Of a stretch of 64,000 nucleotides of DNA, positions 1 to 64,000 are shown in pieces. The position numbers were made by a program, and so were the translations under genes. This stretch comes from Sphingomonadales bacterium (GTDB lineage Bacteria > Pseudomonadota > Alphaproteobacteria > Sphingomonadales > Sphingomonadaceae): contig JAAURJ010000009.1 of NCBI GenBank assembly GCA_012032285.1, positions 2,269 through 66,268 of the forward strand. Reading direction: 5' to 3'. Below the pieces are notes generated by a model that saw only the letters and a program-made list of their open reading frames with translations, did no database searches and had not been told where the DNA came from. Positions within the stretch are counted from its first letter, which is position 1; every line of letters begins with the position of its first letter.

Positions 1-2
1 GC

Positions 3-392
3 GAACATCAAATCACGCTCGACTGCGACGTGATACAGGCCGATGGCGGCACGCGCACCGCGTCCATTTCCGGCGCATGGGTGGCGATGCGGCTTGCGGT
101 TAATGGCCTGCTCGCTTCTGGCGCGATCAAAGAAGACCCCATTAACGCCCATGTCGCCGCGATCAGCTGCGGTATTTATAATGGCACGCCGGTGCTCGAC
201 CTTGATTATGTCGAAGACAGCGCTGCAGATGCCGATGCCAATTTCGTCCTGATTTCCGGCGGACAAATTGCCGAGGTGCAGGCCACAGCAGAAGGCGCAA
301 CCTATGATGAAGAAGGCCTGCTGCGCCTTCTTCGTCTCGCCCGCATGGGATGCAATGACATTTTCAAGGCGCAGGCATCAGCCGTAAAATGA
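3..392 (+). CDS. rph: Ribonuclease PH, 3' part (5' end outside window)
   Basis: Frame from position 3 reads EHQITLDCDVIQADGGTRTASISG...LDLDYVEDSAADADANFV, the RNase PH signature; overlaps rdgB start (ATGA). Confidence 0.95.
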   Translation, partial: EHQITLDCDVIQADGGTRTASISGAWVAMRLAVNGLLASGAIKEDPINAHVAAISCGIYNGTPVLDLDYVEDSAADADANFVLISGGQIAEVQATAEGATYDEEGLLRLLRLARMGCNDIFKAQASAVK

Positions 393-1027
393 ACAACCGT
401 AAACTCACCCCCGGCCGCCTCATCATCGCCACCCATAATAAGGGCAAGCTGGCAGAGATTGATGCGCTGCTTGCGCCCTTTGGCATGGCGACCGAGGCGG
501 CGGGTGATCTGGGCCTTGCAGAACCCGAAGAGACAGGCACCAGCTTTGCCGAAAATGCGCTGATCAAGGCGCGGGCTGCCTGTGCGGCGACAGGATGCGT
601 GTCACTTGCCGATGATAGCGGCCTTTGCGTGGCGGCATTGGGCGGGGCGCCCGGCGTCTACACCGCCGACTGGGCAGAACGAAGCGTGATTGAGGCGGAC
701 GCATTGGGCGGGCCGGGCCGCGACTGGTATCTCGCCATGGGCAAGGTGGAGGGCAAGCTTTCCGAAACCGGGCCGGATACTGACCGCAGCGCCTTTTTCA
801 TTTCAACGCTGGCGCTGGTTTGGCCCGACGGCCATCATGAGATTTTCGAAGGCCGCGCCTATGGCACGCTCACCTGGCCGCCGCGCGGGTCGCTGGGCTT
901 TGGCTATGATCCGGTTTTTGTGCCGCTTGGCGAGACACAAAGCTATGCTGAACTCGGCCCTGACTATAAGCTGAAAAACGACCACCGCGCCGCCGCATTT
1001 GCAAAGCTGGTAGCCGCAATTTTCTAA
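389..1027 (+). CDS. rdgB: Non-canonical purine NTP pyrophosphatase (RdgB/HAM1)
   Basis: IATHNKGKLAE, ETGTSFAENALIKA, ADDSGL, GFGYDPVF motifs; follows rph. Confidence 0.95.
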   Translation: MNNRKLTPGRLIIATHNKGKLAEIDALLAPFGMATEAAGDLGLAEPEETGTSFAENALIKARAACAATGCVSLADDSGLCVAALGGAPGVYTADWAERSVIEADALGGPGRDWYLAMGKVEGKLSETGPDTDRSAFFISTLALVWPDGHHEIFEGRAYGTLTWPPRGSLGFGYDPVFVPLGETQSYAELGPDYKLKNDHRAAAFAKLVAAIF

Positions 1028-1053
1028 ACGCCGCTTACCAAAAGATACGCTTA

Positions 1054-1704
1054 TTAAAAGACACGCTGGCCGATGAAATTGCCCGGCGGGCTGTAACGGC
1101 AGACCAGCACGTCGCGCGCGTTGTTGCTGGCAATGCCGCAGCCGATTTTGGTGGTGCCGCGCCAGATGATCTGTGTATAATGGCCGACATCCTGCCATCT
1201 GCCCGTGCTGCTGACATCGGGGAATATACCGGCGACGAAAAACCGTTTTTCATCGACCCAGCCTGCCGCCATTTGCGCAAAGGAGAATGCACCAGCCGTT
1301 CCAGCCCATAGATTTTCACCTTGATTAGGGCGCGATGCGCCGCTGCTATGTTCGAACCGGCCATTGGCGACCAGTTGCTGAGCATAGGCCAAGGCTTCGG
1401 CGCTCAACCCTGCATCCCATTCAACTGCAGGAAGGCCAACCTCGGCGCGGGCATCATTATGCGCTTTCAACATCGCAGTCATCATCGCATTAGCGGTAGG
1501 CGCAGGAGTAGAAATGGGCGGCGGTGGGGGCGGAGGAGGAGGTGGTGGCGGCGGAGGTGGTGGCGGGGCGGGCGGAAGGGAAACACCGGCCCCGCCAGAG
1601 CCGGAACCGGAACCAGACCCCCCGCCTCCACAAGACGCCAATAACAATATTATTGTTCCTTGCGCGATCAACTGCACGGTTTTAGAGGGGCGTTGATGCT
1701 TCAT
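1054..1704 (-). CDS. CAP (SCP/PR-1) domain lipoprotein with Gly/Ser and poly-Pro linker
   Basis: Lipobox LLLASC; about 17 consecutive Pro; CAP motifs HNDARAEVG, GENL, GHYTQIIW, GCG, VCRYSPPGN. Start placed at MKHQ (1704); upstream ORF extension overlaps hemW and is not credited. Confidence 0.85.
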   Translation of the reverse strand: MKHQRPSKTVQLIAQGTIILLLASCGGGGSGSGSGSGGAGVSLPPAPPPPPPPPPPPPPPPPPISTPAPTANAMMTAMLKAHNDARAEVGLPAVEWDAGLSAEALAYAQQLVANGRFEHSSGASRPNQGENLWAGTAGAFSFAQMAAGWVDEKRFFVAGIFPDVSSTGRWQDVGHYTQIIWRGTTKIGCGIASNNARDVLVCRYSPPGNFIGQRVF

Positions 1705-2897
1705 AATCCATCCACTTCTGTCTTCAATGAACCGGTTGGGCAGAACGGACTGGCGCTCTATATCCACTGGCCATTTTGCGTTTCCAAATGCCCCTATTGC
1801 GATTTTAACAGCCATGTCCGCGACGCCATTGATCATGACCAATGGTTGAACGCGCTTATCTTTGATCTCAGACATGAACATCAAGTTAATCCAGAAGTCA
1901 GGATCAGCTCGATCTTTTTCGGCGGCGGCACTCCGTCGCTTATGCCGCCCCGGTTGGTCGCAAATTTGATACAGGAGGCGCAGCGGTTATGGGGTTTGTC
2001 CAAAGGGTGCGAGATAACATTGGAGGCCAATCCGTCCTCGGTCGAATCCGCACGATTTGCCGATCTGGCAAATGCCGGAATCAACCGCATTTCCTTGGGA
2101 CTGCAATCGCTTGATGATCAAAGCCTGCATTTTCTGGGCCGTGCGCACAGCGTTCAGGAAGGCCTTGCGGCGCTTGACATTGCCCGGCGGCATTTTGCCA
2201 GAGTCAGCTTCGACCTGATTTATGCACGGCCTGGCCAGTCCTTGTCCGACTGGCAGGCCGAACTGTCCCGTGCCATCGGCTTTGGCACAGGGCATATGTC
2301 ATTATACCAGCTGACCATCGAAGAAGGCACCCGCTTTGCCAGCGACGTCCGCAAAGGGCTGTTCACACCCACCGATGACGATCAGGGCGCGGACCTGTTT
2401 GCCCTGACTCAAGCGATGATGAACGCCGCCGGGCTTCCCGCCTATGAGATTAGCAACCATGCAAGGCCGGGCGAGGAAAGCAGGCATAACCTGACCTATT
2501 GGCGCTATCAAGACTATGCCGGTATCGGCCCGGGTGCCCATGGCCGCCGTCTGGGCCGCGCGACGCAGCGGCATAAAAACCGGAAAATTTCCTTTCCTGC
2601 GTGGCGCGAAATGGGCATGGGATGCAAGAGGAACGACGCTTGGCACCGGATGAACAGGCGGTGGAGGCGCTGCTCATGGGGCTGCGCCTGGCCGAAGGGA
2701 TTGCGCCGGAAAGCATGGCCACGCGCTTTGGCATGACGCGGCAGCAGATGCTTGATGATGCAGCGATAGACCGGCTCATCCAAATGGGTTTCCTCACACA
2801 GTCTTCTGAACGGCTGATCGTCACGCGAAAAGGTATGCCGCTGCTTGATGCAATTTTGCCGGAGGTGGTTTCGTTAAGCGCGGTTGAGGGCCGATGA
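1696..2897 (+). CDS. hemW: Radical SAM heme chaperone HemW (apparent frameshift at A-run 2575-2579)
   Basis: LYIHWPFCVSKCPYCDFNSH, FFGGGTPS, EITLEANP, YEISNHA; adding one A restores HKKPENF and joins the 2601..2897 frame (EALLMGLRL). Confidence 0.9.
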
Positions 2898-3113
2898 TTG
2901 CCTTCAGATCGCAAGTGCCGCAGCCATGAACACCCATATAAGGCACCAAAGAAGGCCCGCGAAAGTTTACAAAGTTTACACCAAGGAAGCCTTTTTTCCC
3001 GCCATTTTCGACCGAAATTGTAGGATAAATCCAACATTGGCCCTGCGCCCTTATATGGCACCCATGTCTCTATCAAACTCGACATTAAGAGCGATACGAT
3101 ATATTCGGAGATA

Positions 3114-4002
3114 ATGAGCCAGCTCATCGCCGAATATCGCAGCCATTTAGCGAATAACCGCCGCCAATCGGGTGCGACCGTCCAAGCTTATGGCGCCACC
3201 GCAGAACGATTGGTCCTGTTCCTTCAAGAACATATCGGCGATGCCATAACCCGCGATACGCTCCGCGAAGTGAAAGCCGCCGATTTGCGGGCTTTTCTTG
3301 CCTATAGGAGGGGAGACGGGCTGACCAACCGGTCCACGGCACGCGAGCTGTCGGCAATTCGCAATTTTCTGCGCTTTGCCTTGGGTGAAGAGGCGAGCAT
3401 TCCCGCCATTAAGGGCCCGCGAATGCCGCGCAGCTTGCCCCGGCCGGTGGCCCCGGACGATGTGCTGGCCATGGCAGATGATATCGCCGAAACCGCAAGG
3501 GAAAGCTGGATCGGTGCCCGTGACTGGGCGGTGCTGTTGCTGCTTTATGGCAGCGGGCTTCGGATCAGCGAGGCGACGGGGCTATCGGGCGATATCCTGC
3601 CTTTGTCCGAAACGCTGCGCGTCACCGGAAAGCGCGGCAAAACCCGTATCGTGCCATTATTGCCGCAAGTGCGCGGTGCGATAGAAAAATATCTGTCTGT
3701 CTGCCCCTATCCGCCTGCTAAGGACCAGCCGCTGTTTCGCGGCGCAAGAGGCGGCGCTCTTTCACCGGCGATCATCCGCCGCGCCGTGCAAGGGGCGCGC
3801 AAACGGCTGAACCTGCCGGAAAAAACCACGCCCCACGCCCCTGCGCCACAGCTTTGCCACGCATTTGCTGGCGGGCGGCGCGGATTTACGCAGCCTGCAG
3901 GAGCTGCTCGGCCATGCCAGTTTGAGTTCAACACAGGTCTATACCGGCGTCGATACCGCGATGCTGCTCGATGAATACGCGAACGCGCATCCCAGGGCTT
4001 GA
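3114..4002 (+). CDS. xerC: Tyrosine recombinase, XerC type (apparent +1 frameshift at C-run 3838-3841)
   Basis: [16 protein letters not shown]; removing one C gives [14 protein letters not shown]...[16 protein letters not shown]...AHPRA*. Confidence 0.8.
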
Positions 4003-4065
4003 ATCCAAGCTATTATTGATAATGCCCGCTGCGTTTGTCTTTAGGGTCAGGCCCTAGCGACATTT

Positions 4066-4093
4066 CGTCATTCCCGCGAAGGCGGGAATCCAG
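4066..4093 (+). repeat. CGTC-type REP palindrome, left copy (CGTCATTCCCGCGAAGGCGGGAATCCAG)
   Basis: Internal hairpin ATTCCCGC-GAAG-GCGGGAAT; inverted partner at 4423-4450. Confidence 0.9.
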
Positions 4094-4105
4094 TAACGAA
4101 GCGGA

Positions 4106-4417
4106 ATGCGCGAAGAAAAACTCCCGGCAGTATACATTCTGGCATCTGGCCGGAATGGCACATTATATATCGGCGTAACTTCAAATTTACTGCTTCGTAT
4201 TTCGCAACATCGCTTGGAGACATTGGAAGGCTTCACCAAAAAATATGGCATCAAATGCCTTGTATGGTTTGAGCAGCATTCGGTTATGGAATCGGCAATC
4301 CGCCGCGAAAAACAGCTGAAGAAATGGAACAGAGCATGGAAACTACGTCTAATCGAGGAAAATAACCCCGACTGGTGCGATCTGGCCGAGGATTTCGGAT
4401 TCGATCCGCTGGCGTAG
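4106..4417 (+). CDS. Stand-alone GIY-YIG nuclease (about 100 aa)
   Basis: AVYILASGRNGTLYIGVTSNL..R..QH...GFTKKY...LVWFE...AIRREKQLKKWNRAWK; Tyr/Arg/His/Glu catalytic pattern appears intact. Confidence 0.9.
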   Translation: MREEKLPAVYILASGRNGTLYIGVTSNLLLRISQHRLETLEGFTKKYGIKCLVWFEQHSVMESAIRREKQLKKWNRAWKLRLIEENNPDWCDLAEDFGFDPLA

Positions 4418-4422
4418 GAAAA

Positions 4423-4450
4423 CTAGATTCCCGCCTTCGCGGGAATGACG
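4423..4450 (-). repeat. CGTC-type REP palindrome, right copy
   Basis: CTAGATTCCCGCCTTCGCGGGAATGACG is the reverse complement of the left copy at 27/28 positions. Confidence 0.9.
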
Positions 4451-4575
4451 CCGTTTGGAAATTGAAACATCATTCAATCAACACCATACCCGTTCTACCC
4501 GGATGTTGAGCCTTCGCATTCTGTCGCCACGAAAATTCGATTTCGACCAAAAATTTCGATTTCGGTGCGATTCTG

Positions 4576-4704
4576 TCAATTTCTTTCCATGCGTCTTGCG
4601 CGGATTGCCCTATCAATTGTCTCACTATCTGTGCTTGTATTGAACCAAATCTTTAATGTGCTCAGATTGGGAAATATGGCATCACTGACTCTGATTACGG
4701 GCAT
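4576..4704 (-). CDS. Small ORF (42 aa), ribbon-helix-helix-like pattern; possibly a truncated gene
   Basis: GGAGG at 4713-4717, then MPVIRVSDAIFPNLSTLKIWFNTSTDSETIDRAIRARRMERN*; below the ORF-track length cutoff. Confidence 0.45.
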   Translation of the reverse strand: MPVIRVSDAIFPNLSTLKIWFNTSTDSETIDRAIRARRMERN

Positions 4705-4751
4705 AATTGCTTCCTCCATATTTCTTCAATTGAGAATATGTTACCTATTCT

Positions 4752-5705
4752 CTAGCTAAGCCGCCCCAAACACGCATCCCAGATCATACCCGCCGTATCG
4801 GTGCCGTTAAACCGGTCGATCGCCACAATGCCCGTGGGCGATGTTACGTTAATCTCGGTCAGCCATTGCCCGCCGATGACATCTATGCCTACAAAAATCA
4901 GGCCCAGTTCTTTCAACCTTGGTCCCATCGCCGCACAGATTTCCGCCTCATGCGCCGTTAGTTCGGTTGCCTCAGCGCGGCCGCCCACGGCAAGATTGCT
5001 GCGAAACTCGCCCGCGCCCGGCCTGCGATTGATCGCGCCTGCAACCTCCCCATCGACCAGCACAATCCGCTTGTCGCCCTTGGCCACATCGGGAAGGAAG
5101 GGCTGCACCATATGCGGTTCGGGCCAGGTGCCGTTAAACACTTCGAACAAGGCGCCCAGATTGCTGCCGTCCGCTTCGATCTTGAAAATCGCCTTGCCGC
5201 CATTGCCGTGCAGCGGCTTGACCACCACTGCGCCATGAGCGCGCTGAAATTCGCGGACTTCATCGATTGAGCGTGTGATGAGCGTGGGCGGCATATATTT
5301 ACGGTAATCGAGCACCATCACCTTTTCCGGCGCATTACGAACGCTGACCGGGTTATTGACCACCAAAGTTTCTGCCTCAATCCGTTCGAGCAAATGTGTT
5401 GCAGTGATATAGCCGACATGAAAAGGGGGGTCTTGCCGCATCATCACCACATCAATGTCACGGCCCAAATCAATCCGCTTCGCCTCGCCAAAACGGTAAT
5501 GTGCGCCCTCAACGCGCTGCACATCATAAACTGGCCGCGCCAGTGCAGTCAGCCTGTCATCGGCGTCAAGCGTGAGCGTGCCGACATCATAATGCCACAG
5601 GGCATAGCCACGCTGCTGCGCGGATAGCATAAGGGCAAAACTGGAATCGCCGGCAATGGTAATGCCGTCCATCGGGTCCATTTGAAACGCAGCGGTCAGG
5701 GTCAT
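4752..5705 (-). CDS. gshB: Glutathione synthetase
   Basis: AFQMDP, DVVMMRQDPPF, NAPEK, VVKPLHGNGG, GDKRI, FRSNLAVGG, EINVTSPTG. Confidence 0.95.
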   Translation of the reverse strand: MTLTAAFQMDPMDGITIAGDSSFALMLSAQQRGYALWHYDVGTLTLDADDRLTALARPVYDVQRVEGAHYRFGEAKRIDLGRDIDVVMMRQDPPFHVGYITATHLLERIEAETLVVNNPVSVRNAPEKVMVLDYRKYMPPTLITRSIDEVREFQRAHGAVVVKPLHGNGGKAIFKIEADGSNLGALFEVFNGTWPEPHMVQPFLPDVAKGDKRIVLVDGEVAGAINRRPGAGEFRSNLAVGGRAEATELTAHEAEICAAMGPRLKELGLIFVGIDVIGGQWLTEINVTSPTGIVAIDRFNGTDTAGMIWDACLGRLS

Positions 5706-5812
5706 TGGGCTTGTCTATCGGTTAATGGACGGGGTGCCAATATATTGTTGGCTGCGACGGATAATTTGGTTTGATGATATTCCTTTGTCCGGGCAAACAA
5801 ATGCCCTGCCCC

Positions 5813-6178
5813 TCACAGCATCTGCGCCACATTGATAAGGTGCACGGGACGCCGCCATGGCGCGATCAGGATCACGTCAATGCGGATTTCCTCCATGTCA
5901 GAACCATAGCGGCCCTCCAGACTATGCGCCGCCGCGATCACCCGGCGCAACCGGGCGGCGTCAATGGCATGATCCAGCTGCGCCTGTGTGGCCCGTGCTT
6001 TCACCTCGATAAAGGCAAGGGTCCGGCCGCGCCGGGCGATCAAATCCACCTCTCCGCGCGGCGTGCGTATTCGCTGCGCGATGATCCGCCAGCCCTGAAG
6101 GCGCAGCCACCATGCCGCCAGCAACTCTGCACGGCGGCCTCTAATCTCGGCGGCCTTACGGGGTGCGATTTGGTTCAT
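5813..6178 (-). CDS. yraN: YraN family (UPF0102) protein
   Basis: GRRAE..A...L...GW.I, GEVDLIARRG..LAFIEVK, RIDVI; ATGA overlap with rsmI stop. Confidence 0.9.
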   Translation of the reverse strand: MNQIAPRKAAEIRGRRAELLAAWWLRLQGWRIIAQRIRTPRGEVDLIARRGRTLAFIEVKARATQAQLDHAIDAARLRRVIAAAHSLEGRYGSDMEEIRIDVILIAPWRRPVHLINVAQML

Positions 6179-7047
6179 GAACACTTTGATTTCATTGCAT
6201 TTGCGCGGGCATAAACCTGTTTTCGGTCCAGCGCAAAACGGTGGGCGATTTCAGCCGCTGCCTTTGCGGCGGGAAGACGGGTGAGCGCCTCGGCAAGCGC
6301 GGCATCGGCGTCGCCCTCTTCTGCCGTTCCAGCCGCCTCTGGCGGAGAGATGATCACGACAATCTCTCCTTTGGGTGTTTCATTGGCATAACGCGCCGCA
6401 AGGTCGGGCAATGTTCCTGTAACCACCTCTTCAAATTTCTTGGTAAGCTCCCGCGCTACAACCGCCCCGCGCCCGCCCAGCACCAAAGCCAGCGCCGCCA
6501 GCGCTGAGCCCAGCCTTGGGCCGCTTTCATAAAAAATCAGCGTTGCGTCAATATTGCGATAGCCATTAATCGCCGCCGCCCTTGCCTTTTCCTTCGCAGG
6601 CAAAAATCCCGCGAACAGGAATTTGTCTGTGGGAAGCCCCGATATGGACAGCGCCGCAATTGCCGCGCTTGGCCCCGGCGCGGTGCTGACATAAATGCCT
6701 TGCTCCCGCGCCGCCCGCACCAGTTTATAGCCGGGATCGGAGATAAGCGGCGTTCCCGCATCGGAAACCAGCACGACGACCCCCGTTTGTGCCGCGGCCA
6801 GCAACCGGTCGCGGTCATCCGCGCTGCTATAATCGTTATAGCGGCGCATTTTTTTCTTCAGCCCGATATGATGCAGCAGCTTACCAGTCACCCGGCTATC
6901 CTCCACCGCAACAATGTCGGCTGCGGTCAAAAGCTGCACGGCGCGCTGTGACAAATCTGCAAGGTTGCCGATTGGGGTCGCAACAATGTAAAGACCTGAG
7001 TCGAATGCCTTATCCGGCAGGGGATTATCGAGTGAGGACAAAGTCAT
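6175..7047 (-). CDS. rsmI: 16S rRNA (C1402-2'-O)-methyltransferase RsmI
   Basis: LYIVATPIGNLAD, EDSRVT, LVSDAGTPLISDPG, GFLP, RELTKKFEE, PKGEIV. Confidence 0.95.
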   Translation of the reverse strand: MTLSSLDNPLPDKAFDSGLYIVATPIGNLADLSQRAVQLLTAADIVAVEDSRVTGKLLHHIGLKKKMRRYNDYSSADDRDRLLAAAQTGVVVLVSDAGTPLISDPGYKLVRAAREQGIYVSTAPGPSAAIAALSISGLPTDKFLFAGFLPAKEKARAAAINGYRNIDATLIFYESGPRLGSALAALALVLGGRGAVVARELTKKFEEVVTGTLPDLAARYANETPKGEIVVIISPPEAAGTAEEGDADAALAEALTRLPAAKAAAEIAHRFALDRKQVYARANAMKSKCS

Positions 7048-8260
7048 GACAGCAATCTTTGCAGCAACATCAACCCGTCTGCAAGAGCAGGTTTCGGGGC
7101 AAAAGCATCGCGGCAAAATTGCCCGCCCCGCAAAACGCATCGCGGCTTTGTCCGCTCTGGCATTGCTCGCCGCCTGTCAATCGGTGATACCCAAAGGCGG
7201 CGACGTGGCAGGCGCAGGACCAAAGCCCGAACCCATCGTCATTCCCGCCGATGGCCGCCATCAGGTTGCCTTGCTGCTGCCTGTTACCGGACCCGATGGT
7301 GATGTCGGCCTATCCATCGCCAACGCCGCCGAACTGGCGATGGCCGACACGAACAGCACGGTGAAGATCAACCTGAAAACCTATGATACGGCGCTCGGCG
7401 TAGCAGCGGCGGCGCAAAGGGCGGTGGCGGATGGCAACAAGCTTATCCTTGGGCCGCTACGCGGCGACAATGTGGTTACCGCCGCCGATATTGCCCGCAC
7501 CAAAAATGTCCCGATCATCAGCTTTTCCAACGATATTGGTGTGGCGGGGCGCAATGTATACCTGCTTGGCCATTTGCCCAGCCAATCGGTGGACCGGATC
7601 GTCCGCTTTGCCAAAGCAAAGGGCAAAACCCGCTTCGGCGCGGTGGTTAGCAACAATGTCTACGGACAAAGGGCGAGCAGCAATTTGACCAAATCGGTCC
7701 TGGATGCCGGCGGCACGCTCGTTAATATCCAAAGCGCCGATGACAGCCAAGCATCAGTTGACGCCGCCGTCGCACGGTTAAAAGCGGCAGGCCCCATGGA
7801 TGCCATATTGATCGGCGGCACCGGCGGCTGGGCCAGAACGGTTGCACCCTCGTTGAAAAAGGCGAAGGTAAATGGCCAGATTTTGGGAACCGAGCTATGG
7901 AATATTGACGGCGGCCTATCGCGCACCGCCGAACTGCGCGGTGCATGGTTTGCCAGCGTCGCTGACGGATATTACCGTCAGTTTGCCCAAAAATACAGCG
8001 CCCGCTATGGCAAAGCGCCGCTGCGCCTATCCAGTCTGGGCTATGATGCGATCCTGTTAACCAGCCGCGTGGCTCAGCAATGGCAATTGGGCACGACATT
8101 CCCAATCACCAACCTGACCGATCCGGGCGGCTTTATCGGCATTGACGGCGCATTCCGCTTCAGCGGCAATGGCCTGTCGGAAAGGATGTTGGAGGTGCAG
8201 GAAATACGCAGCGGTCAATTCGCTATCATAGAGGCGGCACCGGGCGCGTTTGCGAAATAG
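7046..8260 (+). CDS. Penicillin-binding protein activator LpoA/LppC-like lipoprotein
   Basis: Lipobox LLAAC; VALLLPVTG, LILGPL, LGYDA, GIDGAFRF; divergent from rsmI as for lpoA. Confidence 0.8.
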   Translation: MTAIFAATSTRLQEQVSGQKHRGKIARPAKRIAALSALALLAACQSVIPKGGDVAGAGPKPEPIVIPADGRHQVALLLPVTGPDGDVGLSIANAAELAMADTNSTVKINLKTYDTALGVAAAAQRAVADGNKLILGPLRGDNVVTAADIARTKNVPIISFSNDIGVAGRNVYLLGHLPSQSVDRIVRFAKAKGKTRFGAVVSNNVYGQRASSNLTKSVLDAGGTLVNIQSADDSQASVDAAVARLKAAGPMDAILIGGTGGWARTVAPSLKKAKVNGQILGTELWNIDGGLSRTAELRGAWFASVADGYYRQFAQKYSARYGKAPLRLSSLGYDAILLTSRVAQQWQLGTTFPITNLTDPGGFIGIDGAFRFSGNGLSERMLEVQEIRSGQFAIIEAAPGAFAK

Positions 8261-8304
8261 GGTTACCACCAAGCGCATCGATAAATTGCGAAAAGTCAAA
8301 TAGG

Positions 8305-8458
8305 CTTCGACAAGCTCAGCCTGAGCGCGGGGCAATGTGGTGATTTATCCTAAGCGCTCAGCCTGAGCGCGGGGTAATGCGGTGATTTTCCCTATGCGCT
8401 CAGCCTGAGCGCGGGGCAATGCGGTGATTTATCCTATGCGCTCAGCCTGAGCGCGGGG
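8305..8458. repeat. Tandem array of four 42-bp-period palindromic units derived from a REP end
   Basis: GCTCAGCCTGAGCGCGGGG starts at 8314, 8356, 8398, 8440; 23-nt linkers nearly identical; headed by CTTCGACAA. Confidence 0.95.
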
Positions 8459-8518
8459 TGTGGCCGTGCTTCATGTAATAGCGCTCAATCTATGCGATAC
8501 GTGCTTAAACCCAGCCGC

Positions 8519-9079
8519 TCAGGCCGCCTTGCGCTGTTTATCCAGTTTTTTCAGCACCATTTGCCGTTTCAAACGGCTAAGATGGTCGATGAACAATATG
8601 CCTTCCAAATGATCCATTTCATGTTGGAGGCAGGTTGCCATAAGCCCTTCCATGTCCTCTTCATGGACATTCCCGTCCAGATCCTGCCACCGGGCGCGAA
8701 TGGCGGCGGGGCGGTCAACCTCTGCATATTGATCGGGCACCGACAGGCACCCTTCATTATAACTGGCCATATCCTCTGAGGGGTCAAGGATTTCCGGGTT
8801 TATAAAGATGCGCGGATTGCGGATCACATCATGGTCATGATTACAATGTTCGCCATGTTCATGATCATGGCTGTGCGGAGCCGGTTCCTGAAGGTCGATC
8901 ACCAGCACACGCTTTGGCACGCCCACTTGTATCGCGGCCAGCCCAATGCCCGGCGCATCATACATGGTTTCAAACATATCCTCGACCAGCTTGCGCAGAT
9001 CGGCGTCAAATTCGGTGACCGGCTGCGATATGGTTTTTAATCGCGGGTCGGGCACTTCTAAAATCGGTAAAATAGCCAT
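8519..9079 (-). CDS. def: Peptide deformylase with His-rich insertion
   Basis: [24 protein letters not shown] motifs. Confidence 0.97.
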
Positions 9080-9136
9080 GCCGGTAATTTAGGATATCTA
9101 TAGGCGCTTTACAACCAAAACAACGCCCGGCAGCGA

Positions 9137-9733
9137 TCACCCCACCGGACGTCTGGCGCGTAAAGCCTGTGCCAGCGTGCCGTCGTCCAGATAATCCAGC
9201 TCTCCGCCCACGGGTACGCCATGGGCAAGCTGAGTCAGGCGTATGGGATAGCTTTCCAACCGTTCAGCCAGATAATGGGCGGTCGTCTGGCCCTCCAGCG
9301 TCGCATTCATAGCCAGCACAACCTCGTCAATGCCGCCTGCCGCAACGCGGGTTACCAGTGTTTCGATATTCAAATCCTCCGGCCGCACCCCGTCGAGCGC
9401 GGATAATTTTCCGCCCAATATATGATAGCTGCCGGGAAAAAGCCGCGATCGTTCCAGCGCCCAAAGGTCGGACACATCCTCAACCACACATAGGGCGCGG
9501 CTATCGCGGCGCGGATCGGCGCAAATGCCGCATGGGCTGATCGTATCAATATTCCCGCAAGTGCCGCAGGTAACCAGCCTTTCGTTAACATTTTCAAGCG
9601 CACGCAGCAGCGGCTGCATCACGCTTTCGCGCTTTTTCATCAAATGCAAAACCACACGCCGCGCCGAACGCGGGCCTAACCCGGGAAGTTTTGATAAAGC
9701 CTGCGCCAATGCGTCTATCTCTTGCGATGCCAT
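9137..9733 (-). CDS. recR: Recombination mediator RecR
   Basis: [10 protein letters not shown]4 zinc finger CGTC...[32 protein letters not shown]. Confidence 0.97.
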
Positions 9734-9774
9734 GCTTAGGGCTTTAGGGGCCTTTGCGACAAAGGAAAAGAGCT

Positions 9775-10674
9775 ATGCGTATCGCTTTTATGGGGACACC
9801 CGAATTTGCCGTCCCGGCGCTGAATGCCTTGGCGGCGGCGGGGCATGATATTGCGGCTGTTTATTCGCAGCCGCCGCGCCGCGCGGGCCGGGGAAAGAAG
9901 ATGACACCCTCGCCCGTCCACGCCCGTGCAGAAGAGCTGGGGATAGAAGTGCGCACACCGTTTTCGCTCAAGGATGCGCAAGAACAGGCGGCCTTTGCCG
10001 CGCTCAACCTTGATGTTGCTGTTGTCGCAGCTTATGGCCTTATCCTGCCGCAGGCGGTGCTGGATGCGCCAAAGCATGGCTGTATCAACATTCACGGTTC
10101 GCTCCTGCCCCGCTGGCGGGGCGCCGCGCCGGTGCAGCGCGCCATATTGGCCGGGGATAACGAAACCGGTATCTGCATCATGCAGATGGAGGCTGGGCTG
10201 GACACAGGCCCGGTGCTCCTGACCGGGCGGACGGAGATTGCCCGTAAAAATAGCGCCGAGTTGACGGCGGAGCTGGCTGATATGGGGGCCGATTTGATGG
10301 TGCAGGTGCTCAACAATTTGCCGGCTTATCCTGCGGTGGACCAAAACGAAGACGGCGTGACCTATGCTGCCAAAATTGACAAGGCCGAAACGCGCATTGA
10401 TTTTGCACGCGATGCACAGGCCGTAGAGCGCCAAATTCGCGCCTTTTTCCCCGCCGCCTGGTTTGAATATGCAGGCGAGCGTTACCGAATATTAAAAGCC
10501 GAAATTGCGGCAGAGCAAAAGGGCGTTTCTGGGTGTATTTTAGATACCCATTTGACCATTGCCTGCGCATCGGGAGCTATACGGCCGGTTAGCATCCAAC
10601 GGGCGGGAAAACCCGCCATGGCGCTAGGCGATTTTCTGCGCGGGAACCAAATAGCGGCAGGGACGCAGCTTTAA
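9775..10674 (+). CDS. fmt: Methionyl-tRNA formyltransferase
   Basis: [42 protein letters not shown]. Confidence 0.97.
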
Positions 10675-11420
10675 TGCCGCGCTTTGCCCTTATGATTGAA
10701 TATGATGGCGGCCCTTATGCCGGGTGGCAGCGTCAGGATAATGCCCCCACGGTGCAAGGCGCGATCGAAGCCGCGCTTAAAAAAACCTGCGGCGCGGATA
10801 TTGCCGTTTTTTCCGCCGGACGTACCGATGCCGGGGTTCATGCGGCGGCCATGCGCGGGCATTTTGATCTCGATACCCGCTTAACGGGATTCAGGCTTGC
10901 GGGCGCTCTTAACGCCCATTTGCGCCCCGCCCCGATTGCCATCCGCGCCTGTGAGATTGTCGAGGATCAATGGCATAGCCGTTTCAGTTGTATCGGCCGC
11001 GCTTATGAATACCGCATTGTTAACCGTCGAGCGCCGCTGGCGCTGGAAAAGGGGAAGGCATGGCAAATCCCTTTCCCGCTTGATACAGATGCAATGCATG
11101 AAGCGGCGCAGTTGCTCATTGGCCTGCATGATTTTACCACCTTTCGTTCAACGGAATGCCAATCGGATAGCCCGCTTAAAACGCTGGACCGTTTGGATGT
11201 CCGGCGCGAGGGCGAGCGGGTGATTATAGAAGCAGCCGCAAGGAGCTTTCTGCATCATCAGGTCCGCTCCATGGTCGGATGCCTTGCGCTTGTCGGGCGC
11301 GGCAAATGGAGCGCAGACGATCTGCAAGGCGCGCTCGACGCCCGCGACCGAGCAAAGCTGGGCCATAATGCCCCGCCCGATGGGCTGTATTTTATGAAAG
11401 CGATATATCCCGAAGGATAG
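10674..11420 (+). CDS. truA: tRNA pseudouridine(38-40) synthase TruA
   Basis: EYDG...[36 protein letters not shown]. Confidence 0.97.
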
Positions 11421-11425
11421 GCCGC

Positions 11426-13318
11426 TTACCCAAATATCCGCTGCGCCGATTTTTCCAGCATGATGAGCTGCCATAATAACCGTCCATGGTCCACACGGCC
11501 GGCAATATGATCTTCGGCAAATTTACCGATGGCGGCGCTGCTGAACCAGCCAAGGCCGTTTAATGTCCTGCTGCTGCTTAAATCGCGTGCTGCCCCTGCA
11601 AGCGGTCCGCGCAGCCATTGTGATACCGGTGTGACAAAGCCCATTTTGGGGCGGTAGAGTATATCCTTGGGCAGATAGCGCTCCATCGTCTGTTTCATCA
11701 GATATTTGCCCTGCCCCCGGCGCACGCGCATATTTTCAGGCAGCTTTGCGGCAAATTCCATCAACCGGTGGTCGAGCAAAGGCTCCCGCGCCTCCAACCC
11801 TACGGCCATGCTGGTCCGGTCCAGTTTCGTCAATATATCACCGGGCAGCCATAATTTCATATCGGCATATTGTGCGCGGTCGAGGCCGGAACGTGCCGGG
11901 GCATTTTGCATCAAAAGATGCATATGCGCTTCACCCTGATAGCCTTGTAGCTGCGCCTTTGCCTTGTCCGAATAAAGCTGCTCCCTTATCGCGGGGCCGG
12001 TAACACCGACCGCCTCGGCATAGCCTTCCTCTCCTGACCGGGCGAGCGACAGGAGCGTGGTTTTCGCCCTAAAAGGGCGCGGCGCCCAATCGGCCTTTGG
12101 ATAGGCGCGGCCCAGCGGCCCCAATATCGCCGAACGCAGCGATGCAGGGATCATCGCCCGGGCCTTTTCCTCGCCATGGTGAAAGACATGACGGCGATAC
12201 CCCGCCATCGCTTCATCCGCGCCGTCACCCGATAGCGCCACCGTCACCTTTTCCCGCGCCAATTCGCAAACCCTATAAGTGGGCAGCGCACTGGCATCGG
12301 CAAAAGGTTCATCAAAATGAAAGGCAAGCGTGTCGATAAGCCCGAAATCATCGCTTCCCACCATGCGGCTGCGATGGTCGGTCAAAAACCGTTTTGCGAT
12401 GGTTTCGGCATAGCTGCTTTCATCCAGCGCACCGACATCAAAGCCGATGGAGCAGGTTTTAACCGGGCTGCGCGATATTTCCGCCATGAGCGCAACGACG
12501 CTGCTGCTATCCACCCCGCCCGACAGAAACGCGCCCAGCGGCACATCGGCGACCATTCGCGACGCAACCGCCTGCCTCATCAGGCGCAGCAGTTCCTCCT
12601 CCAATTCTTCCTGCGATCCTTTGACCCGGGCGGAAAAATCAATATCCCAATATTGCACAGGCTGCGGCCTTGGTCGTCCCTGTTCCAACAACATGGTGTG
12701 ACCGGCGGGCAGTTTCTTCACCCCGTTGATCAGACTTGTATGATCGGGAACATAGCCAAAGCTTAGATAATCATCGACCGCAGCCAAATCCGCCTCTTTA
12801 CGCAAAGCTGGATGGGCGAGAAGCGCCTTTAGCTCGGAACCAAAAATGATGCTGCCATCGGCAAGTTCGGCATAATGAAGCGGTTTTACACCCAGCCGGT
12901 CCCGCGCCAGGAAAAGCTGTTTTTGTGACCGATCATAAAGGGCAAAGGCAAACATTCCGTGGAAATGGGTGACACACGCCGTGCCCCAATGCCGCCACCC
13001 ATTCAGGATAACTTCGCTATCGCTATCGGTTTGAAATGCATATCCGGCCTGTTCCAATTGCCGCCGCAATTCGCGGAAATTATAGATTTCACCGTTGAAA
13101 ACCAAAACCGCCCTGCCATCGGCTGCGTGCATCGGCTGCGCCCCGCCTTCTAGGTCGATGATCGACAGCCGCCTATGGCCAAGCCCTACGCCAGCGGCGG
13201 TCCAAACGCCCGATCCATCGGGGCCGCGATGGGCAATGGCATCGGTCATCCGGCGCACCCGTTCGGGGTCCACCGGTTTTGCCGTTTCCACATGAAAAAT
13301 ACCCGCAATTCCGCACAT
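11426..13318 (-). CDS. asnB: XrtA/PEP-CTERM system amidotransferase (AsnB-like)
   Basis: MCGIAG N-terminus, HRGPD, FNGEIYN, FLSGGVDSS, LSGDGADE; last gene of the exosortase operon. Confidence 0.92.
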   Translation of the reverse strand: MCGIAGIFHVETAKPVDPERVRRMTDAIAHRGPDGSGVWTAAGVGLGHRRLSIIDLEGGAQPMHAADGRAVLVFNGEIYNFRELRRQLEQAGYAFQTDSDSEVILNGWRHWGTACVTHFHGMFAFALYDRSQKQLFLARDRLGVKPLHYAELADGSIIFGSELKALLAHPALRKEADLAAVDDYLSFGYVPDHTSLINGVKKLPAGHTMLLEQGRPRPQPVQYWDIDFSARVKGSQEELEEELLRLMRQAVASRMVADVPLGAFLSGGVDSSSVVALMAEISRSPVKTCSIGFDVGALDESSYAETIAKRFLTDHRSRMVGSDDFGLIDTLAFHFDEPFADASALPTYRVCELAREKVTVALSGDGADEAMAGYRRHVFHHGEEKARAMIPASLRSAILGPLGRAYPKADWAPRPFRAKTTLLSLARSGEEGYAEAVGVTGPAIREQLYSDKAKAQLQGYQGEAHMHLLMQNAPARSGLDRAQYADMKLWLPGDILTKLDRTSMAVGLEAREPLLDHRLMEFAAKLPENMRVRRGQGKYLMKQTMERYLPKDILYRPKMGFVTPVSQWLRGPLAGAARDLSSSRTLNGLGWFSSAAIGKFAEDHIAGRVDHGRLLWQLIMLEKSAQRIFG

Positions 13319-13327
13319 AGTGGCTGC

Positions 13328-14872
13328 TTAGCGCACCCCCATCATCTGGTCAGCAACTTTATCGATATTTCCCAAATCTTTGGCAAAGCTATTGATCGCA
13401 CCGCGTTGTGACAGTTTGCCTTTATAAGGCGCGGACAGCAATATGGCTGCGGCCTGTTGCTCCCCTCCCAAAAGCCGCGCTTTCATTGTCGCGAGTTTAA
13501 TCCGGCTGCCCGACCCGCTGGTCACCCCGGCCGTGCGGTAATAGCTGACTACATCACGCATCGCCCCGCCCGAACCCATGATCTTTTCCGCTTTTGCGCC
13601 TTTGGGGGCGGTTATATCTTCAACCCAGGACCAGCCACCATCGGGGTCAACCGCGCCCTGACCATAGCCGATAATCTCCCGCCCTTCGCCCTGCCGGTCA
13701 TAAAGCGCAGCGAAAAAATCCACTTCATCACCCGCAGCATTGCGGTATCGGGCATAGACGATATGGCTGGCACCGTCGAAACGCGGGCTCCAATGCAGTC
13801 CGGATTGATGACCAACAATCTGCCAGCCCGCAGGGCGCGGCAGTTTGATATTGCCGGGCAAGGGCGATACCTGCGCCGCGATCGCTGCGGACCAAAGCGC
13901 AGGCGCCGCTATGGCAAATGCCAGCGCCGCCAGCGCCGCCTTCACCGGTGCTGTAAAAGGCACGCCCCCTTGCAAAAGCGCGGGATCAAAGGCGGGCGCA
14001 TCGGGGCTTTTGTCAAAATAACGCCATGCCCCGCCGATTATGACAGCAATAACAATGCCAAAAAATATCCAGCCATAAAATATATGATCAAAACCCGCAG
14101 CGGATTCTATCCCGCGAAATTCGGCGACATAGATGGTGGCAAAGGCCCGCAAGCCATTGGCGATGACCGGCACGATGAAACAGGCCGCCATGAACAGAAT
14201 GCGGCGTTTCCAGCCGGTAAAGCATAAATTGGATATCAGCGCACCCAAGGCAGTCATTGCGATCAGGAATTTGACGCCCGAACAAGCCTCCGCCACGCGG
14301 AACAGCCCGGCGGGTGTGGAGATGAATATCCCCTCAATATGCGCAGGCACCCCGAAAAGCGTGAGCAGGAACATACACATATCCGCCGTCACCATTTGCA
14401 GCGCGGGCACCGCCTCCTCGCCAAAGGGCAAAAGAAACAGCATATAGAATAGAGGAAATAGCAGCCCCCTTGTGACATTGGCGCCAAGCAGCATCGCCGC
14501 CGTGCCCTGAAGCATCATGATCAAGCCCAGTTGCCGGGCCAGCCCCACGCCCGCCGCATCACCCAAAAGCCAGCCAAACGAACCTGCTGCAACATAAATC
14601 AAGGGCGGCCACCATGCCGACGGGCTAAGCTGTGCCAGCTCTTCCTTGCGGATCATTACCAGCCAGATCAGGATTGGCAGGATAAGCAGGCAATGATTGA
14701 AGGTGGAACTGCTCCACCAGATCACCACCATATCCGCAGCATCTTGCCAGAATAACAGCAATATTGCCGTCCAGCACAGGCCGATCAGCGCCAGCGATTG
14801 CCGCCATGCGCTATTGGGCTTGCTGGTCTCCCCGCGAAATACGCCGGACAGGGTCCGTGCAAAGGCGGTCAT
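13328..14872 (-). CDS. xrtA: Exosortase A with C-terminal EpsI-like domain
   Basis: Multi-TM protein with FNHCLLI, LPFG, VAEACSG (catalytic Cys), ANGLR (Arg), DHIFYGW (His). Confidence 0.93.
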   Translation of the reverse strand: MTAFARTLSGVFRGETSKPNSAWRQSLALIGLCWTAILLLFWQDAADMVVIWWSSSTFNHCLLILPILIWLVMIRKEELAQLSPSAWWPPLIYVAAGSFGWLLGDAAGVGLARQLGLIMMLQGTAAMLLGANVTRGLLFPLFYMLFLLPFGEEAVPALQMVTADMCMFLLTLFGVPAHIEGIFISTPAGLFRVAEACSGVKFLIAMTALGALISNLCFTGWKRRILFMAACFIVPVIANGLRAFATIYVAEFRGIESAAGFDHIFYGWIFFGIVIAVIIGGAWRYFDKSPDAPAFDPALLQGGVPFTAPVKAALAALAFAIAAPALWSAAIAAQVSPLPGNIKLPRPAGWQIVGHQSGLHWSPRFDGASHIVYARYRNAAGDEVDFFAALYDRQGEGREIIGYGQGAVDPDGGWSWVEDITAPKGAKAEKIMGSGGAMRDVVSYYRTAGVTSGSGSRIKLATMKARLLGGEQQAAAILLSAPYKGKLSQRGAINSFAKDLGNIDKVADQMMGVR

Positions 14873-16089
14873 TCCGCCGCCTCGGCCAGTGGGTGAATGT
14901 TCATAAGCGCCCTGAGCGGTGCCAGCTGCCCGTCCCAGCCATAATGATCGGTAACGTGCAAACGGGCGCTGATCCCTAGCCGTTTGGCCACTTCCACGTC
15001 ATCCAACAAGGCGCAGACCTTGCTGATTTCCTGTTCGACATTGGCGGCGATATGGAAATGTACGCCGTCCTGTGCCTCTATCCCCTCGGCAGCGGCGGTG
15101 GAGGCGACCACCGGTTTCGCCATTGCCATCGCTTCCAGCACCTTATTCTGTATCCCCCGCGCAATACGAAGCGGCGCGACAACTACATCGGCGGCCATCA
15201 ACCATCCGCGCACATCATCGACCGCGCCGGTGACGACCACGCCGGGCAGTTTCGCCAATGCCTTCACCGCTTCTGTCGGATTGCGGCCGACAATCACAAA
15301 TTTGGCGTCCTTATGATGCTGCAGGATAGCGGGCATGGCGTTTCTGGCGAAATCGTCCACCGCCTCGACATTGGGGCGATAGTCCATTTGCCCGGTGAAC
15401 ATAATCCGCTTTCCCTTTGGCAAACCTTTTACCGGTTTAATATCGGTCAGCGGGTCATAGCTGATCGTATCAATCCCGTTGCCAAGCGGCATCACCCTGT
15501 CTGCACCAAGTCCGCTGCGTTGCCGGAACAGGGCGGCTTCGGCTTCGCTCACAAACAAGCTGGCGTCCGCGCGGGCGGCGATTTCCTTTTCAAATACCGA
15601 TAGCAATCGGCCCTCGCGCTTGTTAATCCAGCGCATAAAGGCTCCGCCCTCGCCTGCATAGCTTTCAAATTTCGCGCTATCGACATCGACAAAATCCATG
15701 ATGATACGGCCGTCAAAATCATCCGGTATATATTGCGCCATTTGCCCGGAAAAAACGAAAATATGGCTGACTGGCCGAGCGGCTATGGTCGTTTTCACCC
15801 AGTCGCGCATCCCCGGTGACGCGAAGCTTTCCAGCGAGACCGGACTGCCGCTGCGCAGCGCCTGAAGCCCTGCCTTCCATTGCGGCTTGATACGCTTTTC
15901 GGTATAAACGGAGGCAAAATTGGGTTCCATTTCAGGAACAAACCCCATGTCGCGGTCATCATCGGCGAAACTGCCCACATGAACCGGCGCCAGGTGCGAT
16001 AGATATTGCAGGATATGATAGGACCGGATTTTATCCCCTCGGTCGGCGGGCCAGGGGATACGGTGCGCCAGAAACAGGATCTCCGCCAT
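14869..16089 (-). CDS. PEP-CTERM/XrtA system GT4 glycosyltransferase (TIGR03087-like)
   Basis: ILFLAHRIPWPADRGDKIRSY, MDFVDVDSAK, FTGQMDYRPN, GIQNKVLEAMAM. Confidence 0.9.
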   Translation of the reverse strand: MAEILFLAHRIPWPADRGDKIRSYHILQYLSHLAPVHVGSFADDDRDMGFVPEMEPNFASVYTEKRIKPQWKAGLQALRSGSPVSLESFASPGMRDWVKTTIAARPVSHIFVFSGQMAQYIPDDFDGRIIMDFVDVDSAKFESYAGEGGAFMRWINKREGRLLSVFEKEIAARADASLFVSEAEAALFRQRSGLGADRVMPLGNGIDTISYDPLTDIKPVKGLPKGKRIMFTGQMDYRPNVEAVDDFARNAMPAILQHHKDAKFVIVGRNPTEAVKALAKLPGVVVTGAVDDVRGWLMAADVVVAPLRIARGIQNKVLEAMAMAKPVVASTAAAEGIEAQDGVHFHIAANVEQEISKVCALLDDVEVAKRLGISARLHVTDHYGWDGQLAPLRALMNIHPLAEAAE

Positions 16090-17171
16090 TATCCAAGCCC
16101 TTTGGCAATCCAGGGACCGATGCGGTTGGCGATTGGTAAAGGCAGACGCTGCCACAGCGCAATCTGCATCTTATATTTGGGGCTGTTGGGGTTCACATCG
16201 CGTGGTTCCTGACCGTCCGCTGTCCGGACCGCATAAGATAGCGGATCGGGATCAAAACCCCAGTTTTTCTTAAAATGATACGCGCCGCTTCCCGTCTTGC
16301 TGCGCCCGAAATCAAAACTGTGACAGCCTTTTTCCCGCGCATGGTTCATAAGCGCATAATACATGACATCATTGGCACGCAGCCGCCGCGCATCCCAAAT
16401 TCCGCCCCCCCAATAGGGCATGACAGTGCCGTTATGATAAAGGCTCAGCACGCTTGCCACCACCCGGTCGCCGTCCAGAACCGTTAATATATCGGCCTCT
16501 TCCCCAAACCCGTCCATCACAGTGTCCATCAACGATTGGGGAAATACCGGCGTGCCCAGATTGCGTACGCTTTCGGCATAGATGGCATAATGGCTGCGCC
16601 GGTCCGCATCATCATTGCCGGTTTTAATGCGCAGGCCGTTGTTTAACCCCTTGCGCACCTCGGCCCTTTGTTTGCGCGGAATGGCGAGTAATTCGGCCTC
16701 CGTATCGCCGGTCAGCGGTCTTGCGAAATTGGCATGGGCATCGTTTTTCACCGTCCATTGTCCGCCCGGCAGCGCCCCGCCGCGCAGTTCGGCCGTTGGG
16801 CAGCTCCTGCATTCGGCAAAGCGCCACGCTGCGGCTGCTAACGCCTTTATGGCAGCGGGATTATCCGACAATATGCCGCCGCCCACGGCAAAGCCCGATG
16901 ATACCAGCGCCCGGCCAAAAAGCGCCGAATGGATAATGTGCAGCGGCAGCAAACCGATAATTTCGCCATGCTGTTCAGCAATCAGGCAATGGGCCTCCTG
17001 CCCCGTGCCCCGCTCAACCGCGTGCAGCCATTTGGGGCGGTGAAAGGGCGAACCCGCCGCCTGCGCCAGCACAAAAGCATCGGCGCGGGCGCATTCATGG
17101 GCATCTTTCAAATCCAGCGCATGGGTTTGTATCGCGGCCTGCTTGCCATGGAAATTTTGCAGGGCGTTCAT
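16089..17171 (-). CDS. FemAB-related XrtA/PEP-CTERM system protein
   Basis: PFHRPKW, RKQRAEVRKG, FDFGRSK, FKKNWGF; coupled to neighbours. Confidence 0.9.
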   Translation of the reverse strand: MNALQNFHGKQAAIQTHALDLKDAHECARADAFVLAQAAGSPFHRPKWLHAVERGTGQEAHCLIAEQHGEIIGLLPLHIIHSALFGRALVSSGFAVGGGILSDNPAAIKALAAAAWRFAECRSCPTAELRGGALPGGQWTVKNDAHANFARPLTGDTEAELLAIPRKQRAEVRKGLNNGLRIKTGNDDADRRSHYAIYAESVRNLGTPVFPQSLMDTVMDGFGEEADILTVLDGDRVVASVLSLYHNGTVMPYWGGGIWDARRLRANDVMYYALMNHAREKGCHSFDFGRSKTGSGAYHFKKNWGFDPDPLSYAVRTADGQEPRDVNPNSPKYKMQIALWQRLPLPIANRIGPWIAKGLG

Positions 17172-18028
17172 GCGGCGGCCTTTTCGGACAGGCGCTGTTG
17201 TTCGCGCATTGCAATTATGTCCAGCCTTTCCCATTCAAACTCCCGCGCCAAACGGGCAAGCTTCCCGGCCATTTTGTCTAGTTTTGTATAATGGCGCAGC
17301 TTTGATTTCACCGGCGCATTGGCAACGCGCGGCTGATCGGGATCTATCTCCCATGGGTGGAAATAGATGATAGCCGGACGGCCAGCCTCCAAATTCACCT
17401 GACGAATGGCCCATCGGGAAAATTGATAGGGCAAAAGCCGGAAAAATCCGCCGCCACCCGCCGCCAGCCTTTTGGGGCCGAGTTGCGCCGTGGTCACCGG
17501 AATTTCCAGGAAATCGGAACCTGCCACAGGATGAAAGGCAAAACGCGGCGCTTCGGCCCAACCATAATGATCATGTTTCACAGGAGCAACGCTGGAGGAA
17601 TAATGATAGCCTTTTTCCGCCAATATCTCATGCGCCCATGGCGTGCGTTTATCGATCGAAAAACTGGGTGCGCGGTATCCAGTGACCGCCATGCCGCTTG
17701 TATCCTCGATAATCTTGCGTGCTTTATCAATATCGTCGGCAAATTCGCCCGGCGTGAAGGTAAAGACCCGGTCATGCGCATAGCCGTGGCTGGCAATTTC
17801 ATGGCCCGCATCCACAATCCGCCGCATCAGCGCAGGGTAGCGCTCTGCCACCCAGCCAAGGGTGAAAAAGGTCGCCTTTACTCCGGCATCATCAAACAGG
17901 GACAACACCGCATCGGTATTGCGTTCGGCGCGGCATTCCAGTCCGTCCCAGTCGCTGCGTTTGATTACCGTTTCAAACGCACCTACCTGAAACCAGTCCT
18001 CGACATCAACGGAAAGCGCGTTTCGCAA
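17168..18028 (-). CDS. XrtA system polysaccharide deacetylase
   Basis: NALSVDVEDWFQV, ATFFTLGWVAER, HEIASHG, GYRAPSFS, YFHPWEID. Confidence 0.92.
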   Translation of the reverse strand: MRNALSVDVEDWFQVGAFETVIKRSDWDGLECRAERNTDAVLSLFDDAGVKATFFTLGWVAERYPALMRRIVDAGHEIASHGYAHDRVFTFTPGEFADDIDKARKIIEDTSGMAVTGYRAPSFSIDKRTPWAHEILAEKGYHYSSSVAPVKHDHYGWAEAPRFAFHPVAGSDFLEIPVTTAQLGPKRLAAGGGGFFRLLPYQFSRWAIRQVNLEAGRPAIIYFHPWEIDPDQPRVANAPVKSKLRHYTKLDKMAGKLARLAREFEWERLDIIAMREQQRLSEKAAA

Positions 18029-18051
18029 CTATTGGTCCTTTCAATGCCTTG

Positions 18052-19245
18052 TTATGCGGCGCGGTTTGCCTGACGCAATTTGCTCTCTAACGAAGTTTCG
18101 CGGTCCATCCAATCAATCATCATAGACAGCACATGGCGCAGCGCATCTTCCTGTTCGGCCACGCGTTTTTCGAGCATATCCAGACGGGCAAGCAATTCTG
18201 GGCTATTTTCCAAAACAGACACGTTAAGATATTCATTTATATCTTCATTGGCCGCTGTAACAGCTTCGACATGAACCGGTTCTTCGTGAATGACGTCGAA
18301 CGCCTCTTCAATCTCTGCTTCAACCTCTTCTGGCATGGCATCGGCCACGGGTTCGGCTGCTACAACCCGTTCCTCGTCTTCTACAGGAGCAACAGGCGGT
18401 GCCTTGGCCGATACCGGTGGATTATATTCAAAGGGTTTGCCTGCCATATCGGCGATAACCGCTTTTACCAAATCGCCATCAATCCGGTGCAATTGTTCCA
18501 CTGCCCCCATCAACATCACCCGGCTCATCAATGTGTTCAACCTGCGCGGAACGCCCTCTGTTTCTGCGTAAAGCGCGGTGAAGGCGTCGCTGCTCAATTG
18601 CGGGTTGCCATTCCATCCGGCTCGGGTCAGGCGGTGAATGATATAAGGTTCAACCTCATCTGCCTCCATGGCATCCAAATGGTGTGTGGCGATAATGCGC
18701 TGCCGCAATTGTTCCAGCTCCGCTGAATTTTGCACCAGATCGCGAAATTCGGGCTGACCCAAAAGGAAAATCTGGAGCAGCGCCTGCGATCCCAGTTGGA
18801 AATTGGACAGCATACGCAGCTCTTCGACGGCATCAATGGTCAAATTCTGCGCCTCATCCACAATCAAAAGGCAGCGGCGACCCGAACGGGCTTCGCCGTG
18901 CAGATAGCTTTCAATCGCTTTCAGCGTTTCAGCCTTGTCCTTGCCATGCGAAGATATGCCAAAGCTTTCGGCGGCCATTTGCACCATGTCCTTACCATCC
19001 AAATGGCTGGTCACAATCGTCGCAGCACTCAGCCGCGATTTATCAATGCTTTGCATCAAATGCGCAACCAGCGTCGATTTACCCGCGCCCACTTCGCCGG
19101 TGATGACAATAAAGCCCTCGCCTTGTGCCAAACCATAACCCAGATAAGACAAAGCCTTGCGGTGGGTTGCGCTTTCAAAATAATATTGTGGATCGGGGGT
19201 CAGCTGAAACGGGCGTCCAGTCAGTCCGTAAAATTGATCGTACAT
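18052..19245 (-). CDS. XrtA/PEP-CTERM system ATPase (ExeA/GspA-like)
   Basis: MYDQFYGLTGRPFQLTPDP, Walker A GEVGAGKS, LLIVDEAQNL, GVPRRLN. Confidence 0.92.
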   Translation of the reverse strand: MYDQFYGLTGRPFQLTPDPQYYFESATHRKALSYLGYGLAQGEGFIVITGEVGAGKSTLVAHLMQSIDKSRLSAATIVTSHLDGKDMVQMAAESFGISSHGKDKAETLKAIESYLHGEARSGRRCLLIVDEAQNLTIDAVEELRMLSNFQLGSQALLQIFLLGQPEFRDLVQNSAELEQLRQRIIATHHLDAMEADEVEPYIIHRLTRAGWNGNPQLSSDAFTALYAETEGVPRRLNTLMSRVMLMGAVEQLHRIDGDLVKAVIADMAGKPFEYNPPVSAKAPPVAPVEDEERVVAAEPVADAMPEEVEAEIEEAFDVIHEEPVHVEAVTAANEDINEYLNVSVLENSPELLARLDMLEKRVAEQEDALRHVLSMMIDWMDRETSLESKLRQANRAA

Positions 19246-19279
19246 ATTGTCTTTCTCCGGTCCAAATTCACGCCCAGCA

Positions 19280-21017
19280 TCAGAAGCTGTAGCGCAGCCC
19301 CAGCAATGCCGAGGCGGTTAAGTCGCTATCAAAATCCTCCTGACGGAAGCTATCAAGGCCAACCGCTGCGGTTGCCGATAGTCCGCGGATAATTTCGCGG
19401 TAATAGGCCGCATTTGCACCCAAGCCCAAAACATCAGGGGCCCCTGCAAATCCGGGATCGAAATAGGTGGCATAAACGCTGGTATCAAAACGCGAACGAT
19501 CGTCGATCGATTTACCCACAGAGGCCAGTGCAAAATAATTTTCGTCCACCAATCCGGCCAGCTCGGCGCGGGCACCCAGCGCCGAAGCCAGATAGCGCCG
19601 ATTGCTATAGCCAGCCGCCACGCCGACATCCCAGCCATTCAGGTTGGATGCGAGCGCCGCCGTCACACCGCGATTGCGGAAGGACGCGCTGTTGGCGCTT
19701 TGCAAGGCGTCATTAAAGCAAAAGCCCCCTGCCCCGCCAAAAGCGCAGCCGCCAATATCACCCGACAAGGGGTTGCGGGCCACGCGGAAACTGGTGGGCA
19801 AAGCGGCCAAGCTGTCGTTCAGCAGGCTGCCAAAGCCGGTTACCTGATCAAAAACCGCGACATTGACGGCGAAATTATTATTGGGTTGATAGGTCAAACT
19901 GCCGCCAAATGTATCGCTGCCATAACGCTGTCCATAATAAGCGCTGACCGAAGTGCGGCTGCTTGGGCGCCAGGCAAGCCCGACATCCCAAATCAGACCG
20001 TCCTCCTGATAGGCGACAAGCCGCGGCGAAGCAGGATCGGTAACGAAGCGGCCATCTGTATCCAATATCGGATCACCCGCTGCATCACGCAGCGCATCGC
20101 GCTCGCTTACCTGAATATCCTCATATCCAATGCCGCCGACAACGGCGAGACCAGCCCCTATTGGCACGGTCACATCGCCGCGGACATATTTGCCTTCATA
20201 GCGGCTATCAAGCTGCCCTGCATCTTCGCGTTCATAGGCCGCGCCAACCGACCAGCCAATGGGCAATTCACCAGGCTGCATCCCAACAGATGCGGTTGCC
20301 AAATGGCTCACACTATCATCAAATGTGCTGAAAGCTTCCTGTCCCGGCGGCAGGTCAACATCCTTGCTTTCAAATTTGGTATAGCCGGCACGATAGGCAG
20401 CATTAACCGAAAGCGGTCCGACATTGGTGGCCAGCGTTGGCCCAGCATAAACCGAATAAACTTGTGAAACATTATCGGGATTACCGACCAGATTGGTTGG
20501 CGAAGCGCCGCGGCCATCAATACGGCTGCGCGTGGCGATTGCGCCTGCCTCCAGGCTTAGCCCAGGGCGACCAGCACCGATCCGCGGGCAAGGCCAGACA
20601 CCAGATCCTGATTGTCCACACCATTGTCATAAGCAATCAGCCGTTCATAGCGCACATTGACCTGTGCCTCTGCTCGCCGGGTCGATACTGTGGCATCAAC
20701 CCCCGCCGCAACTGTTGTATAGGTCAAAACATCATTGCTGCCATCGCGGAAGCTGGTCAACGCGACCTGCTGTACCTCCAGATAAGGGGTAACATCAAGC
20801 CGCGGGCCGCTGCGTTCGGCACGCGGCGCGATCGTTTTTCCTCTTGTGCGGCAGGTGCTTCATCGGTGGTTCCGCCATAAACCGGTCCGCTATCGTCCAG
20901 CGGCGACCATTCGGGTGATATTTGCTGCGCCATAGCGGTGTACGGCAATAGGAATGCCGCACTGCCGAGTAAGGGGATTAGCATCTTTTGTCTGGAAATC
21001 CGGTAGTGCATGATCAT
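19280..21017 (-). CDS. PEP-CTERM-associated outer-membrane beta-barrel (TIGR03016-like); two apparent frameshifts (about 20837, about 20566)
   Basis: Signal peptide; three ORF pieces join into one frame by adding one base to an A-run and one to a C-run; ends GLRYSF (C-terminal Phe). Confidence 0.8.
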
Positions 21018-22018
21018 GCTCCATATCCATAATAATTGCCGAATTTTCGGCCTGTGGGAGAGAATTTTGCGCGGTTCAATAACAGCTGCACATGGTCGCA
21101 GCCGCTGAGCAGACTCAGCGCATCGCGCAGTGCGCTGTCTGTGGTTTCATCCGCATTCACCACCAACAGACACTGACCGACATGAAGCGCCAGCACAGAG
21201 GCCGGAGACGCAGCAAGCGCAGGGGGCGAATCGAATATGATGATCCGGCTGGGGTCATTGCGGGTCAGCTGATCAATGATCTCCGCTGTCCGTGATGCCG
21301 CCAGATATTCGGTATCCTGATTGGTTTGCGCCCCCGCCGGCAGGACCGAAAGGCCGGCAATATCGGTTTCAATGACATAGCTTTCGGCATCGCTATTGGG
21401 GTCCGCCAAAGCATCCATAAGGCCTGGGCTATGGTCGATACCCAGCGTCGCCAATATGCTCGGTTTGGCGAAATCCGCATCGACCAGAAGGACGCGGTTG
21501 TCCTTCTCCGATGCCATCGACAACGCCAGATTGATCGAACAATAAGTTTTGCCTTCATTGGGATGCGCCGAACAGACCAATATGCGTTCGCCATGTTCCA
21601 CAGGATCATAACCCTTGCCGCCCCGCGCCGAGAGCAGCAATTGCCGTTTGACGATGCGGAATTCTTCTGAAAGACCGGAAACAGGGCCATCGGGGTCGAT
21701 AAAATTCCCGCTGATCAGCAATTGCCGGTCAATTTTGGCAAAGCGGCCGCTTTTCTGCGGCTGGTGTGACCGGCTGGAATAAGCAGGCGGGGTGGACGCC
21801 GTTGCAAGCGGGGCCGCCTCAGGGACCGTTTCTTTTTGCACTGGCACTGGCGTAGGTACTGGATCCGCAGACGGTACATTCGTTCCCGCCGGCGGGGCAG
21901 ATTCTTGGGACGGCTGTGCAGCAGACGCACCGCCGCGCAGCGCATCGCCAAAGCCATAAAGTTCAGACGCACGTTCGAGCAGCGAACCGGATGATTTGAT
22001 GGAGCTATGTTTGTTCAT
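21014..22018 (-). CDS. XrtA-associated tyrosine autokinase (BY-kinase, Wzc-C-like)
   Basis: SEEFRIVKR, SAHPNEGKT, VLLVDAD, IIIFDSPP, Tyr-rich tail GNYYGYGA. Confidence 0.9.
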   Translation of the reverse strand: MNKHSSIKSSGSLLERASELYGFGDALRGGASAAQPSQESAPPAGTNVPSADPVPTPVPVQKETVPEAAPLATASTPPAYSSRSHQPQKSGRFAKIDRQLLISGNFIDPDGPVSGLSEEFRIVKRQLLLSARGGKGYDPVEHGERILVCSAHPNEGKTYCSINLALSMASEKDNRVLLVDADFAKPSILATLGIDHSPGLMDALADPNSDAESYVIETDIAGLSVLPAGAQTNQDTEYLAASRTAEIIDQLTRNDPSRIIIFDSPPALAASPASVLALHVGQCLLVVNADETTDSALRDALSLLSGCDHVQLLLNRAKFSPTGRKFGNYYGYGA

Positions 22019-22030
22019 ATCAGTCTCTCC

Positions 22031-23559
22031 TCACGCCGTAATGCCGCGCTGGACAAATTCGGCGACAATCAACAGCGCAAAAACGCCGACCAGTGCGAAC
22101 GAACCTGTGTAGAATAATTTAAGCTTTCGGCGGCGCTCCTCACGGGCCTCGCTGCTCAACATTTGGGAAATTGAACCAATGACCGGAAGGCCGCTGGCCC
22201 GCTCCAGCTTCGCCGCTGTGGGAAAGCTTGTCTGCAAATGGCCCAGCGCAAAAGCCGCGCCCGCACCGGCACCAATACCCGCAAACAGCACGAGCGCGAG
22301 CAACATCGGACGGTTGGGAGCAGCCGGAACGCCCGACAATGTCGGACGGTTGATCACGCGGAATTGGACCGCATCGGTTTGCGTTTCCACCTCGCCGCGC
22401 AGCGTTACATTGTCGCGTTCCGCCACCAGATCATCATATTGCTTTTTCTGAACATCATAATCGCGGTTGATGCGCGACATTTCAGCGGCCACGCCGGGTT
22501 CGGCGGTTTGCTGTGATGACAGCTGCGCAATTTCCGACTGCAAGGCTGCTTTGCGTGATGATAATGCGGTTGCCGATGCCTGACGCTCAGCACGCAGGCT
22601 TTGCAGGGAGGAATAGGCCGGGTTGGGCGTGCTGAACGATCCGCTGCCGCCGCCGGTGCTTGGCGTTGCCCGTGCCTGCGCCCGCAAATTGGCAACCTGG
22701 TTTTTTGCGCAATCACATCGGGATGGTTGTCGGTCAGGCCGCGGGCCCGCATGGCGCCAAGGTCCGCCAACGCTTGCGACAAAGCAATCTGCGACGGGTT
22801 CGCCCCGCCGCCGCCGCCAAAGGAAGGAGTTGAAAGCGATTGCGGAGTTCCCGCGAGCTGGCTGTTCAACGCGGCCAAGGCGCTATTGGCTTGCATCAAC
22901 TGTGAATCAATCTGTGTGATTTCGGCGCGGGCAGAGGCCAGCCGCTGCGACACCGAGCCAATGCCGGGTAACAGACCGAGATTTTTGGTTTCAAAATCGA
23001 CCCGCTTGGACTCCGCTTCCTGCAAAGCCACTTTGCGCTCTTCAATCTGCTTTTCCAAAAATCGCAGCGTTTGTCCGGTTTCTTTGCGGTCGCCTGCAAT
23101 ACTGTCTTCTTCGGCCACATCGATCAGCTTCTGCACCACGTCGCGGGCCAATTTCGGGCTGGATTGCTTTACGGTGATGGCAAAGAAATTATCCTGTTCG
23201 GACTTAACCTCAATTTTTTCACGAAGCCCCTCTACCTTACCGGCCATTTCGCGGTCGGATGCCACACTTTGACCCAAATCGGTGCCGCGGATAACCTTTT
23301 CCAAGTTGGTGGAGGAGGTCAGCGTCTGTTCCAATTGCTGTATGTTGCGAATCCGGTCATTTTGCGAAATGCCGACTTTGCTCGACAAAATCTCTTGCGT
23401 TTGCACCTGCACCCGCGCCTGCGATTCATAGCTATTTGGGATCATCGCCACGCCTAGCCAACCGAGCAGGCAAAAGGCCCAGGCAATAGCCAAAGCCAGC
23501 CAGCGCCGGTTCCACACGCTGTGGATCGCAATTCGGATTTCATCGTAAAGACCGGTCAT
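22031..23559 (-). CDS. XrtA system polysaccharide chain-length determinant (apparent frameshift at run 22701-22706)
   Basis: N-terminal TM, YESQARV, LTDNHPDVIA, coiled coil, PAAPNRP plus C-terminal TM; one added A gives QKNQVANLRAQ and joins the two ORFs. Confidence 0.88.
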
Positions 23560-23609
23560 ATCAGCTTTTTATCTTTCCGTTTTTTTGGATCGTCATTGTC
23601 ATCGCCGCC

Positions 23610-24266
23610 TTAAAAGGCGCTTTCGGGAATGATGATCACATCGCCGGGTTGCAGCTGCACATTGGCCCTGCTGTCCCCGCGTTTCAAAAGATCGCCGAGC
23701 CGCAGCGCATATTCCTGCTGCCGGCCGGTGGCGCGGTTGACCCGGATCAGGCGGGCGCGGTTACCAGAGGCAAATTCGGACAGGCCGCCCACCGCAATGA
23801 TCGCGTCAAGCACGGTGATATTGGCGCGATAAGGGATGCTTGCCGGTTTTTCAGTCGCGCCCAAAATACGAATATTTTGGCTACCGCCCTGAAAATCATT
23901 GACGATCACCGACACAATCGGTTCGTTAATGAATTGCGACAATTGCAGCTTTATATCCTGCGCCAGCATCGTTGATGTCTTACCTGCGGCAGGCATATCG
24001 GTAATCAATGGCGTGGTGATGCGGCCATCGGGGCGCACCTGCACCTTTGCCCCCAGTTCCGGGTTGCGCCAGACAAAAATCGTCAAAGTATCGAGCGGCC
24101 CGATGAGATATTCTTCGCTTCCGCGTTGCACCTGTGATGCGGACAGCGGCGCTTCGGGCAGGTTGCTGCCGCCAAGGCCGGAGCATCCCGATAGCGTCAG
24201 CACAATAGCTGCCATGCCCAGAATTGCTTTGGTTTTCAAAGAATATTGCATTTTTTCTTCCTTCAT
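23610..24266 (-). CDS. XrtA system polysaccharide export lipoprotein (Wza-like)
   Basis: Lipobox LSGC, YLIGPLDTL, VRPDGRIT.PLI, GGLSEFA, LQPGDVIIIPE. Start uncertain (24266 or 24251). Confidence 0.9.
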   Translation of the reverse strand: MKEEKMQYSLKTKAILGMAAIVLTLSGCSGLGGSNLPEAPLSASQVQRGSEEYLIGPLDTLTIFVWRNPELGAKVQVRPDGRITTPLITDMPAAGKTSTMLAQDIKLQLSQFINEPIVSVIVNDFQGGSQNIRILGATEKPASIPYRANITVLDAIIAVGGLSEFASGNRARLIRVNRATGRQQEYALRLGDLLKRGDSRANVQLQPGDVIIIPESAF

Positions 24267-24574
24267 CAACGCGCCCCCGGCACCCGGCCACGCAATGGGC
24301 GCAGCACAGGCTTTGGTCACAGCTTACCCTTCCGTATGATGAAAAAGGTGAACAACTTGTTAGTATTAACTGTATTTCACCGCAAAAAATGCCCGCGTCT
24401 CTTAACGGGACAAAGGATCAATAATGTGTTTACTACTTATCCTGTGCCTTTTTCGCGGCGAAAAACCGCTTTGATTTGATCCAAAGCGGAGCCTTCTATG
24501 CTGTTTTTTTGCAGAAGCATTAACCATTGAAACCCCATGATCTGCTTAACCCAACAGCCGTTAAGGAAAACCCA

Positions 24575-25090
24575 ATGCGACCTTTGATTTTATCCGCCAC
24601 CCTGCCCCTTATCGCTGCGATGCTAACCGCAGCCGCGCCGCAATCGCCCAATAAAATGCGTGACGCTTTTTCTCCGCTTACCGCGCTCCAAACCGACATG
24701 GACAACAAGCTTTCGGGCGAAACGGACGGGGAAATGGTCTATGCGACCATATCTTTGGACGACGAATCACGGCTTGCCGCTATCAAACTGGTGCAGGATG
24801 ATGAGGAGTTGCGCTTGCCCAAATCTGCCTATGCCGGAATAGCTGGTGCGCGGCAGGCATGGCTGGAAGAACGCGGTGCGCTGACGACTTTGGTGATTGA
24901 AGGACGCAGCGATGACAAGGACTGGCGGCTCGCGCTTCTATTCCATCCCGAACAGCTGTGGCGCAGGCGGCTGTCGGTAGAGGGCGAGCGCAAGGACCAG
25001 ATGACATTCTATGACCGGGACGAGGATATGAAGCCCGATGACATGGAGAGGCGTAAAGCGCATAGCCGGGGTTTTTATAATAATAACTAG
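24575..25090 (+). CDS. Secreted hypothetical protein
   Basis: AAGGA before ATG 24575; signal-peptide-like N-terminus; no motif recognised. Confidence 0.65.
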   Translation: MRPLILSATLPLIAAMLTAAAPQSPNKMRDAFSPLTALQTDMDNKLSGETDGEMVYATISLDDESRLAAIKLVQDDEELRLPKSAYAGIAGARQAWLEERGALTTLVIEGRSDDKDWRLALLFHPEQLWRRRLSVEGERKDQMTFYDRDEDMKPDDMERRKAHSRGFYNNN

Positions 25091-25117
25091 CCGCAATGCC
25101 CCCCGGCGGGCCGCATC

Positions 25118-26035
25118 CTAAACTCCTGAGGGTGCGGCCCCACCCGTTTTGAACCGGTGCCAGCTGGGATGCGCGAACTCTCCTTTTCGCCACGCTTTGC
25201 GCAGGAAATATAATCCCAGTGCGGTAGCAATAATCAGCGCGGGCAACGACGCCTCCGCCCCGAAAGCGCCGCCAGTTAGCAGTTCATGACCTGACATTTG
25301 GCTGATGAAGAATCCGGGAATATCGGTCCCCGATACCTTAATCCCAAACACCCCGCCTTGTGTCACATTCCATGCCATATGCAATCCGATGACCGCCCAA
25401 AGCCGCCGTGTCACCATATAGACAGCGCCAAGCAATATGCCCGCCTCTATGGCAATGGCGATGCTGGCAAACCAGCTGGCATTGGGATTGCTGAGATGGG
25501 CAAAGCCAAATAAAATCGCCGAGACAAGCAGCGCCGCGATACTGCCCAACCATTTTTCGGTGAAACGGAATATAAGCCCGCGAAACACTATCTCTTCAAA
25601 TATCCCCGACTGCATGGCCATGCCGAACAGCGGCACGACAACCCATGGCCCGTTGCTGCCGGTGATCCTATACCCGCCCATAGCCGCGATAACGCCGACA
25701 ATCGCGCTCATCGTCGCCGCGCCCAGAGCTAGGCCAAAGCCCCATTCTGCAAACGCCCCTTTGCCTTCAAAATCGGTGAGCGATTTGCGTTCGACGAACA
25801 GCACGAAAATCAAATAGGCAAAGGCACTGGTAAGCGCGATTGCAACGCCAAGACCGCTTTGAAAAGCTGCGCTTTGCGCAGGTTGAGGATTTAGAGCGCC
25901 AATGACGGAAATTATCATGCTGATCATGATGACCTGCATCATCACCCCGAAAATCAACAGAAACAGCGGATGGCCTAAAATCCGGTTCAATATGGTGATA
26001 AGCTTATTTTCCGCCGGCTGATCCTCCTGCTCCAT
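25118..26035 (-). CDS. CPBP (CAAX/Abi) intramembrane metalloprotease
   Basis: FEEIVFRG, FGFAH, AVIGLHMAWN, FGAEAS motifs. Confidence 0.9.
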   Translation of the reverse strand: MEQEDQPAENKLITILNRILGHPLFLLIFGVMMQVIMISMIISVIGALNPQPAQSAAFQSGLGVAIALTSAFAYLIFVLFVERKSLTDFEGKGAFAEWGFGLALGAATMSAIVGVIAAMGGYRITGSNGPWVVVPLFGMAMQSGIFEEIVFRGLIFRFTEKWLGSIAALLVSAILFGFAHLSNPNASWFASIAIAIEAGILLGAVYMVTRRLWAVIGLHMAWNVTQGGVFGIKVSGTDIPGFFISQMSGHELLTGGAFGAEASLPALIIATALGLYFLRKAWRKGEFAHPSWHRFKTGGAAPSGV

Positions 26036-27050
26036 GTTGCGCTTCCCTTCGTAGCAATTCTTGTTTGATCGCAAGGCCGTAAGCATAGCCGCCCAGCGAT
26101 CCATCGCTTCGAATTACACGGTGGCAAGGAATCAGGATAGCCACATTATTCGCCCCGTTGGCGCTGCCCGCCGCTCGCACTGCGCCCGGTTTTCCGACCG
26201 CGGCCGCGATTTCGGCATAGCTGCGGGTTTCCCCCGGCGGAATGCGGCGCAGTGCCTGCCACACCGCCTCCTGAAAAGCTGTGCCCGCAACATCCAAAGG
26301 CAAATCGGGCATGGTGCGCGGATTTTCTATTACCGCGACTGCGCCTTTCACCATATTATCTATGGCCGCTCCGCCCGGTTCAATCACCGCTTTTGGAAAG
26401 CGGCGTATCAACTCGCCTTTATCTTCGCCAAAAGACAAGCGGCATATCCCTTTATCGGTTGCTGCGACCAACATGGGGCCAAGCGTTGTGTCCACAATGG
26501 CATAACGGATCACCACCCCGGCCCCGCCATTTTTCCATGCACTGGGTGTCATCCCCATTTTCCTTTTGCTGTCGGCATAAAATCGGCTTGGCGCATTATA
26601 ACCGGCCGCATAAATTGCCTCTGTTACAGAAACGCCGCGCTTCAATTCCATCTCTGCCCGCCGCAAACGCTCCGAACGGAGCCACGCCGCCGGGCTTAAC
26701 CCTATATCGCGTTTGAATATGCGCGAAAAATGGTGCGGGGCATAGCCGACTGCCCCGGCAAGCGCGGCCAGACGCGGCGGATCATCCGAAGCCAAAAGCT
26801 CCAGCGCCTTTATAATAGCGGCTTGATCGCGGGTGACATCGTCGGGGAGGCATCGTTTGCAGGGACGAAGGCCAACGGCCCGCGCCGCATTTCCATCTTT
26901 ATAAAATGCGACATTGCATCTCGCCGGATGGCGAGCGGCACAGCTTGGGCGGCAATAAATGCCCGTCGAATGCACACCTGTTACAAATCGTCCATCAAAG
27001 GACCGATCACGGCGTAACACAGCCGCCCATGCTTCATCCCCATGGATCAT
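26004..27050 (-). CDS. ada: Bifunctional Ada regulator / O6-methylguanine-DNA methyltransferase
   Basis: TGIYCRPSC...RPCKRC Zn site, AraC HTH (PHHFSRIFK), C-terminal IPCHRVI. Confidence 0.93.
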   Translation of the reverse strand: MIHGDEAWAAVLRRDRSFDGRFVTGVHSTGIYCRPSCAARHPARCNVAFYKDGNAARAVGLRPCKRCLPDDVTRDQAAIIKALELLASDDPPRLAALAGAVGYAPHHFSRIFKRDIGLSPAAWLRSERLRRAEMELKRGVSVTEAIYAAGYNAPSRFYADSKRKMGMTPSAWKNGGAGVVIRYAIVDTTLGPMLVAATDKGICRLSFGEDKGELIRRFPKAVIEPGGAAIDNMVKGAVAVIENPRTMPDLPLDVAGTAFQEAVWQALRRIPPGETRSYAEIAAAVGKPGAVRAAGSANGANNVAILIPCHRVIRSDGSLGGYAYGLAIKQELLRREAQHGAGGSAGGK

Positions 27051-27520
27051 TTTTGTCTCTCAACCAAAGCCACAAAACATCCGTGCGCCGCATTATGGGC
27101 ATGGAGATAGGCAATGTCATCATTGTCAAAAAGATCCCTGATCTTTGCATCAGCTTGCCCGGACAAAGCCAGCCGCGCATCTTTCAAAAAGCCATAAGAG
27201 TCAAATGCCCGAAATGCAATCGGGCGGCCATCGAAAATAGAAGGGGTTTCGTCAATATGTGCGGCGCGCTCAGTGCTGTTTTCGTTAATGAAAATAGCAT
27301 AAGAGGAGCGGTAGGGGGTGGCAACATCATGGCTCAAATAATTGAACAGGATCAAGCTTTCTCCTGATTTGGCATCGGTTAAGCTAACCCGGCACGGCCA
27401 GCCTATATCCGCATCAGCAACCACCCGGACCGCCCCTTGTGCGGCGAGATCATCTTCACTGGCACCAATCAACTTTTCGAAATCATTTATGCTCAATCCT
27501 GTTATCTGATAGGTCATGGC
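27047..27520 (-). CDS. DUF1203 family protein
   Basis: PCRVSL..A..GE, PY....IF, RAFD, YLHAHNA..GCF pattern; ATGA overlap with ada. Confidence 0.8.
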   Translation of the reverse strand, partial: AMTYQITGLSINDFEKLIGASEDDLAAQGAVRVVADADIGWPCRVSLTDAKSGESLILFNYLSHDVATPYRSSYAIFINENSTERAAHIDETPSIFDGRPIAFRAFDSYGFLKDARLALSGQADAKIRDLFDNDDIAYLHAHNAAHGCFVALVERQK

Positions 27521-27738
27521 TGCGTCCTTTATTGCATTGAGCACACACTTTTATATACTGCATTACAGCGCTGCATCTCGAAATGTGCTGTCAAAAAATC
27601 AAACTGCTTATCGGTGCGGTTCATCCCAATAATGTTGCGACATCGAAAATGACGTTTAACGCATGAAACGAAACATATGTTGCCCGGCAGGGATTAGCGC
27701 AGCATAATGAAAAGATATTCACTTTTCGGACCCTTTAG

Positions 27739-28482
27739 ATGCTCGATACGTTGCTGATTTTCATCCTGATCGGATTTGCGGCGCAAATGGTCGATGGTGC
27801 TCTTGGCATGGCATTCGGGGTTATCTCGACCACATTGCTGATCAGTATGGGTGTCCCGCCCGCTCTTGCCTCAGCCAGCGTGCACGCGGTGGAATGTGTG
27901 ACCACAGGCGTATCAGGGGTCAGTCATGTCTATCACCGCAATGTCGATTGGAAACTTTTTAAACGGCTCGCCCTTCCCGGTATATTGGGCGGTGTAACAG
28001 GCGCTTATGTAATCTCCAATATAGACGCCAGCATGGCCAAACCTTTTGTTCTTGCCTATTTGTCTATAATCGGTTTCATCCTTATCTACCGTGCCTTGCG
28101 CTGGCCGCCGCAGGTAAAGCACCCTAAATATGTGGCTCCGCTGGGTATTGCTGGCGGTTTTCTGGATGCAGCTGGCGGCGGCGGGTGGGGACCGGTTGTC
28201 ACCTCCAACCTTTTGATCCAAGGGTCATCGCCCCGGCAAACAATCGGCACCGTCAATAGCGTCGAATTTTTCCTAACCATATCGATTTCGGTTACATTTT
28301 TATTGTCCATGGGGCCGGAGATTATAACGCAATCCGCCATTGGACTGTTAATCGGCGGGGTTATCGCTGCGCCCTTTGGGGCGATGATGGCCAAACATAT
28401 TCCGACCAAGCCATTATTGTTGATGGTCGGCATCATCTTAACCCTGACCAGCCTATATGGAATTTACCACGCCATATACTGA
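27739..28482 (+). CDS. TauE/SafE (TSUP) family transporter
   Basis: QMVDGALGMAFGV, GGGGWGPV, IGTVNSVEF; hydrophobic throughout. Confidence 0.88.
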   Translation: MLDTLLIFILIGFAAQMVDGALGMAFGVISTTLLISMGVPPALASASVHAVECVTTGVSGVSHVYHRNVDWKLFKRLALPGILGGVTGAYVISNIDASMAKPFVLAYLSIIGFILIYRALRWPPQVKHPKYVAPLGIAGGFLDAAGGGGWGPVVTSNLLIQGSSPRQTIGTVNSVEFFLTISISVTFLLSMGPEIITQSAIGLLIGGVIAAPFGAMMAKHIPTKPLLLMVGIILTLTSLYGIYHAIY

Positions 28483-28629
28483 CAGTTTTGCCCATGGCCT
28501 GCCAATAATGCCAATCCCTATCTTGCATCGCAGCACAAGCGGTGCTAGTCGCGCGGCCATCGAATGAACGGGGCGCACTCGCCTGTCATGTTCACTGGCA
28601 ATTCTAGTCTGATTTGAGGACATTCACAC

Positions 28630-29184
28630 GTGGGAAATTCCGGCGCTATTTCAGCAAGCTTAGGTGGGCGCTATGCCGCCGCTTTGTTTGCTTTGGCAAA
28701 TGAGAATAAAAAAGTGGCGAGCGTCGAATCCGACCTGTCCAAATTGCGCAGCGCTCTCAGCGAATCGGCAGAGCTGAAATCACTGACCACCAATCCGGTT
28801 TTGTCACGGCAAGATGCACAAACCGCGATAGCGGCAGTTGCAAAATCGATGAAGCTGGATGCACTTACTGCAAATACTTTGGGCGTGCTGGCCCAAAATC
28901 GCCGTTTAGATCAGATTAAAGCGGTGGCAGAAGCCTTTGCGTCATTGGCCGCACAGGAACGCGGTGAAGTAACCGCAGATGTCACCACCGCCCACCCGTT
29001 AACCCCTGCGCAAAACAAGAATTTGGCGCAGCAATTGAAATTACGTGTTGGCAGCGATGTTGCCATCAACGCAAAGGTTGATCCCGCCATATTGGGCGGC
29101 ATGACTGTCCAAATTGGCAGCCAGATGATCGACAATAGTATCAAAACCCGTCTCAACTCCCTCGCGACCGCGATGAAAGGCTAA
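28630..29184 (+). CDS. atpH: ATP synthase F1 delta
   Basis: [24 protein letters not shown]; first of the atp operon. Confidence 0.95.
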
Positions 29185-29186
29185 AC

Positions 29187-30716
29187 ATGGATATCCGTGC
29201 CGCAGAAATTTCCAAGGTTATCAAAGACCAGATCGCCAATTTTGGCACCGAAGCAAAGGTTTCCGAAACTGGATCGGTTCTATCCGTAGGGGACGGTATC
29301 GCCCGTATCCACGGTCTCGACAATGTTCAGGCAGGGGAAATGATCGAATTTTCCAACGGGATTCAGGGCATGGCGCTGAACCTAGAAGCGGACAATGTTG
29401 GCGCCGTGATCTTCGGCAGCGACAGCGAAATCCGTGAAGGCGATACAGTTAAGCGGACCGGCACGATTGTGGACGTTCCGGTTGGCAAGGAGCTTTTGGG
29501 CCGCGTTGTTGACGGTCTGGGCAATCCCATTGACGGCAAAGGCCCGTTGAAAACAACACAGCGTGGCCGCGTCGAGGTGAAAGCCCCCGGCATTATCCCG
29601 CGCCAAGGTGTGAGCGAACCAATGCAGACAGGTCTGAAGGCGCTGGACGCGCTGGTCCCTGTTGGCCGCGGGCAGCGCGAATTGATCATCGGTGACCGTC
29701 AAACCGGCAAAACCGCCGTGGCAATCGACGCTTTCATCAACCAGAAAAATGTCAACCAAGGCGACGATGAAAGCAAAAAGATGTACTGCATCTATGTTGC
29801 TGTCGGCCAAAAGCGTTCGACCGTTGCGCAGATTGTACGTGCTCTCGAAGAAAAAGGCGCGATGGAATATTCGATCGTTGTTGCCGCGACCGCTTCCGAA
29901 CCTGCCCCGCTGCAATATCTGGCGCCTTATACCGGCGTAACCATGGGTGAATATTTCCGCGACAATGGTATGCACGCCTGTATCGTTTATGACGATCTGT
30001 CAAAACAAGCCGTTGCCTATCGCCAAATGTCGCTGCTGCTGCGCCGTCCGCCGGGCCGTGAAGCTTATCCTGGTGACGTTTTCTACCTGCACAGCCGCTT
30101 GCTGGAACGTGCCGCAAAGATGAGCGATGCCAATGGCGGCGGATCGCTTACCGCGCTGCCGATCATCGAAACGCAGGCAGGCGACGTTTCCGCCTATATT
30201 CCAACCAACGTGATTTCGATCACCGATGGTCAGATTTTCCTTGAAACAGACCTGTTCTTCCAAGGTATCCGTCCTGCCATTAACGTCGGTCTGTCGGTGT
30301 CGCGTGTGGGTTCCGCCGCGCAGACAAAGGCGATGAAGAAAGTATCGGGTTCGATCAAGCTGGAGCTTGCCCAATACCGCGAAATGGCCGCATTTGCGCA
30401 ATTTGGTTCGGACCTTGATGCCTCTACACAAAAGCTACTCAACCGCGGTGCGCGTTTGACCGAATTGTTGAAGCAAAAACAATATTCGCCTATGCCTTTT
30501 GAAGAGCAGACCGCGTCTATTTTTGCAGGCACCAACGGCTATCTCGATACCATACCCGTTTCCGACGTTGTGCGTTACGAAGAAGCGATGCTGGCCGATT
30601 TGCGTGCCAACCATGCCGGCATTTTGAAGACGATCCGCGAAACCGGAAAGTTTGAAGATGATGTGAAGGATCAACTGGTAGCGGCTTTGGACGCTTTCGG
30701 TAAAACATTCGCATAA
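29187..30716 (+). CDS. atpA: ATP synthase F1 alpha
   Basis: [29 protein letters not shown]. Confidence 0.99.
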
Positions 30717-30758
30717 AATTAAACCGGCCCTTATGGGGCGGGATAAGGGAAAGAAGAG

Positions 30759-31634
30759 ATGGCCAGCTTAAAGGCACTCAAAATCCGGATTAACTCGGTC
30801 AAATCGACCCAGAAGATCACAAAGGCGAAGAAAATGGTCGCTGCTGCTAAACTGCGCCGAGCGCAGGAGGCGGCAGAGGCTGCTCGCCCCTATGCCGAGC
30901 GGCTGGCCGCTGTCATGGGGTCCATCGCCGGAAAAGTGACAGGCGATAGTGCGCCCAAACTGCTCGCTGGAACCGGCAGTGAGCAGCGCCATTTTATCGT
31001 GGTTATCAACACCGACAAGGGACTGTGCGGCGGGTTGAACTCCAACATCGTCAAAGAGGCAAAACTGCAAGCCAAAGCGCTGATCAATGCGGGCAAGCAG
31101 GTGCAATTTTACCTGGTCGGTAAAAAAGGCCTAGCCCCTATTAAGCGCGACTATGCAAAGCAGATTGAAAAGCAATTCGATACCTCCACGGTCCGCAATC
31201 TGGGCTTTGAACAGGCCGAAGCGATTACCGCTGAATTGCTGGCGCTGTTTGATGAGGGCAAATTTGATGTCGTGCACCTAGTGTATCCCAAGTTCAAATC
31301 CGCCTTATCACAGGATCCGACAACGGTTCAATTGATCCCCGTCCCATCCCCCGAAGCCGCCGAAAGCGCCGCAGTGGGCGCTTCTGTTGAATATGAACCA
31401 AGCGAAGAAGAAATTCTGGAAGACCTCGCCCCGCGCTATGTGAAAACCCAGATTTTTGGATCGCTATTGGAACGCGAAGCATCCGAACAAGGCGCGTCAA
31501 TGACCGCCATGGACAATGCCACGCGCAACGCCGGCGACATGATCAACAAATTGACCATCGAATATAACCGCCAACGTCAGGCGGCGATTACCACCGAACT
31601 CGTAGAAATTATCTCTGGCGCAGAAGCGCTCTAA
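30759..31634 (+). CDS. atpG: ATP synthase F1 gamma
   Basis: [35 protein letters not shown]. Confidence 0.98.
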
Positions 31635-33167
<1,533 letters not shown>

Positions 33168-33212
33168 TTCCTTCTCTCCTTCGGGAGAGAGACCATTGAA
33201 GAGGCAAGAGTC

Positions 33213-33470
33213 ATGGCTTTGAAATTTGAACTCGTCACCCCTGAACGGCTTGTGCGCAGCGAAGATGTGCATATGGTTGTCGTGCCCGGCAGCGAAGGCG
33301 ATTTTGGCGTGCTGGAAGGGCATAGCCCGATGATGAGCACGATCCGCAGCGACGCAGCGGTCGAAATTTATGCCAGCGAAGGTGCGGCGCCCGAACGCAT
33401 TGCAATTGCCGGCGGCTTTGCCGAGGTGAATGACAAAGGCTTGACGATATTGGCCGAAAGCGTCGGTTAA
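33213..33470 (+). CDS. atpC: ATP synthase F1 epsilon (N-terminal beta domain only)
   Basis: [27 protein letters not shown]; stops after 85 aa. Confidence 0.95.
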
Positions 33471-33522
33471 GGCATTAAATCGGTAATCCTGCGATCAGGA
33501 TGATCCAGCCGGGACAGGGTTG

Positions 33523-33552
33523 AAAAAAGGACGGTTAGCGCCGTCCTTTTTT
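33523..33552. terminator. Bidirectional intrinsic terminator after the atp operon
   Basis: AAAAAAGGACGG-TTAGCG-CCGTCCTTTTTT between convergent genes. Confidence 0.9.
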
Positions 33553-33555
33553 GTA

Positions 33556-34460
33556 TCAATCACCTTTTATATCAATTCCCCCTGCCCGTTTGCTGCGCCA
33601 TAAATATATGCCCGCGCCAATGATGATTGCTGCACCGGCCACCGATGTTGCATCCGGCCAATTGCCAAAAACAGCATTCCAAACATCATCGCCATAATGA
33701 TTTGAATATACACCATCGGGGCAACCTGCGCCGCGGATGCCCTTGTTGTGCCCAGATATACCAGAGCGTGGCTGAAGGAAGCGGTGACCGCGACAAGGGC
33801 GCAGCGGGCGACCACGCTCCAATCGGGCCAATCCACCTGTAACGGTTCCAATCCGCTGAAATGCCCGATCAACGCGGACAGGATCAAAAAAGGTGCGGCC
33901 ACCCCGGCGATCAAAAATTGCATTTGCAGCGCCGAACCGGCGGAGGCGACCTGCCGGTTACCGATCATCACCCCTGCCATGCCAAAGGCCGCAACCAACG
34001 GCAATAAAGCCGCCCAACCAAGCAGTTCAACATTGGGACGCAGGATGACAATAACCCCTGCAAAAGCCAGAATAGACGCGATCCATGTCGCCCGCGTAGC
34101 CCGCTCACCCAAAAAAAGCGCCGACAATAATGCGGTAATCATCGGGCTGGTAAACTGGATTGCGGTCGCTTCGGCCAGCGGCATCAGGAAAATTGCGCTG
34201 AAAAAACAAACAGTGGCGAGCGCCACCATTGAGCCGCGAAGCAACTGCGCCCTGACCATAGGTATATGAAAAGCCTGCCGTCCTTCCACTTTCCACAATA
34301 TCAGGCCAAGGCCCAATGCGCCTATCGTATAGCGAAGCGCCGCAATCGCCGTTCCCGGCCATTCGCCAGCGATAGATTTGATAACCGCATCGCCGACTGA
34401 CAAGCAGGCAAAGCCGCAAAGCGCCACAAGCGGGCCACTATTTGAAAAACGAGAGAGCAT
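33556..34460 (-). CDS. EamA/DMT transporter (apparent frameshift at run 33667-33671)
   Basis: Ten-TM DMT pattern (AEATAIQFTSP, GVIVILRP); one added T gives LFFGNWPD...IIIGAGIYL. Confidence 0.85.
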
Positions 34461-34610
34461 TATGATGCGCCAATTACCCCATATTATCACTGCCGTTTAG
34501 ATAAGCAGGATGATTATGCAAAGCCATTTGCCAGAAAGTGTTACGAGTTTGTTTACCATTTTACATTAGAGCCTTCGGACTAGTGTTTAACCAACAGGGA
34601 GCGGCCCGCA

Positions 34611-36131
34611 GTGAGCGCATTTGGCAAAAAACCGGGAATGGGTGGTTCACGCCCGTCTTTTGGCGTTGCAAGGCCGATGGGCGGCGGCGGCGGCAAAAAA
34701 CCCGTTGAAACAGAGGATAGGCATACGCAATCGGGCGGCGAGCAATTTCCTGCCATTGAATCGGTTGAACTGCCCGGCACTCCGTCCCCTTCCAAAGAAA
34801 AGGATGCGATGTCGCGTCTTGCTGACCGCGCATCTGCCTTAAATGATGCCCCGGCCGAAGTGGAAGGTTTCGAAGCGTCGGTTCACAAGATTAAAGAACA
34901 GGTGCTGCCTCGCCTGCTCGAACGTGTGGACCCCGAAGCTGCAGCGACGTTGAATAAGGAAGAGCTGACCGAAGAATTCCGGCCAATCATATTGGAAGTG
35001 CTGGCCGAGCTCAAACTCACACTCAACCGGCGCGAACAATTTGTGCTGGAAAAGGTGCTGGTGGACGAACTGCTTGGCTTTGGTCCGCTGGAGGAGTTGC
35101 TGTCCGACCCGGAGATTTCCGATATCATGGTCAACGGCCCGGCACAGACCTATATTGAGAAAAGCGGTAAACTCCAGATCGCTCCGATCCAGTTCCGCGA
35201 TGAGGAGCATTTGTTCCAGATTGCCCAGCGCATCGTGAACCAGGTCGGCCGCCGCGTTGACCAGACTACACCGCTCGCCGATGCCCGTTTGAAAGACGGA
35301 TCACGTGTGAACGTTATCGTACCGCCATTGTCATTGCGCGGTACAGCAATCTCGATTCGTAAATTCTCCGAAAAACCGATCACCCTTGATATGCTCAAAA
35401 ACTGGGGTGCAATGGATGAGAAAATGTGCACCGCGTTGAAAATTGCGGGGGCTTGCCGGATGAATATCGTTATTTCCGGCGGTACTGGTTCGGGTAAAAC
35501 GACCATGCTTAACGCATTGTCGAAAATGATCGACCCAGGCGAGCGCGTTTTGACGATCGAGGATGCGGCTGAGCTTCGCCTTCAACAGCCGCACTGGCTA
35601 CCACTCGAAACCCGCCCGCCGAATCTGGAAGGCCAAGGTGCGATTACCATCGGCGATCTTGTGAAAAACGCCCTGCGTATGCGTCCTGACCGCATCATCC
35701 TAGGTGAGATTCGCGGCGCGGAATGCTTCGACTTGTTGGCTGCGATGAACACAGGCCATGATGGCTCCATGTGTACGCTTCACGCCAATAACCCGCGCGA
35801 ATGCCTGGGCCGTATGGAAAATATGATCCTGATGGGCGACATAAAAATCCCCAAAGAAGCTATTTCCCGCCAGATTGCCGAATCGGTAGATATCATCGTT
35901 CAAATTAAACGTTTGCGCGATGGCTCTCGCCGTGTGACCCACATTACCGAAGTGATCGGAATGGAAGGCGATGTGATCGTGACGCAGGAGCTATTCAAAT
36001 TCGAATATCGCAGCGAAGACGATAATGGCAAAATCGCCGGTGAATATGTCCCCGGCGGCGTGCGCCCCTATACCTTGGAAAAAGCACGCCAATTTGGTTT
36101 TGACCAACCTTTTTTAGAAGCCTGCCTGTAA
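34611..36131 (+). CDS. cpaF: CpaF/TadA family pilus assembly ATPase
   Basis: GFGPLE, DARLKDGSRVN, SGGTGSGKTT, IEDAAEL, LRMRPDRIILGE.RG.E, NTGHDGS..TLHAN. Confidence 0.93.
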   Translation: MSAFGKKPGMGGSRPSFGVARPMGGGGGKKPVETEDRHTQSGGEQFPAIESVELPGTPSPSKEKDAMSRLADRASALNDAPAEVEGFEASVHKIKEQVLPRLLERVDPEAAATLNKEELTEEFRPIILEVLAELKLTLNRREQFVLEKVLVDELLGFGPLEELLSDPEISDIMVNGPAQTYIEKSGKLQIAPIQFRDEEHLFQIAQRIVNQVGRRVDQTTPLADARLKDGSRVNVIVPPLSLRGTAISIRKFSEKPITLDMLKNWGAMDEKMCTALKIAGACRMNIVISGGTGSGKTTMLNALSKMIDPGERVLTIEDAAELRLQQPHWLPLETRPPNLEGQGAITIGDLVKNALRMRPDRIILGEIRGAECFDLLAAMNTGHDGSMCTLHANNPRECLGRMENMILMGDIKIPKEAISRQIAESVDIIVQIKRLRDGSRRVTHITEVIGMEGDVIVTQELFKFEYRSEDDNGKIAGEYVPGGVRPYTLEKARQFGFDQPFLEACL

Positions 36132-36133
36132 CA

Positions 36134-36367
36134 TCATCCACCAAATTCAGTTTTAATCGTCATCGCAATCGCCGCAATGGTAATGAATATGCCGAGAACG
36201 GATAGGCCCGTCCACGGCATGAAACCGACATTTTCCAGATTGATCCGCCTTGCCCGCTTGCGATCCGCAAAGATAGCGGTGCACGAAGATAGAGCCGCCA
36301 TGATGGCGATTGTCATCCATAGATGATCCTCCAGCCAAGCCGATAAAATTTCCGATAGCATTGTCAT
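36134..36367 (-). CDS. Small two-TM membrane protein
   Basis: Two hydrophobic segments around ADRKRARRINLENVGFMPW; fills the gap between cpaF and the DMT gene. Confidence 0.6.
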   Translation of the reverse strand: MTMLSEILSAWLEDHLWMTIAIMAALSSCTAIFADRKRARRINLENVGFMPWTGLSVLGIFITIAAIAMTIKTEFGG

Positions 36368-36450
36368 TACGCCTTGCCATCTGGTGCCGGTTTGCAGTTT
36401 GTGCAAGCCTTTGAGTAGTCAAAGGCCATGATTTAACCTATCGCCGCGCT

Positions 36451-37359
36451 ATGAAGCCCTTATTTCCTAACTTATCGGCAACCTACACGTCTCAAAACAG
36501 GGCGATGCTTGGCATCATCCTGCGGTTGATGGCGATGGCGGCGCTGGGCGTGATGTTTGCGCTGGTAAAGCTTGCGGGGGAAGCGGGCGTCCATTTCGGC
36601 GAAAGCCTTTTCTGGCGACAATTGGCGGGGTTGCCTGTCGTTATAGTATGGCTGTGGTGGAATGATGATCTGAAAGCTATAAAAAGCAAAAGGCCGTCAC
36701 TACACGCGCTCCGCATGACATTGGGATTGTCGGCCATGGCGCTCAATTTTTGGGCGATGACATTGCTTCCGATGGCAGAGGCTACAACGCTTAGCTTTGC
36801 CACACCGATATTTGCCACCATGCTGGCAGCGTTATTGTTGCGCGAACAAACCGGGCTTTACAGGTGGGCGGCAATATTAACCGGATTTGCGGGGATAGTG
36901 TTTGCCATCCGTCCGGGCGGCAGCGCAATTGATCCTTTTGGCGCGATGGTCGGATTATCCGGTGCACTGATGACCGCTGCCGTCACGATCCAGCTGCGCC
37001 GCATGGCCCGCAGTGAAACAACAGGGGCAATTGTTTTCTGGTTCAGCCTCACTTCGCTTTTGCCTCTCGGCCTATTGATGCTGTTCGTTGCCAAGGCGCA
37101 TGACGGACAGGCCTGGGCCTATATTGCGGGGCTTAGCCTAGCGGGGGCAGTGGCGCAGATATTATTGACCGCAGCGCTGCGCCATGCCCCTGTTGCAGCG
37201 GTGCTGACCATGGACTATAGCGGCCTGATTTGGTCCGTGCTCTTTGGGATAGTGATATTTGGCGCTATTCCGGGACCAACTGTGTGGATCGGAGCGCCTG
37301 TTATCATATTGGCCGGTATATTTATCGCATGGCGTGAACATTATCTGGCAAAATCATGA
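36451..37359 (+). CDS. EamA/DMT transporter
   Basis: Ten TM; LPMAEATTLSF..P, LREQTGLYRW, MDYSGLIW. Confidence 0.88.
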   Translation: MKPLFPNLSATYTSQNRAMLGIILRLMAMAALGVMFALVKLAGEAGVHFGESLFWRQLAGLPVVIVWLWWNDDLKAIKSKRPSLHALRMTLGLSAMALNFWAMTLLPMAEATTLSFATPIFATMLAALLLREQTGLYRWAAILTGFAGIVFAIRPGGSAIDPFGAMVGLSGALMTAAVTIQLRRMARSETTGAIVFWFSLTSLLPLGLLMLFVAKAHDGQAWAYIAGLSLAGAVAQILLTAALRHAPVAAVLTMDYSGLIWSVLFGIVIFGAIPGPTVWIGAPVIILAGIFIAWREHYLAKS

Positions 37360-38190
37360 TCAACAGCGATTGACTTTCCCCGATATGTCACAGCGGTTCA
37401 AATGCACAGGTATCTGGGCGCGGACAGTGTCGATACGGGACCGATCAATCTCTGCATAGCCAATGCCAACGGCTTCGCCCATGTCGAGCAATATTTCTCC
37501 CCAAGGATCAATGACTAGCGAGTGGCCATAGGTTTCACGGCCGTCTTCATGCTGTCCCGATTGCGCCGCCGCGACAATGAAGGCCGCATTTTCAATCGCC
37601 CTTGCCCGCAGCAGCGTGTGCCAATGGGCCTGTCCCGTCGGACGGGTAAAGGCGGCCGGTACCGCAAATATATCCGCGCCCGCCCTAGCCAGACGGCTAT
37701 AAAGTTCGGGAAAACGCAAATCATAACAGATAGATAAGCCCATTTGACCTAGCGGCATATCCACCAGTACCGCCTCCTGTCCCGCTATATAAGCCGATGA
37801 TTCGCGCCAAGTCTCCCCGCTTTGCAAGTCAACATCAAATAAATGCATTTTGTCATATCGGGCACGCACTTGTCCTGACGGATCAATGATCAGGCTTCTA
37901 TTGGCGAATTTACCCGGTTCCCTATCGGACTGCACCGCTATCGAACCCAGATGCACCCAGATAGCAGACGCGCGGGCGGCATCGCTGATTGCAGCTATGA
38001 TCCTTGATTCGTTTTCAGGTGTGATAAGAATCTTTGCTCGCAACCGGTCGCGATCAAGCAAGCCGCTCATTTCTGGGGCAAAATAACAAATGGCGCCCGA
38101 TTTAGACGCATCTGCAATAGCCGATTGCATTGCCGCGACATTATCTTGCGGATTTATCCCGCTGCACATTTGATGAATAGCTATTTTCAT
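37360..38190 (-). CDS. Carbon-nitrogen hydrolase (Nit1-like amidase)
   Basis: FAPEM (Glu), YDKMHLFD (Lys), ICYDLRFPE (Cys), ARAIEN, YGHS. Confidence 0.92.
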   Translation of the reverse strand: MKIAIHQMCSGINPQDNVAAMQSAIADASKSGAICYFAPEMSGLLDRDRLRAKILITPENESRIIAAISDAARASAIWVHLGSIAVQSDREPGKFANRSLIIDPSGQVRARYDKMHLFDVDLQSGETWRESSAYIAGQEAVLVDMPLGQMGLSICYDLRFPELYSRLARAGADIFAVPAAFTRPTGQAHWHTLLRARAIENAAFIVAAAQSGQHEDGRETYGHSLVIDPWGEILLDMGEAVGIGYAEIDRSRIDTVRAQIPVHLNRCDISGKVNRC

Positions 38191-38396
38191 ATAGTCGCTT
38201 TACTATAATATCATTGGAAGTGATTTTATCTGCTCCCTTTACCAATGCACAAGCCCATAATTTTTTGTGGCGAAGCGGCAACAGGACGGAAAAATAAGAC
38301 AAATTATGTAAAATTATACCCTAAGGGTTGAAATATCTGCCCCTTTGTGTAGAAGCTTTTCTTGAGCTACCACTCAACGAAATAATAAGGAGCATA

Positions 38397-38654
38397 ATGA
38401 TGCGTTTCGGTAAAAACTCTCTCGCCGCTGTTGCGGCAGCAACCTTGGTGTTAGCACCAACAGTTGCACAAGCTGCACCTGCTGCAAAAGCGGCAGCGAC
38501 TCAGGTACAGCGCGCTGGCGCCTCGCTTCAGGATGAAAATAAACTTGAAGGCGGCACCGGGATTATTCTCGCTATTTTGGCTGCTGCAGCTATTATTGCA
38601 GGCATCGTTATTGCTGCTGACAATGAAGATGATACCCCAACCAGCCCAGGCTGA
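38397..38654 (+). CDS. Small exported or membrane hypothetical protein
   Basis: AAGGAG RBS; signal peptide ending AQA; C-terminal hydrophobic helix plus acidic tail PTSPG; own terminator. Confidence 0.75.
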   Translation: MMRFGKNSLAAVAAATLVLAPTVAQAAPAAKAAATQVQRAGASLQDENKLEGGTGIILAILAAAAIIAGIVIAADNEDDTPTSPG

Positions 38655-38673
38655 GTTTTGGTGAAGTGATTCG

Positions 38674-38702
38674 AAAAGGCGGCCAATCGGTCGCCTTTTT
38701 TT
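38674..38702 (+). terminator. Intrinsic terminator
   Basis: AAAAGGCGGCC-AATC-GGTCGCC-TTTTTTT. Confidence 0.85.
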
Positions 38703-38768
38703 GCTCTAATTTCCCGATTCGCCTGATTTGGGTGATTCGATCATAGAGATGGATGTTTGGGAACCGTT

Positions 38769-39775
38769 ATGACTGCGGCAAAAAACAATTTCAAAATATT
38801 GGTGACTGGCGGCGCGGGCTATATCGGTAGCCACGCAGTGCTGGCATTGAAAGATGCGGGATGGACGCCGGTGGTGATCGACAATCTGACCACCGGTTTT
38901 CGCTGGGCCGTCCCTGATGACGTGATTTTTGTTGAAGGTGATATTGAGGATTCTGCCCTAGTCGCGCAAATCATAGCACAACAGAATATCGGCGCGATTA
39001 TGCATTTTGCTGGTTCAATCATCGTTCCTGAATCGGTCGAAAACCCATTAAAATATTATCATAATAACACCGTAAAGAGCCGGGCGTTGATTGAATCGGC
39101 TGTTAATGGCGGCGTTAAGCATTTCATTTTCTCTTCCACCGCCGCCACCTATGGCGTGCCAGAGGAAAGCCCTGTGCGTGAAGATACGCCAACCCTGCCG
39201 ATCAATCCCTATGGTCTGTCAAAATTGATGACCGAATATATGCTGCGCGATGTCGCCGCGGCGCATGATTTAACTATTGTGCGCTGCGTTATTTCAACGT
39301 GGCAGGCGCGGATCCACAGGCGCGGACCGGACAATCCACCGCAGGAGCCACCCATTTGATCAAGGTCGCAGTGGAAGCCGCGCTCGGCAAAAGGGACAAG
39401 GTTGCGGTGTTCGGCACCGATTTCGGTACAGCCGATGGCACGGGCGTGCGCGACTATATCCACGTCAGCGACCTTGCCGCCGCCCATGTCAAGGCGTTGA
39501 AGGCGTTGATAGCAGACCCGAAACGCTGCCATACGCTCAATTGCGGATATGGCCGGGGCTTTTCGGTGTTGCAAGTGCTGGACGCGGTTGACCGTGTCAC
39601 CAACCAGAAAATAACCCGTGAACTTCAAGGCCGCCGTGCAGGCGATCCCGATTCGTTGATTTCAGATAATAGAGCCATAATGGACCATTTTGGTTGGACG
39701 CCGCAATATGCCGATCTGGACACCATCGTAGCCCACGCGTTAGCATGGGAAAGGCAATTGGAAGAGCGTGGGTAA
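38769..39775 (+). CDS. galE: UDP-glucose 4-epimerase (apparent frameshift at T-run 39269-39271)
   Basis: ILVTGGAGYIGSH, FSSTAATYG, PYGLSK; one added T gives DFNYCALRYFNVAGAD; RDYIHVSDLA. Confidence 0.93.
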
Positions 39776-39803
39776 AGCCACTATTACCCTATTCGCCGCT
39801 CCC

Positions 39804-39832
39804 CTTGCGCTTTGGGATGATTGATCCCATAT
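39804..39832 (+). promoter_or_regulatory. RpoH (sigma32)-type promoter of hslVU
   Basis: CTTG-N18-CCCATAT directly upstream of hslV, matching the alphaproteobacterial heat-shock promoter consensus. Confidence 0.7.
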
Positions 39833-39839
39833 CCGCAGC

Positions 39840-40405
39840 ATGAGTAACGATCCCCACCACGCCGCGCCGGTCTGGCATGGCACCACTATTCTGTCTGTCC
39901 GAAAAATGGAAAAGTCGTCATCGCTGGTGATGGACAGGTTTCCATGGGACAAACAGTGATGAAACCCAATGCCAAAAAAGTCCGCCAATTGCACGATGGA
40001 TCGGTGATTGGCGGATTTGCAGGTGCGACCGCCGATGCTTTCACCCTGTTTGAAAGGCTGGAACGCAAGTTGGAGCAGCATCGCGGCCAATTGATGCGGG
40101 CGGCGGTTGATTTGGCAAAGGATTGGCGCACCGACAAATATTTGCGCAATTTAGAAGCGATGATGATTGTCGCGGACAAGGATGTAACCTTGATCCTGAC
40201 CGGCAATGGCGATGTGCTGGAACCGCTCGACGGCATTGCAGCCATCGGTTCGGGCGGCAATTATGCCCTGTCGGCTGCCCGCGCATTGATGGAATATGAA
40301 AAAGACGCCGAAAAACTGTCGCGTAAAGCCATGGCCGTTGCCGCCGATATTTGCGTATATACCAATGATCAATTGACAGTAGAGACACTGGATAGCGTCT
40401 CCTGA
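39840..40405 (+). CDS. hslV: ATP-dependent protease subunit HslV (apparent frameshift at A-run 39902-39906)
   Basis: [14 protein letters not shown], one added A gives [16 protein letters not shown]; [20 protein letters not shown]. Confidence 0.93.
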
Positions 40406-40428
40406 CCCTTCCCTTGACTGGAAAAGCT

Positions 40429-41729
40429 ATGAACAATTCCCTTACGCCCAAAGCCATTGTTGCGGCACTTGACGAACATATTATTGGCCAATCAGACGCG
40501 AAACGAGCGGTTGCCGTCGCGCTGCGCAACCGGTGGCGCAGGCAGCGTCTGTCGGCGGAGCTTCGCAATGAGGTGACACCGAAAAACATCTTGATGATCG
40601 GCCCCACCGGATGCGGAAAGACAGAGATTAGCCGACGTTTAGCCAAGCTTGCCGACGCACCTTTTATCAAGATTGAAGCGACCAAATTTACCGAGGTTGG
40701 CTATGTCGGACGCGATGTCGAACAAATCGCACGCGATTTAGCCGAAGAAGCCGTACGGCTGGAAAAAGACCGCCGCCGCGAATTGGTTCGTGAGGCCGCC
40801 GAAAAAGCGGCGATGGAGCGCCTGCTTAAACCGCTGGCTGGTGAAACGGCAAGCGAGGCAACGCGGGAGGCATTCCGCCAGCGTATCGTCGATCACCATA
40901 TGGATGATGTGGAAATTGAAATTGAGGTCGCCGATACCCCCAATGCCCAGATGGAAATTCCGGGTATGGGCGGCAATATTGGCATGATCAACTTGTCCGA
41001 TATGATGGGTAAGGCCTTTGGCGGTGACCGGCTGAAACGCCGCAAGATGAAAGTCCCCGATGCTTGGGCCAAACTGGTCGAAGAAGAATCGGAAAAAGGC
41101 TGGATCAGGATGATGTCGCCCGCACCGCGCTTGCCGATGCGGAGGCCAATGGCATTGTCTTCCTTGACGAGATTGACAAGATCGCGGTCAGCGATGTGCG
41201 CGGCGGATCGGTAAGCCGGGAAGGCGTGCAACGCGACCTGCTGCCGCTGATCGAGGGTACCACTGTCGCCACCAAATATGGTCCGATGAAAACCGACCAT
41301 GTGCTGTTCATCGCATCCGGGGCGTTTCATGTGTCCAAACCCTCCGATATGCTGCCCGAACTCCAGGGCCGGTTGCCGATACGTGTGGAGCTTCGCGCAC
41401 TGACGCAGGAGGATTTTGTCCGGATATTGTCAGAAACAAAGGCCAATCTTGTCGAACAATATACCGCGCTTATCGGCACCGAAGAAGTAACGTTGGAATT
41501 TACCGATGATGCTATTAAAGCCATCGCGAAACTGGCCGCTGATGTGAATGACAGCGTCGAAAATATTGGCGCCCGCCGGTTGCAAACCGTGATGGAAAAG
41601 CTGCTCGAAGAGGTCAGTTTCGGGGCCGAGGATCGCAAGGGCGAAATGTTAAGGATCGACGCCACTTATGTCGAAAACCAGCTGTCGGGTATTGCGAAGG
41701 ACAGCGATCTGTCGAAATATGTTTTATAG
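40429..41729 (+). CDS. hslU: ATP-dependent protease ATPase HslU (apparent frameshift at A-run 41093-41097)
   Basis: [39 protein letters not shown]. Confidence 0.95.
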
Positions 41730-41766
41730 GCTTAGTGTAAAAACCTATTAGATTACCTATTCGACA

Positions 41767-41854
41767 GTCATTGCGATCCTTTGAAAGCGGCGCGGCATTC
41801 GCATTGGGCTAACACAGCGCTCAATTGCTGCATCGCTGCGCTCTTGATAATGAC
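41767..41854. repeat. Degenerate REP doublet (GTCATTGCGA...AATGAC type)
   Basis: Left GTCATTGCGA...CGGCGCGGCATTC; right AATTGCTGCATCGCTGCGCTCTTGATAATGAC; lies between convergent hslU and the M16 gene. Confidence 0.55.
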
Positions 41855-41877
41855 CTATGTTGGTTGGACAGGCGGCA

Positions 41878-44791
41878 CTACCGCCCGGCTCCTGCTACGC
41901 CATTTGCCTTGATAGCCGCTTTTTCTTTTTGCGGGCGAACGGTTAGCTTCCACGCAGTATCATCGCGGAAATAGCGTTTTGCCAGCTCCTGCAATTTTGC
42001 AGGTGTGACATTGTTGAAGTCGCTATATAGCCGCGTCAGAGCATCGAAACGCCGCGCATCAAAGGTGGCACCTTTTAGATATTGCAACCAGAATGTGTTG
42101 CCCGACGACGCTCGTTCAATATATTGTTTGATTGGTTCGACCGCGCGTTGCAGTTCGTCATCGCCAATGGGCGCAGCAGCCAGATCCTTTGCAACATCGT
42201 GCGCAAACGCATAGAATTTTTCGACATCTTTGGGCTGCACTTGTGTATAAGCCATTAAATAGCCGCCCCCAGGAAAGCTTTCAGGCCAGCTATTTGCCAT
42301 ATCCGGGCTATAACTCGCGGCCTGTTCGGCGCGGAATTTTTCGAACAAGCGGTCGCGGAAAATAGCCGCCAAAACTTCCAACTCGCGGCTTTCCGAAATC
42401 GCCTCTATCCCGCCGCCTGTCGGCCAGGCTATCAACGCCGCGACCTGATCCGCCGGTCCTTTATGTGTTAATAGGACGGGTTTTTGATCCCCCACCGGAA
42501 AGGCCATTTGCAACGCTTTTTCAGAAGGAGGAGCATCATCACGCGCGGCCAATGCGCCAAAAGTCACCGCCAGCGCCTCAACCGCTTTATCCCGTTCAAA
42601 GTCGCCAAATATAATCACTTCAATCGGTCCTTGCTTCAACAAGGGTGCCCAAAATTTTTCAAAACTTTCGGGCGTCAACGCCTCAATTTCGTCGGGGGAT
42701 GGGGATTTCCACCTACGGTCCTTACTTCGGATCAGATATTCAAGATCGCGTTGCAGCACCGCATTGGCCGACATTTCAAAACTGTCATAATTGGCCTTCG
42801 CGCTCGCCTTTGCACGGATCACAGGGCCGGGCCGCCAGCCAGGATGTTCGAGCTTTGCCGCAATCAACCGTAATTGATCGGCCAAGTCATCGGGGCGGGT
42901 TGTGCTGGAAAATTCGAAGGCATTATCATCAATATCAAAATCAAGCCCGATCCGCCGGCCTTTGATAATCTCGTCAATTTCGGTGCGGCTAAGATTACCT
43001 ACGCCATTATCGCCAAGCACCATGGCCCGGCCCAAAGCAAATCGCCGCCTTTTGCCGTAAAGGATTGATAGCCGTTCCCGAAACGCACGATCATTCTTAT
43101 CTGGTCATTTTCGGCTTTATTGGGATCGAGCAGCGCTCGAACCCCATTGGCAAATTGCAGCGTTTCAATTTTTAACCGCGGATGTTCGCCGCTGGCCACG
43201 ACTTGTCCCGCTTTACCCAAAGCGGGCAGATCATCGATGGTCAGAACCTTTTCCGGCAATCGGGCATCGGCATTTGCCACTACTTTTTCGGTAAAAGCTT
43301 GGGCCAGACGATCTTTCATTGCCCCTACGCCCTGCCCGTCTGCTTTTGGGGCCGTCAGGAAAATACGCTGTGCATCGCCGGAAAACAGGTGTTTTAGCAC
43401 GGCATGGACGGTATCAGGCGTTAATCTTGCCTCCATTCCATTGAACACATTGAGGACGGTTTGCGGGGTCGCAACGGTTTCGCGGATATCGACGGCGCTG
43501 ACAATGGCATCGGCCTGCTTCGAGGCGCTTTCAAATCGATAGCTTTGCACCTGTGTTCGGAAAATATCCTGAAAAGCACGCTTTTCGCGGTCAATATCCA
43601 TTTGCGAGGGCGGTGATGCCACTGCATCGGCGATGATGGCGCGGACATCGGTGACCGCTTTTTCCCATTCGCCGTCAACCGGCTGCACCGAAATTTGCGT
43701 GGCTTCGGCTGAACGCGACTGATCATTGGTGTCTATGCTGGCGAAGACATAGCTGGCCCCTTCCCGCGCCGCGCGTTCCAACCGCCGGTTGACCATGGAT
43801 GTGGCCATATATTCGGTCAATATCCCTTCATTATAAACAATCGTATCATCCTTTAGCGTCCATGGGCGCAGCCAGGATAATGTGACCAAAGAAGGCATGG
43901 TGGGTTCAACAAACAGCTCTGCGGTCGCGCCCGCATTTGGTTTCCCGAAATCCGGCGGCGGTACGGACTGACCCGCACCTTGCCAATCGCCATAATATTT
44001 TTCGATCATCGCCGCCATAACCGCCGGATCACCATCACCAGCAATCACAACAACGGCATTTTCGGGCCGGTACCAGCGCTTATGAAAAGCCGCCAAGCGC
44101 GGTGCGTCGGCATTGATCAAGGTTTTTGTTGTGCCGATAACCGGCCGGTTCGCCAGCCTTTGCCCCTGATAAAGATGTTCGCGCAATTTATTGGCGGCAT
44201 CCAGCGCCGCGCCGCCGCTTTCGCGCTGTTCGGCAAGTACGATCGCTCGTTCGGCATCGAGCGCGGCTTTGGAGATACGCGGCTCGCGGATCATACCCGA
44301 GAGGATTTTCATCGATTCTTCAAACCGGCTATCATCACTATTGGGCAGGTCGAGTTGATAGACGGTCTGCGTCGGTGTGGTCTGCGCATTGCTGTCACTG
44401 CCAAAGGTAACGCCGAAACGCTGCCATATCCGTTTTGCCTCGCCGTCTGGAACATGGGTGGAACCGCGAAAAGCCAGATGTTCAATCAAATGGGCAAAGC
44501 CTTGTTCAGCATCCTGTTCGTGCAGCGAACCTGCATCTATGCGCACCCGGATCGACATTTGCTTTGCTGGCACATCATTATTTTTCACCGCATAGCGCAA
44601 ACCGTTGGAAAGCGTGCCAAATGTCCAGCTTTCATCAACCGGAATATCGCTGCCTTTATAAAGCCAGGGGGCGGTGTCGTCTTGCTCCGCTGGCGAAAGG
44701 GCCGGAGCGGACGTCGCATCCTGCGCCATGGACGGCACGGACAGGCCAAAAATAGCAAGCGGGAAGAGGAGGCAGAAAACCGTGTTTTCAT
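41878..44791 (-). CDS. M16 family (PqqL-like) periplasmic zinc peptidase; apparent frameshifts near 44786 and 43027
   Basis: Inverted zincin AHLIEHLAFRGS, SNAQT, YRPENA; AGGA plus ATG 44791; one-base repairs give a signal peptide and join the C-terminal half. Confidence 0.85.
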
Positions 44792-44851
44792 ATTGGTCCT
44801 AATGATCGCAAACGCCTTGATGGCGGATGAACAGCGACAGTTTTAAGGGCG

Positions 44852-45622
44852 TTAAATTCCGCCATCAATCGCTGGATAACTTAACCCTTCTAGCCCCGAT
44901 ATCAACGCTTCGGTGCATTGCGAAAGCAATTTGGGGTTCACCGAACGAACCACGAAATTCGCCCCTACCCGCCCTTCCCGAAAGAAGGGGTAGCTGCCGA
45001 TCTGGCACCCTTCATGTGCCTTTTCAATTTCGGACAGCAGGGCCGCGACCTCGCTTTCGGCGACCCAGCAGCCAATTTGGCGCGACAACAGCGGATCGCC
45101 GCCCTCTAGGGTTCCGGTGAGCGCATCGAGCATACCAGCGGTGATATGCGGCACACCTGCCATGATGTAGATATTGCCGATGCAGATGCCCGGCGCCCCC
45201 GACATTTTGTTGGGGATCAGTTCCGCCCCGTCCGGCACCCGTGCCATACGCAGCCGTCCGGGGTTGATACCGCCGCGCGTTTCATAATAGCGATGCAGCA
45301 CCGCGCTTGCCTCCGGATGGATCACCACCTCCACGCCGAGTGCCGCTGCAATGGCATCAACGGTTATGTCATCATGCGTGGGTCCAATGCCGCCTGTGGT
45401 AAACAAATAGTCATGGGTAGAACGCAATGCATTCACCGCATCCGCTATGGCGTCCATATCATCGGACACCACCCGCACCTCGCGCAGGCGAATACCCTGA
45501 ATATTCAACCAAAGCGCGATTTGTGCAATATTTTTATCCTGCGTCCTGCCAGAGAGGATTTCATCGCCGATGATGGCAAGGGCGGCGGTATAGATGCGTT
45601 TTTTTTCCATAGCATTGGCCAT
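44852..45622 (-). CDS. Molybdopterin-binding / CinA N-terminal-like protein
   Basis: IIGDEILSGRTQDKN, TTGGIGPTHDDIT, MAGVP. Confidence 0.85.
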   Translation of the reverse strand: MANAMEKKRIYTAALAIIGDEILSGRTQDKNIAQIALWLNIQGIRLREVRVVSDDMDAIADAVNALRSTHDYLFTTGGIGPTHDDITVDAIAAALGVEVVIHPEASAVLHRYYETRGGINPGRLRMARVPDGAELIPNKMSGAPGICIGNIYIMAGVPHITAGMLDALTGTLEGGDPLLSRQIGCWVAESEVAALLSEIEKAHEGCQIGSYPFFREGRVGANFVVRSVNPKLLSQCTEALISGLEGLSYPAIDGGI

Positions 45623-45673
45623 AACCGCAAACAGCCCTATCGCAAAGCTGGGAAAATGTTTTATATAGCGTCT

Positions 45674-46500
45674 ATGGATAAATATATATCAGTTTCCCCC
45701 GAAGAGGCTAGCATCGCCCGCGACGGCACGATCAAATTGCACGGACCGGAGGGCTTTGCCGGAATGCGTAAAGCCGGGCAGCTTGCCGCCGAAATTTTGG
45801 ACGCGCTCGTCCCTCATGTCATACCCGGCGTAACCACCGAAGAATTGGACGATATCGTCCGCAGCATGACGATAGCCGCAGGCGGGGTTCCGGCGACTTT
45901 GGGCTATCGCGGCTACACGCATAGCTGCTGCATCTCGATCAACCATGTGATTTGCCACGGCATCCCTTCGGACAAGAAATTGCGCGATGGTGACATTGTT
46001 AACATTGACGTTACTCCGCAATTGGACGGCTGGCACGGCGATACCAGCCGGATGTTTTTTGTTGGTGATGTGCCGGTAAAGGCAAAGCGGCTGGTCGATG
46101 TGACTTATGAATGCCTGATGCTTGGCATTGAACAGGCCAAGCCCGGCAATCATATCGGCGATATTGGTGCAGCGATCCAAAAGCACGCCGAGGCACACCG
46201 ATACGGAGTTGTCCGCGAATTTTGCGGCCACGGCCTAGGCGCCTGTTCCACGACGCGCCTGAAATTCTCCATGCGGGCCGCGCTGGCACTGGCCCCGAAA
46301 TCCGGCCCGGAATGTTCTTCACCATCGAACCGATGATCAATATCGGAAAACCTGCGGGCAAGATACTCGACGACGGCTGGACCGCAGTGACAAGGGACCG
46401 AAGCCTGTCCGCCCAGTTTGAACATAGCATCGGCATTACCGAAGATGGCTGCGAGATATTTACGAAAAGCGCCAAGGGCCTCGATCAGCCGCCTTATTGA
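45674..46500 (+). CDS. map: Methionine aminopeptidase type I (apparent frameshift at 46238-46239)
   Basis: CISINHVICHGIP, DGDIVNIDV, GDTSRMF, FCGHGL; one added G gives GRLFHDAPE...FTIEPM...SAQFEHS. Confidence 0.95.
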
Positions 46501-47023
46501 GGCGTTTTGACGCATCACCCTCTTTTTTCGGCAACCGCCCATCAGGATCAAAAACGGTCACATTATTCAGCGGCCGGTCGCCCCAACGCCATAGCACCAG
46601 ATTGCGGGCATCATCCTCTATACCCGGAACAAAGCTGGGCACAATTGCTCCATTATAGCCCTTTTTTAACAAGCCGCGTGCCAATTTCTGCGAAGGGGCA
46701 ATTTTGCCTTCGCGGTTGTAACGCAGCCAGCTACACGCCATATCGGTTTCGCGCACGCCCTCTACCTGCCGCGTGTCATCATCGGTCAGGTCGATTATAT
46801 CCGCCATATCGACATCATATTCGCATAAGGTGAGCGGCATCATCCTGCTGACAAAACCCTGCGTGCATTCGGCAATCGCGGTGATTGGAGAGAGGGCGAG
46901 GTAAAGCGCCTCCTGCCCTTTTTCATTGAACCGTCCGCCGCTTATCGCTGCGCCCTTGCCCGACACCGGGTCAAAGGACCAGCGTGGATCATGCGCCCGC
47001 CATGCGCGGCCCTTAAAAATCAT
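46460..47023 (-). CDS. RES domain toxin
   Basis: WRAHDPRW, SGKGA...GGRFN..G..ALYL, AIAE, SQ.LA, VPS, NLVLW. Confidence 0.88.
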   Translation of the reverse strand: MIFKGRAWRAHDPRWSFDPVSGKGAAISGGRFNEKGQEALYLALSPITAIAECTQGFVSRMMPLTLCEYDVDMADIIDLTDDDTRQVEGVRETDMACSWLRYNREGKIAPSQKLARGLLKKGYNGAIVPSFVPGIEDDARNLVLWRWGDRPLNNVTVFDPDGRLPKKEGDASKRLNKAADRGPWRFS

Positions 47024-47049
47024 ATGCTTCGATCAGGCAAAAGCGCACA

Positions 47050-47526
47050 TTATGCAAAACCGCCCAGCGCCATATGGTCCAGATAATCCCGCACCGCCGC
47101 TGCGTCGCCCGATTTGACCAGCGATTCGGCCGTGCGGCCATCAAGCGCGGGAATGGGTTGTGAGCGATACCAAGCCATAGCCTGCGCATCGCCGCCCGCC
47201 CATTCGTGGATACGGGCAATAATTTCAAGCATTTCGGTCATCCTTCCTTGTGCTTTGGCAGATTTCAGCCGGTCGGTTTTGGTAACGGTGGTCATCGGCA
47301 ATCCAGTGGTTTCAGCAAATTGCGCCCGTGACATATGAAAAGCGGACAACATTTTGGCGATATCCACCAAACCTTTTTTGGTAAAAAACCCGTCCAGAAA
47401 TGCAGCGCCCGGCCCGCCAATCCCGGCCAAGCCCGGTTGAGCCGCAAAAGCCAATGGCATTTCACGCAAGGCCCCGGATTTGGAACCGGTGGTTTTGGCA
47501 TCGGGATATTGCATATTATTGTCCAT
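47050..47526 (-). CDS. Xre/MbcA/ParS-type antitoxin (DUF2384-like)
   Basis: HTH-like segment then A.AWYRSQPIPALDGRTAESLV..G....V..YL; directly upstream of RES. Confidence 0.85.
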   Translation of the reverse strand: MDNNMQYPDAKTTGSKSGALREMPLAFAAQPGLAGIGGPGAAFLDGFFTKKGLVDIAKMLSAFHMSRAQFAETTGLPMTTVTKTDRLKSAKAQGRMTEMLEIIARIHEWAGGDAQAMAWYRSQPIPALDGRTAESLVKSGDAAAVRDYLDHMALGGFA

Positions 47527-47571
47527 ATTTTTGTCTATATATGGATCATATATTATGACATAGAGGAAATG

Positions 47572-48525
47572 TCAAGCATCATCATTCAACGCCATGAGCC
47601 TTAGGCCCGCTGTTTCTTCCAAACCGGCCATGATGTTCAAATTCTGCACCGCCGCGCCGCTTGCGCCCTTGCCCAGATTGTCGAGCATGGCGATCAAACG
47701 GGCGCTTTGTCCATCATTGCTCGCGGCGACATAAATCTGTAAATCATCACGCCCCTCTACCCCGTTCAGCATCAATAGTTCTGCGGGCATGACGGCATCT
47801 TGAACCTTTATTATGGGCGATCCGGCATAATGGCGGGAAAGAGCAAGACGCAGATTATCGGCCTGCGCCGCGCCCGGCATAACCGCGAGCGGCAGGGGGA
47901 TTTCGGCAATCATCCCGCGAAAAGCGTTCACAACGGTCGGCGCAAATAAAGGGGGGTGGGAAAGCCCCGCATATTTCTGCATCTCGGGCAGATGCTTATG
48001 CGCCAGATCATAACCATAACCGCGTGCCGCGATATTGCCGGCTTCTTGAAAACGCGCAATCATCGCTTTTCCCCCGCCTGAATAACCGGACAGGGCGTTA
48101 ACCGTATAGGGCCAATCACCGGGCAGCATCCCTGCCGCTACCAAGGGCGCGAGCAAGGCAAGAAAGCCGGTGGGATAGCAGCCGGGATTGCTGACCCGCT
48201 TGGCCGCCGCAATCGCTTCGCGCTGTGCAGCGTTTAATTCGGGAAAACCATAGGTCCATCCGGCTGATACCCGGTTGACAGAGGAGGCATCGATGATTGC
48301 CGTATGGGCGCTTGTCACCATGGCAGCAGCGTCATTCACCGCCTCGTCGGGCAGGCATAAAATGACAAAGTCCGCGTCATTCATCGCCTCGCGCCGGGCC
48401 GATACATCTTTGCGCCGGGCTTCATCCAGCGCGATCAGAGTGAATTCACTGCGCCCAGACAGGCGTTGCGTTATTTCAAGGCCGGTGGTTCCGGCGGCTC
48501 CGTCAATGAATATGCTTTTGGTCAT
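47572..48525 (-). CDS. argC: N-acetyl-gamma-glutamyl-phosphate reductase (type 2)
   Basis: IFIDGAAGTTGL, VSNPGCYPTG, SGYSGGGK, DNLGKGASGAAVQN. Confidence 0.95.
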   Translation of the reverse strand: MTKSIFIDGAAGTTGLEITQRLSGRSEFTLIALDEARRKDVSARREAMNDADFVILCLPDEAVNDAAAMVTSAHTAIIDASSVNRVSAGWTYGFPELNAAQREAIAAAKRVSNPGCYPTGFLALLAPLVAAGMLPGDWPYTVNALSGYSGGGKAMIARFQEAGNIAARGYGYDLAHKHLPEMQKYAGLSHPPLFAPTVVNAFRGMIAEIPLPLAVMPGAAQADNLRLALSRHYAGSPIIKVQDAVMPAELLMLNGVEGRDDLQIYVAASNDGQSARLIAMLDNLGKGASGAAVQNLNIMAGLEETAGLRLMALNDDA

Positions 48526-48612
48526 GTCCTGAAAACCCGTCTTTGCCATCCCCCAATGCCAAGGGAGAGCGCATTATCTCAATCGCCCGCAAGGCGGACG
48601 GCGCAAACCATC

Positions 48613-49497
48613 TTACAGCAACCGTCTTCGCGCTATAATGGCAGGGCCGCCATCTTCGCCTTGGTTGCGCGCGGCAACATCGGCCAAAGCTTCGGCCACC
48701 ACCTGCATATGATGGGCCGTTGCGTGGATGATGGTGTCACCATCCTGCATTATCCCGACATGGCCCGGAAAATACACCAGATCGCCTCGGCGCAGCGTTT
48801 CACCTTGTGCGATTTCGCGGCCCACCACATCTTGCTGCATATCCGTGTCGCGCGGCAGGTAAATGCCCTTCATCCCATAGACCAGTTGCACCAGCCCGCT
48901 GCAATCAATGGCATGGCCGCTGCGCCCGCCCCACAGATAGGGCGTGCCGAGCAGTTTTTCGGCAAGCGTCACCGGATCTTCCTCCACATGGCCGATTTCG
49001 GCAATATGCTCGCGGAAAATATATCCGCCATCGCAGCTTAAAAATTCGTTGCTGTCATCGGCATCGCCGCAAACCAGCTTGGCCCCCATATGCAAGCGGG
49101 CAAGTGTGTTCGATTTGGCATCGGGCCCCGCGAGCAAGGTCGCGCTGCGCCCGGTGACCATATGGTTCGGCACGGGCCGTTGCCCCAGCGCCTCCAACGC
49201 CACATAACCCAGATAGTCATCATGCACCGTATAGCCCCAGGCCCATTTGCCCGCGACATCCAGCACAGCAAAATCCTCCCCATAAATCAGCTCGCTAATC
49301 CCGGTTGAATCGCCGTCTGCCCGTTCGTGCATCATTGCAGACGGCACAATGCAACTGCGGATCATCGGCACGGCATAATGCGGAGCAAATAACAGCCCGG
49401 CGAGCTTTATATCCGCCAGATCGCCGCGTATCGGTGTCGTCCTTTTGTCCCCGACAAAGCTATGCCCCTCCAAGGTGAAGGTCGGCCGGGCTTTCAT
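48613..49497 (-). CDS. NlpC/P60 (C40) peptidase with SH3-like domains
   Basis: GTPYLWGGRS...IDCSGLVQ, LPRDTDMQ, GHVGI, IIHA. Confidence 0.9.
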   Translation of the reverse strand: MKARPTFTLEGHSFVGDKRTTPIRGDLADIKLAGLLFAPHYAVPMIRSCIVPSAMMHERADGDSTGISELIYGEDFAVLDVAGKWAWGYTVHDDYLGYVALEALGQRPVPNHMVTGRSATLLAGPDAKSNTLARLHMGAKLVCGDADDSNEFLSCDGGYIFREHIAEIGHVEEDPVTLAEKLLGTPYLWGGRSGHAIDCSGLVQLVYGMKGIYLPRDTDMQQDVVGREIAQGETLRRGDLVYFPGHVGIMQDGDTIIHATAHHMQVVAEALADVAARNQGEDGGPAIIARRRLL

Positions 49498-49546
49498 TAT
49501 TGGCTGTTTATTGGCCAAATCACTACCTTTCGCATATTCCCCCGCA

Positions 49547-50937
49547 CTAGCGCGCCGGATAGTTTTTGGCCAGATAGCCGAATACCGCCCGCAGGCCAAG
49601 CGCTTCCCCGCCCTTTGGCCGTCCCGGTTTTGCCGTCGGCCGCCAGGCATAGGTGTCAAAATGCACCCAGCGCGTGTTTGCAGGCACAAATTTCTTCAAA
49701 AACAGCGCCGCCGTTACCGATCCTGCAAAATTGCCGCCGCTATTGGCGGTATCGGCGACATCGCTGGCCAGCATATCGGCATAATCATCCCAGAGCGGCA
49801 AACGCCAATTGGGATCGCCGGCCTCTTTTCCTGCTTCAAAAATACCATTTGCCAGCGCATCGTCATTGGCAAACATGGCCGGTAAATCGGGGCCAAGTGC
49901 CACTCGCGCCGCGCCGGTTAAGGTCGCAAAGTCGATCATCAATTCCGGGTCCGCCTCCCCCGCTTTGGTAAAGGCATCGGACAGCACCAGCCGCCCTTCG
50001 GCATCGGTATTGTCGATTTCAACGGTGATACCGCTGCGGCTTTTGATAATATCGCCGGGGCGAAGCGCATTTCCAGACACGCAATTTTCGGCCGACGCAA
50101 TTAACAGGTGCAGGCGCACCGGCAAATGCGCCGCCATGATCAGGTCCGCCAGCGCCAGCGCATGGGCAGCGCCGCCCATATCCTTTTCATAATCCGCATT
50201 CCTGCGGCACTTTTTATATCCAGCCCGCCGCTATCAAAACTAATGCCCTTGCCGATGACGGCAATGCGTGGATGGCGTTCATCACCCCATTCCAACTCAA
50301 TCAACCTGGGACCAAAACCCCGTGCCGCCGCCTTCCCCACGGCATGGATCATCGGATAACCGGTTTCCAGAGCATCACCGCTGGTCACCGTTACTGCGGC
50401 TTTATACTTTTTCGCGATTTTTCCGACTTCATCTTCCAATTGTTCCGGTCCCAAATCACAAGCAGGGCGGTTGACAAGGTCGCGTACCAACGCCGTAGCC
50501 GCCGCTTGCGCCGCCATGGTATCAATACGCGCCGCTTCTTTCACCAGCAGCAAACGTGCGCCTTCAACCGTGCTTACACCGCGATATTCTTCAAAACGAT
50601 ATTGCGCGAGCATCCAGCCAAGCATTGCATCGCCCGCCTCCGCTCCGGATAAGCGGTATAAACCGGCAGGAAGGCTTTCTGCCACCTTTGCCAAAGCCCA
50701 CACATCCAATTGGCTGCTATCGGATACCCCGGCGACAACCCACCAGTCAGCAATATTGTCACCTGGTAAAATGGCATCTTCTCCGGGTTCAGCGGTAAAT
50801 TTTTGCGCCGCCGCCATCGTTCGTATACGGTCGGTTTGCACCTTTAACCAATCGTCAAAGCTGCTTTTTTCGACAATATGAATTGTTCTTGCGTCCTGGC
50901 CTGTATCGGGCGCAATTAAATTGTGATAATCGGTCAT
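49547..50937 (-). CDS. M17 leucyl aminopeptidase family (apparent frameshift at run 50184-50187)
   Basis: GKGISFDSGGLDIK; one added A gives MKKDMGG; NTDAEGRL, DFATLTGA. Confidence 0.92.
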
Positions 50938-50982
50938 TTGCACCTAATAACCGCTATTTGCCGTGACGGGGAGAATGTTTTG

Positions 50983-51833
50983 ATGAATAAGCGCTTTTTT
51001 TGGTCGTATCGGCACTGTCATTGTGCACCGCTGTTACCGCCTGCTCTAATGGGGCGGAGGACAATAAATCCTATAAGCTCAATCAAGGCAGCGAAAAACC
51101 GGCACAAAAAGCCGTTGCGGTCGCCGCTGCGGATGGCAGCAGCAAGGCCGAAGCGATCAGCGGCAAAGGGCGCAGCGTAGCAGAAGAAAATGACCGTTAT
51201 TCCTTCAGCTACAGCTACCCCGATGAAGCCGGGCGTATCGCACCACTTAAAAGCTGGCTCGATGGCGAAATGGCCAAGGATAAAGCCGCGTTGGTCGAGG
51301 AAACCGACGAAGCCAGTAAGGATGCGAAAGCAAGCGGCTATGAATTTCGGGCCTATTCCTATGGCACAGAATGGAAACGTGTGGCCAATATACCCCGTTT
51401 TTTAAGCCTGTCTGCACTTGTTTCCAGCTATTCAGGCGGAGCGCATGGTATATATGGTTTTGAAAGCCTGTTATGGGACAAGAATGCGGGCAAGCGTATG
51501 AAACCGCTCGACCTGTTCACATCGACGGCGGCTTTCACAGCCTCAATAAAAACCCCTTTTTGCAAAGAGTTGGACCGGCAGCGCGCCGAAAAGCGGGGTA
51601 AGGGTTATGAAAAATCCTCCATCACTGAATTTGATGAATGCATCGACCCTACAGCCAGCACAGTGATATTAGGATCCACTGACAAACAATATTTTAACAA
51701 AATCGGTATTTTGATCGGCCCCTACAGTGCAGGGTCGTATGCTGAAGGCGATTATGAAGTAACCCTGCCCGTCACTGCGGCGGTTTTGCAGGCGGTAAAG
51801 CCCGAATATCGAGCTGTTTTCAAAGCAAAATAA
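50983..51833 (+). CDS. DUF4163/DUF3298-like lipoprotein (apparent frameshift at T-run 50995-51001)
   Basis: One added T gives MNKRFFLVVSALSLCTAVTAC (lipobox); YSGGAHG, PYSAGSYAEG.Y.V.LP. Confidence 0.7.
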
Positions 51834-51837
51834 CCCT

Positions 51838-53385
51838 TCATTCGGCCGCCTCCATCATATCAGGCCTTATTGCTTTGCCCGGCGCGATGCTCTGCGCTTT
51901 TGAAAATAGCATGACACCGTCATCCACTGGATCCTTTGTCAAAATCTTCTTTTCCGCCGCATAATTTTGCAACACGCGCCACGGATGCCGGTCACCATTT
52001 TTGGGTAGCATATCAAAACTGCGCGCAAAATAGCCGGAAGAAAAATCGCTGACAAAAGGAAGCCGCGGCATATCGAGATCATCCAAATGCGGGTTGGCAA
52101 TGCGTGCGCCTTTTTGATCCATCATATTAAGCAGGCGGCAGACATAATCAGCAACAATATCGGTTTTCAATGTCCAGCTAGCATTCACATAGCCAAAGAC
52201 GCTGGCCATATTGGGAATGTCGTTGAACATGACGCCTTTATAATTGACATGGTCCGCCAAATTCACTGTTTTTCCATCAATGGATAATTCGGTTTGCCCC
52301 AGCAGGACCAGATTAAGCCCGGTGGCGGTTACGATCGCATCGGCTTCCAATAGTTTCCCGGATTTCAACCTGATGCCTTTTTCGGTCCAATGATCGATAT
52401 GATCGGTCACCACTTCTGCCTTGCCGTTGTTGATCGCTTCAAACATATCCGCATCGGGAACAAGACATAGCCGTTGTTCCCATGGGCCGTATTTCGGGGT
52501 GAAATCTGTTTCGAAATTCTTATAGCCGGGCATGGCCGCCCGCGCTTCGTCCAGCAAGGTTTTCGACATCTTGTCTGGTGACGACCTTGCTCGCCAGTAA
52601 ACCAGACGCTGCCAATTGATATTACGCCAGCGCGTGACCGCATAAGCAGCTTTTTCGGGCAAAATCTTGCGCATAAACTGGCTGAAAGGGTCAATAGCGG
52701 GGCGCGAGACCATATAGGTGGGGGACCGTTGCAGCATCGTCACCTTTGCCGCTGTTTTGGCCATAACCGGAACTATCGTCACCGCGGTGGCACCCGAACC
52801 GATCACGACCACATTCTTGTTCTTATAGTCAAAATCTTCGGGCCAATGCTGCGGATGGATCACCCTTCCCTTGAAATCGTCTTGGCCCGGGAAATCGGGT
52901 TTATATCCCTCATCATAATTATAATAGCCCGCGCACATGAATAAGAAATTGGCGCGAAATTGCACTTCGGCGCCATCCTCCTCACGCTGCGCTGTCACCG
53001 TCCAGAGCGCCTCTGCGCTCGACCAATCGGCACGCAGCACGCGGTGGCGGAAATGGATATGTTTTTCCACCCCATATTCCTGCGCGGTTTCATGCACATA
53101 ATCCCAAATCGCCGGACCATCGGCAATTGTCTTTTCATGCAGCCAGGGTTTGAACCGGTAACCCAGCGTGTGCATATCGCTGTCCGATCGGATGCCAGGA
53201 TAGCGGAACAAATCCCATGTACCGCCCATATCGGCGCGCTGTTCGACAATGGCATAGCTTTTGTTCGGACACTGCATGGTCAAATGCGCCGCCGCGCCGA
53301 TACCCGACAGCCCAGCACCAACGATCAGCACATCGACATCGGCGGCATATTGTTCTGCCTGCATGACCGCTCTCTCCTGCGTCAT
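51838..53385 (-). CDS. Flavin-containing (Baeyer-Villiger/EthA-like) monooxygenase
   Basis: VLIVGAGLSG, GGTWDLFRYPGIRSDSD, HPQHW, VIGSGATA, ATG. Confidence 0.92.
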   Translation of the reverse strand: MTQERAVMQAEQYAADVDVLIVGAGLSGIGAAAHLTMQCPNKSYAIVEQRADMGGTWDLFRYPGIRSDSDMHTLGYRFKPWLHEKTIADGPAIWDYVHETAQEYGVEKHIHFRHRVLRADWSSAEALWTVTAQREEDGAEVQFRANFLFMCAGYYNYDEGYKPDFPGQDDFKGRVIHPQHWPEDFDYKNKNVVVIGSGATAVTIVPVMAKTAAKVTMLQRSPTYMVSRPAIDPFSQFMRKILPEKAAYAVTRWRNINWQRLVYWRARSSPDKMSKTLLDEARAAMPGYKNFETDFTPKYGPWEQRLCLVPDADMFEAINNGKAEVVTDHIDHWTEKGIRLKSGKLLEADAIVTATGLNLVLLGQTELSIDGKTVNLADHVNYKGVMFNDIPNMASVFGYVNASWTLKTDIVADYVCRLLNMMDQKGARIANPHLDDLDMPRLPFVSDFSSGYFARSFDMLPKNGDRHPWRVLQNYAAEKKILTKDPVDDGVMLFSKAQSIAPGKAIRPDMMEAAE

Positions 53386-53462
53386 ATTAATCAGGCGATT
53401 AGGTTACCGACTTGGTTGCAAATTGCAACGGGTAATGCTGCTTTTATGAAGCAGAACAAGAC

Positions 53463-54845
53463 CTATGCCTGAACCACCGCACCATATAGGTCATGTTCGT
53501 CGGCATCCTCTATTGCCACATGAACAATCGCGCCGGGCCGTAAATCCACCGCCACATCGCGCAGATAGACATGGCCGTCAATTTCCGGTGCATCGGCTTG
53601 TGAACGGCCGGTAGCGCCTATGCTGCCCTCTTCGTCCGCTTCGCCCACTTCATCAATGATGACGGGCAAGGTGCGGCCGACTTTCGCTTGTAATTTGGCG
53701 GCACTGATCGCCGCGGTTTTTGCCATGATCCGTTGATAGCGCTCTTCTTTAACCTCTTCCGGTAGCGCCCCGTCCAGCGCATTGGCCTGCGCCCCTTCCA
53801 CAGGTTCAAACCGGAATGCACCCACCCGGTCAAGCTGCGCCTCGTCCAGCCAATCGAGCAGATATTCAAAATCCGCCTCGCTTTCACCGGGAAATCCGAC
53901 AACAAAGCTCGACCGCACGGCAATATCGGGGCAAATGTCACGCCAGCTTTTAAGCCTTTCAAGCACCTTCGCCTCATTGGCGGGGCGTTTCATGCGTTTC
54001 AGCACCGATGGCGCGGCGTGCTGGAACGGGATATCGAGATAAGGCGTTAGCAGCCCTTCGGCCATCAGCGGGATAACGGCATCGACATGGGGATAAGGAT
54101 AAACATAATGCAGCCTGGTCCAGGGCGCATAGCCTTCTATGGTGCGCAGCTGCCCCAATTCGCGGGCCAGATCGGTCATATGGGCGCGGACCTCGCGGTC
54201 TTTCCACATTTTTGCCTCATGCCTAGTATCGACGCCATAGGCCGATGTATCCTGCGATATGACCAGCAGCTCCTTGGTTCCGGCGGCCAACAGCTTTTCT
54301 GCCTCGCGCAATACAGCGTCGATCCGGCGGCTGACCAGCTTGCCCCGCAAATCAGGAATGATGCAAAAGGAACAACTATGATTGCACCCTTCGGAGATTT
54401 TCAAATAGCTATAATGGCGCGGGGTCAGTTTTAGTCCGCCGATTGCGTCCAGATTGGGAACCAAGTCGATAAAGGCCCCGCGCGCGGGCGGTGCCGCCTG
54501 ATGCACTGCCCCCACAACATCTTCATATTGATGCGCCCCGGTGACGGCCAAAACCTGTGGAAAGCGGTTCATAATGAGTTCCGCCTCATTGCCCATACAT
54601 CCGGTGACAATGACGCGCCCATTTTCGGCGATTGCCTCGCCAATAGCCTCTAAGCTCTCTTCCTTTGCCGAATCCAGAAAGCCGCAAGTGTTAACAAGCA
54701 CCACGTCCGCGCCCGCATAATCGGGGGACATTTCATAACCGTCGGCGCGTAATTTGGTCAATATCCGCTCGCTATCGACCAGCGCCTTGGGACAGCCCAG
54801 AGAAACCATGCCCACTTTGGGCGCCTGTTGAATTTTGGTAGCCAT
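53463..54845 (-). CDS. rimO: Ribosomal protein S12 methylthiotransferase RimO
   Basis: [36 protein letters not shown]-like C-terminus; start at MATK. Confidence 0.96.
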
Positions 54846-54966
54846 ATTGCGCCTGCGCATAGGCGCTTTCATGCCGCTTGTCACCAACGGGTTTTTGGGG
54901 CAGCGTTGCGGGCGGCCAATATTGCCACATATCATCATCGTTACTGACTGAATGAAAGGAGAAGTT

Positions 54967-55371
54967 ATGGGGAATATCAATCTTCTCGCGGTGTTTGCTG
55001 CGGCGGCATCGGGATTTCTGGTTGGCGGGCTATGGTATGGACCGCTCTTCGGCAAAATATGGATGAAGGAGCATGGCTATACAGAAGAGGATCTGGCCAA
55101 GGGCAATATGATCAAAATCTATGGCCTGACCTTTGCGTTCAGCGTTTTGTCCGCGCTGATGCTGGGCCATTTATTTGCGCGGACGGGGGTGAGTGAAAAC
55201 CATATCGTCATGATGATGTCGGTTGGCATTGCAATTGGCTTTATCATTCCGGCGATCGGGACCAATTATCTGTTTTCGCAAAAATCGGGGAAGCTGTTTG
55301 CAATAGATGCCGGTTACTGGGTCTGCTTTTACGCGGTCATGGGGATCATATTCATGCTTTTGGGGGCATAA
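54967..55371 (+). CDS. DUF1761 family membrane protein
   Basis: INLLAV..AA...[13 protein letters not shown]; LFAIDAGY; four TM. Confidence 0.8.
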
Positions 55372-55393
55372 GCTTAGGGTCAATGTCCTGACC

Positions 55394-56257
55394 CTAGATA
55401 AAATCTATACTTTTATCGGAAATGCGAACATCAACCGGAAGGTAGCAGGCAATGTCTCCGTCTACTTGAACAGGGATTGATTCTGGCCCCGTTATGGTGG
55501 CGGTGCACGATTGTAGCCGCAGCCATTTGCGGCTGGCAAAAACCGGATGAACCGCAACCGCCACTATCAGGCGCAGATAATCGCGCCGCCGCGCCGTTGG
55601 TAATAACAGCAAGTTGAAATGCCGCTGTGTCATGTCCGCCGTCCGATCAATCATCCAAGACCCGGCAAAATAGCGCCCCTTTAGCACAAAGGCGGCCTCG
55701 CATGGATATTCGCCCGTATCGGTGCGCACCTGCATCGCATGGCGCGGCCAACGCAGCAGCAGCCGCGCAAAGGCGGCGGCATAGGCAAAGCGTCCAATAC
55801 GCCGTTTCAAATTTTCCGATACAATATCCACCGCCATGCTGTCGGGACCAGCCGACAGGCAGACAAGCATGGCCGCACGACCGGCAAAGGCATGAAAATG
55901 GCGCCGCATCTGACCTGCATCGCGCCCGGTGGTTCGGGTAACAAAGGCGTCAATATCCGGCGGATAGCCCGCCTCCCGGGCCACAAGGTTGATGGTGCCG
56001 CCCGGAAACATGGTGACAGGAGGAATAATCTCCGCATCCTGGATCCGCGCTATCACATCACGCAGGGTGCCGTCACCGCCCGAAACGCAAAGCTGCGCCG
56101 CGCCCAAAACCCTGTCTGTAAAATCAGGGGCATAGCTGTCAATCAGATGCGCGTCATATCCGGCGGCATTATAAGCAGCGGCAAGCCGTTCCAGCCTATC
56201 GCGCCGGTAGCTACCCGATTTCGGGTTATACGCAATCGCAATAAAAGGGCGGTTCAA
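55394..56257 (-). CDS. Diacylglycerol kinase family lipid kinase
   Basis: YNPKSG, GGDGT, PGGTINL, QVDGD. Confidence 0.85.
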   Translation of the reverse strand: MNRPFIAIAYNPKSGSYRRDRLERLAAAYNAAGYDAHLIDSYAPDFTDRVLGAAQLCVSGGDGTLRDVIARIQDAEIIPPVTMFPGGTINLVAREAGYPPDIDAFVTRTTGRDAGQMRRHFHAFAGRAAMLVCLSAGPDSMAVDIVSENLKRRIGRFAYAAAFARLLLRWPRHAMQVRTDTGEYPCEAAFVLKGRYFAGSWMIDRTADMTQRHFNLLLLPTARRRDYLRLIVAVAVHPVFASRKWLRLQSCTATITGPESIPVQVDGDIACYLPVDVRISDKSIDFI

Positions 56258-57284
56258 AGCCTGTCCACATTGGGAACAATCTCCACAATTATATCACCCT
56301 CCTCCAACAACTGTGCTTCTGCTTCCCAAAAACCATAGGCTTTGATACCGCGATAGACGCGCAAACCAACCGCTTCGGTGCGGCCGCGCAATGGTTCGCC
56401 CACCTCTTCTTTTGTTACCACCCGTTCGCGCAGCATTACGCGCCCGCGCACCGTGGCAAGGTCGCTCATATATTCGGAAATATGTTCGCCATGACAGGTT
56501 CCGGCAAGCAAGAAGCCAGCAAAATTGACAGGGTTGATTACATTATTCGCGCCCGCCTGCCGCGCCAGCAACTCATTGTCCGATGCCCTAACAACGACGC
56601 TGATCGGCACGGTGGGGGCAAGGTGCCGCACGGTGAGGACGATCAGGATCGACGTATCATCGCGCCCCGCCGAAACGATAACACTTTCGGCCTGCCGCAC
56701 CTTCACACTCACCAAAGTCTGGTCGCGCGTGGCATCGGCATTCAGCACATTGCAGCCCAGTTTTTCTGCATCCTCCAAATTGCCATCGCCATTGTCGATC
56801 ACCACAATTTTGCGCGGATTTTGTCCGCGGGCAATCAGCTCCTTCACCGCTTCTGACCCAGACACGCCAAAACCGATCACTACGATATGGCCAGTTAAAT
56901 TGCGTTGCAAAATCTTCATACGCCACCTGTTCCATGTTTTTGCAGCACGAAATTATAGGCCGTGCCAAGAAAAATTAATACCACAAACACCCGGATAGGC
57001 GTGACCACCAGTGCGTCGAACATCCGCGCCCTTTCGGTCACCGGAGCGATGTCGCCATAGCCTGTTGTGGTAATCGAAATCATTGTGAAATATATGATGT
57101 CCAGAAAACTAATATGGCCATCATAATTATCTTTCAAACCGTCACGGTCGAACCAATGGACAGCAATAGCCGTACCAATAAGCGCAAGCACAAATCCGAC
57201 ACGGATCATGATATCGACCCAAAGCGGTAACCCGGATTTGCGCGTTAATGTCCGGTAATTGCCAAGGGGGCGTTGACCACTCAT
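56254..57284 (-). CDS. Potassium channel with TrkA-N/RCK domain (apparent frameshift at run 56937-56941)
   Basis: Filter TTTGYGD; one added A gives QKTWNRWRMK, joining HIVVIGFGVSG and ADAT RCK motifs. Confidence 0.88.
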
Positions 57285-58389
57285 CGCGCAGACAATAATA
57301 TTGCGGGATCGACGGGTTTACGGTCCCTTCTTATTTCAAAATGCAATTGTGGCCGATCAACATAGCCGGTTGCGCCGACGCTGCCCAATTTTTGTCCGGC
57401 CTTAACCTTATCACCCCGCACGACGGTCAGTTCGCCCAAATGGCCGTAGGCAGTAACCCAGCCGCCGCCATGATCAACCAGCACCAAGCCGCCGAAAACG
57501 CCGATTTCATTACCGCTATAGACAATGACCCCATCGCCTGATGCGCCAACAGCAGCGCCAAGATCGGCGGCAATATTGATGCCATCATTTACCTTGCCCC
57601 CGCCCTTGCTGCCAAAGCTCGAAATGATAGGGCCAGTAATCGGCCATGCAAATCGCCCTCCAAAGTTGGCCGGCCTGTCAACGGCGGTGGCAAAATTGGT
57701 CCGCACGACGGGCAATTGGACCGCCGTGCCGGTTTCTGCATTGGCAAAGGCAGGCTCGCTGCCGGTAACCACATCATCGATGTTGAGGGTGAAGCGTGCG
57801 GCTCGCTGTTCCGGGGACAATGCACCTAAGCCCGCGTCATTGCTGGCCGATGCAGCTGCGCCAGCGGGTAATTTCAATCTTTGCCCAACGCCCAAAATAT
57901 AAGGCGCCTGCAAATTATTGATGGTGACAATATCGCTCCATGACACGCCATATGCCCGGGCAATGGCTATGCCTGTCTCTCCTGTATTGACGCTGTGATA
58001 CAGACCGGTGGGTATAGTCAAACGTTGCCCCACGCGCAGCACATAGGGCGCTGAAAGGCTATTTTCCGCCGCAATATCGGTAAGTGAAGCGCCAGTTTGA
58101 GCAACAATACGGTAGAGCGTATCGCCCGGTTGCACCAGATATGTTCCGCCATCGACCTGCCGCGAATTGCGCTCGACTATGGCCGGGCTCCAGCTTGGGG
58201 TAGCCGCAATGACTTCATTTCGGGAACCAGTTGCGGCTGATCTTCGCTGGCGCGTATATCGCCGGTGCTGTTGCCCGCCGCTTGAATCCGGTAATCGCCT
58301 GACCCTTTTGGAATGCAAGCGGAAACCGTCATGGCCGCTGCGCACAGCAATATATTTATGCCCCATTTCCGGTTATTATGCCCGCTCAT
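57281..58389 (-). CDS. nlpD: LysM + M23 lipoprotein, NlpD-like (apparent frameshift at 58218-58220)
   Basis: Lipobox VSAC in upstream frame; two LysM repeats; M23 NDGINI, AYGHL, LHFEIR; follows surE. Confidence 0.8.
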
Positions 58390-58430
58390 ACCCATGTCTT
58401 TACGTGCATATCCGGTTCATGCCAATAGCT

Positions 58431-59201
58431 CTATGCTCCGCCATAGGCGCTAGACAATGTGGGCAGAGACTGCTGGTGGGTCAAATCAAGTTGCAACGGG
58501 GTTACCGAGATAAACCCGTCCCCGGTTGATTCCAAATCGGTCTCATGCTCCGGCGTATGTTCAATACCGTGCAGGCCAAACCAGTAATAATCATAGCCGC
58601 GCGGATCGGTGCCCTTCACTATGGCGGCACGGGCATAATCGTGAAAACCCTGCCGCACCACGCGAATACCCTTCACCTGTTCGGCCGCGAGCGCAGGAAA
58701 GTTGATATTGATCAGCGTTCGGGGCGCAAATTCCAGATTGATCACCGGTTCCAAAGCGCGTTTTCCCCATTTTTCCGCCGCGTCAAAGGATACATTATCG
58801 CCCAGTCCCGCCTTGCCATAAACCTGGCTGAGCGCGATCGAACGCACCCCGGCCAGCGTCCCTTCCATCGCGGCGCTGACCGTGCCCGAATAGGTCACAT
58901 CATCGCCCAGATTGGCCCCGCGATTGACGCCTGAAAGGATCAGATCGGGCAGGCAGTCCTTCATGATTTCGCCCACAGCAAGCATAACGGAATCGGTGGG
59001 CGTGCCGGAAACCGAATAATGTTTCGGGCCATGTTCGCGTATCCGCACAGGCCGGGTCAGCGTCAGCGAATGGCCCGCCCCCGAATTTTCCTCTGCCGGG
59101 GCGACTATCCAGATATCATCGCTAAATTGCCGGGCAATCGCCTCCAGCACCTTTAATCCCGGGGCGTTGACGCCGTCATCATTGGTGAGCAGGATACGCA
59201 T
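58431..59201 (-). CDS. surE: 5'/3'-nucleotidase SurE
   Basis: [41 protein letters not shown]. Confidence 0.97.
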   Translation of the reverse strand: MRILLTNDDGVNAPGLKVLEAIARQFSDDIWIVAPAEENSGAGHSLTLTRPVRIREHGPKHYSVSGTPTDSVMLAVGEIMKDCLPDLILSGVNRGANLGDDVTYSGTVSAAMEGTLAGVRSIALSQVYGKAGLGDNVSFDAAEKWGKRALEPVINLEFAPRTLININFPALAAEQVKGIRVVRQGFHDYARAAIVKGTDPRGYDYYWFGLHGIEHTPEHETDLESTGDGFISVTPLQLDLTHQQSLPTLSSAYGGA

Positions 59202-60481
59202 TATTTTAAAGGCTCCAATCGATTAATCCCGCCCATATAAGGGCGTAGTATATCTGGCACAGTGACACTGCCATCGGCCTCTTGGTAATTTTCGATCACC
59301 GCCACCAATGTCCGCCCTACCGCCAAACCCGAACCGTTTAGGGTGTGAACAAATTGCGTCTGCTTTTCCCCTTCTGGACGGTAGCGAGCGTTCATCCGCC
59401 GCGATTGAAAATCACCGCAATTCGAACAGCTGCTAATCTCACGGTATAGCCCCTGCCCCGGCAACCACACCTCCAGATCATAGGTTTTACGGGCACCAAA
59501 TCCCATATCGCCGGTGCATAGCAGCATTTTGCGGTAAGGCAGGTTCAGCGCCTGTAATATCCCCTCCGCCGCCGCTGTCATGCGTTCATGTTCGGCCGCA
59601 CTATCTTCGGCGCGGGTGATGCTAACCATCTCGACCTTTTCAAACTGATGCTGACGGATCAAGCCCTTGGTATCCTTGCCGGCCGAGCCCGCTTCGCTGC
59701 GGAAACAAGGGGTCAGCGCGGTCAAGCGGATGGGAAGCGCCGCATCCTCGATAATGTCACCTGCAACGCTGTTGGTCAGCGAGACTTCCGATGTCGGGAT
59801 CAACCAGCGGCCATCGGTCGTTTGAAATAGGTCTTCGGAAAATTTCGGCAACTGCCCCGTGCCATATAACGCTTCATCACGCACCATATAGGGCGTCGCG
59901 CATTCGCTATAGCCATTCTCGCCTGTTTGCTGGTCTAACATAAACTGCCCCAGCGCCCGGTTGAGCCGCGCCATTTGACCGCGCATAAAGGTAAAGCGCG
60001 CTCCTGACAGTTTTACTCCGGTTTCAAAATCAAGACCGAGTGCAGGGCCGATATCGGCATGGTCCTTGGGATCAAAATCGAAAACCCGCAGCTGGCCCCA
60101 TTTGGTCAATTCGGCATTGTCATTTTCATCCACGCCGTCCGGCACATCGTCAAAGGGCAAATTGGGCAGACCGGATAGCAGGGCATTCAACTTTGCCATT
60201 ATACTGCGTTCCTGCTCTTCCATTTCGGGCATTTTGCTTTTCAGCGCGGCAACTTCGGCCTTCAACGCCTCTGCCTTGTCCTTATTCCCCTGACCCATGG
60301 CTGTGCCAATGGCTTTTGATGCCTCGTTGCGCCGCGCCTGTGCCTCTTGTAATTCGGTTTGCAGGGCGCGTTTTTGGGTGTCCAGCGCGATGATTTCATT
60401 TGCAACCATTTGGGCGCCGCGCCGGATAAGCGCCGCGTCAAAAGCTTCGGGATTTTCACGAATAAATTTTATGTCATGCAT
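59201..60481 (-). CDS. serS: Seryl-tRNA synthetase
   Basis: [47 protein letters not shown]. Confidence 0.98.
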
Positions 60482-60538
60482 AATGGCAGGGCTATGCCGA
60501 GCCGCTGTAACTTAGGCAAGGGTAAAGAGGCAAAAACA

Positions 60539-60569
60539 AAAAAGGCGGTCCGTAATCGGCCGCCTTTTT
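60539..60569 (-). terminator. Intrinsic terminator after the PEP-CTERM protein gene
   Basis: Minus strand AAAAAGGCGGCCG-ATTA-CGGACCGCC-TTTTTT. Confidence 0.8.
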
Positions 60570-60592
60570 CATGAACATTGAACTTGGGATTT

Positions 60593-61921
60593 TTAAGCTG
60601 GTAACTCTTCACTTTGCTTTTTCTTGCTCCGGCGGCGGGCAAACATCGCCGCAGCCGCCGCACCGAACAACAGAACCATAGGCGGTGCCGGAACATCAGT
60701 GCCGCCTGTGGAGCCGCCACCCGAACCGCCGCCCGAACCACCACTCGATGACGAGGATGTGGACGAAGAGGAACTGGAGCTGCCCGAAGAACTACTGGTG
60801 GAACCCCCAAAGCTGGAACTACCGGTGGAGCCACCGCTTGAAGAAGAGGAGCTGCTGGAAGAACTGCTCGAAGATGACGAAGAGCTGCTTCCTGACGAAC
60901 CACCCGAAGATGTGTTTCCGCTAGAAGTGTTTCCGCTGCTTGACGGATGTGGATCACCGCTGGAGGTCATTCCCGAACTGGTCATTCCCGAACTGGTCAT
61001 TCCCGAACTGGTCATTCCCGAACTGGTCATTCCACCCGAGCTGGAAGAAGAAGAAGAGCTGGACGAACTGCTGCTTGACGAAGAGCTGCTCGACGACGAC
61101 GAAGATCCACCAATAACATTGCCAGACGAACTGCTCACACCGCCGGTCGAAGAACTGACGTTACCCGATGAGCTGCTAACGCCGCCGGTCGAAGAACTGA
61201 CATTACCCGACGAGCTGCTGACGCCGCCGGTTGACGATGATATATCAACATTGCCAGACGAACTGCTAATATTACCAGAAGAGGTGCTGGTTGATCCGCC
61301 AGTGGACGAAAAACCGCCGGTCGAAGAGCTGGTCGAACCGCCGGTGGAAGAGAAGCCACCGGTCGAAGAGCTGGTTGAACCGCCATTATTGCTATTGTCG
61401 ATATCGATATTGACGCCGCCATTGGAACCGCCATTGCCGCCGCCGCTCGATGTCGAGGAGATGACAACCGTTCCGCCGCCACCGCCGCCGCCGGAGAAGC
61501 CGCCAAAGAAACCTCCACCAAATCCGCCGCCAGCATAGCCGCCACCGCTTCCGCCGACCAAAACAGGGGCACCGCCGCCAAAGCCGCCTTCATAAGGCAC
61601 TGGCGCGGGTGGCGGAACATAGGGTAGCGGCACGGGCGGCAAGGGAGCAGCCTGCTGCGTTGCCACTTTCACCACTGTTGGGGTGCAACTGGTCGTAGTT
61701 TTTGTTGTCCGTACCACGCGGCGAACACGTTTTGTTGAACGCGCAGGCGCTCTGGCCGCGACTTTACGCGCCTTTACCTTTTTCTTGGCGTAACTTACCT
61801 TACGAACCTGTTGATATTCCGGTCCTGGTGCCCCCGCAGTCACGGAAACCGCGCCGCCACCAATAAGTGCTCCCCCGCAAGTGCAGGCACATAATTTTGC
61901 TAAAGCCATGCGTACTGACAT
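60593..61921 (-). CDS. Ser/Gly/Thr-rich surface protein with PEP-CTERM-type sorting signal
   Basis: C-terminus TDVPAPPMVLLFGAAAAAMFARRRSKKK (VPxP, TM, Arg cluster); hydrophobic N-terminal segment; low-complexity body. Confidence 0.85.
   Translation of the reverse strand: MSVRMALAKLCACTCGGALIGGGAVSVTAGAPGPEYQQVRKVSYAKKKVKARKVAARAPARSTKRVRRVVRTTKTTTSCTPTVVKVATQQAAPLPPVPLPYVPPPAPVPYEGGFGGGAPVLVGGSGGGYAGGGFGGGFFGGFSGGGGGGGTVVISSTSSGGGNGGSNGGVNIDIDNSNNGGSTSSSTGGFSSTGGSTSSSTGGFSSTGGSTSTSSGNISSSSGNVDISSSTGGVSSSSGNVSSSTGGVSSSSGNVSSSTGGVSSSSGNVIGGSSSSSSSSSSSSSSSSSSSSSSSGGMTSSGMTSSGMTSSGMTSSGMTSSGDPHPSSSGNTSSGNTSSGGSSGSSSSSSSSSSSSSSSSSSGGSTGSSSFGGSTSSSSGSSSSSSSTSSSSSGGSGGGSGGGSTGGTDVPAPPMVLLFGAAAAAMFARRRSKKKQSEELPA
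60965..61033. repeat. Perfect 15-bp coding tandem repeat (SSGMT x about 5)
   Basis: GGTCATTCCCGAACT at 60965, 60980, 60995, 61010; partial copy at 61025. Confidence 0.95.
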
Positions 61922-62292
61922 AATATTAACCTTCTTCAGCTTGAAAAGCACCAGTCAGATTTACGAATGCAAATTAAACCAGAAACTTTCGGATGCCCCA
62001 TGAAAGACAGAATAAAAGCGGATCGACAATTGCGTTAACCCTGTTTGCGTAGCTGATATGTCTTTTTTTGAGAAAAATCTGTGTGCCAAATTGTAATCGT
62101 CCCGATGTGGAACTGTTTTGCGGTAAAGCGTTGACTGTTCAAGGATAGACAATCAGCTTTTTGCAGCTTGCAACCGGGCTTAACCGATTGGGCCTTGTGC
62201 CGTCACCATGCCGAGTCTATACGCCGCCCAAAGACGGTGGGCTTTTGAATCGGCACTGGCCTAAATCGTTATTACACGGCGGAGAGTATAGC

Positions 62293-62757
62293 ATGGGCGC
62301 AGGCGCCAAACAGGTTAACAAAGCCAATAAAAACAGTGATTTGGATATAGACCTTGATCCTGACTATGTCCCCGGCAATGATGAAGAATTTATGAATGAC
62401 AGGCAATTGGCCTTCTTCAAAAATCAGCTGAACAAATGGCGCAGAGAATTATTGGAAGAATCCCGGGGCACATTGAACCAGCTTCAGGACGCGCCGATAC
62501 GCGAACCCGACCTGAATGACCGGGCATCGAGCGAGACAGATTGGGGTATTGAACTGCGTACCCGCGACAGGCAGCGTAAACTGGTCGCCAAAATCGACGC
62601 CGCACTCCGCCGGATTGAAGAAGGCGAATATGGTTATTGCCAAGTTACCGGCGAACCGATTTCACTGGCGCGGCTGCAGGCAAGACCGATTGCGACCATG
62701 ACATTGGAAGCGCAGGAAAGGCATGAACGCCAAGAACGGGTTTCACGCGACGATTAA
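62293..62757 (+). CDS. dksA: RNA polymerase-binding protein DksA
   Basis: YVPGNDEEFMN..QL, DLNDRASSE, ELRTRDRQRKL, LQARP.AT; only one Cys of the Zn finger, as in alphaproteobacterial DksA. Confidence 0.95.
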   Translation: MGAGAKQVNKANKNSDLDIDLDPDYVPGNDEEFMNDRQLAFFKNQLNKWRRELLEESRGTLNQLQDAPIREPDLNDRASSETDWGIELRTRDRQRKLVAKIDAALRRIEEGEYGYCQVTGEPISLARLQARPIATMTLEAQERHERQERVSRDD

Positions 62758-62929
62758 CCGTGCGCCATCGCTCGATCAGGCCATATTGAATCCTATTAAT
62801 CCAAGGCTTCACAGCTAAATTCCTATATACTCAAACCGTTAAAAATAGCGGCTGCGTTAACCTTTTTGCTACGATTTTCTGCGAAACAACAGGCAGAAAA
62901 GATAACAATGTTATTCGGAAAACGCGCAA

Positions 62930-63337
62930 ATGAACGAAGCCTTTGGAAACTCTCCCATTAGCAGCCCTGCCGATATTAAGCGCGGTCAGGACAGGGACAG
63001 CTTGTTTTTGAAAGCCATTTTGCGTTTCCCCTCCACCGATGCAGAAGGCGAAGTGCGCATCCGTAACCTGTCCGCAGGCGGACTAATGGCAGAAGCGCCG
63101 GTGCGCGTAGCACGCGGTGAAAAGGTGGAAGTGAATCTGCGCAATATTGGCTGGATCGGCGGCAGCGTCGCTTGGGTAACCGAAGGCCGCATTGGCATTG
63201 CCTTCGATCACCCAATCGACCCCAAGGCCGCACGCAAACCCGCCGCTGACACTCACGCCCATGTGCCCCATTATCTCAAAAAACTAGACGAAGTGGCTAA
63301 GGTAAAAACCGACCCCAGCAAATTACGCCGGGTTTAA
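62930..63337 (+). CDS. PilZ domain protein
   Basis: RxxxR (RGQDR), IRNLSAGG, WVTEGRIGIAF. Confidence 0.85.
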   Translation: MNEAFGNSPISSPADIKRGQDRDSLFLKAILRFPSTDAEGEVRIRNLSAGGLMAEAPVRVARGEKVEVNLRNIGWIGGSVAWVTEGRIGIAFDHPIDPKAARKPAADTHAHVPHYLKKLDEVAKVKTDPSKLRRV

Positions 63338-63398
63338 GGTTCGTCCAGCTAAAGGACGCGCCATAGGGGTATATATGGGCAAGCAAAAAGCTTAAAAC

Positions 63399-64000
63399 TC
63401 AATTATCAAGCCAGTAAATATCCACAGGAACAGGAATTTTCGCCAGCACCTGTCCAATCGGATAAGCGGATTTAACACCCTCTTCAATCGCCTGATCCAG
63501 CACCGCTTTCTTCTCAGCGCCGTTGCAGGCGATCAGCACAGTCTTGGCGCTGGCAATCGCACTGGCGCTCAATGTTACGCGGTTAACCGGCGCTTCGGGC
63601 GGAAGAGGATCGGGCGCAACACCAACCGCGCGTACATCATCGCCCGCGCCCATCGCTTCTTCCAATCGGGTCCGGGAAAGATGGAAGCCGTATGTCCGTC
63701 CTTGCCAATACCCAGCCACACAAGATCGGGCGGCCAATGCAGATCCTGCAGCCGCGCATTGGCCGCGTTTCCAGCCAGTTTATAATCCTGCGCTTCGCTA
63801 TTCAACGGCAGCACGCGGGCGCCCAGCGGCAGGAATATCTTTGCCATCATAGCAACATTGGACAGCGGATTATCAACAGGAACCAGCCGGTCATCTGTTG
63901 GAATAATCGTTACATTTTTCCAGCGAATGGACGATTCGGCAAGCTTTGCAAATATCGGCCCCGGCGTTGACCCTCCAGGAAAAGCAACCAGTGCCTGACC
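63399..64000 (-). CDS. pgl: 6-phosphogluconolactonase, 3' part (apparent frameshift at 63664-63665)
   Basis: GGSTPGP, DDRLV, WLGIGKDGHTASIFPG; one added T gives PDLEEA; RVTLS, KKAVL. Confidence 0.85.

Follow-up and report, generated by a model that had tools for sequence, protein, structure and literature searches.

What is the small gene found between xerC and gshB in this sphingomonad genome, and what is its relation to the two hairpins that bracket it? The window (the whole 64-kb stretch of DNA that we analysed) holds at positions 4066-4450 a unit of 385 bp in which, from the reading of the sequence, there is one gene, two inverted hairpins and no other cargo. An earlier note on this DNA, made from the sequence alone, had likened the layout to RAYT/REP elements and proposed that the nuclease recognises or cuts its own hairpins. 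The features of the locus are given below, under the names used in the Ssn/NTS system described in March 2025 (Chenal et al. 2025, Nat Commun 16:2388, PMC11893778); both cleavage zones are predictions by inference only.

4058 to 4065, plus strand: predicted Ssn cleavage zone, located a few nucleotides from the left CGTC tag on its 5' side
4066 to 4093, plus strand: left NTS, with the CGTC tag, the 8-bp stem ATTCCCGC, the GAAG loop, the stem GCGGGAAT and the tail CCAG
4106 to 4417, plus strand: ssn gene, encoding a single-domain GIY-YIG nuclease of 103 aa that belongs to the Ssn family (Pfam and homology to SsnA)
4423 to 4450, minus strand: right NTS, an inverted copy with the tail CTAG and the CGTC tag outward (sequence, consensus fit and ssDNA fold)
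4451 to 4458, minus strand: second predicted Ssn cleavage zone, placed 5' of the right CGTC tag at a distance of a few nucleotides, on the same grounds as the first

The left element (4066-4093, plus strand) reads CGTCATTCCCGCGAAGGCGGGAATCCAG, the reverse complement of the right one reads CGTCATTCCCGCGAAGGCGGGAATCTAG, and the two are identical at 27 of the 28 positions. The open reading frame starts with an ATG at 4106, 12 bp after the left element, and ends after 103 codons with a TAG stop at 4415-4417, 5 bp before the right element. These distances, the near identity of the copies and the GAAG hairpins are in the sequence exactly as the earlier note described them. It was also correct in seeing no target-site duplication: upon inspection, no direct duplication abuts the ends of the cassette (...ACATTT/CGTC ... 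GACG/CCGTTT). The 20-bp core of the repeat occurs twice in the 64-kb window, when 0.03 occurrences are expected, and none of 100 shuffles contained two or more. As single-stranded DNA (ssDNA), both copies fold into ATTCCCGC-GAAG-GCGGGAAT, with energies of -10.1 (left) and -8.9 (right) kcal/mol and z-scores from -2.7 to -4.0.

Both repeats match the NTS consensus CGTCATTCCCGCGMAVGCGGGAATCYRG, an oriented form of dRS3, with zero mismatches (Chenal et al. 2025, PMC11893778). In Neisseria, binding depends critically on the C that follows the palindrome and cutting on the GTC that precedes it (PMC11893778), and the left NTS keeps both. The repeats also belong to a class defined earlier among the CGTC-tagged REPs, CGTC-1, which corresponds to the dRS3 of Neisseria and to the RPE-6 of Rickettsia (Di Nocera et al. 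2013, BMC Genomics 14:522, PMC3733652), as the earlier note recognised when it invoked a described class of palindromes and the dRS3 pattern. All the sequence features of the class are present, i.e., the CGTC tag, the 8-bp stem starting with AT, the 4-nt loop and the CCA-like tail (CGTC-ATTCCCGC-GAAG-GCGGGAAT-CCAG). The likeness extends to the predominance of head-to-head dimers, to intragenic copies and to a mostly alphaproteobacterial distribution. The term 'REP family' used in the earlier note holds for the type of repeat but not for its abundance: CGTC-1 REPs are dispersed in high copy number, and in the 2.78-Mb draft genome we counted no more than 4 NTS copies, against up to 49 in congeners. 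The other difference concerns the enzyme. A dedicated one was denied to these repeats in 2013, whereas both here and in the 2025 paper they are consistently accompanied by a GIY-YIG gene.

We then analysed the protein. It matches the Pfam profile GIY-YIG (PF01541, E 7.7e-14, residues 8-80) and lacks a second domain. Its identity to the 94-aa SsnA orthologue of N. gonorrhoeae (L044:1495-1776), whose ORF has NTS copies on each side, is 69% (E 6e-46). Through this orthologue, the protein falls within the Ssn family as delimited by Chenal et al. 2025 (PMC11893778), i.e., by a blast E < 1e-10 to the SsnA of N. meningitidis (Nm). Similarly, its assignment to cd10448 (GIY-YIG_unchar_3) is a proxy made via the match to the N. 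gonorrhoeae orthologue. The Nm SsnA variants Y6A, Y17A and E64A keep binding and lose cleavage (PMC11893778). These three residues align with Y10, Y21 and E68 of the window protein, which are, together with R31 and H35, among the invariant columns of an alignment of 37 homologues.

The AlphaFold model of the protein (pLDDT 89.9) is one compact domain, and its best neighbours in the PDB are all GIY-YIG: UPF0213 (1ZG2), Slx1 and the N-terminal domain of UvrC. They share the catalytic core, but they act on branched or damaged duplex substrates with partner domains or proteins, whereas Ssn is a stand-alone sequence-specific ssDNase. We do not retain the parallel drawn by the earlier note with structure-specific nickases such as SLX1, which would act on duplex cruciforms: the endonuclease described in the literature cuts only ssDNA (PMC11893778). 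An I-TevI-type GIY-YIG homing endonuclease is also unlikely, given the absence of a second domain and the strict ssDNA specificity of the published Ssn enzymes. Other resources added little. A sequence search of the PDB gave only spurious matches and no close relative with a solved structure, searches of NCBIfam and PHROGs gave no match, PADLOC gave a marginal one (E 0.009) and Rfam a single one below threshold (FtrB, E 0.08).

Homologues of the gene are widespread but patchy: we found more than 590 in a scan of species-representative genomes, and homologues from many phyla share 60-74% identity with the window protein. NTS or related motifs were reported to flank 71% of the homologues of ssnA, a 94-aa single-domain GIY-YIG gene, and to be on both sides of 42% (PMC11893778). 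We re-tested this association using the best 80 of the more than 590 homologue loci, from many phyla. A YGTC-tagged hairpin lies at 250 bp or less from the gene in 77 of the 80 loci, and on both sides of it in 55. With the canonical NTS (at most 3 mismatches), the numbers are 58 for at least one side and 35 for both. Across the 80 loci, the hairpin density reaches 5.3 per kb beside the gene and drops to 0.34 per kb farther out in the flank, a 16-fold enrichment; the control of the hairpin search with reversed sequences gave 6 and 21 hits. The exact geometry of the cassette (a coding-strand copy upstream of the gene, an inverted one downstream, both tags facing out) recurs at 30 of the 80 loci. 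The class of the hairpin stem is clustered on the protein tree, with 29 changes for a mean of 39.3 in shuffled data and none of 200 shuffles as low. The earlier note had asked if flanking palindromes are conserved and co-vary with the protein, and on both counts they do. Among 40 relatives, genomes with 4 or more NTS copies tend to be those that have ssn (13/2/6/19, Fisher p 2e-4, uncorrected for phylogeny). In one relative of the same order (G035), which carries 41 NTS copies, no homologue of ssn reaches E <= 1e-5. These orphan hairpins show that the repeats can persist gene-free.

The hairpins could have been generic REP-like terminators or mRNA stabilisers in intergenic DNA, next to a nuclease that acts elsewhere. 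On the minus strand, the right hairpin indeed scores as a terminator-like structure and precedes a T-rich run, and REPs are often downstream of genes (Di Nocera 2013, PMC3733652). Yet such an incidental association is extremely improbable in view of the 16-fold enrichment beside ssn genes across phyla, of the co-variation of hairpin type with protein clade, of the three pairs of paralogue and hairpin family in a single genome (see below), and of the published binding and cleavage data (PMC11893778). We conclude that the unit is very probably an NTS-ssnA-NTS cassette, that is, the gene of a putative site-specific ssDNA endonuclease of the Ssn family bracketed by its cognate hairpins. It is an ordinary representative of a system already described in 2025. 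It shares with that system the single-domain GIY-YIG protein of around 100 aa, the catalytic Y/Y/E, the exact fit to the NTS consensus and the NTS-gene-NTS layout (PMC11893778). It differs by its host, a sphingomonad-like alphaproteobacterium with 4 NTS copies vs the hundreds in pathogenic Neisseria, and by two further paralogues using hairpins that are outside the SRM search pattern of the paper.

The mode of action can be tentatively drawn from the homologues. SsnA binds NTS only as ssDNA and cuts it a few nucleotides upstream, leaving uncut the complementary strand, duplex DNA and RNA (PMC11893778). Cleavage that is ssDNA-only, adjacent to the hairpin and strand-specific was published for four Ssn homologues, with specificities that vary between them (PMC11893778). 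In the sphingomonad, we would expect the monomeric enzyme to bind the NTS hairpin, through both its sequence and its shape, once the tagged strand (read from CGTC to CCAG) is exposed as ssDNA, as shown for the homologues of Neisseria and Wolbachia. In the presence of Mg2+, it would then cleave a few nucleotides 5' of the tag and spare the duplex, RNA and the complementary strand. Since the tags face outward, the predicted cuts are just outside either end of the cassette, one per strand. That the nuclease recognises and cuts its own hairpins, as the earlier note proposed, is supported by biochemical data in the literature, obtained with a homologue of 69% identity and the same hairpin. The preference for hairpins and ssDNA, whose absence the note counted among the refutations of its proposal, is published for the homologues (PMC11893778). 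Its statement that no mechanism is established is outdated since the description of Ssn/NTS in March 2025 (PMC11893778).

A nuclease that cuts its own flanking motif could also spread by homing. Free-standing GIY-YIG homing endonucleases exist, and one can imagine that Ssn cuts NTS sites devoid of the gene, whose recombinational repair then copies the gene into head-to-head NTS 'slots'. The gene does lie within an NTS pair whose tags face outward, arranged like the dimers lacking an ORF, and the rplT-pheS spacer contains an NTS dimer alone in this genome vs ssn and NTS in three congeners. We nevertheless regard homing as quite improbable. Duplex DNA is left uncut by the published Ssn enzymes (PMC11893778), the 103-aa protein has no separate DNA-binding domain, the spacers of the ORF-less dimers are dissimilar to the inner edges of the cassette, and the ssn genes at rplT-pheS are just 56-58% identical to that of the window.

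The cognate pairing of nuclease and hairpin finds a parallel within the host. Three ssn paralogues are encoded in its draft genome (2.78 Mb in 96 contigs), and a distinct CGTC-type family flanks each of them.

Family A (NTS): the 4066-4093 element; 4 copies; with paralogue C90, the window cassette
Family B: CGTCA[CT][CG]CTGAACTTGTTTCAG...; around 16 copies; with paralogue C51
Family C: CGTCATTGCGAGCG...CAATCCAG; around 15 copies; with paralogue C77

The C51 paralogue groups with a homologue of Citromicrobium bearing the same B-type hairpin (SH-aLRT 95). The degenerate SRM pattern of the paper showed no enrichment in the host genome, with 12 hits vs 10 in the reversed control, and it missed families B and C. 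We found no match to the HUH/Y1 transposase (PF01797) anywhere in this genome. The B-type ssn and its five or six hairpins, located at C51:3200-3960 and so not in the window, lie between imperfect 48-nt direct repeats (MIQSLLIANRGEIACR / MIRSLLIANRGEIACR). This 48-nt repeat is the 5' end of a biotin-carboxylase-like gene, and it looks as if the block had entered just inside that gene, bringing or regenerating a new start.

Two of the four NTS copies of the genome are those of the cassette, and the others start head-to-head dimers, one inside ileS and one in the rplT-pheS spacer. The dimer in ileS (C45:41106-41200, outside the window) is in frame within a 978-aa ORF and is part of an extra segment of around 40 aa (RHSREGGNPASAPSSELDGPVMDPRLRGGDGMSDAEWERALEFY) that is absent from seven congeners and present in G023. 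The ileS of G003 has a different insert of around 60 aa at the same spot, and the ileS insert has ambiguous boundaries. The insert resembles the palindromic elements found inside genes of Rickettsia. In the second dimer (C62:2518-2610, outside the window), which stands alone in the rplT-pheS spacer, a tag (CATC) overlaps the start codon of pheS; the spacer of three congeners (L109, L111 and L113) has ssn and NTS hairpins. ORF-less NTS dimers have come to occupy new sites, one of them in frame within ileS. With only 4 copies of NTS, a genome-wide role of the Ssn/NTS system in this host is doubtful.

The genomic context of the cassette varies in the genus. The spacer between xerC and gshB holds dedA in at least 11 congeners, it is empty in G023, where the two genes are 39 bp apart, and it has other content in G013 and G019. 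In G011 it contains NTS copies and an ssn (64% identical), which is oriented the other way and has its repeats arranged differently. Synteny is therefore not fixed, contrary to one of the outcomes that the earlier note considered fatal to its proposal. The empty site that the note hoped to find in relatives exists only in part: G023 has the 39-bp spacer, but the congeners compared do not provide a clean filled/empty pair, and the cassette here replaces dedA. Other sites appear more stable. B-type cassettes lie between ruvA and ruvB in 4 congeners and A-type cassettes between rplT and pheS in 3, and their presence at the same sites in several species indicates long vertical retention. Two exact-match scans of metagenome contigs gave no match.

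Composition gives information on the origin of the cassette. The ssn ORF has 47% GC and the adjoining 300 bp have 41%, against 58-61% in the neighbouring genes. Together with the 60-74% identity to homologues from many phyla, this suggests a foreign origin. These 300 bp (window positions 4451-4751) separate the right NTS from the stop of gshB and take the place of the dedA of most congeners; we searched them for a dedA remnant, for further copies in the genome and for an Rfam match, and found none. On the other side, xerC has a frameshift at a run of C (window positions 3826-3840, with one extra C relative to the relatives), which puts its catalytic C-terminal part in a different frame, by an error of the draft assembly or because xerC is a pseudogene. 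At 9 bp 5' of the left NTS, positions 4042-4056 (TAGGGTCAGGCCCTA) correspond to the end motif of a different repeat family, present 27 times in the genome. The complete terminus of this family is approximately TAGGGTCAGGnCCTATTAAATACCCATTCGAGG, several of its copies are at contig ends, and it includes a MITE-like unit of around 270 bp at C12:62024-62295. Further along the window, positions 8305-8524, upstream of def, contain around 4 tandem units of around 42 bp, each with GCGCTCAGCCTGAGCGCGGGG, that are unrelated to NTS.

Could the cassette be more than a nuclease gene with its cognate sites, namely an autonomous minimal transposon in which Ssn mobilises CGTC REPs and moves both the cassette and the ORF-less NTS dimers? 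This would be an addition to the explanation given above and not a substitute for it. The resemblance of the NTS-ssnA-NTS layout to insertion sequences and to RAYT/REP was already pointed out (PMC11893778), but that paper does not cite the CGTC classification of 2013 and did not tie the likeness to CGTC REPs. Di Nocera 2013 (PMC3733652) found no transposase for the CGTC REPs and concluded that a dedicated enzyme is absent, and the genome analysed here has neither Y1 nor RAYT. The inverted terminal hairpins without other cargo fit the idea, as do the predicted cuts just beyond both ends, the low GC, the patchy spread over phyla and the ORF-less head-to-head dimers, including the in-frame one in ileS lacking in 7 congeners. 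So does the variable occupancy in the genus, with dedA in at least 11 congeners, a 39-bp spacer in G023 and an ssn of opposite orientation in G011. Against it, GIY-YIG enzymes hydrolyse DNA, and we know of no strand-transfer or rejoining activity in the superfamily. The cassette has no target-site duplication, no second identical copy and a family of 4 NTS copies only; similar cassettes seem to have been retained vertically for long at ruvA-ruvB (4 congeners) and rplT-pheS (3), and at xerC-gshB the cassette replaces dedA instead of making a clean insertion. On balance, we find such a transposon unlikely.

A related proposal is that Ssn is the enzyme missing from the CGTC superfamily of Di Nocera 2013, with cuts at outward tags driving the insertion, exchange, inversion or loss of the enclosed DNA. 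The presence of three cognate pairs of paralogue and repeat in one genome argues for it, as do the variable occupancy of the site, the reversed ssn of a congener, the low GC and the lack of RAYT, and we put it forward tentatively, as an idea with perhaps a minor chance of being right. Under this proposal, the mobilised DNA may be ssn itself and ORF-less dimers such as that of ileS, and the 385-bp unit may be a minimal autonomous element that is transposase-free and relies on hydrolytic GIY-YIG chemistry and host repair.

The cassette can also be compared with REPtrons (RAYT and GTAG REPs). Both have one small gene between inverted copies of a dispersed hairpin, recognition of hairpins in ssDNA, and a single-copy gene that is seemingly domesticated. 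However, RAYT is an IS200/IS605-type HUH Y1 enzyme with a covalent intermediate capable of rejoining, whereas here one finds GIY-YIG hydrolysis and the tag CGTC, not GTAG. The earlier note rightly presented the layout as a parallel without a transposase, since the genome has no HUH/Y1; membership of RAYT/REPtron itself is rejected because the enzyme is a GIY-YIG and Y1_Tnp is absent from the genome.

In summary, we favour the reading of the locus as an Ssn cassette, which looks like a horizontally acquired passenger, selfish or domesticated, and not like an actively multiplying element. In Neisseria, SsnA reduces transformation by NTS-bearing DNA, an effect shown only in this naturally competent genus (PMC11893778), and the only competence-related gene that we saw in the host is a homologue of ComEC. 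The most likely role in the sphingomonad, as extrapolated from the homologues, would be the trimming or restriction of NTS-bearing ssDNA, be it incoming, replicative or an intermediate of recombination, thereby modulating recombination. The locus adds a sphingomonad example to the Ssn system published in 2025. Its genome is a clean and small test bed, since it has three Ssn paralogues, each beside its own low-copy hairpin family, and no RAYT. It is thus suited to address, with few confounding copies, the specificity of each nuclease for its cognate hairpins and the possibility that Ssn moves or maintains CGTC-type repeats.
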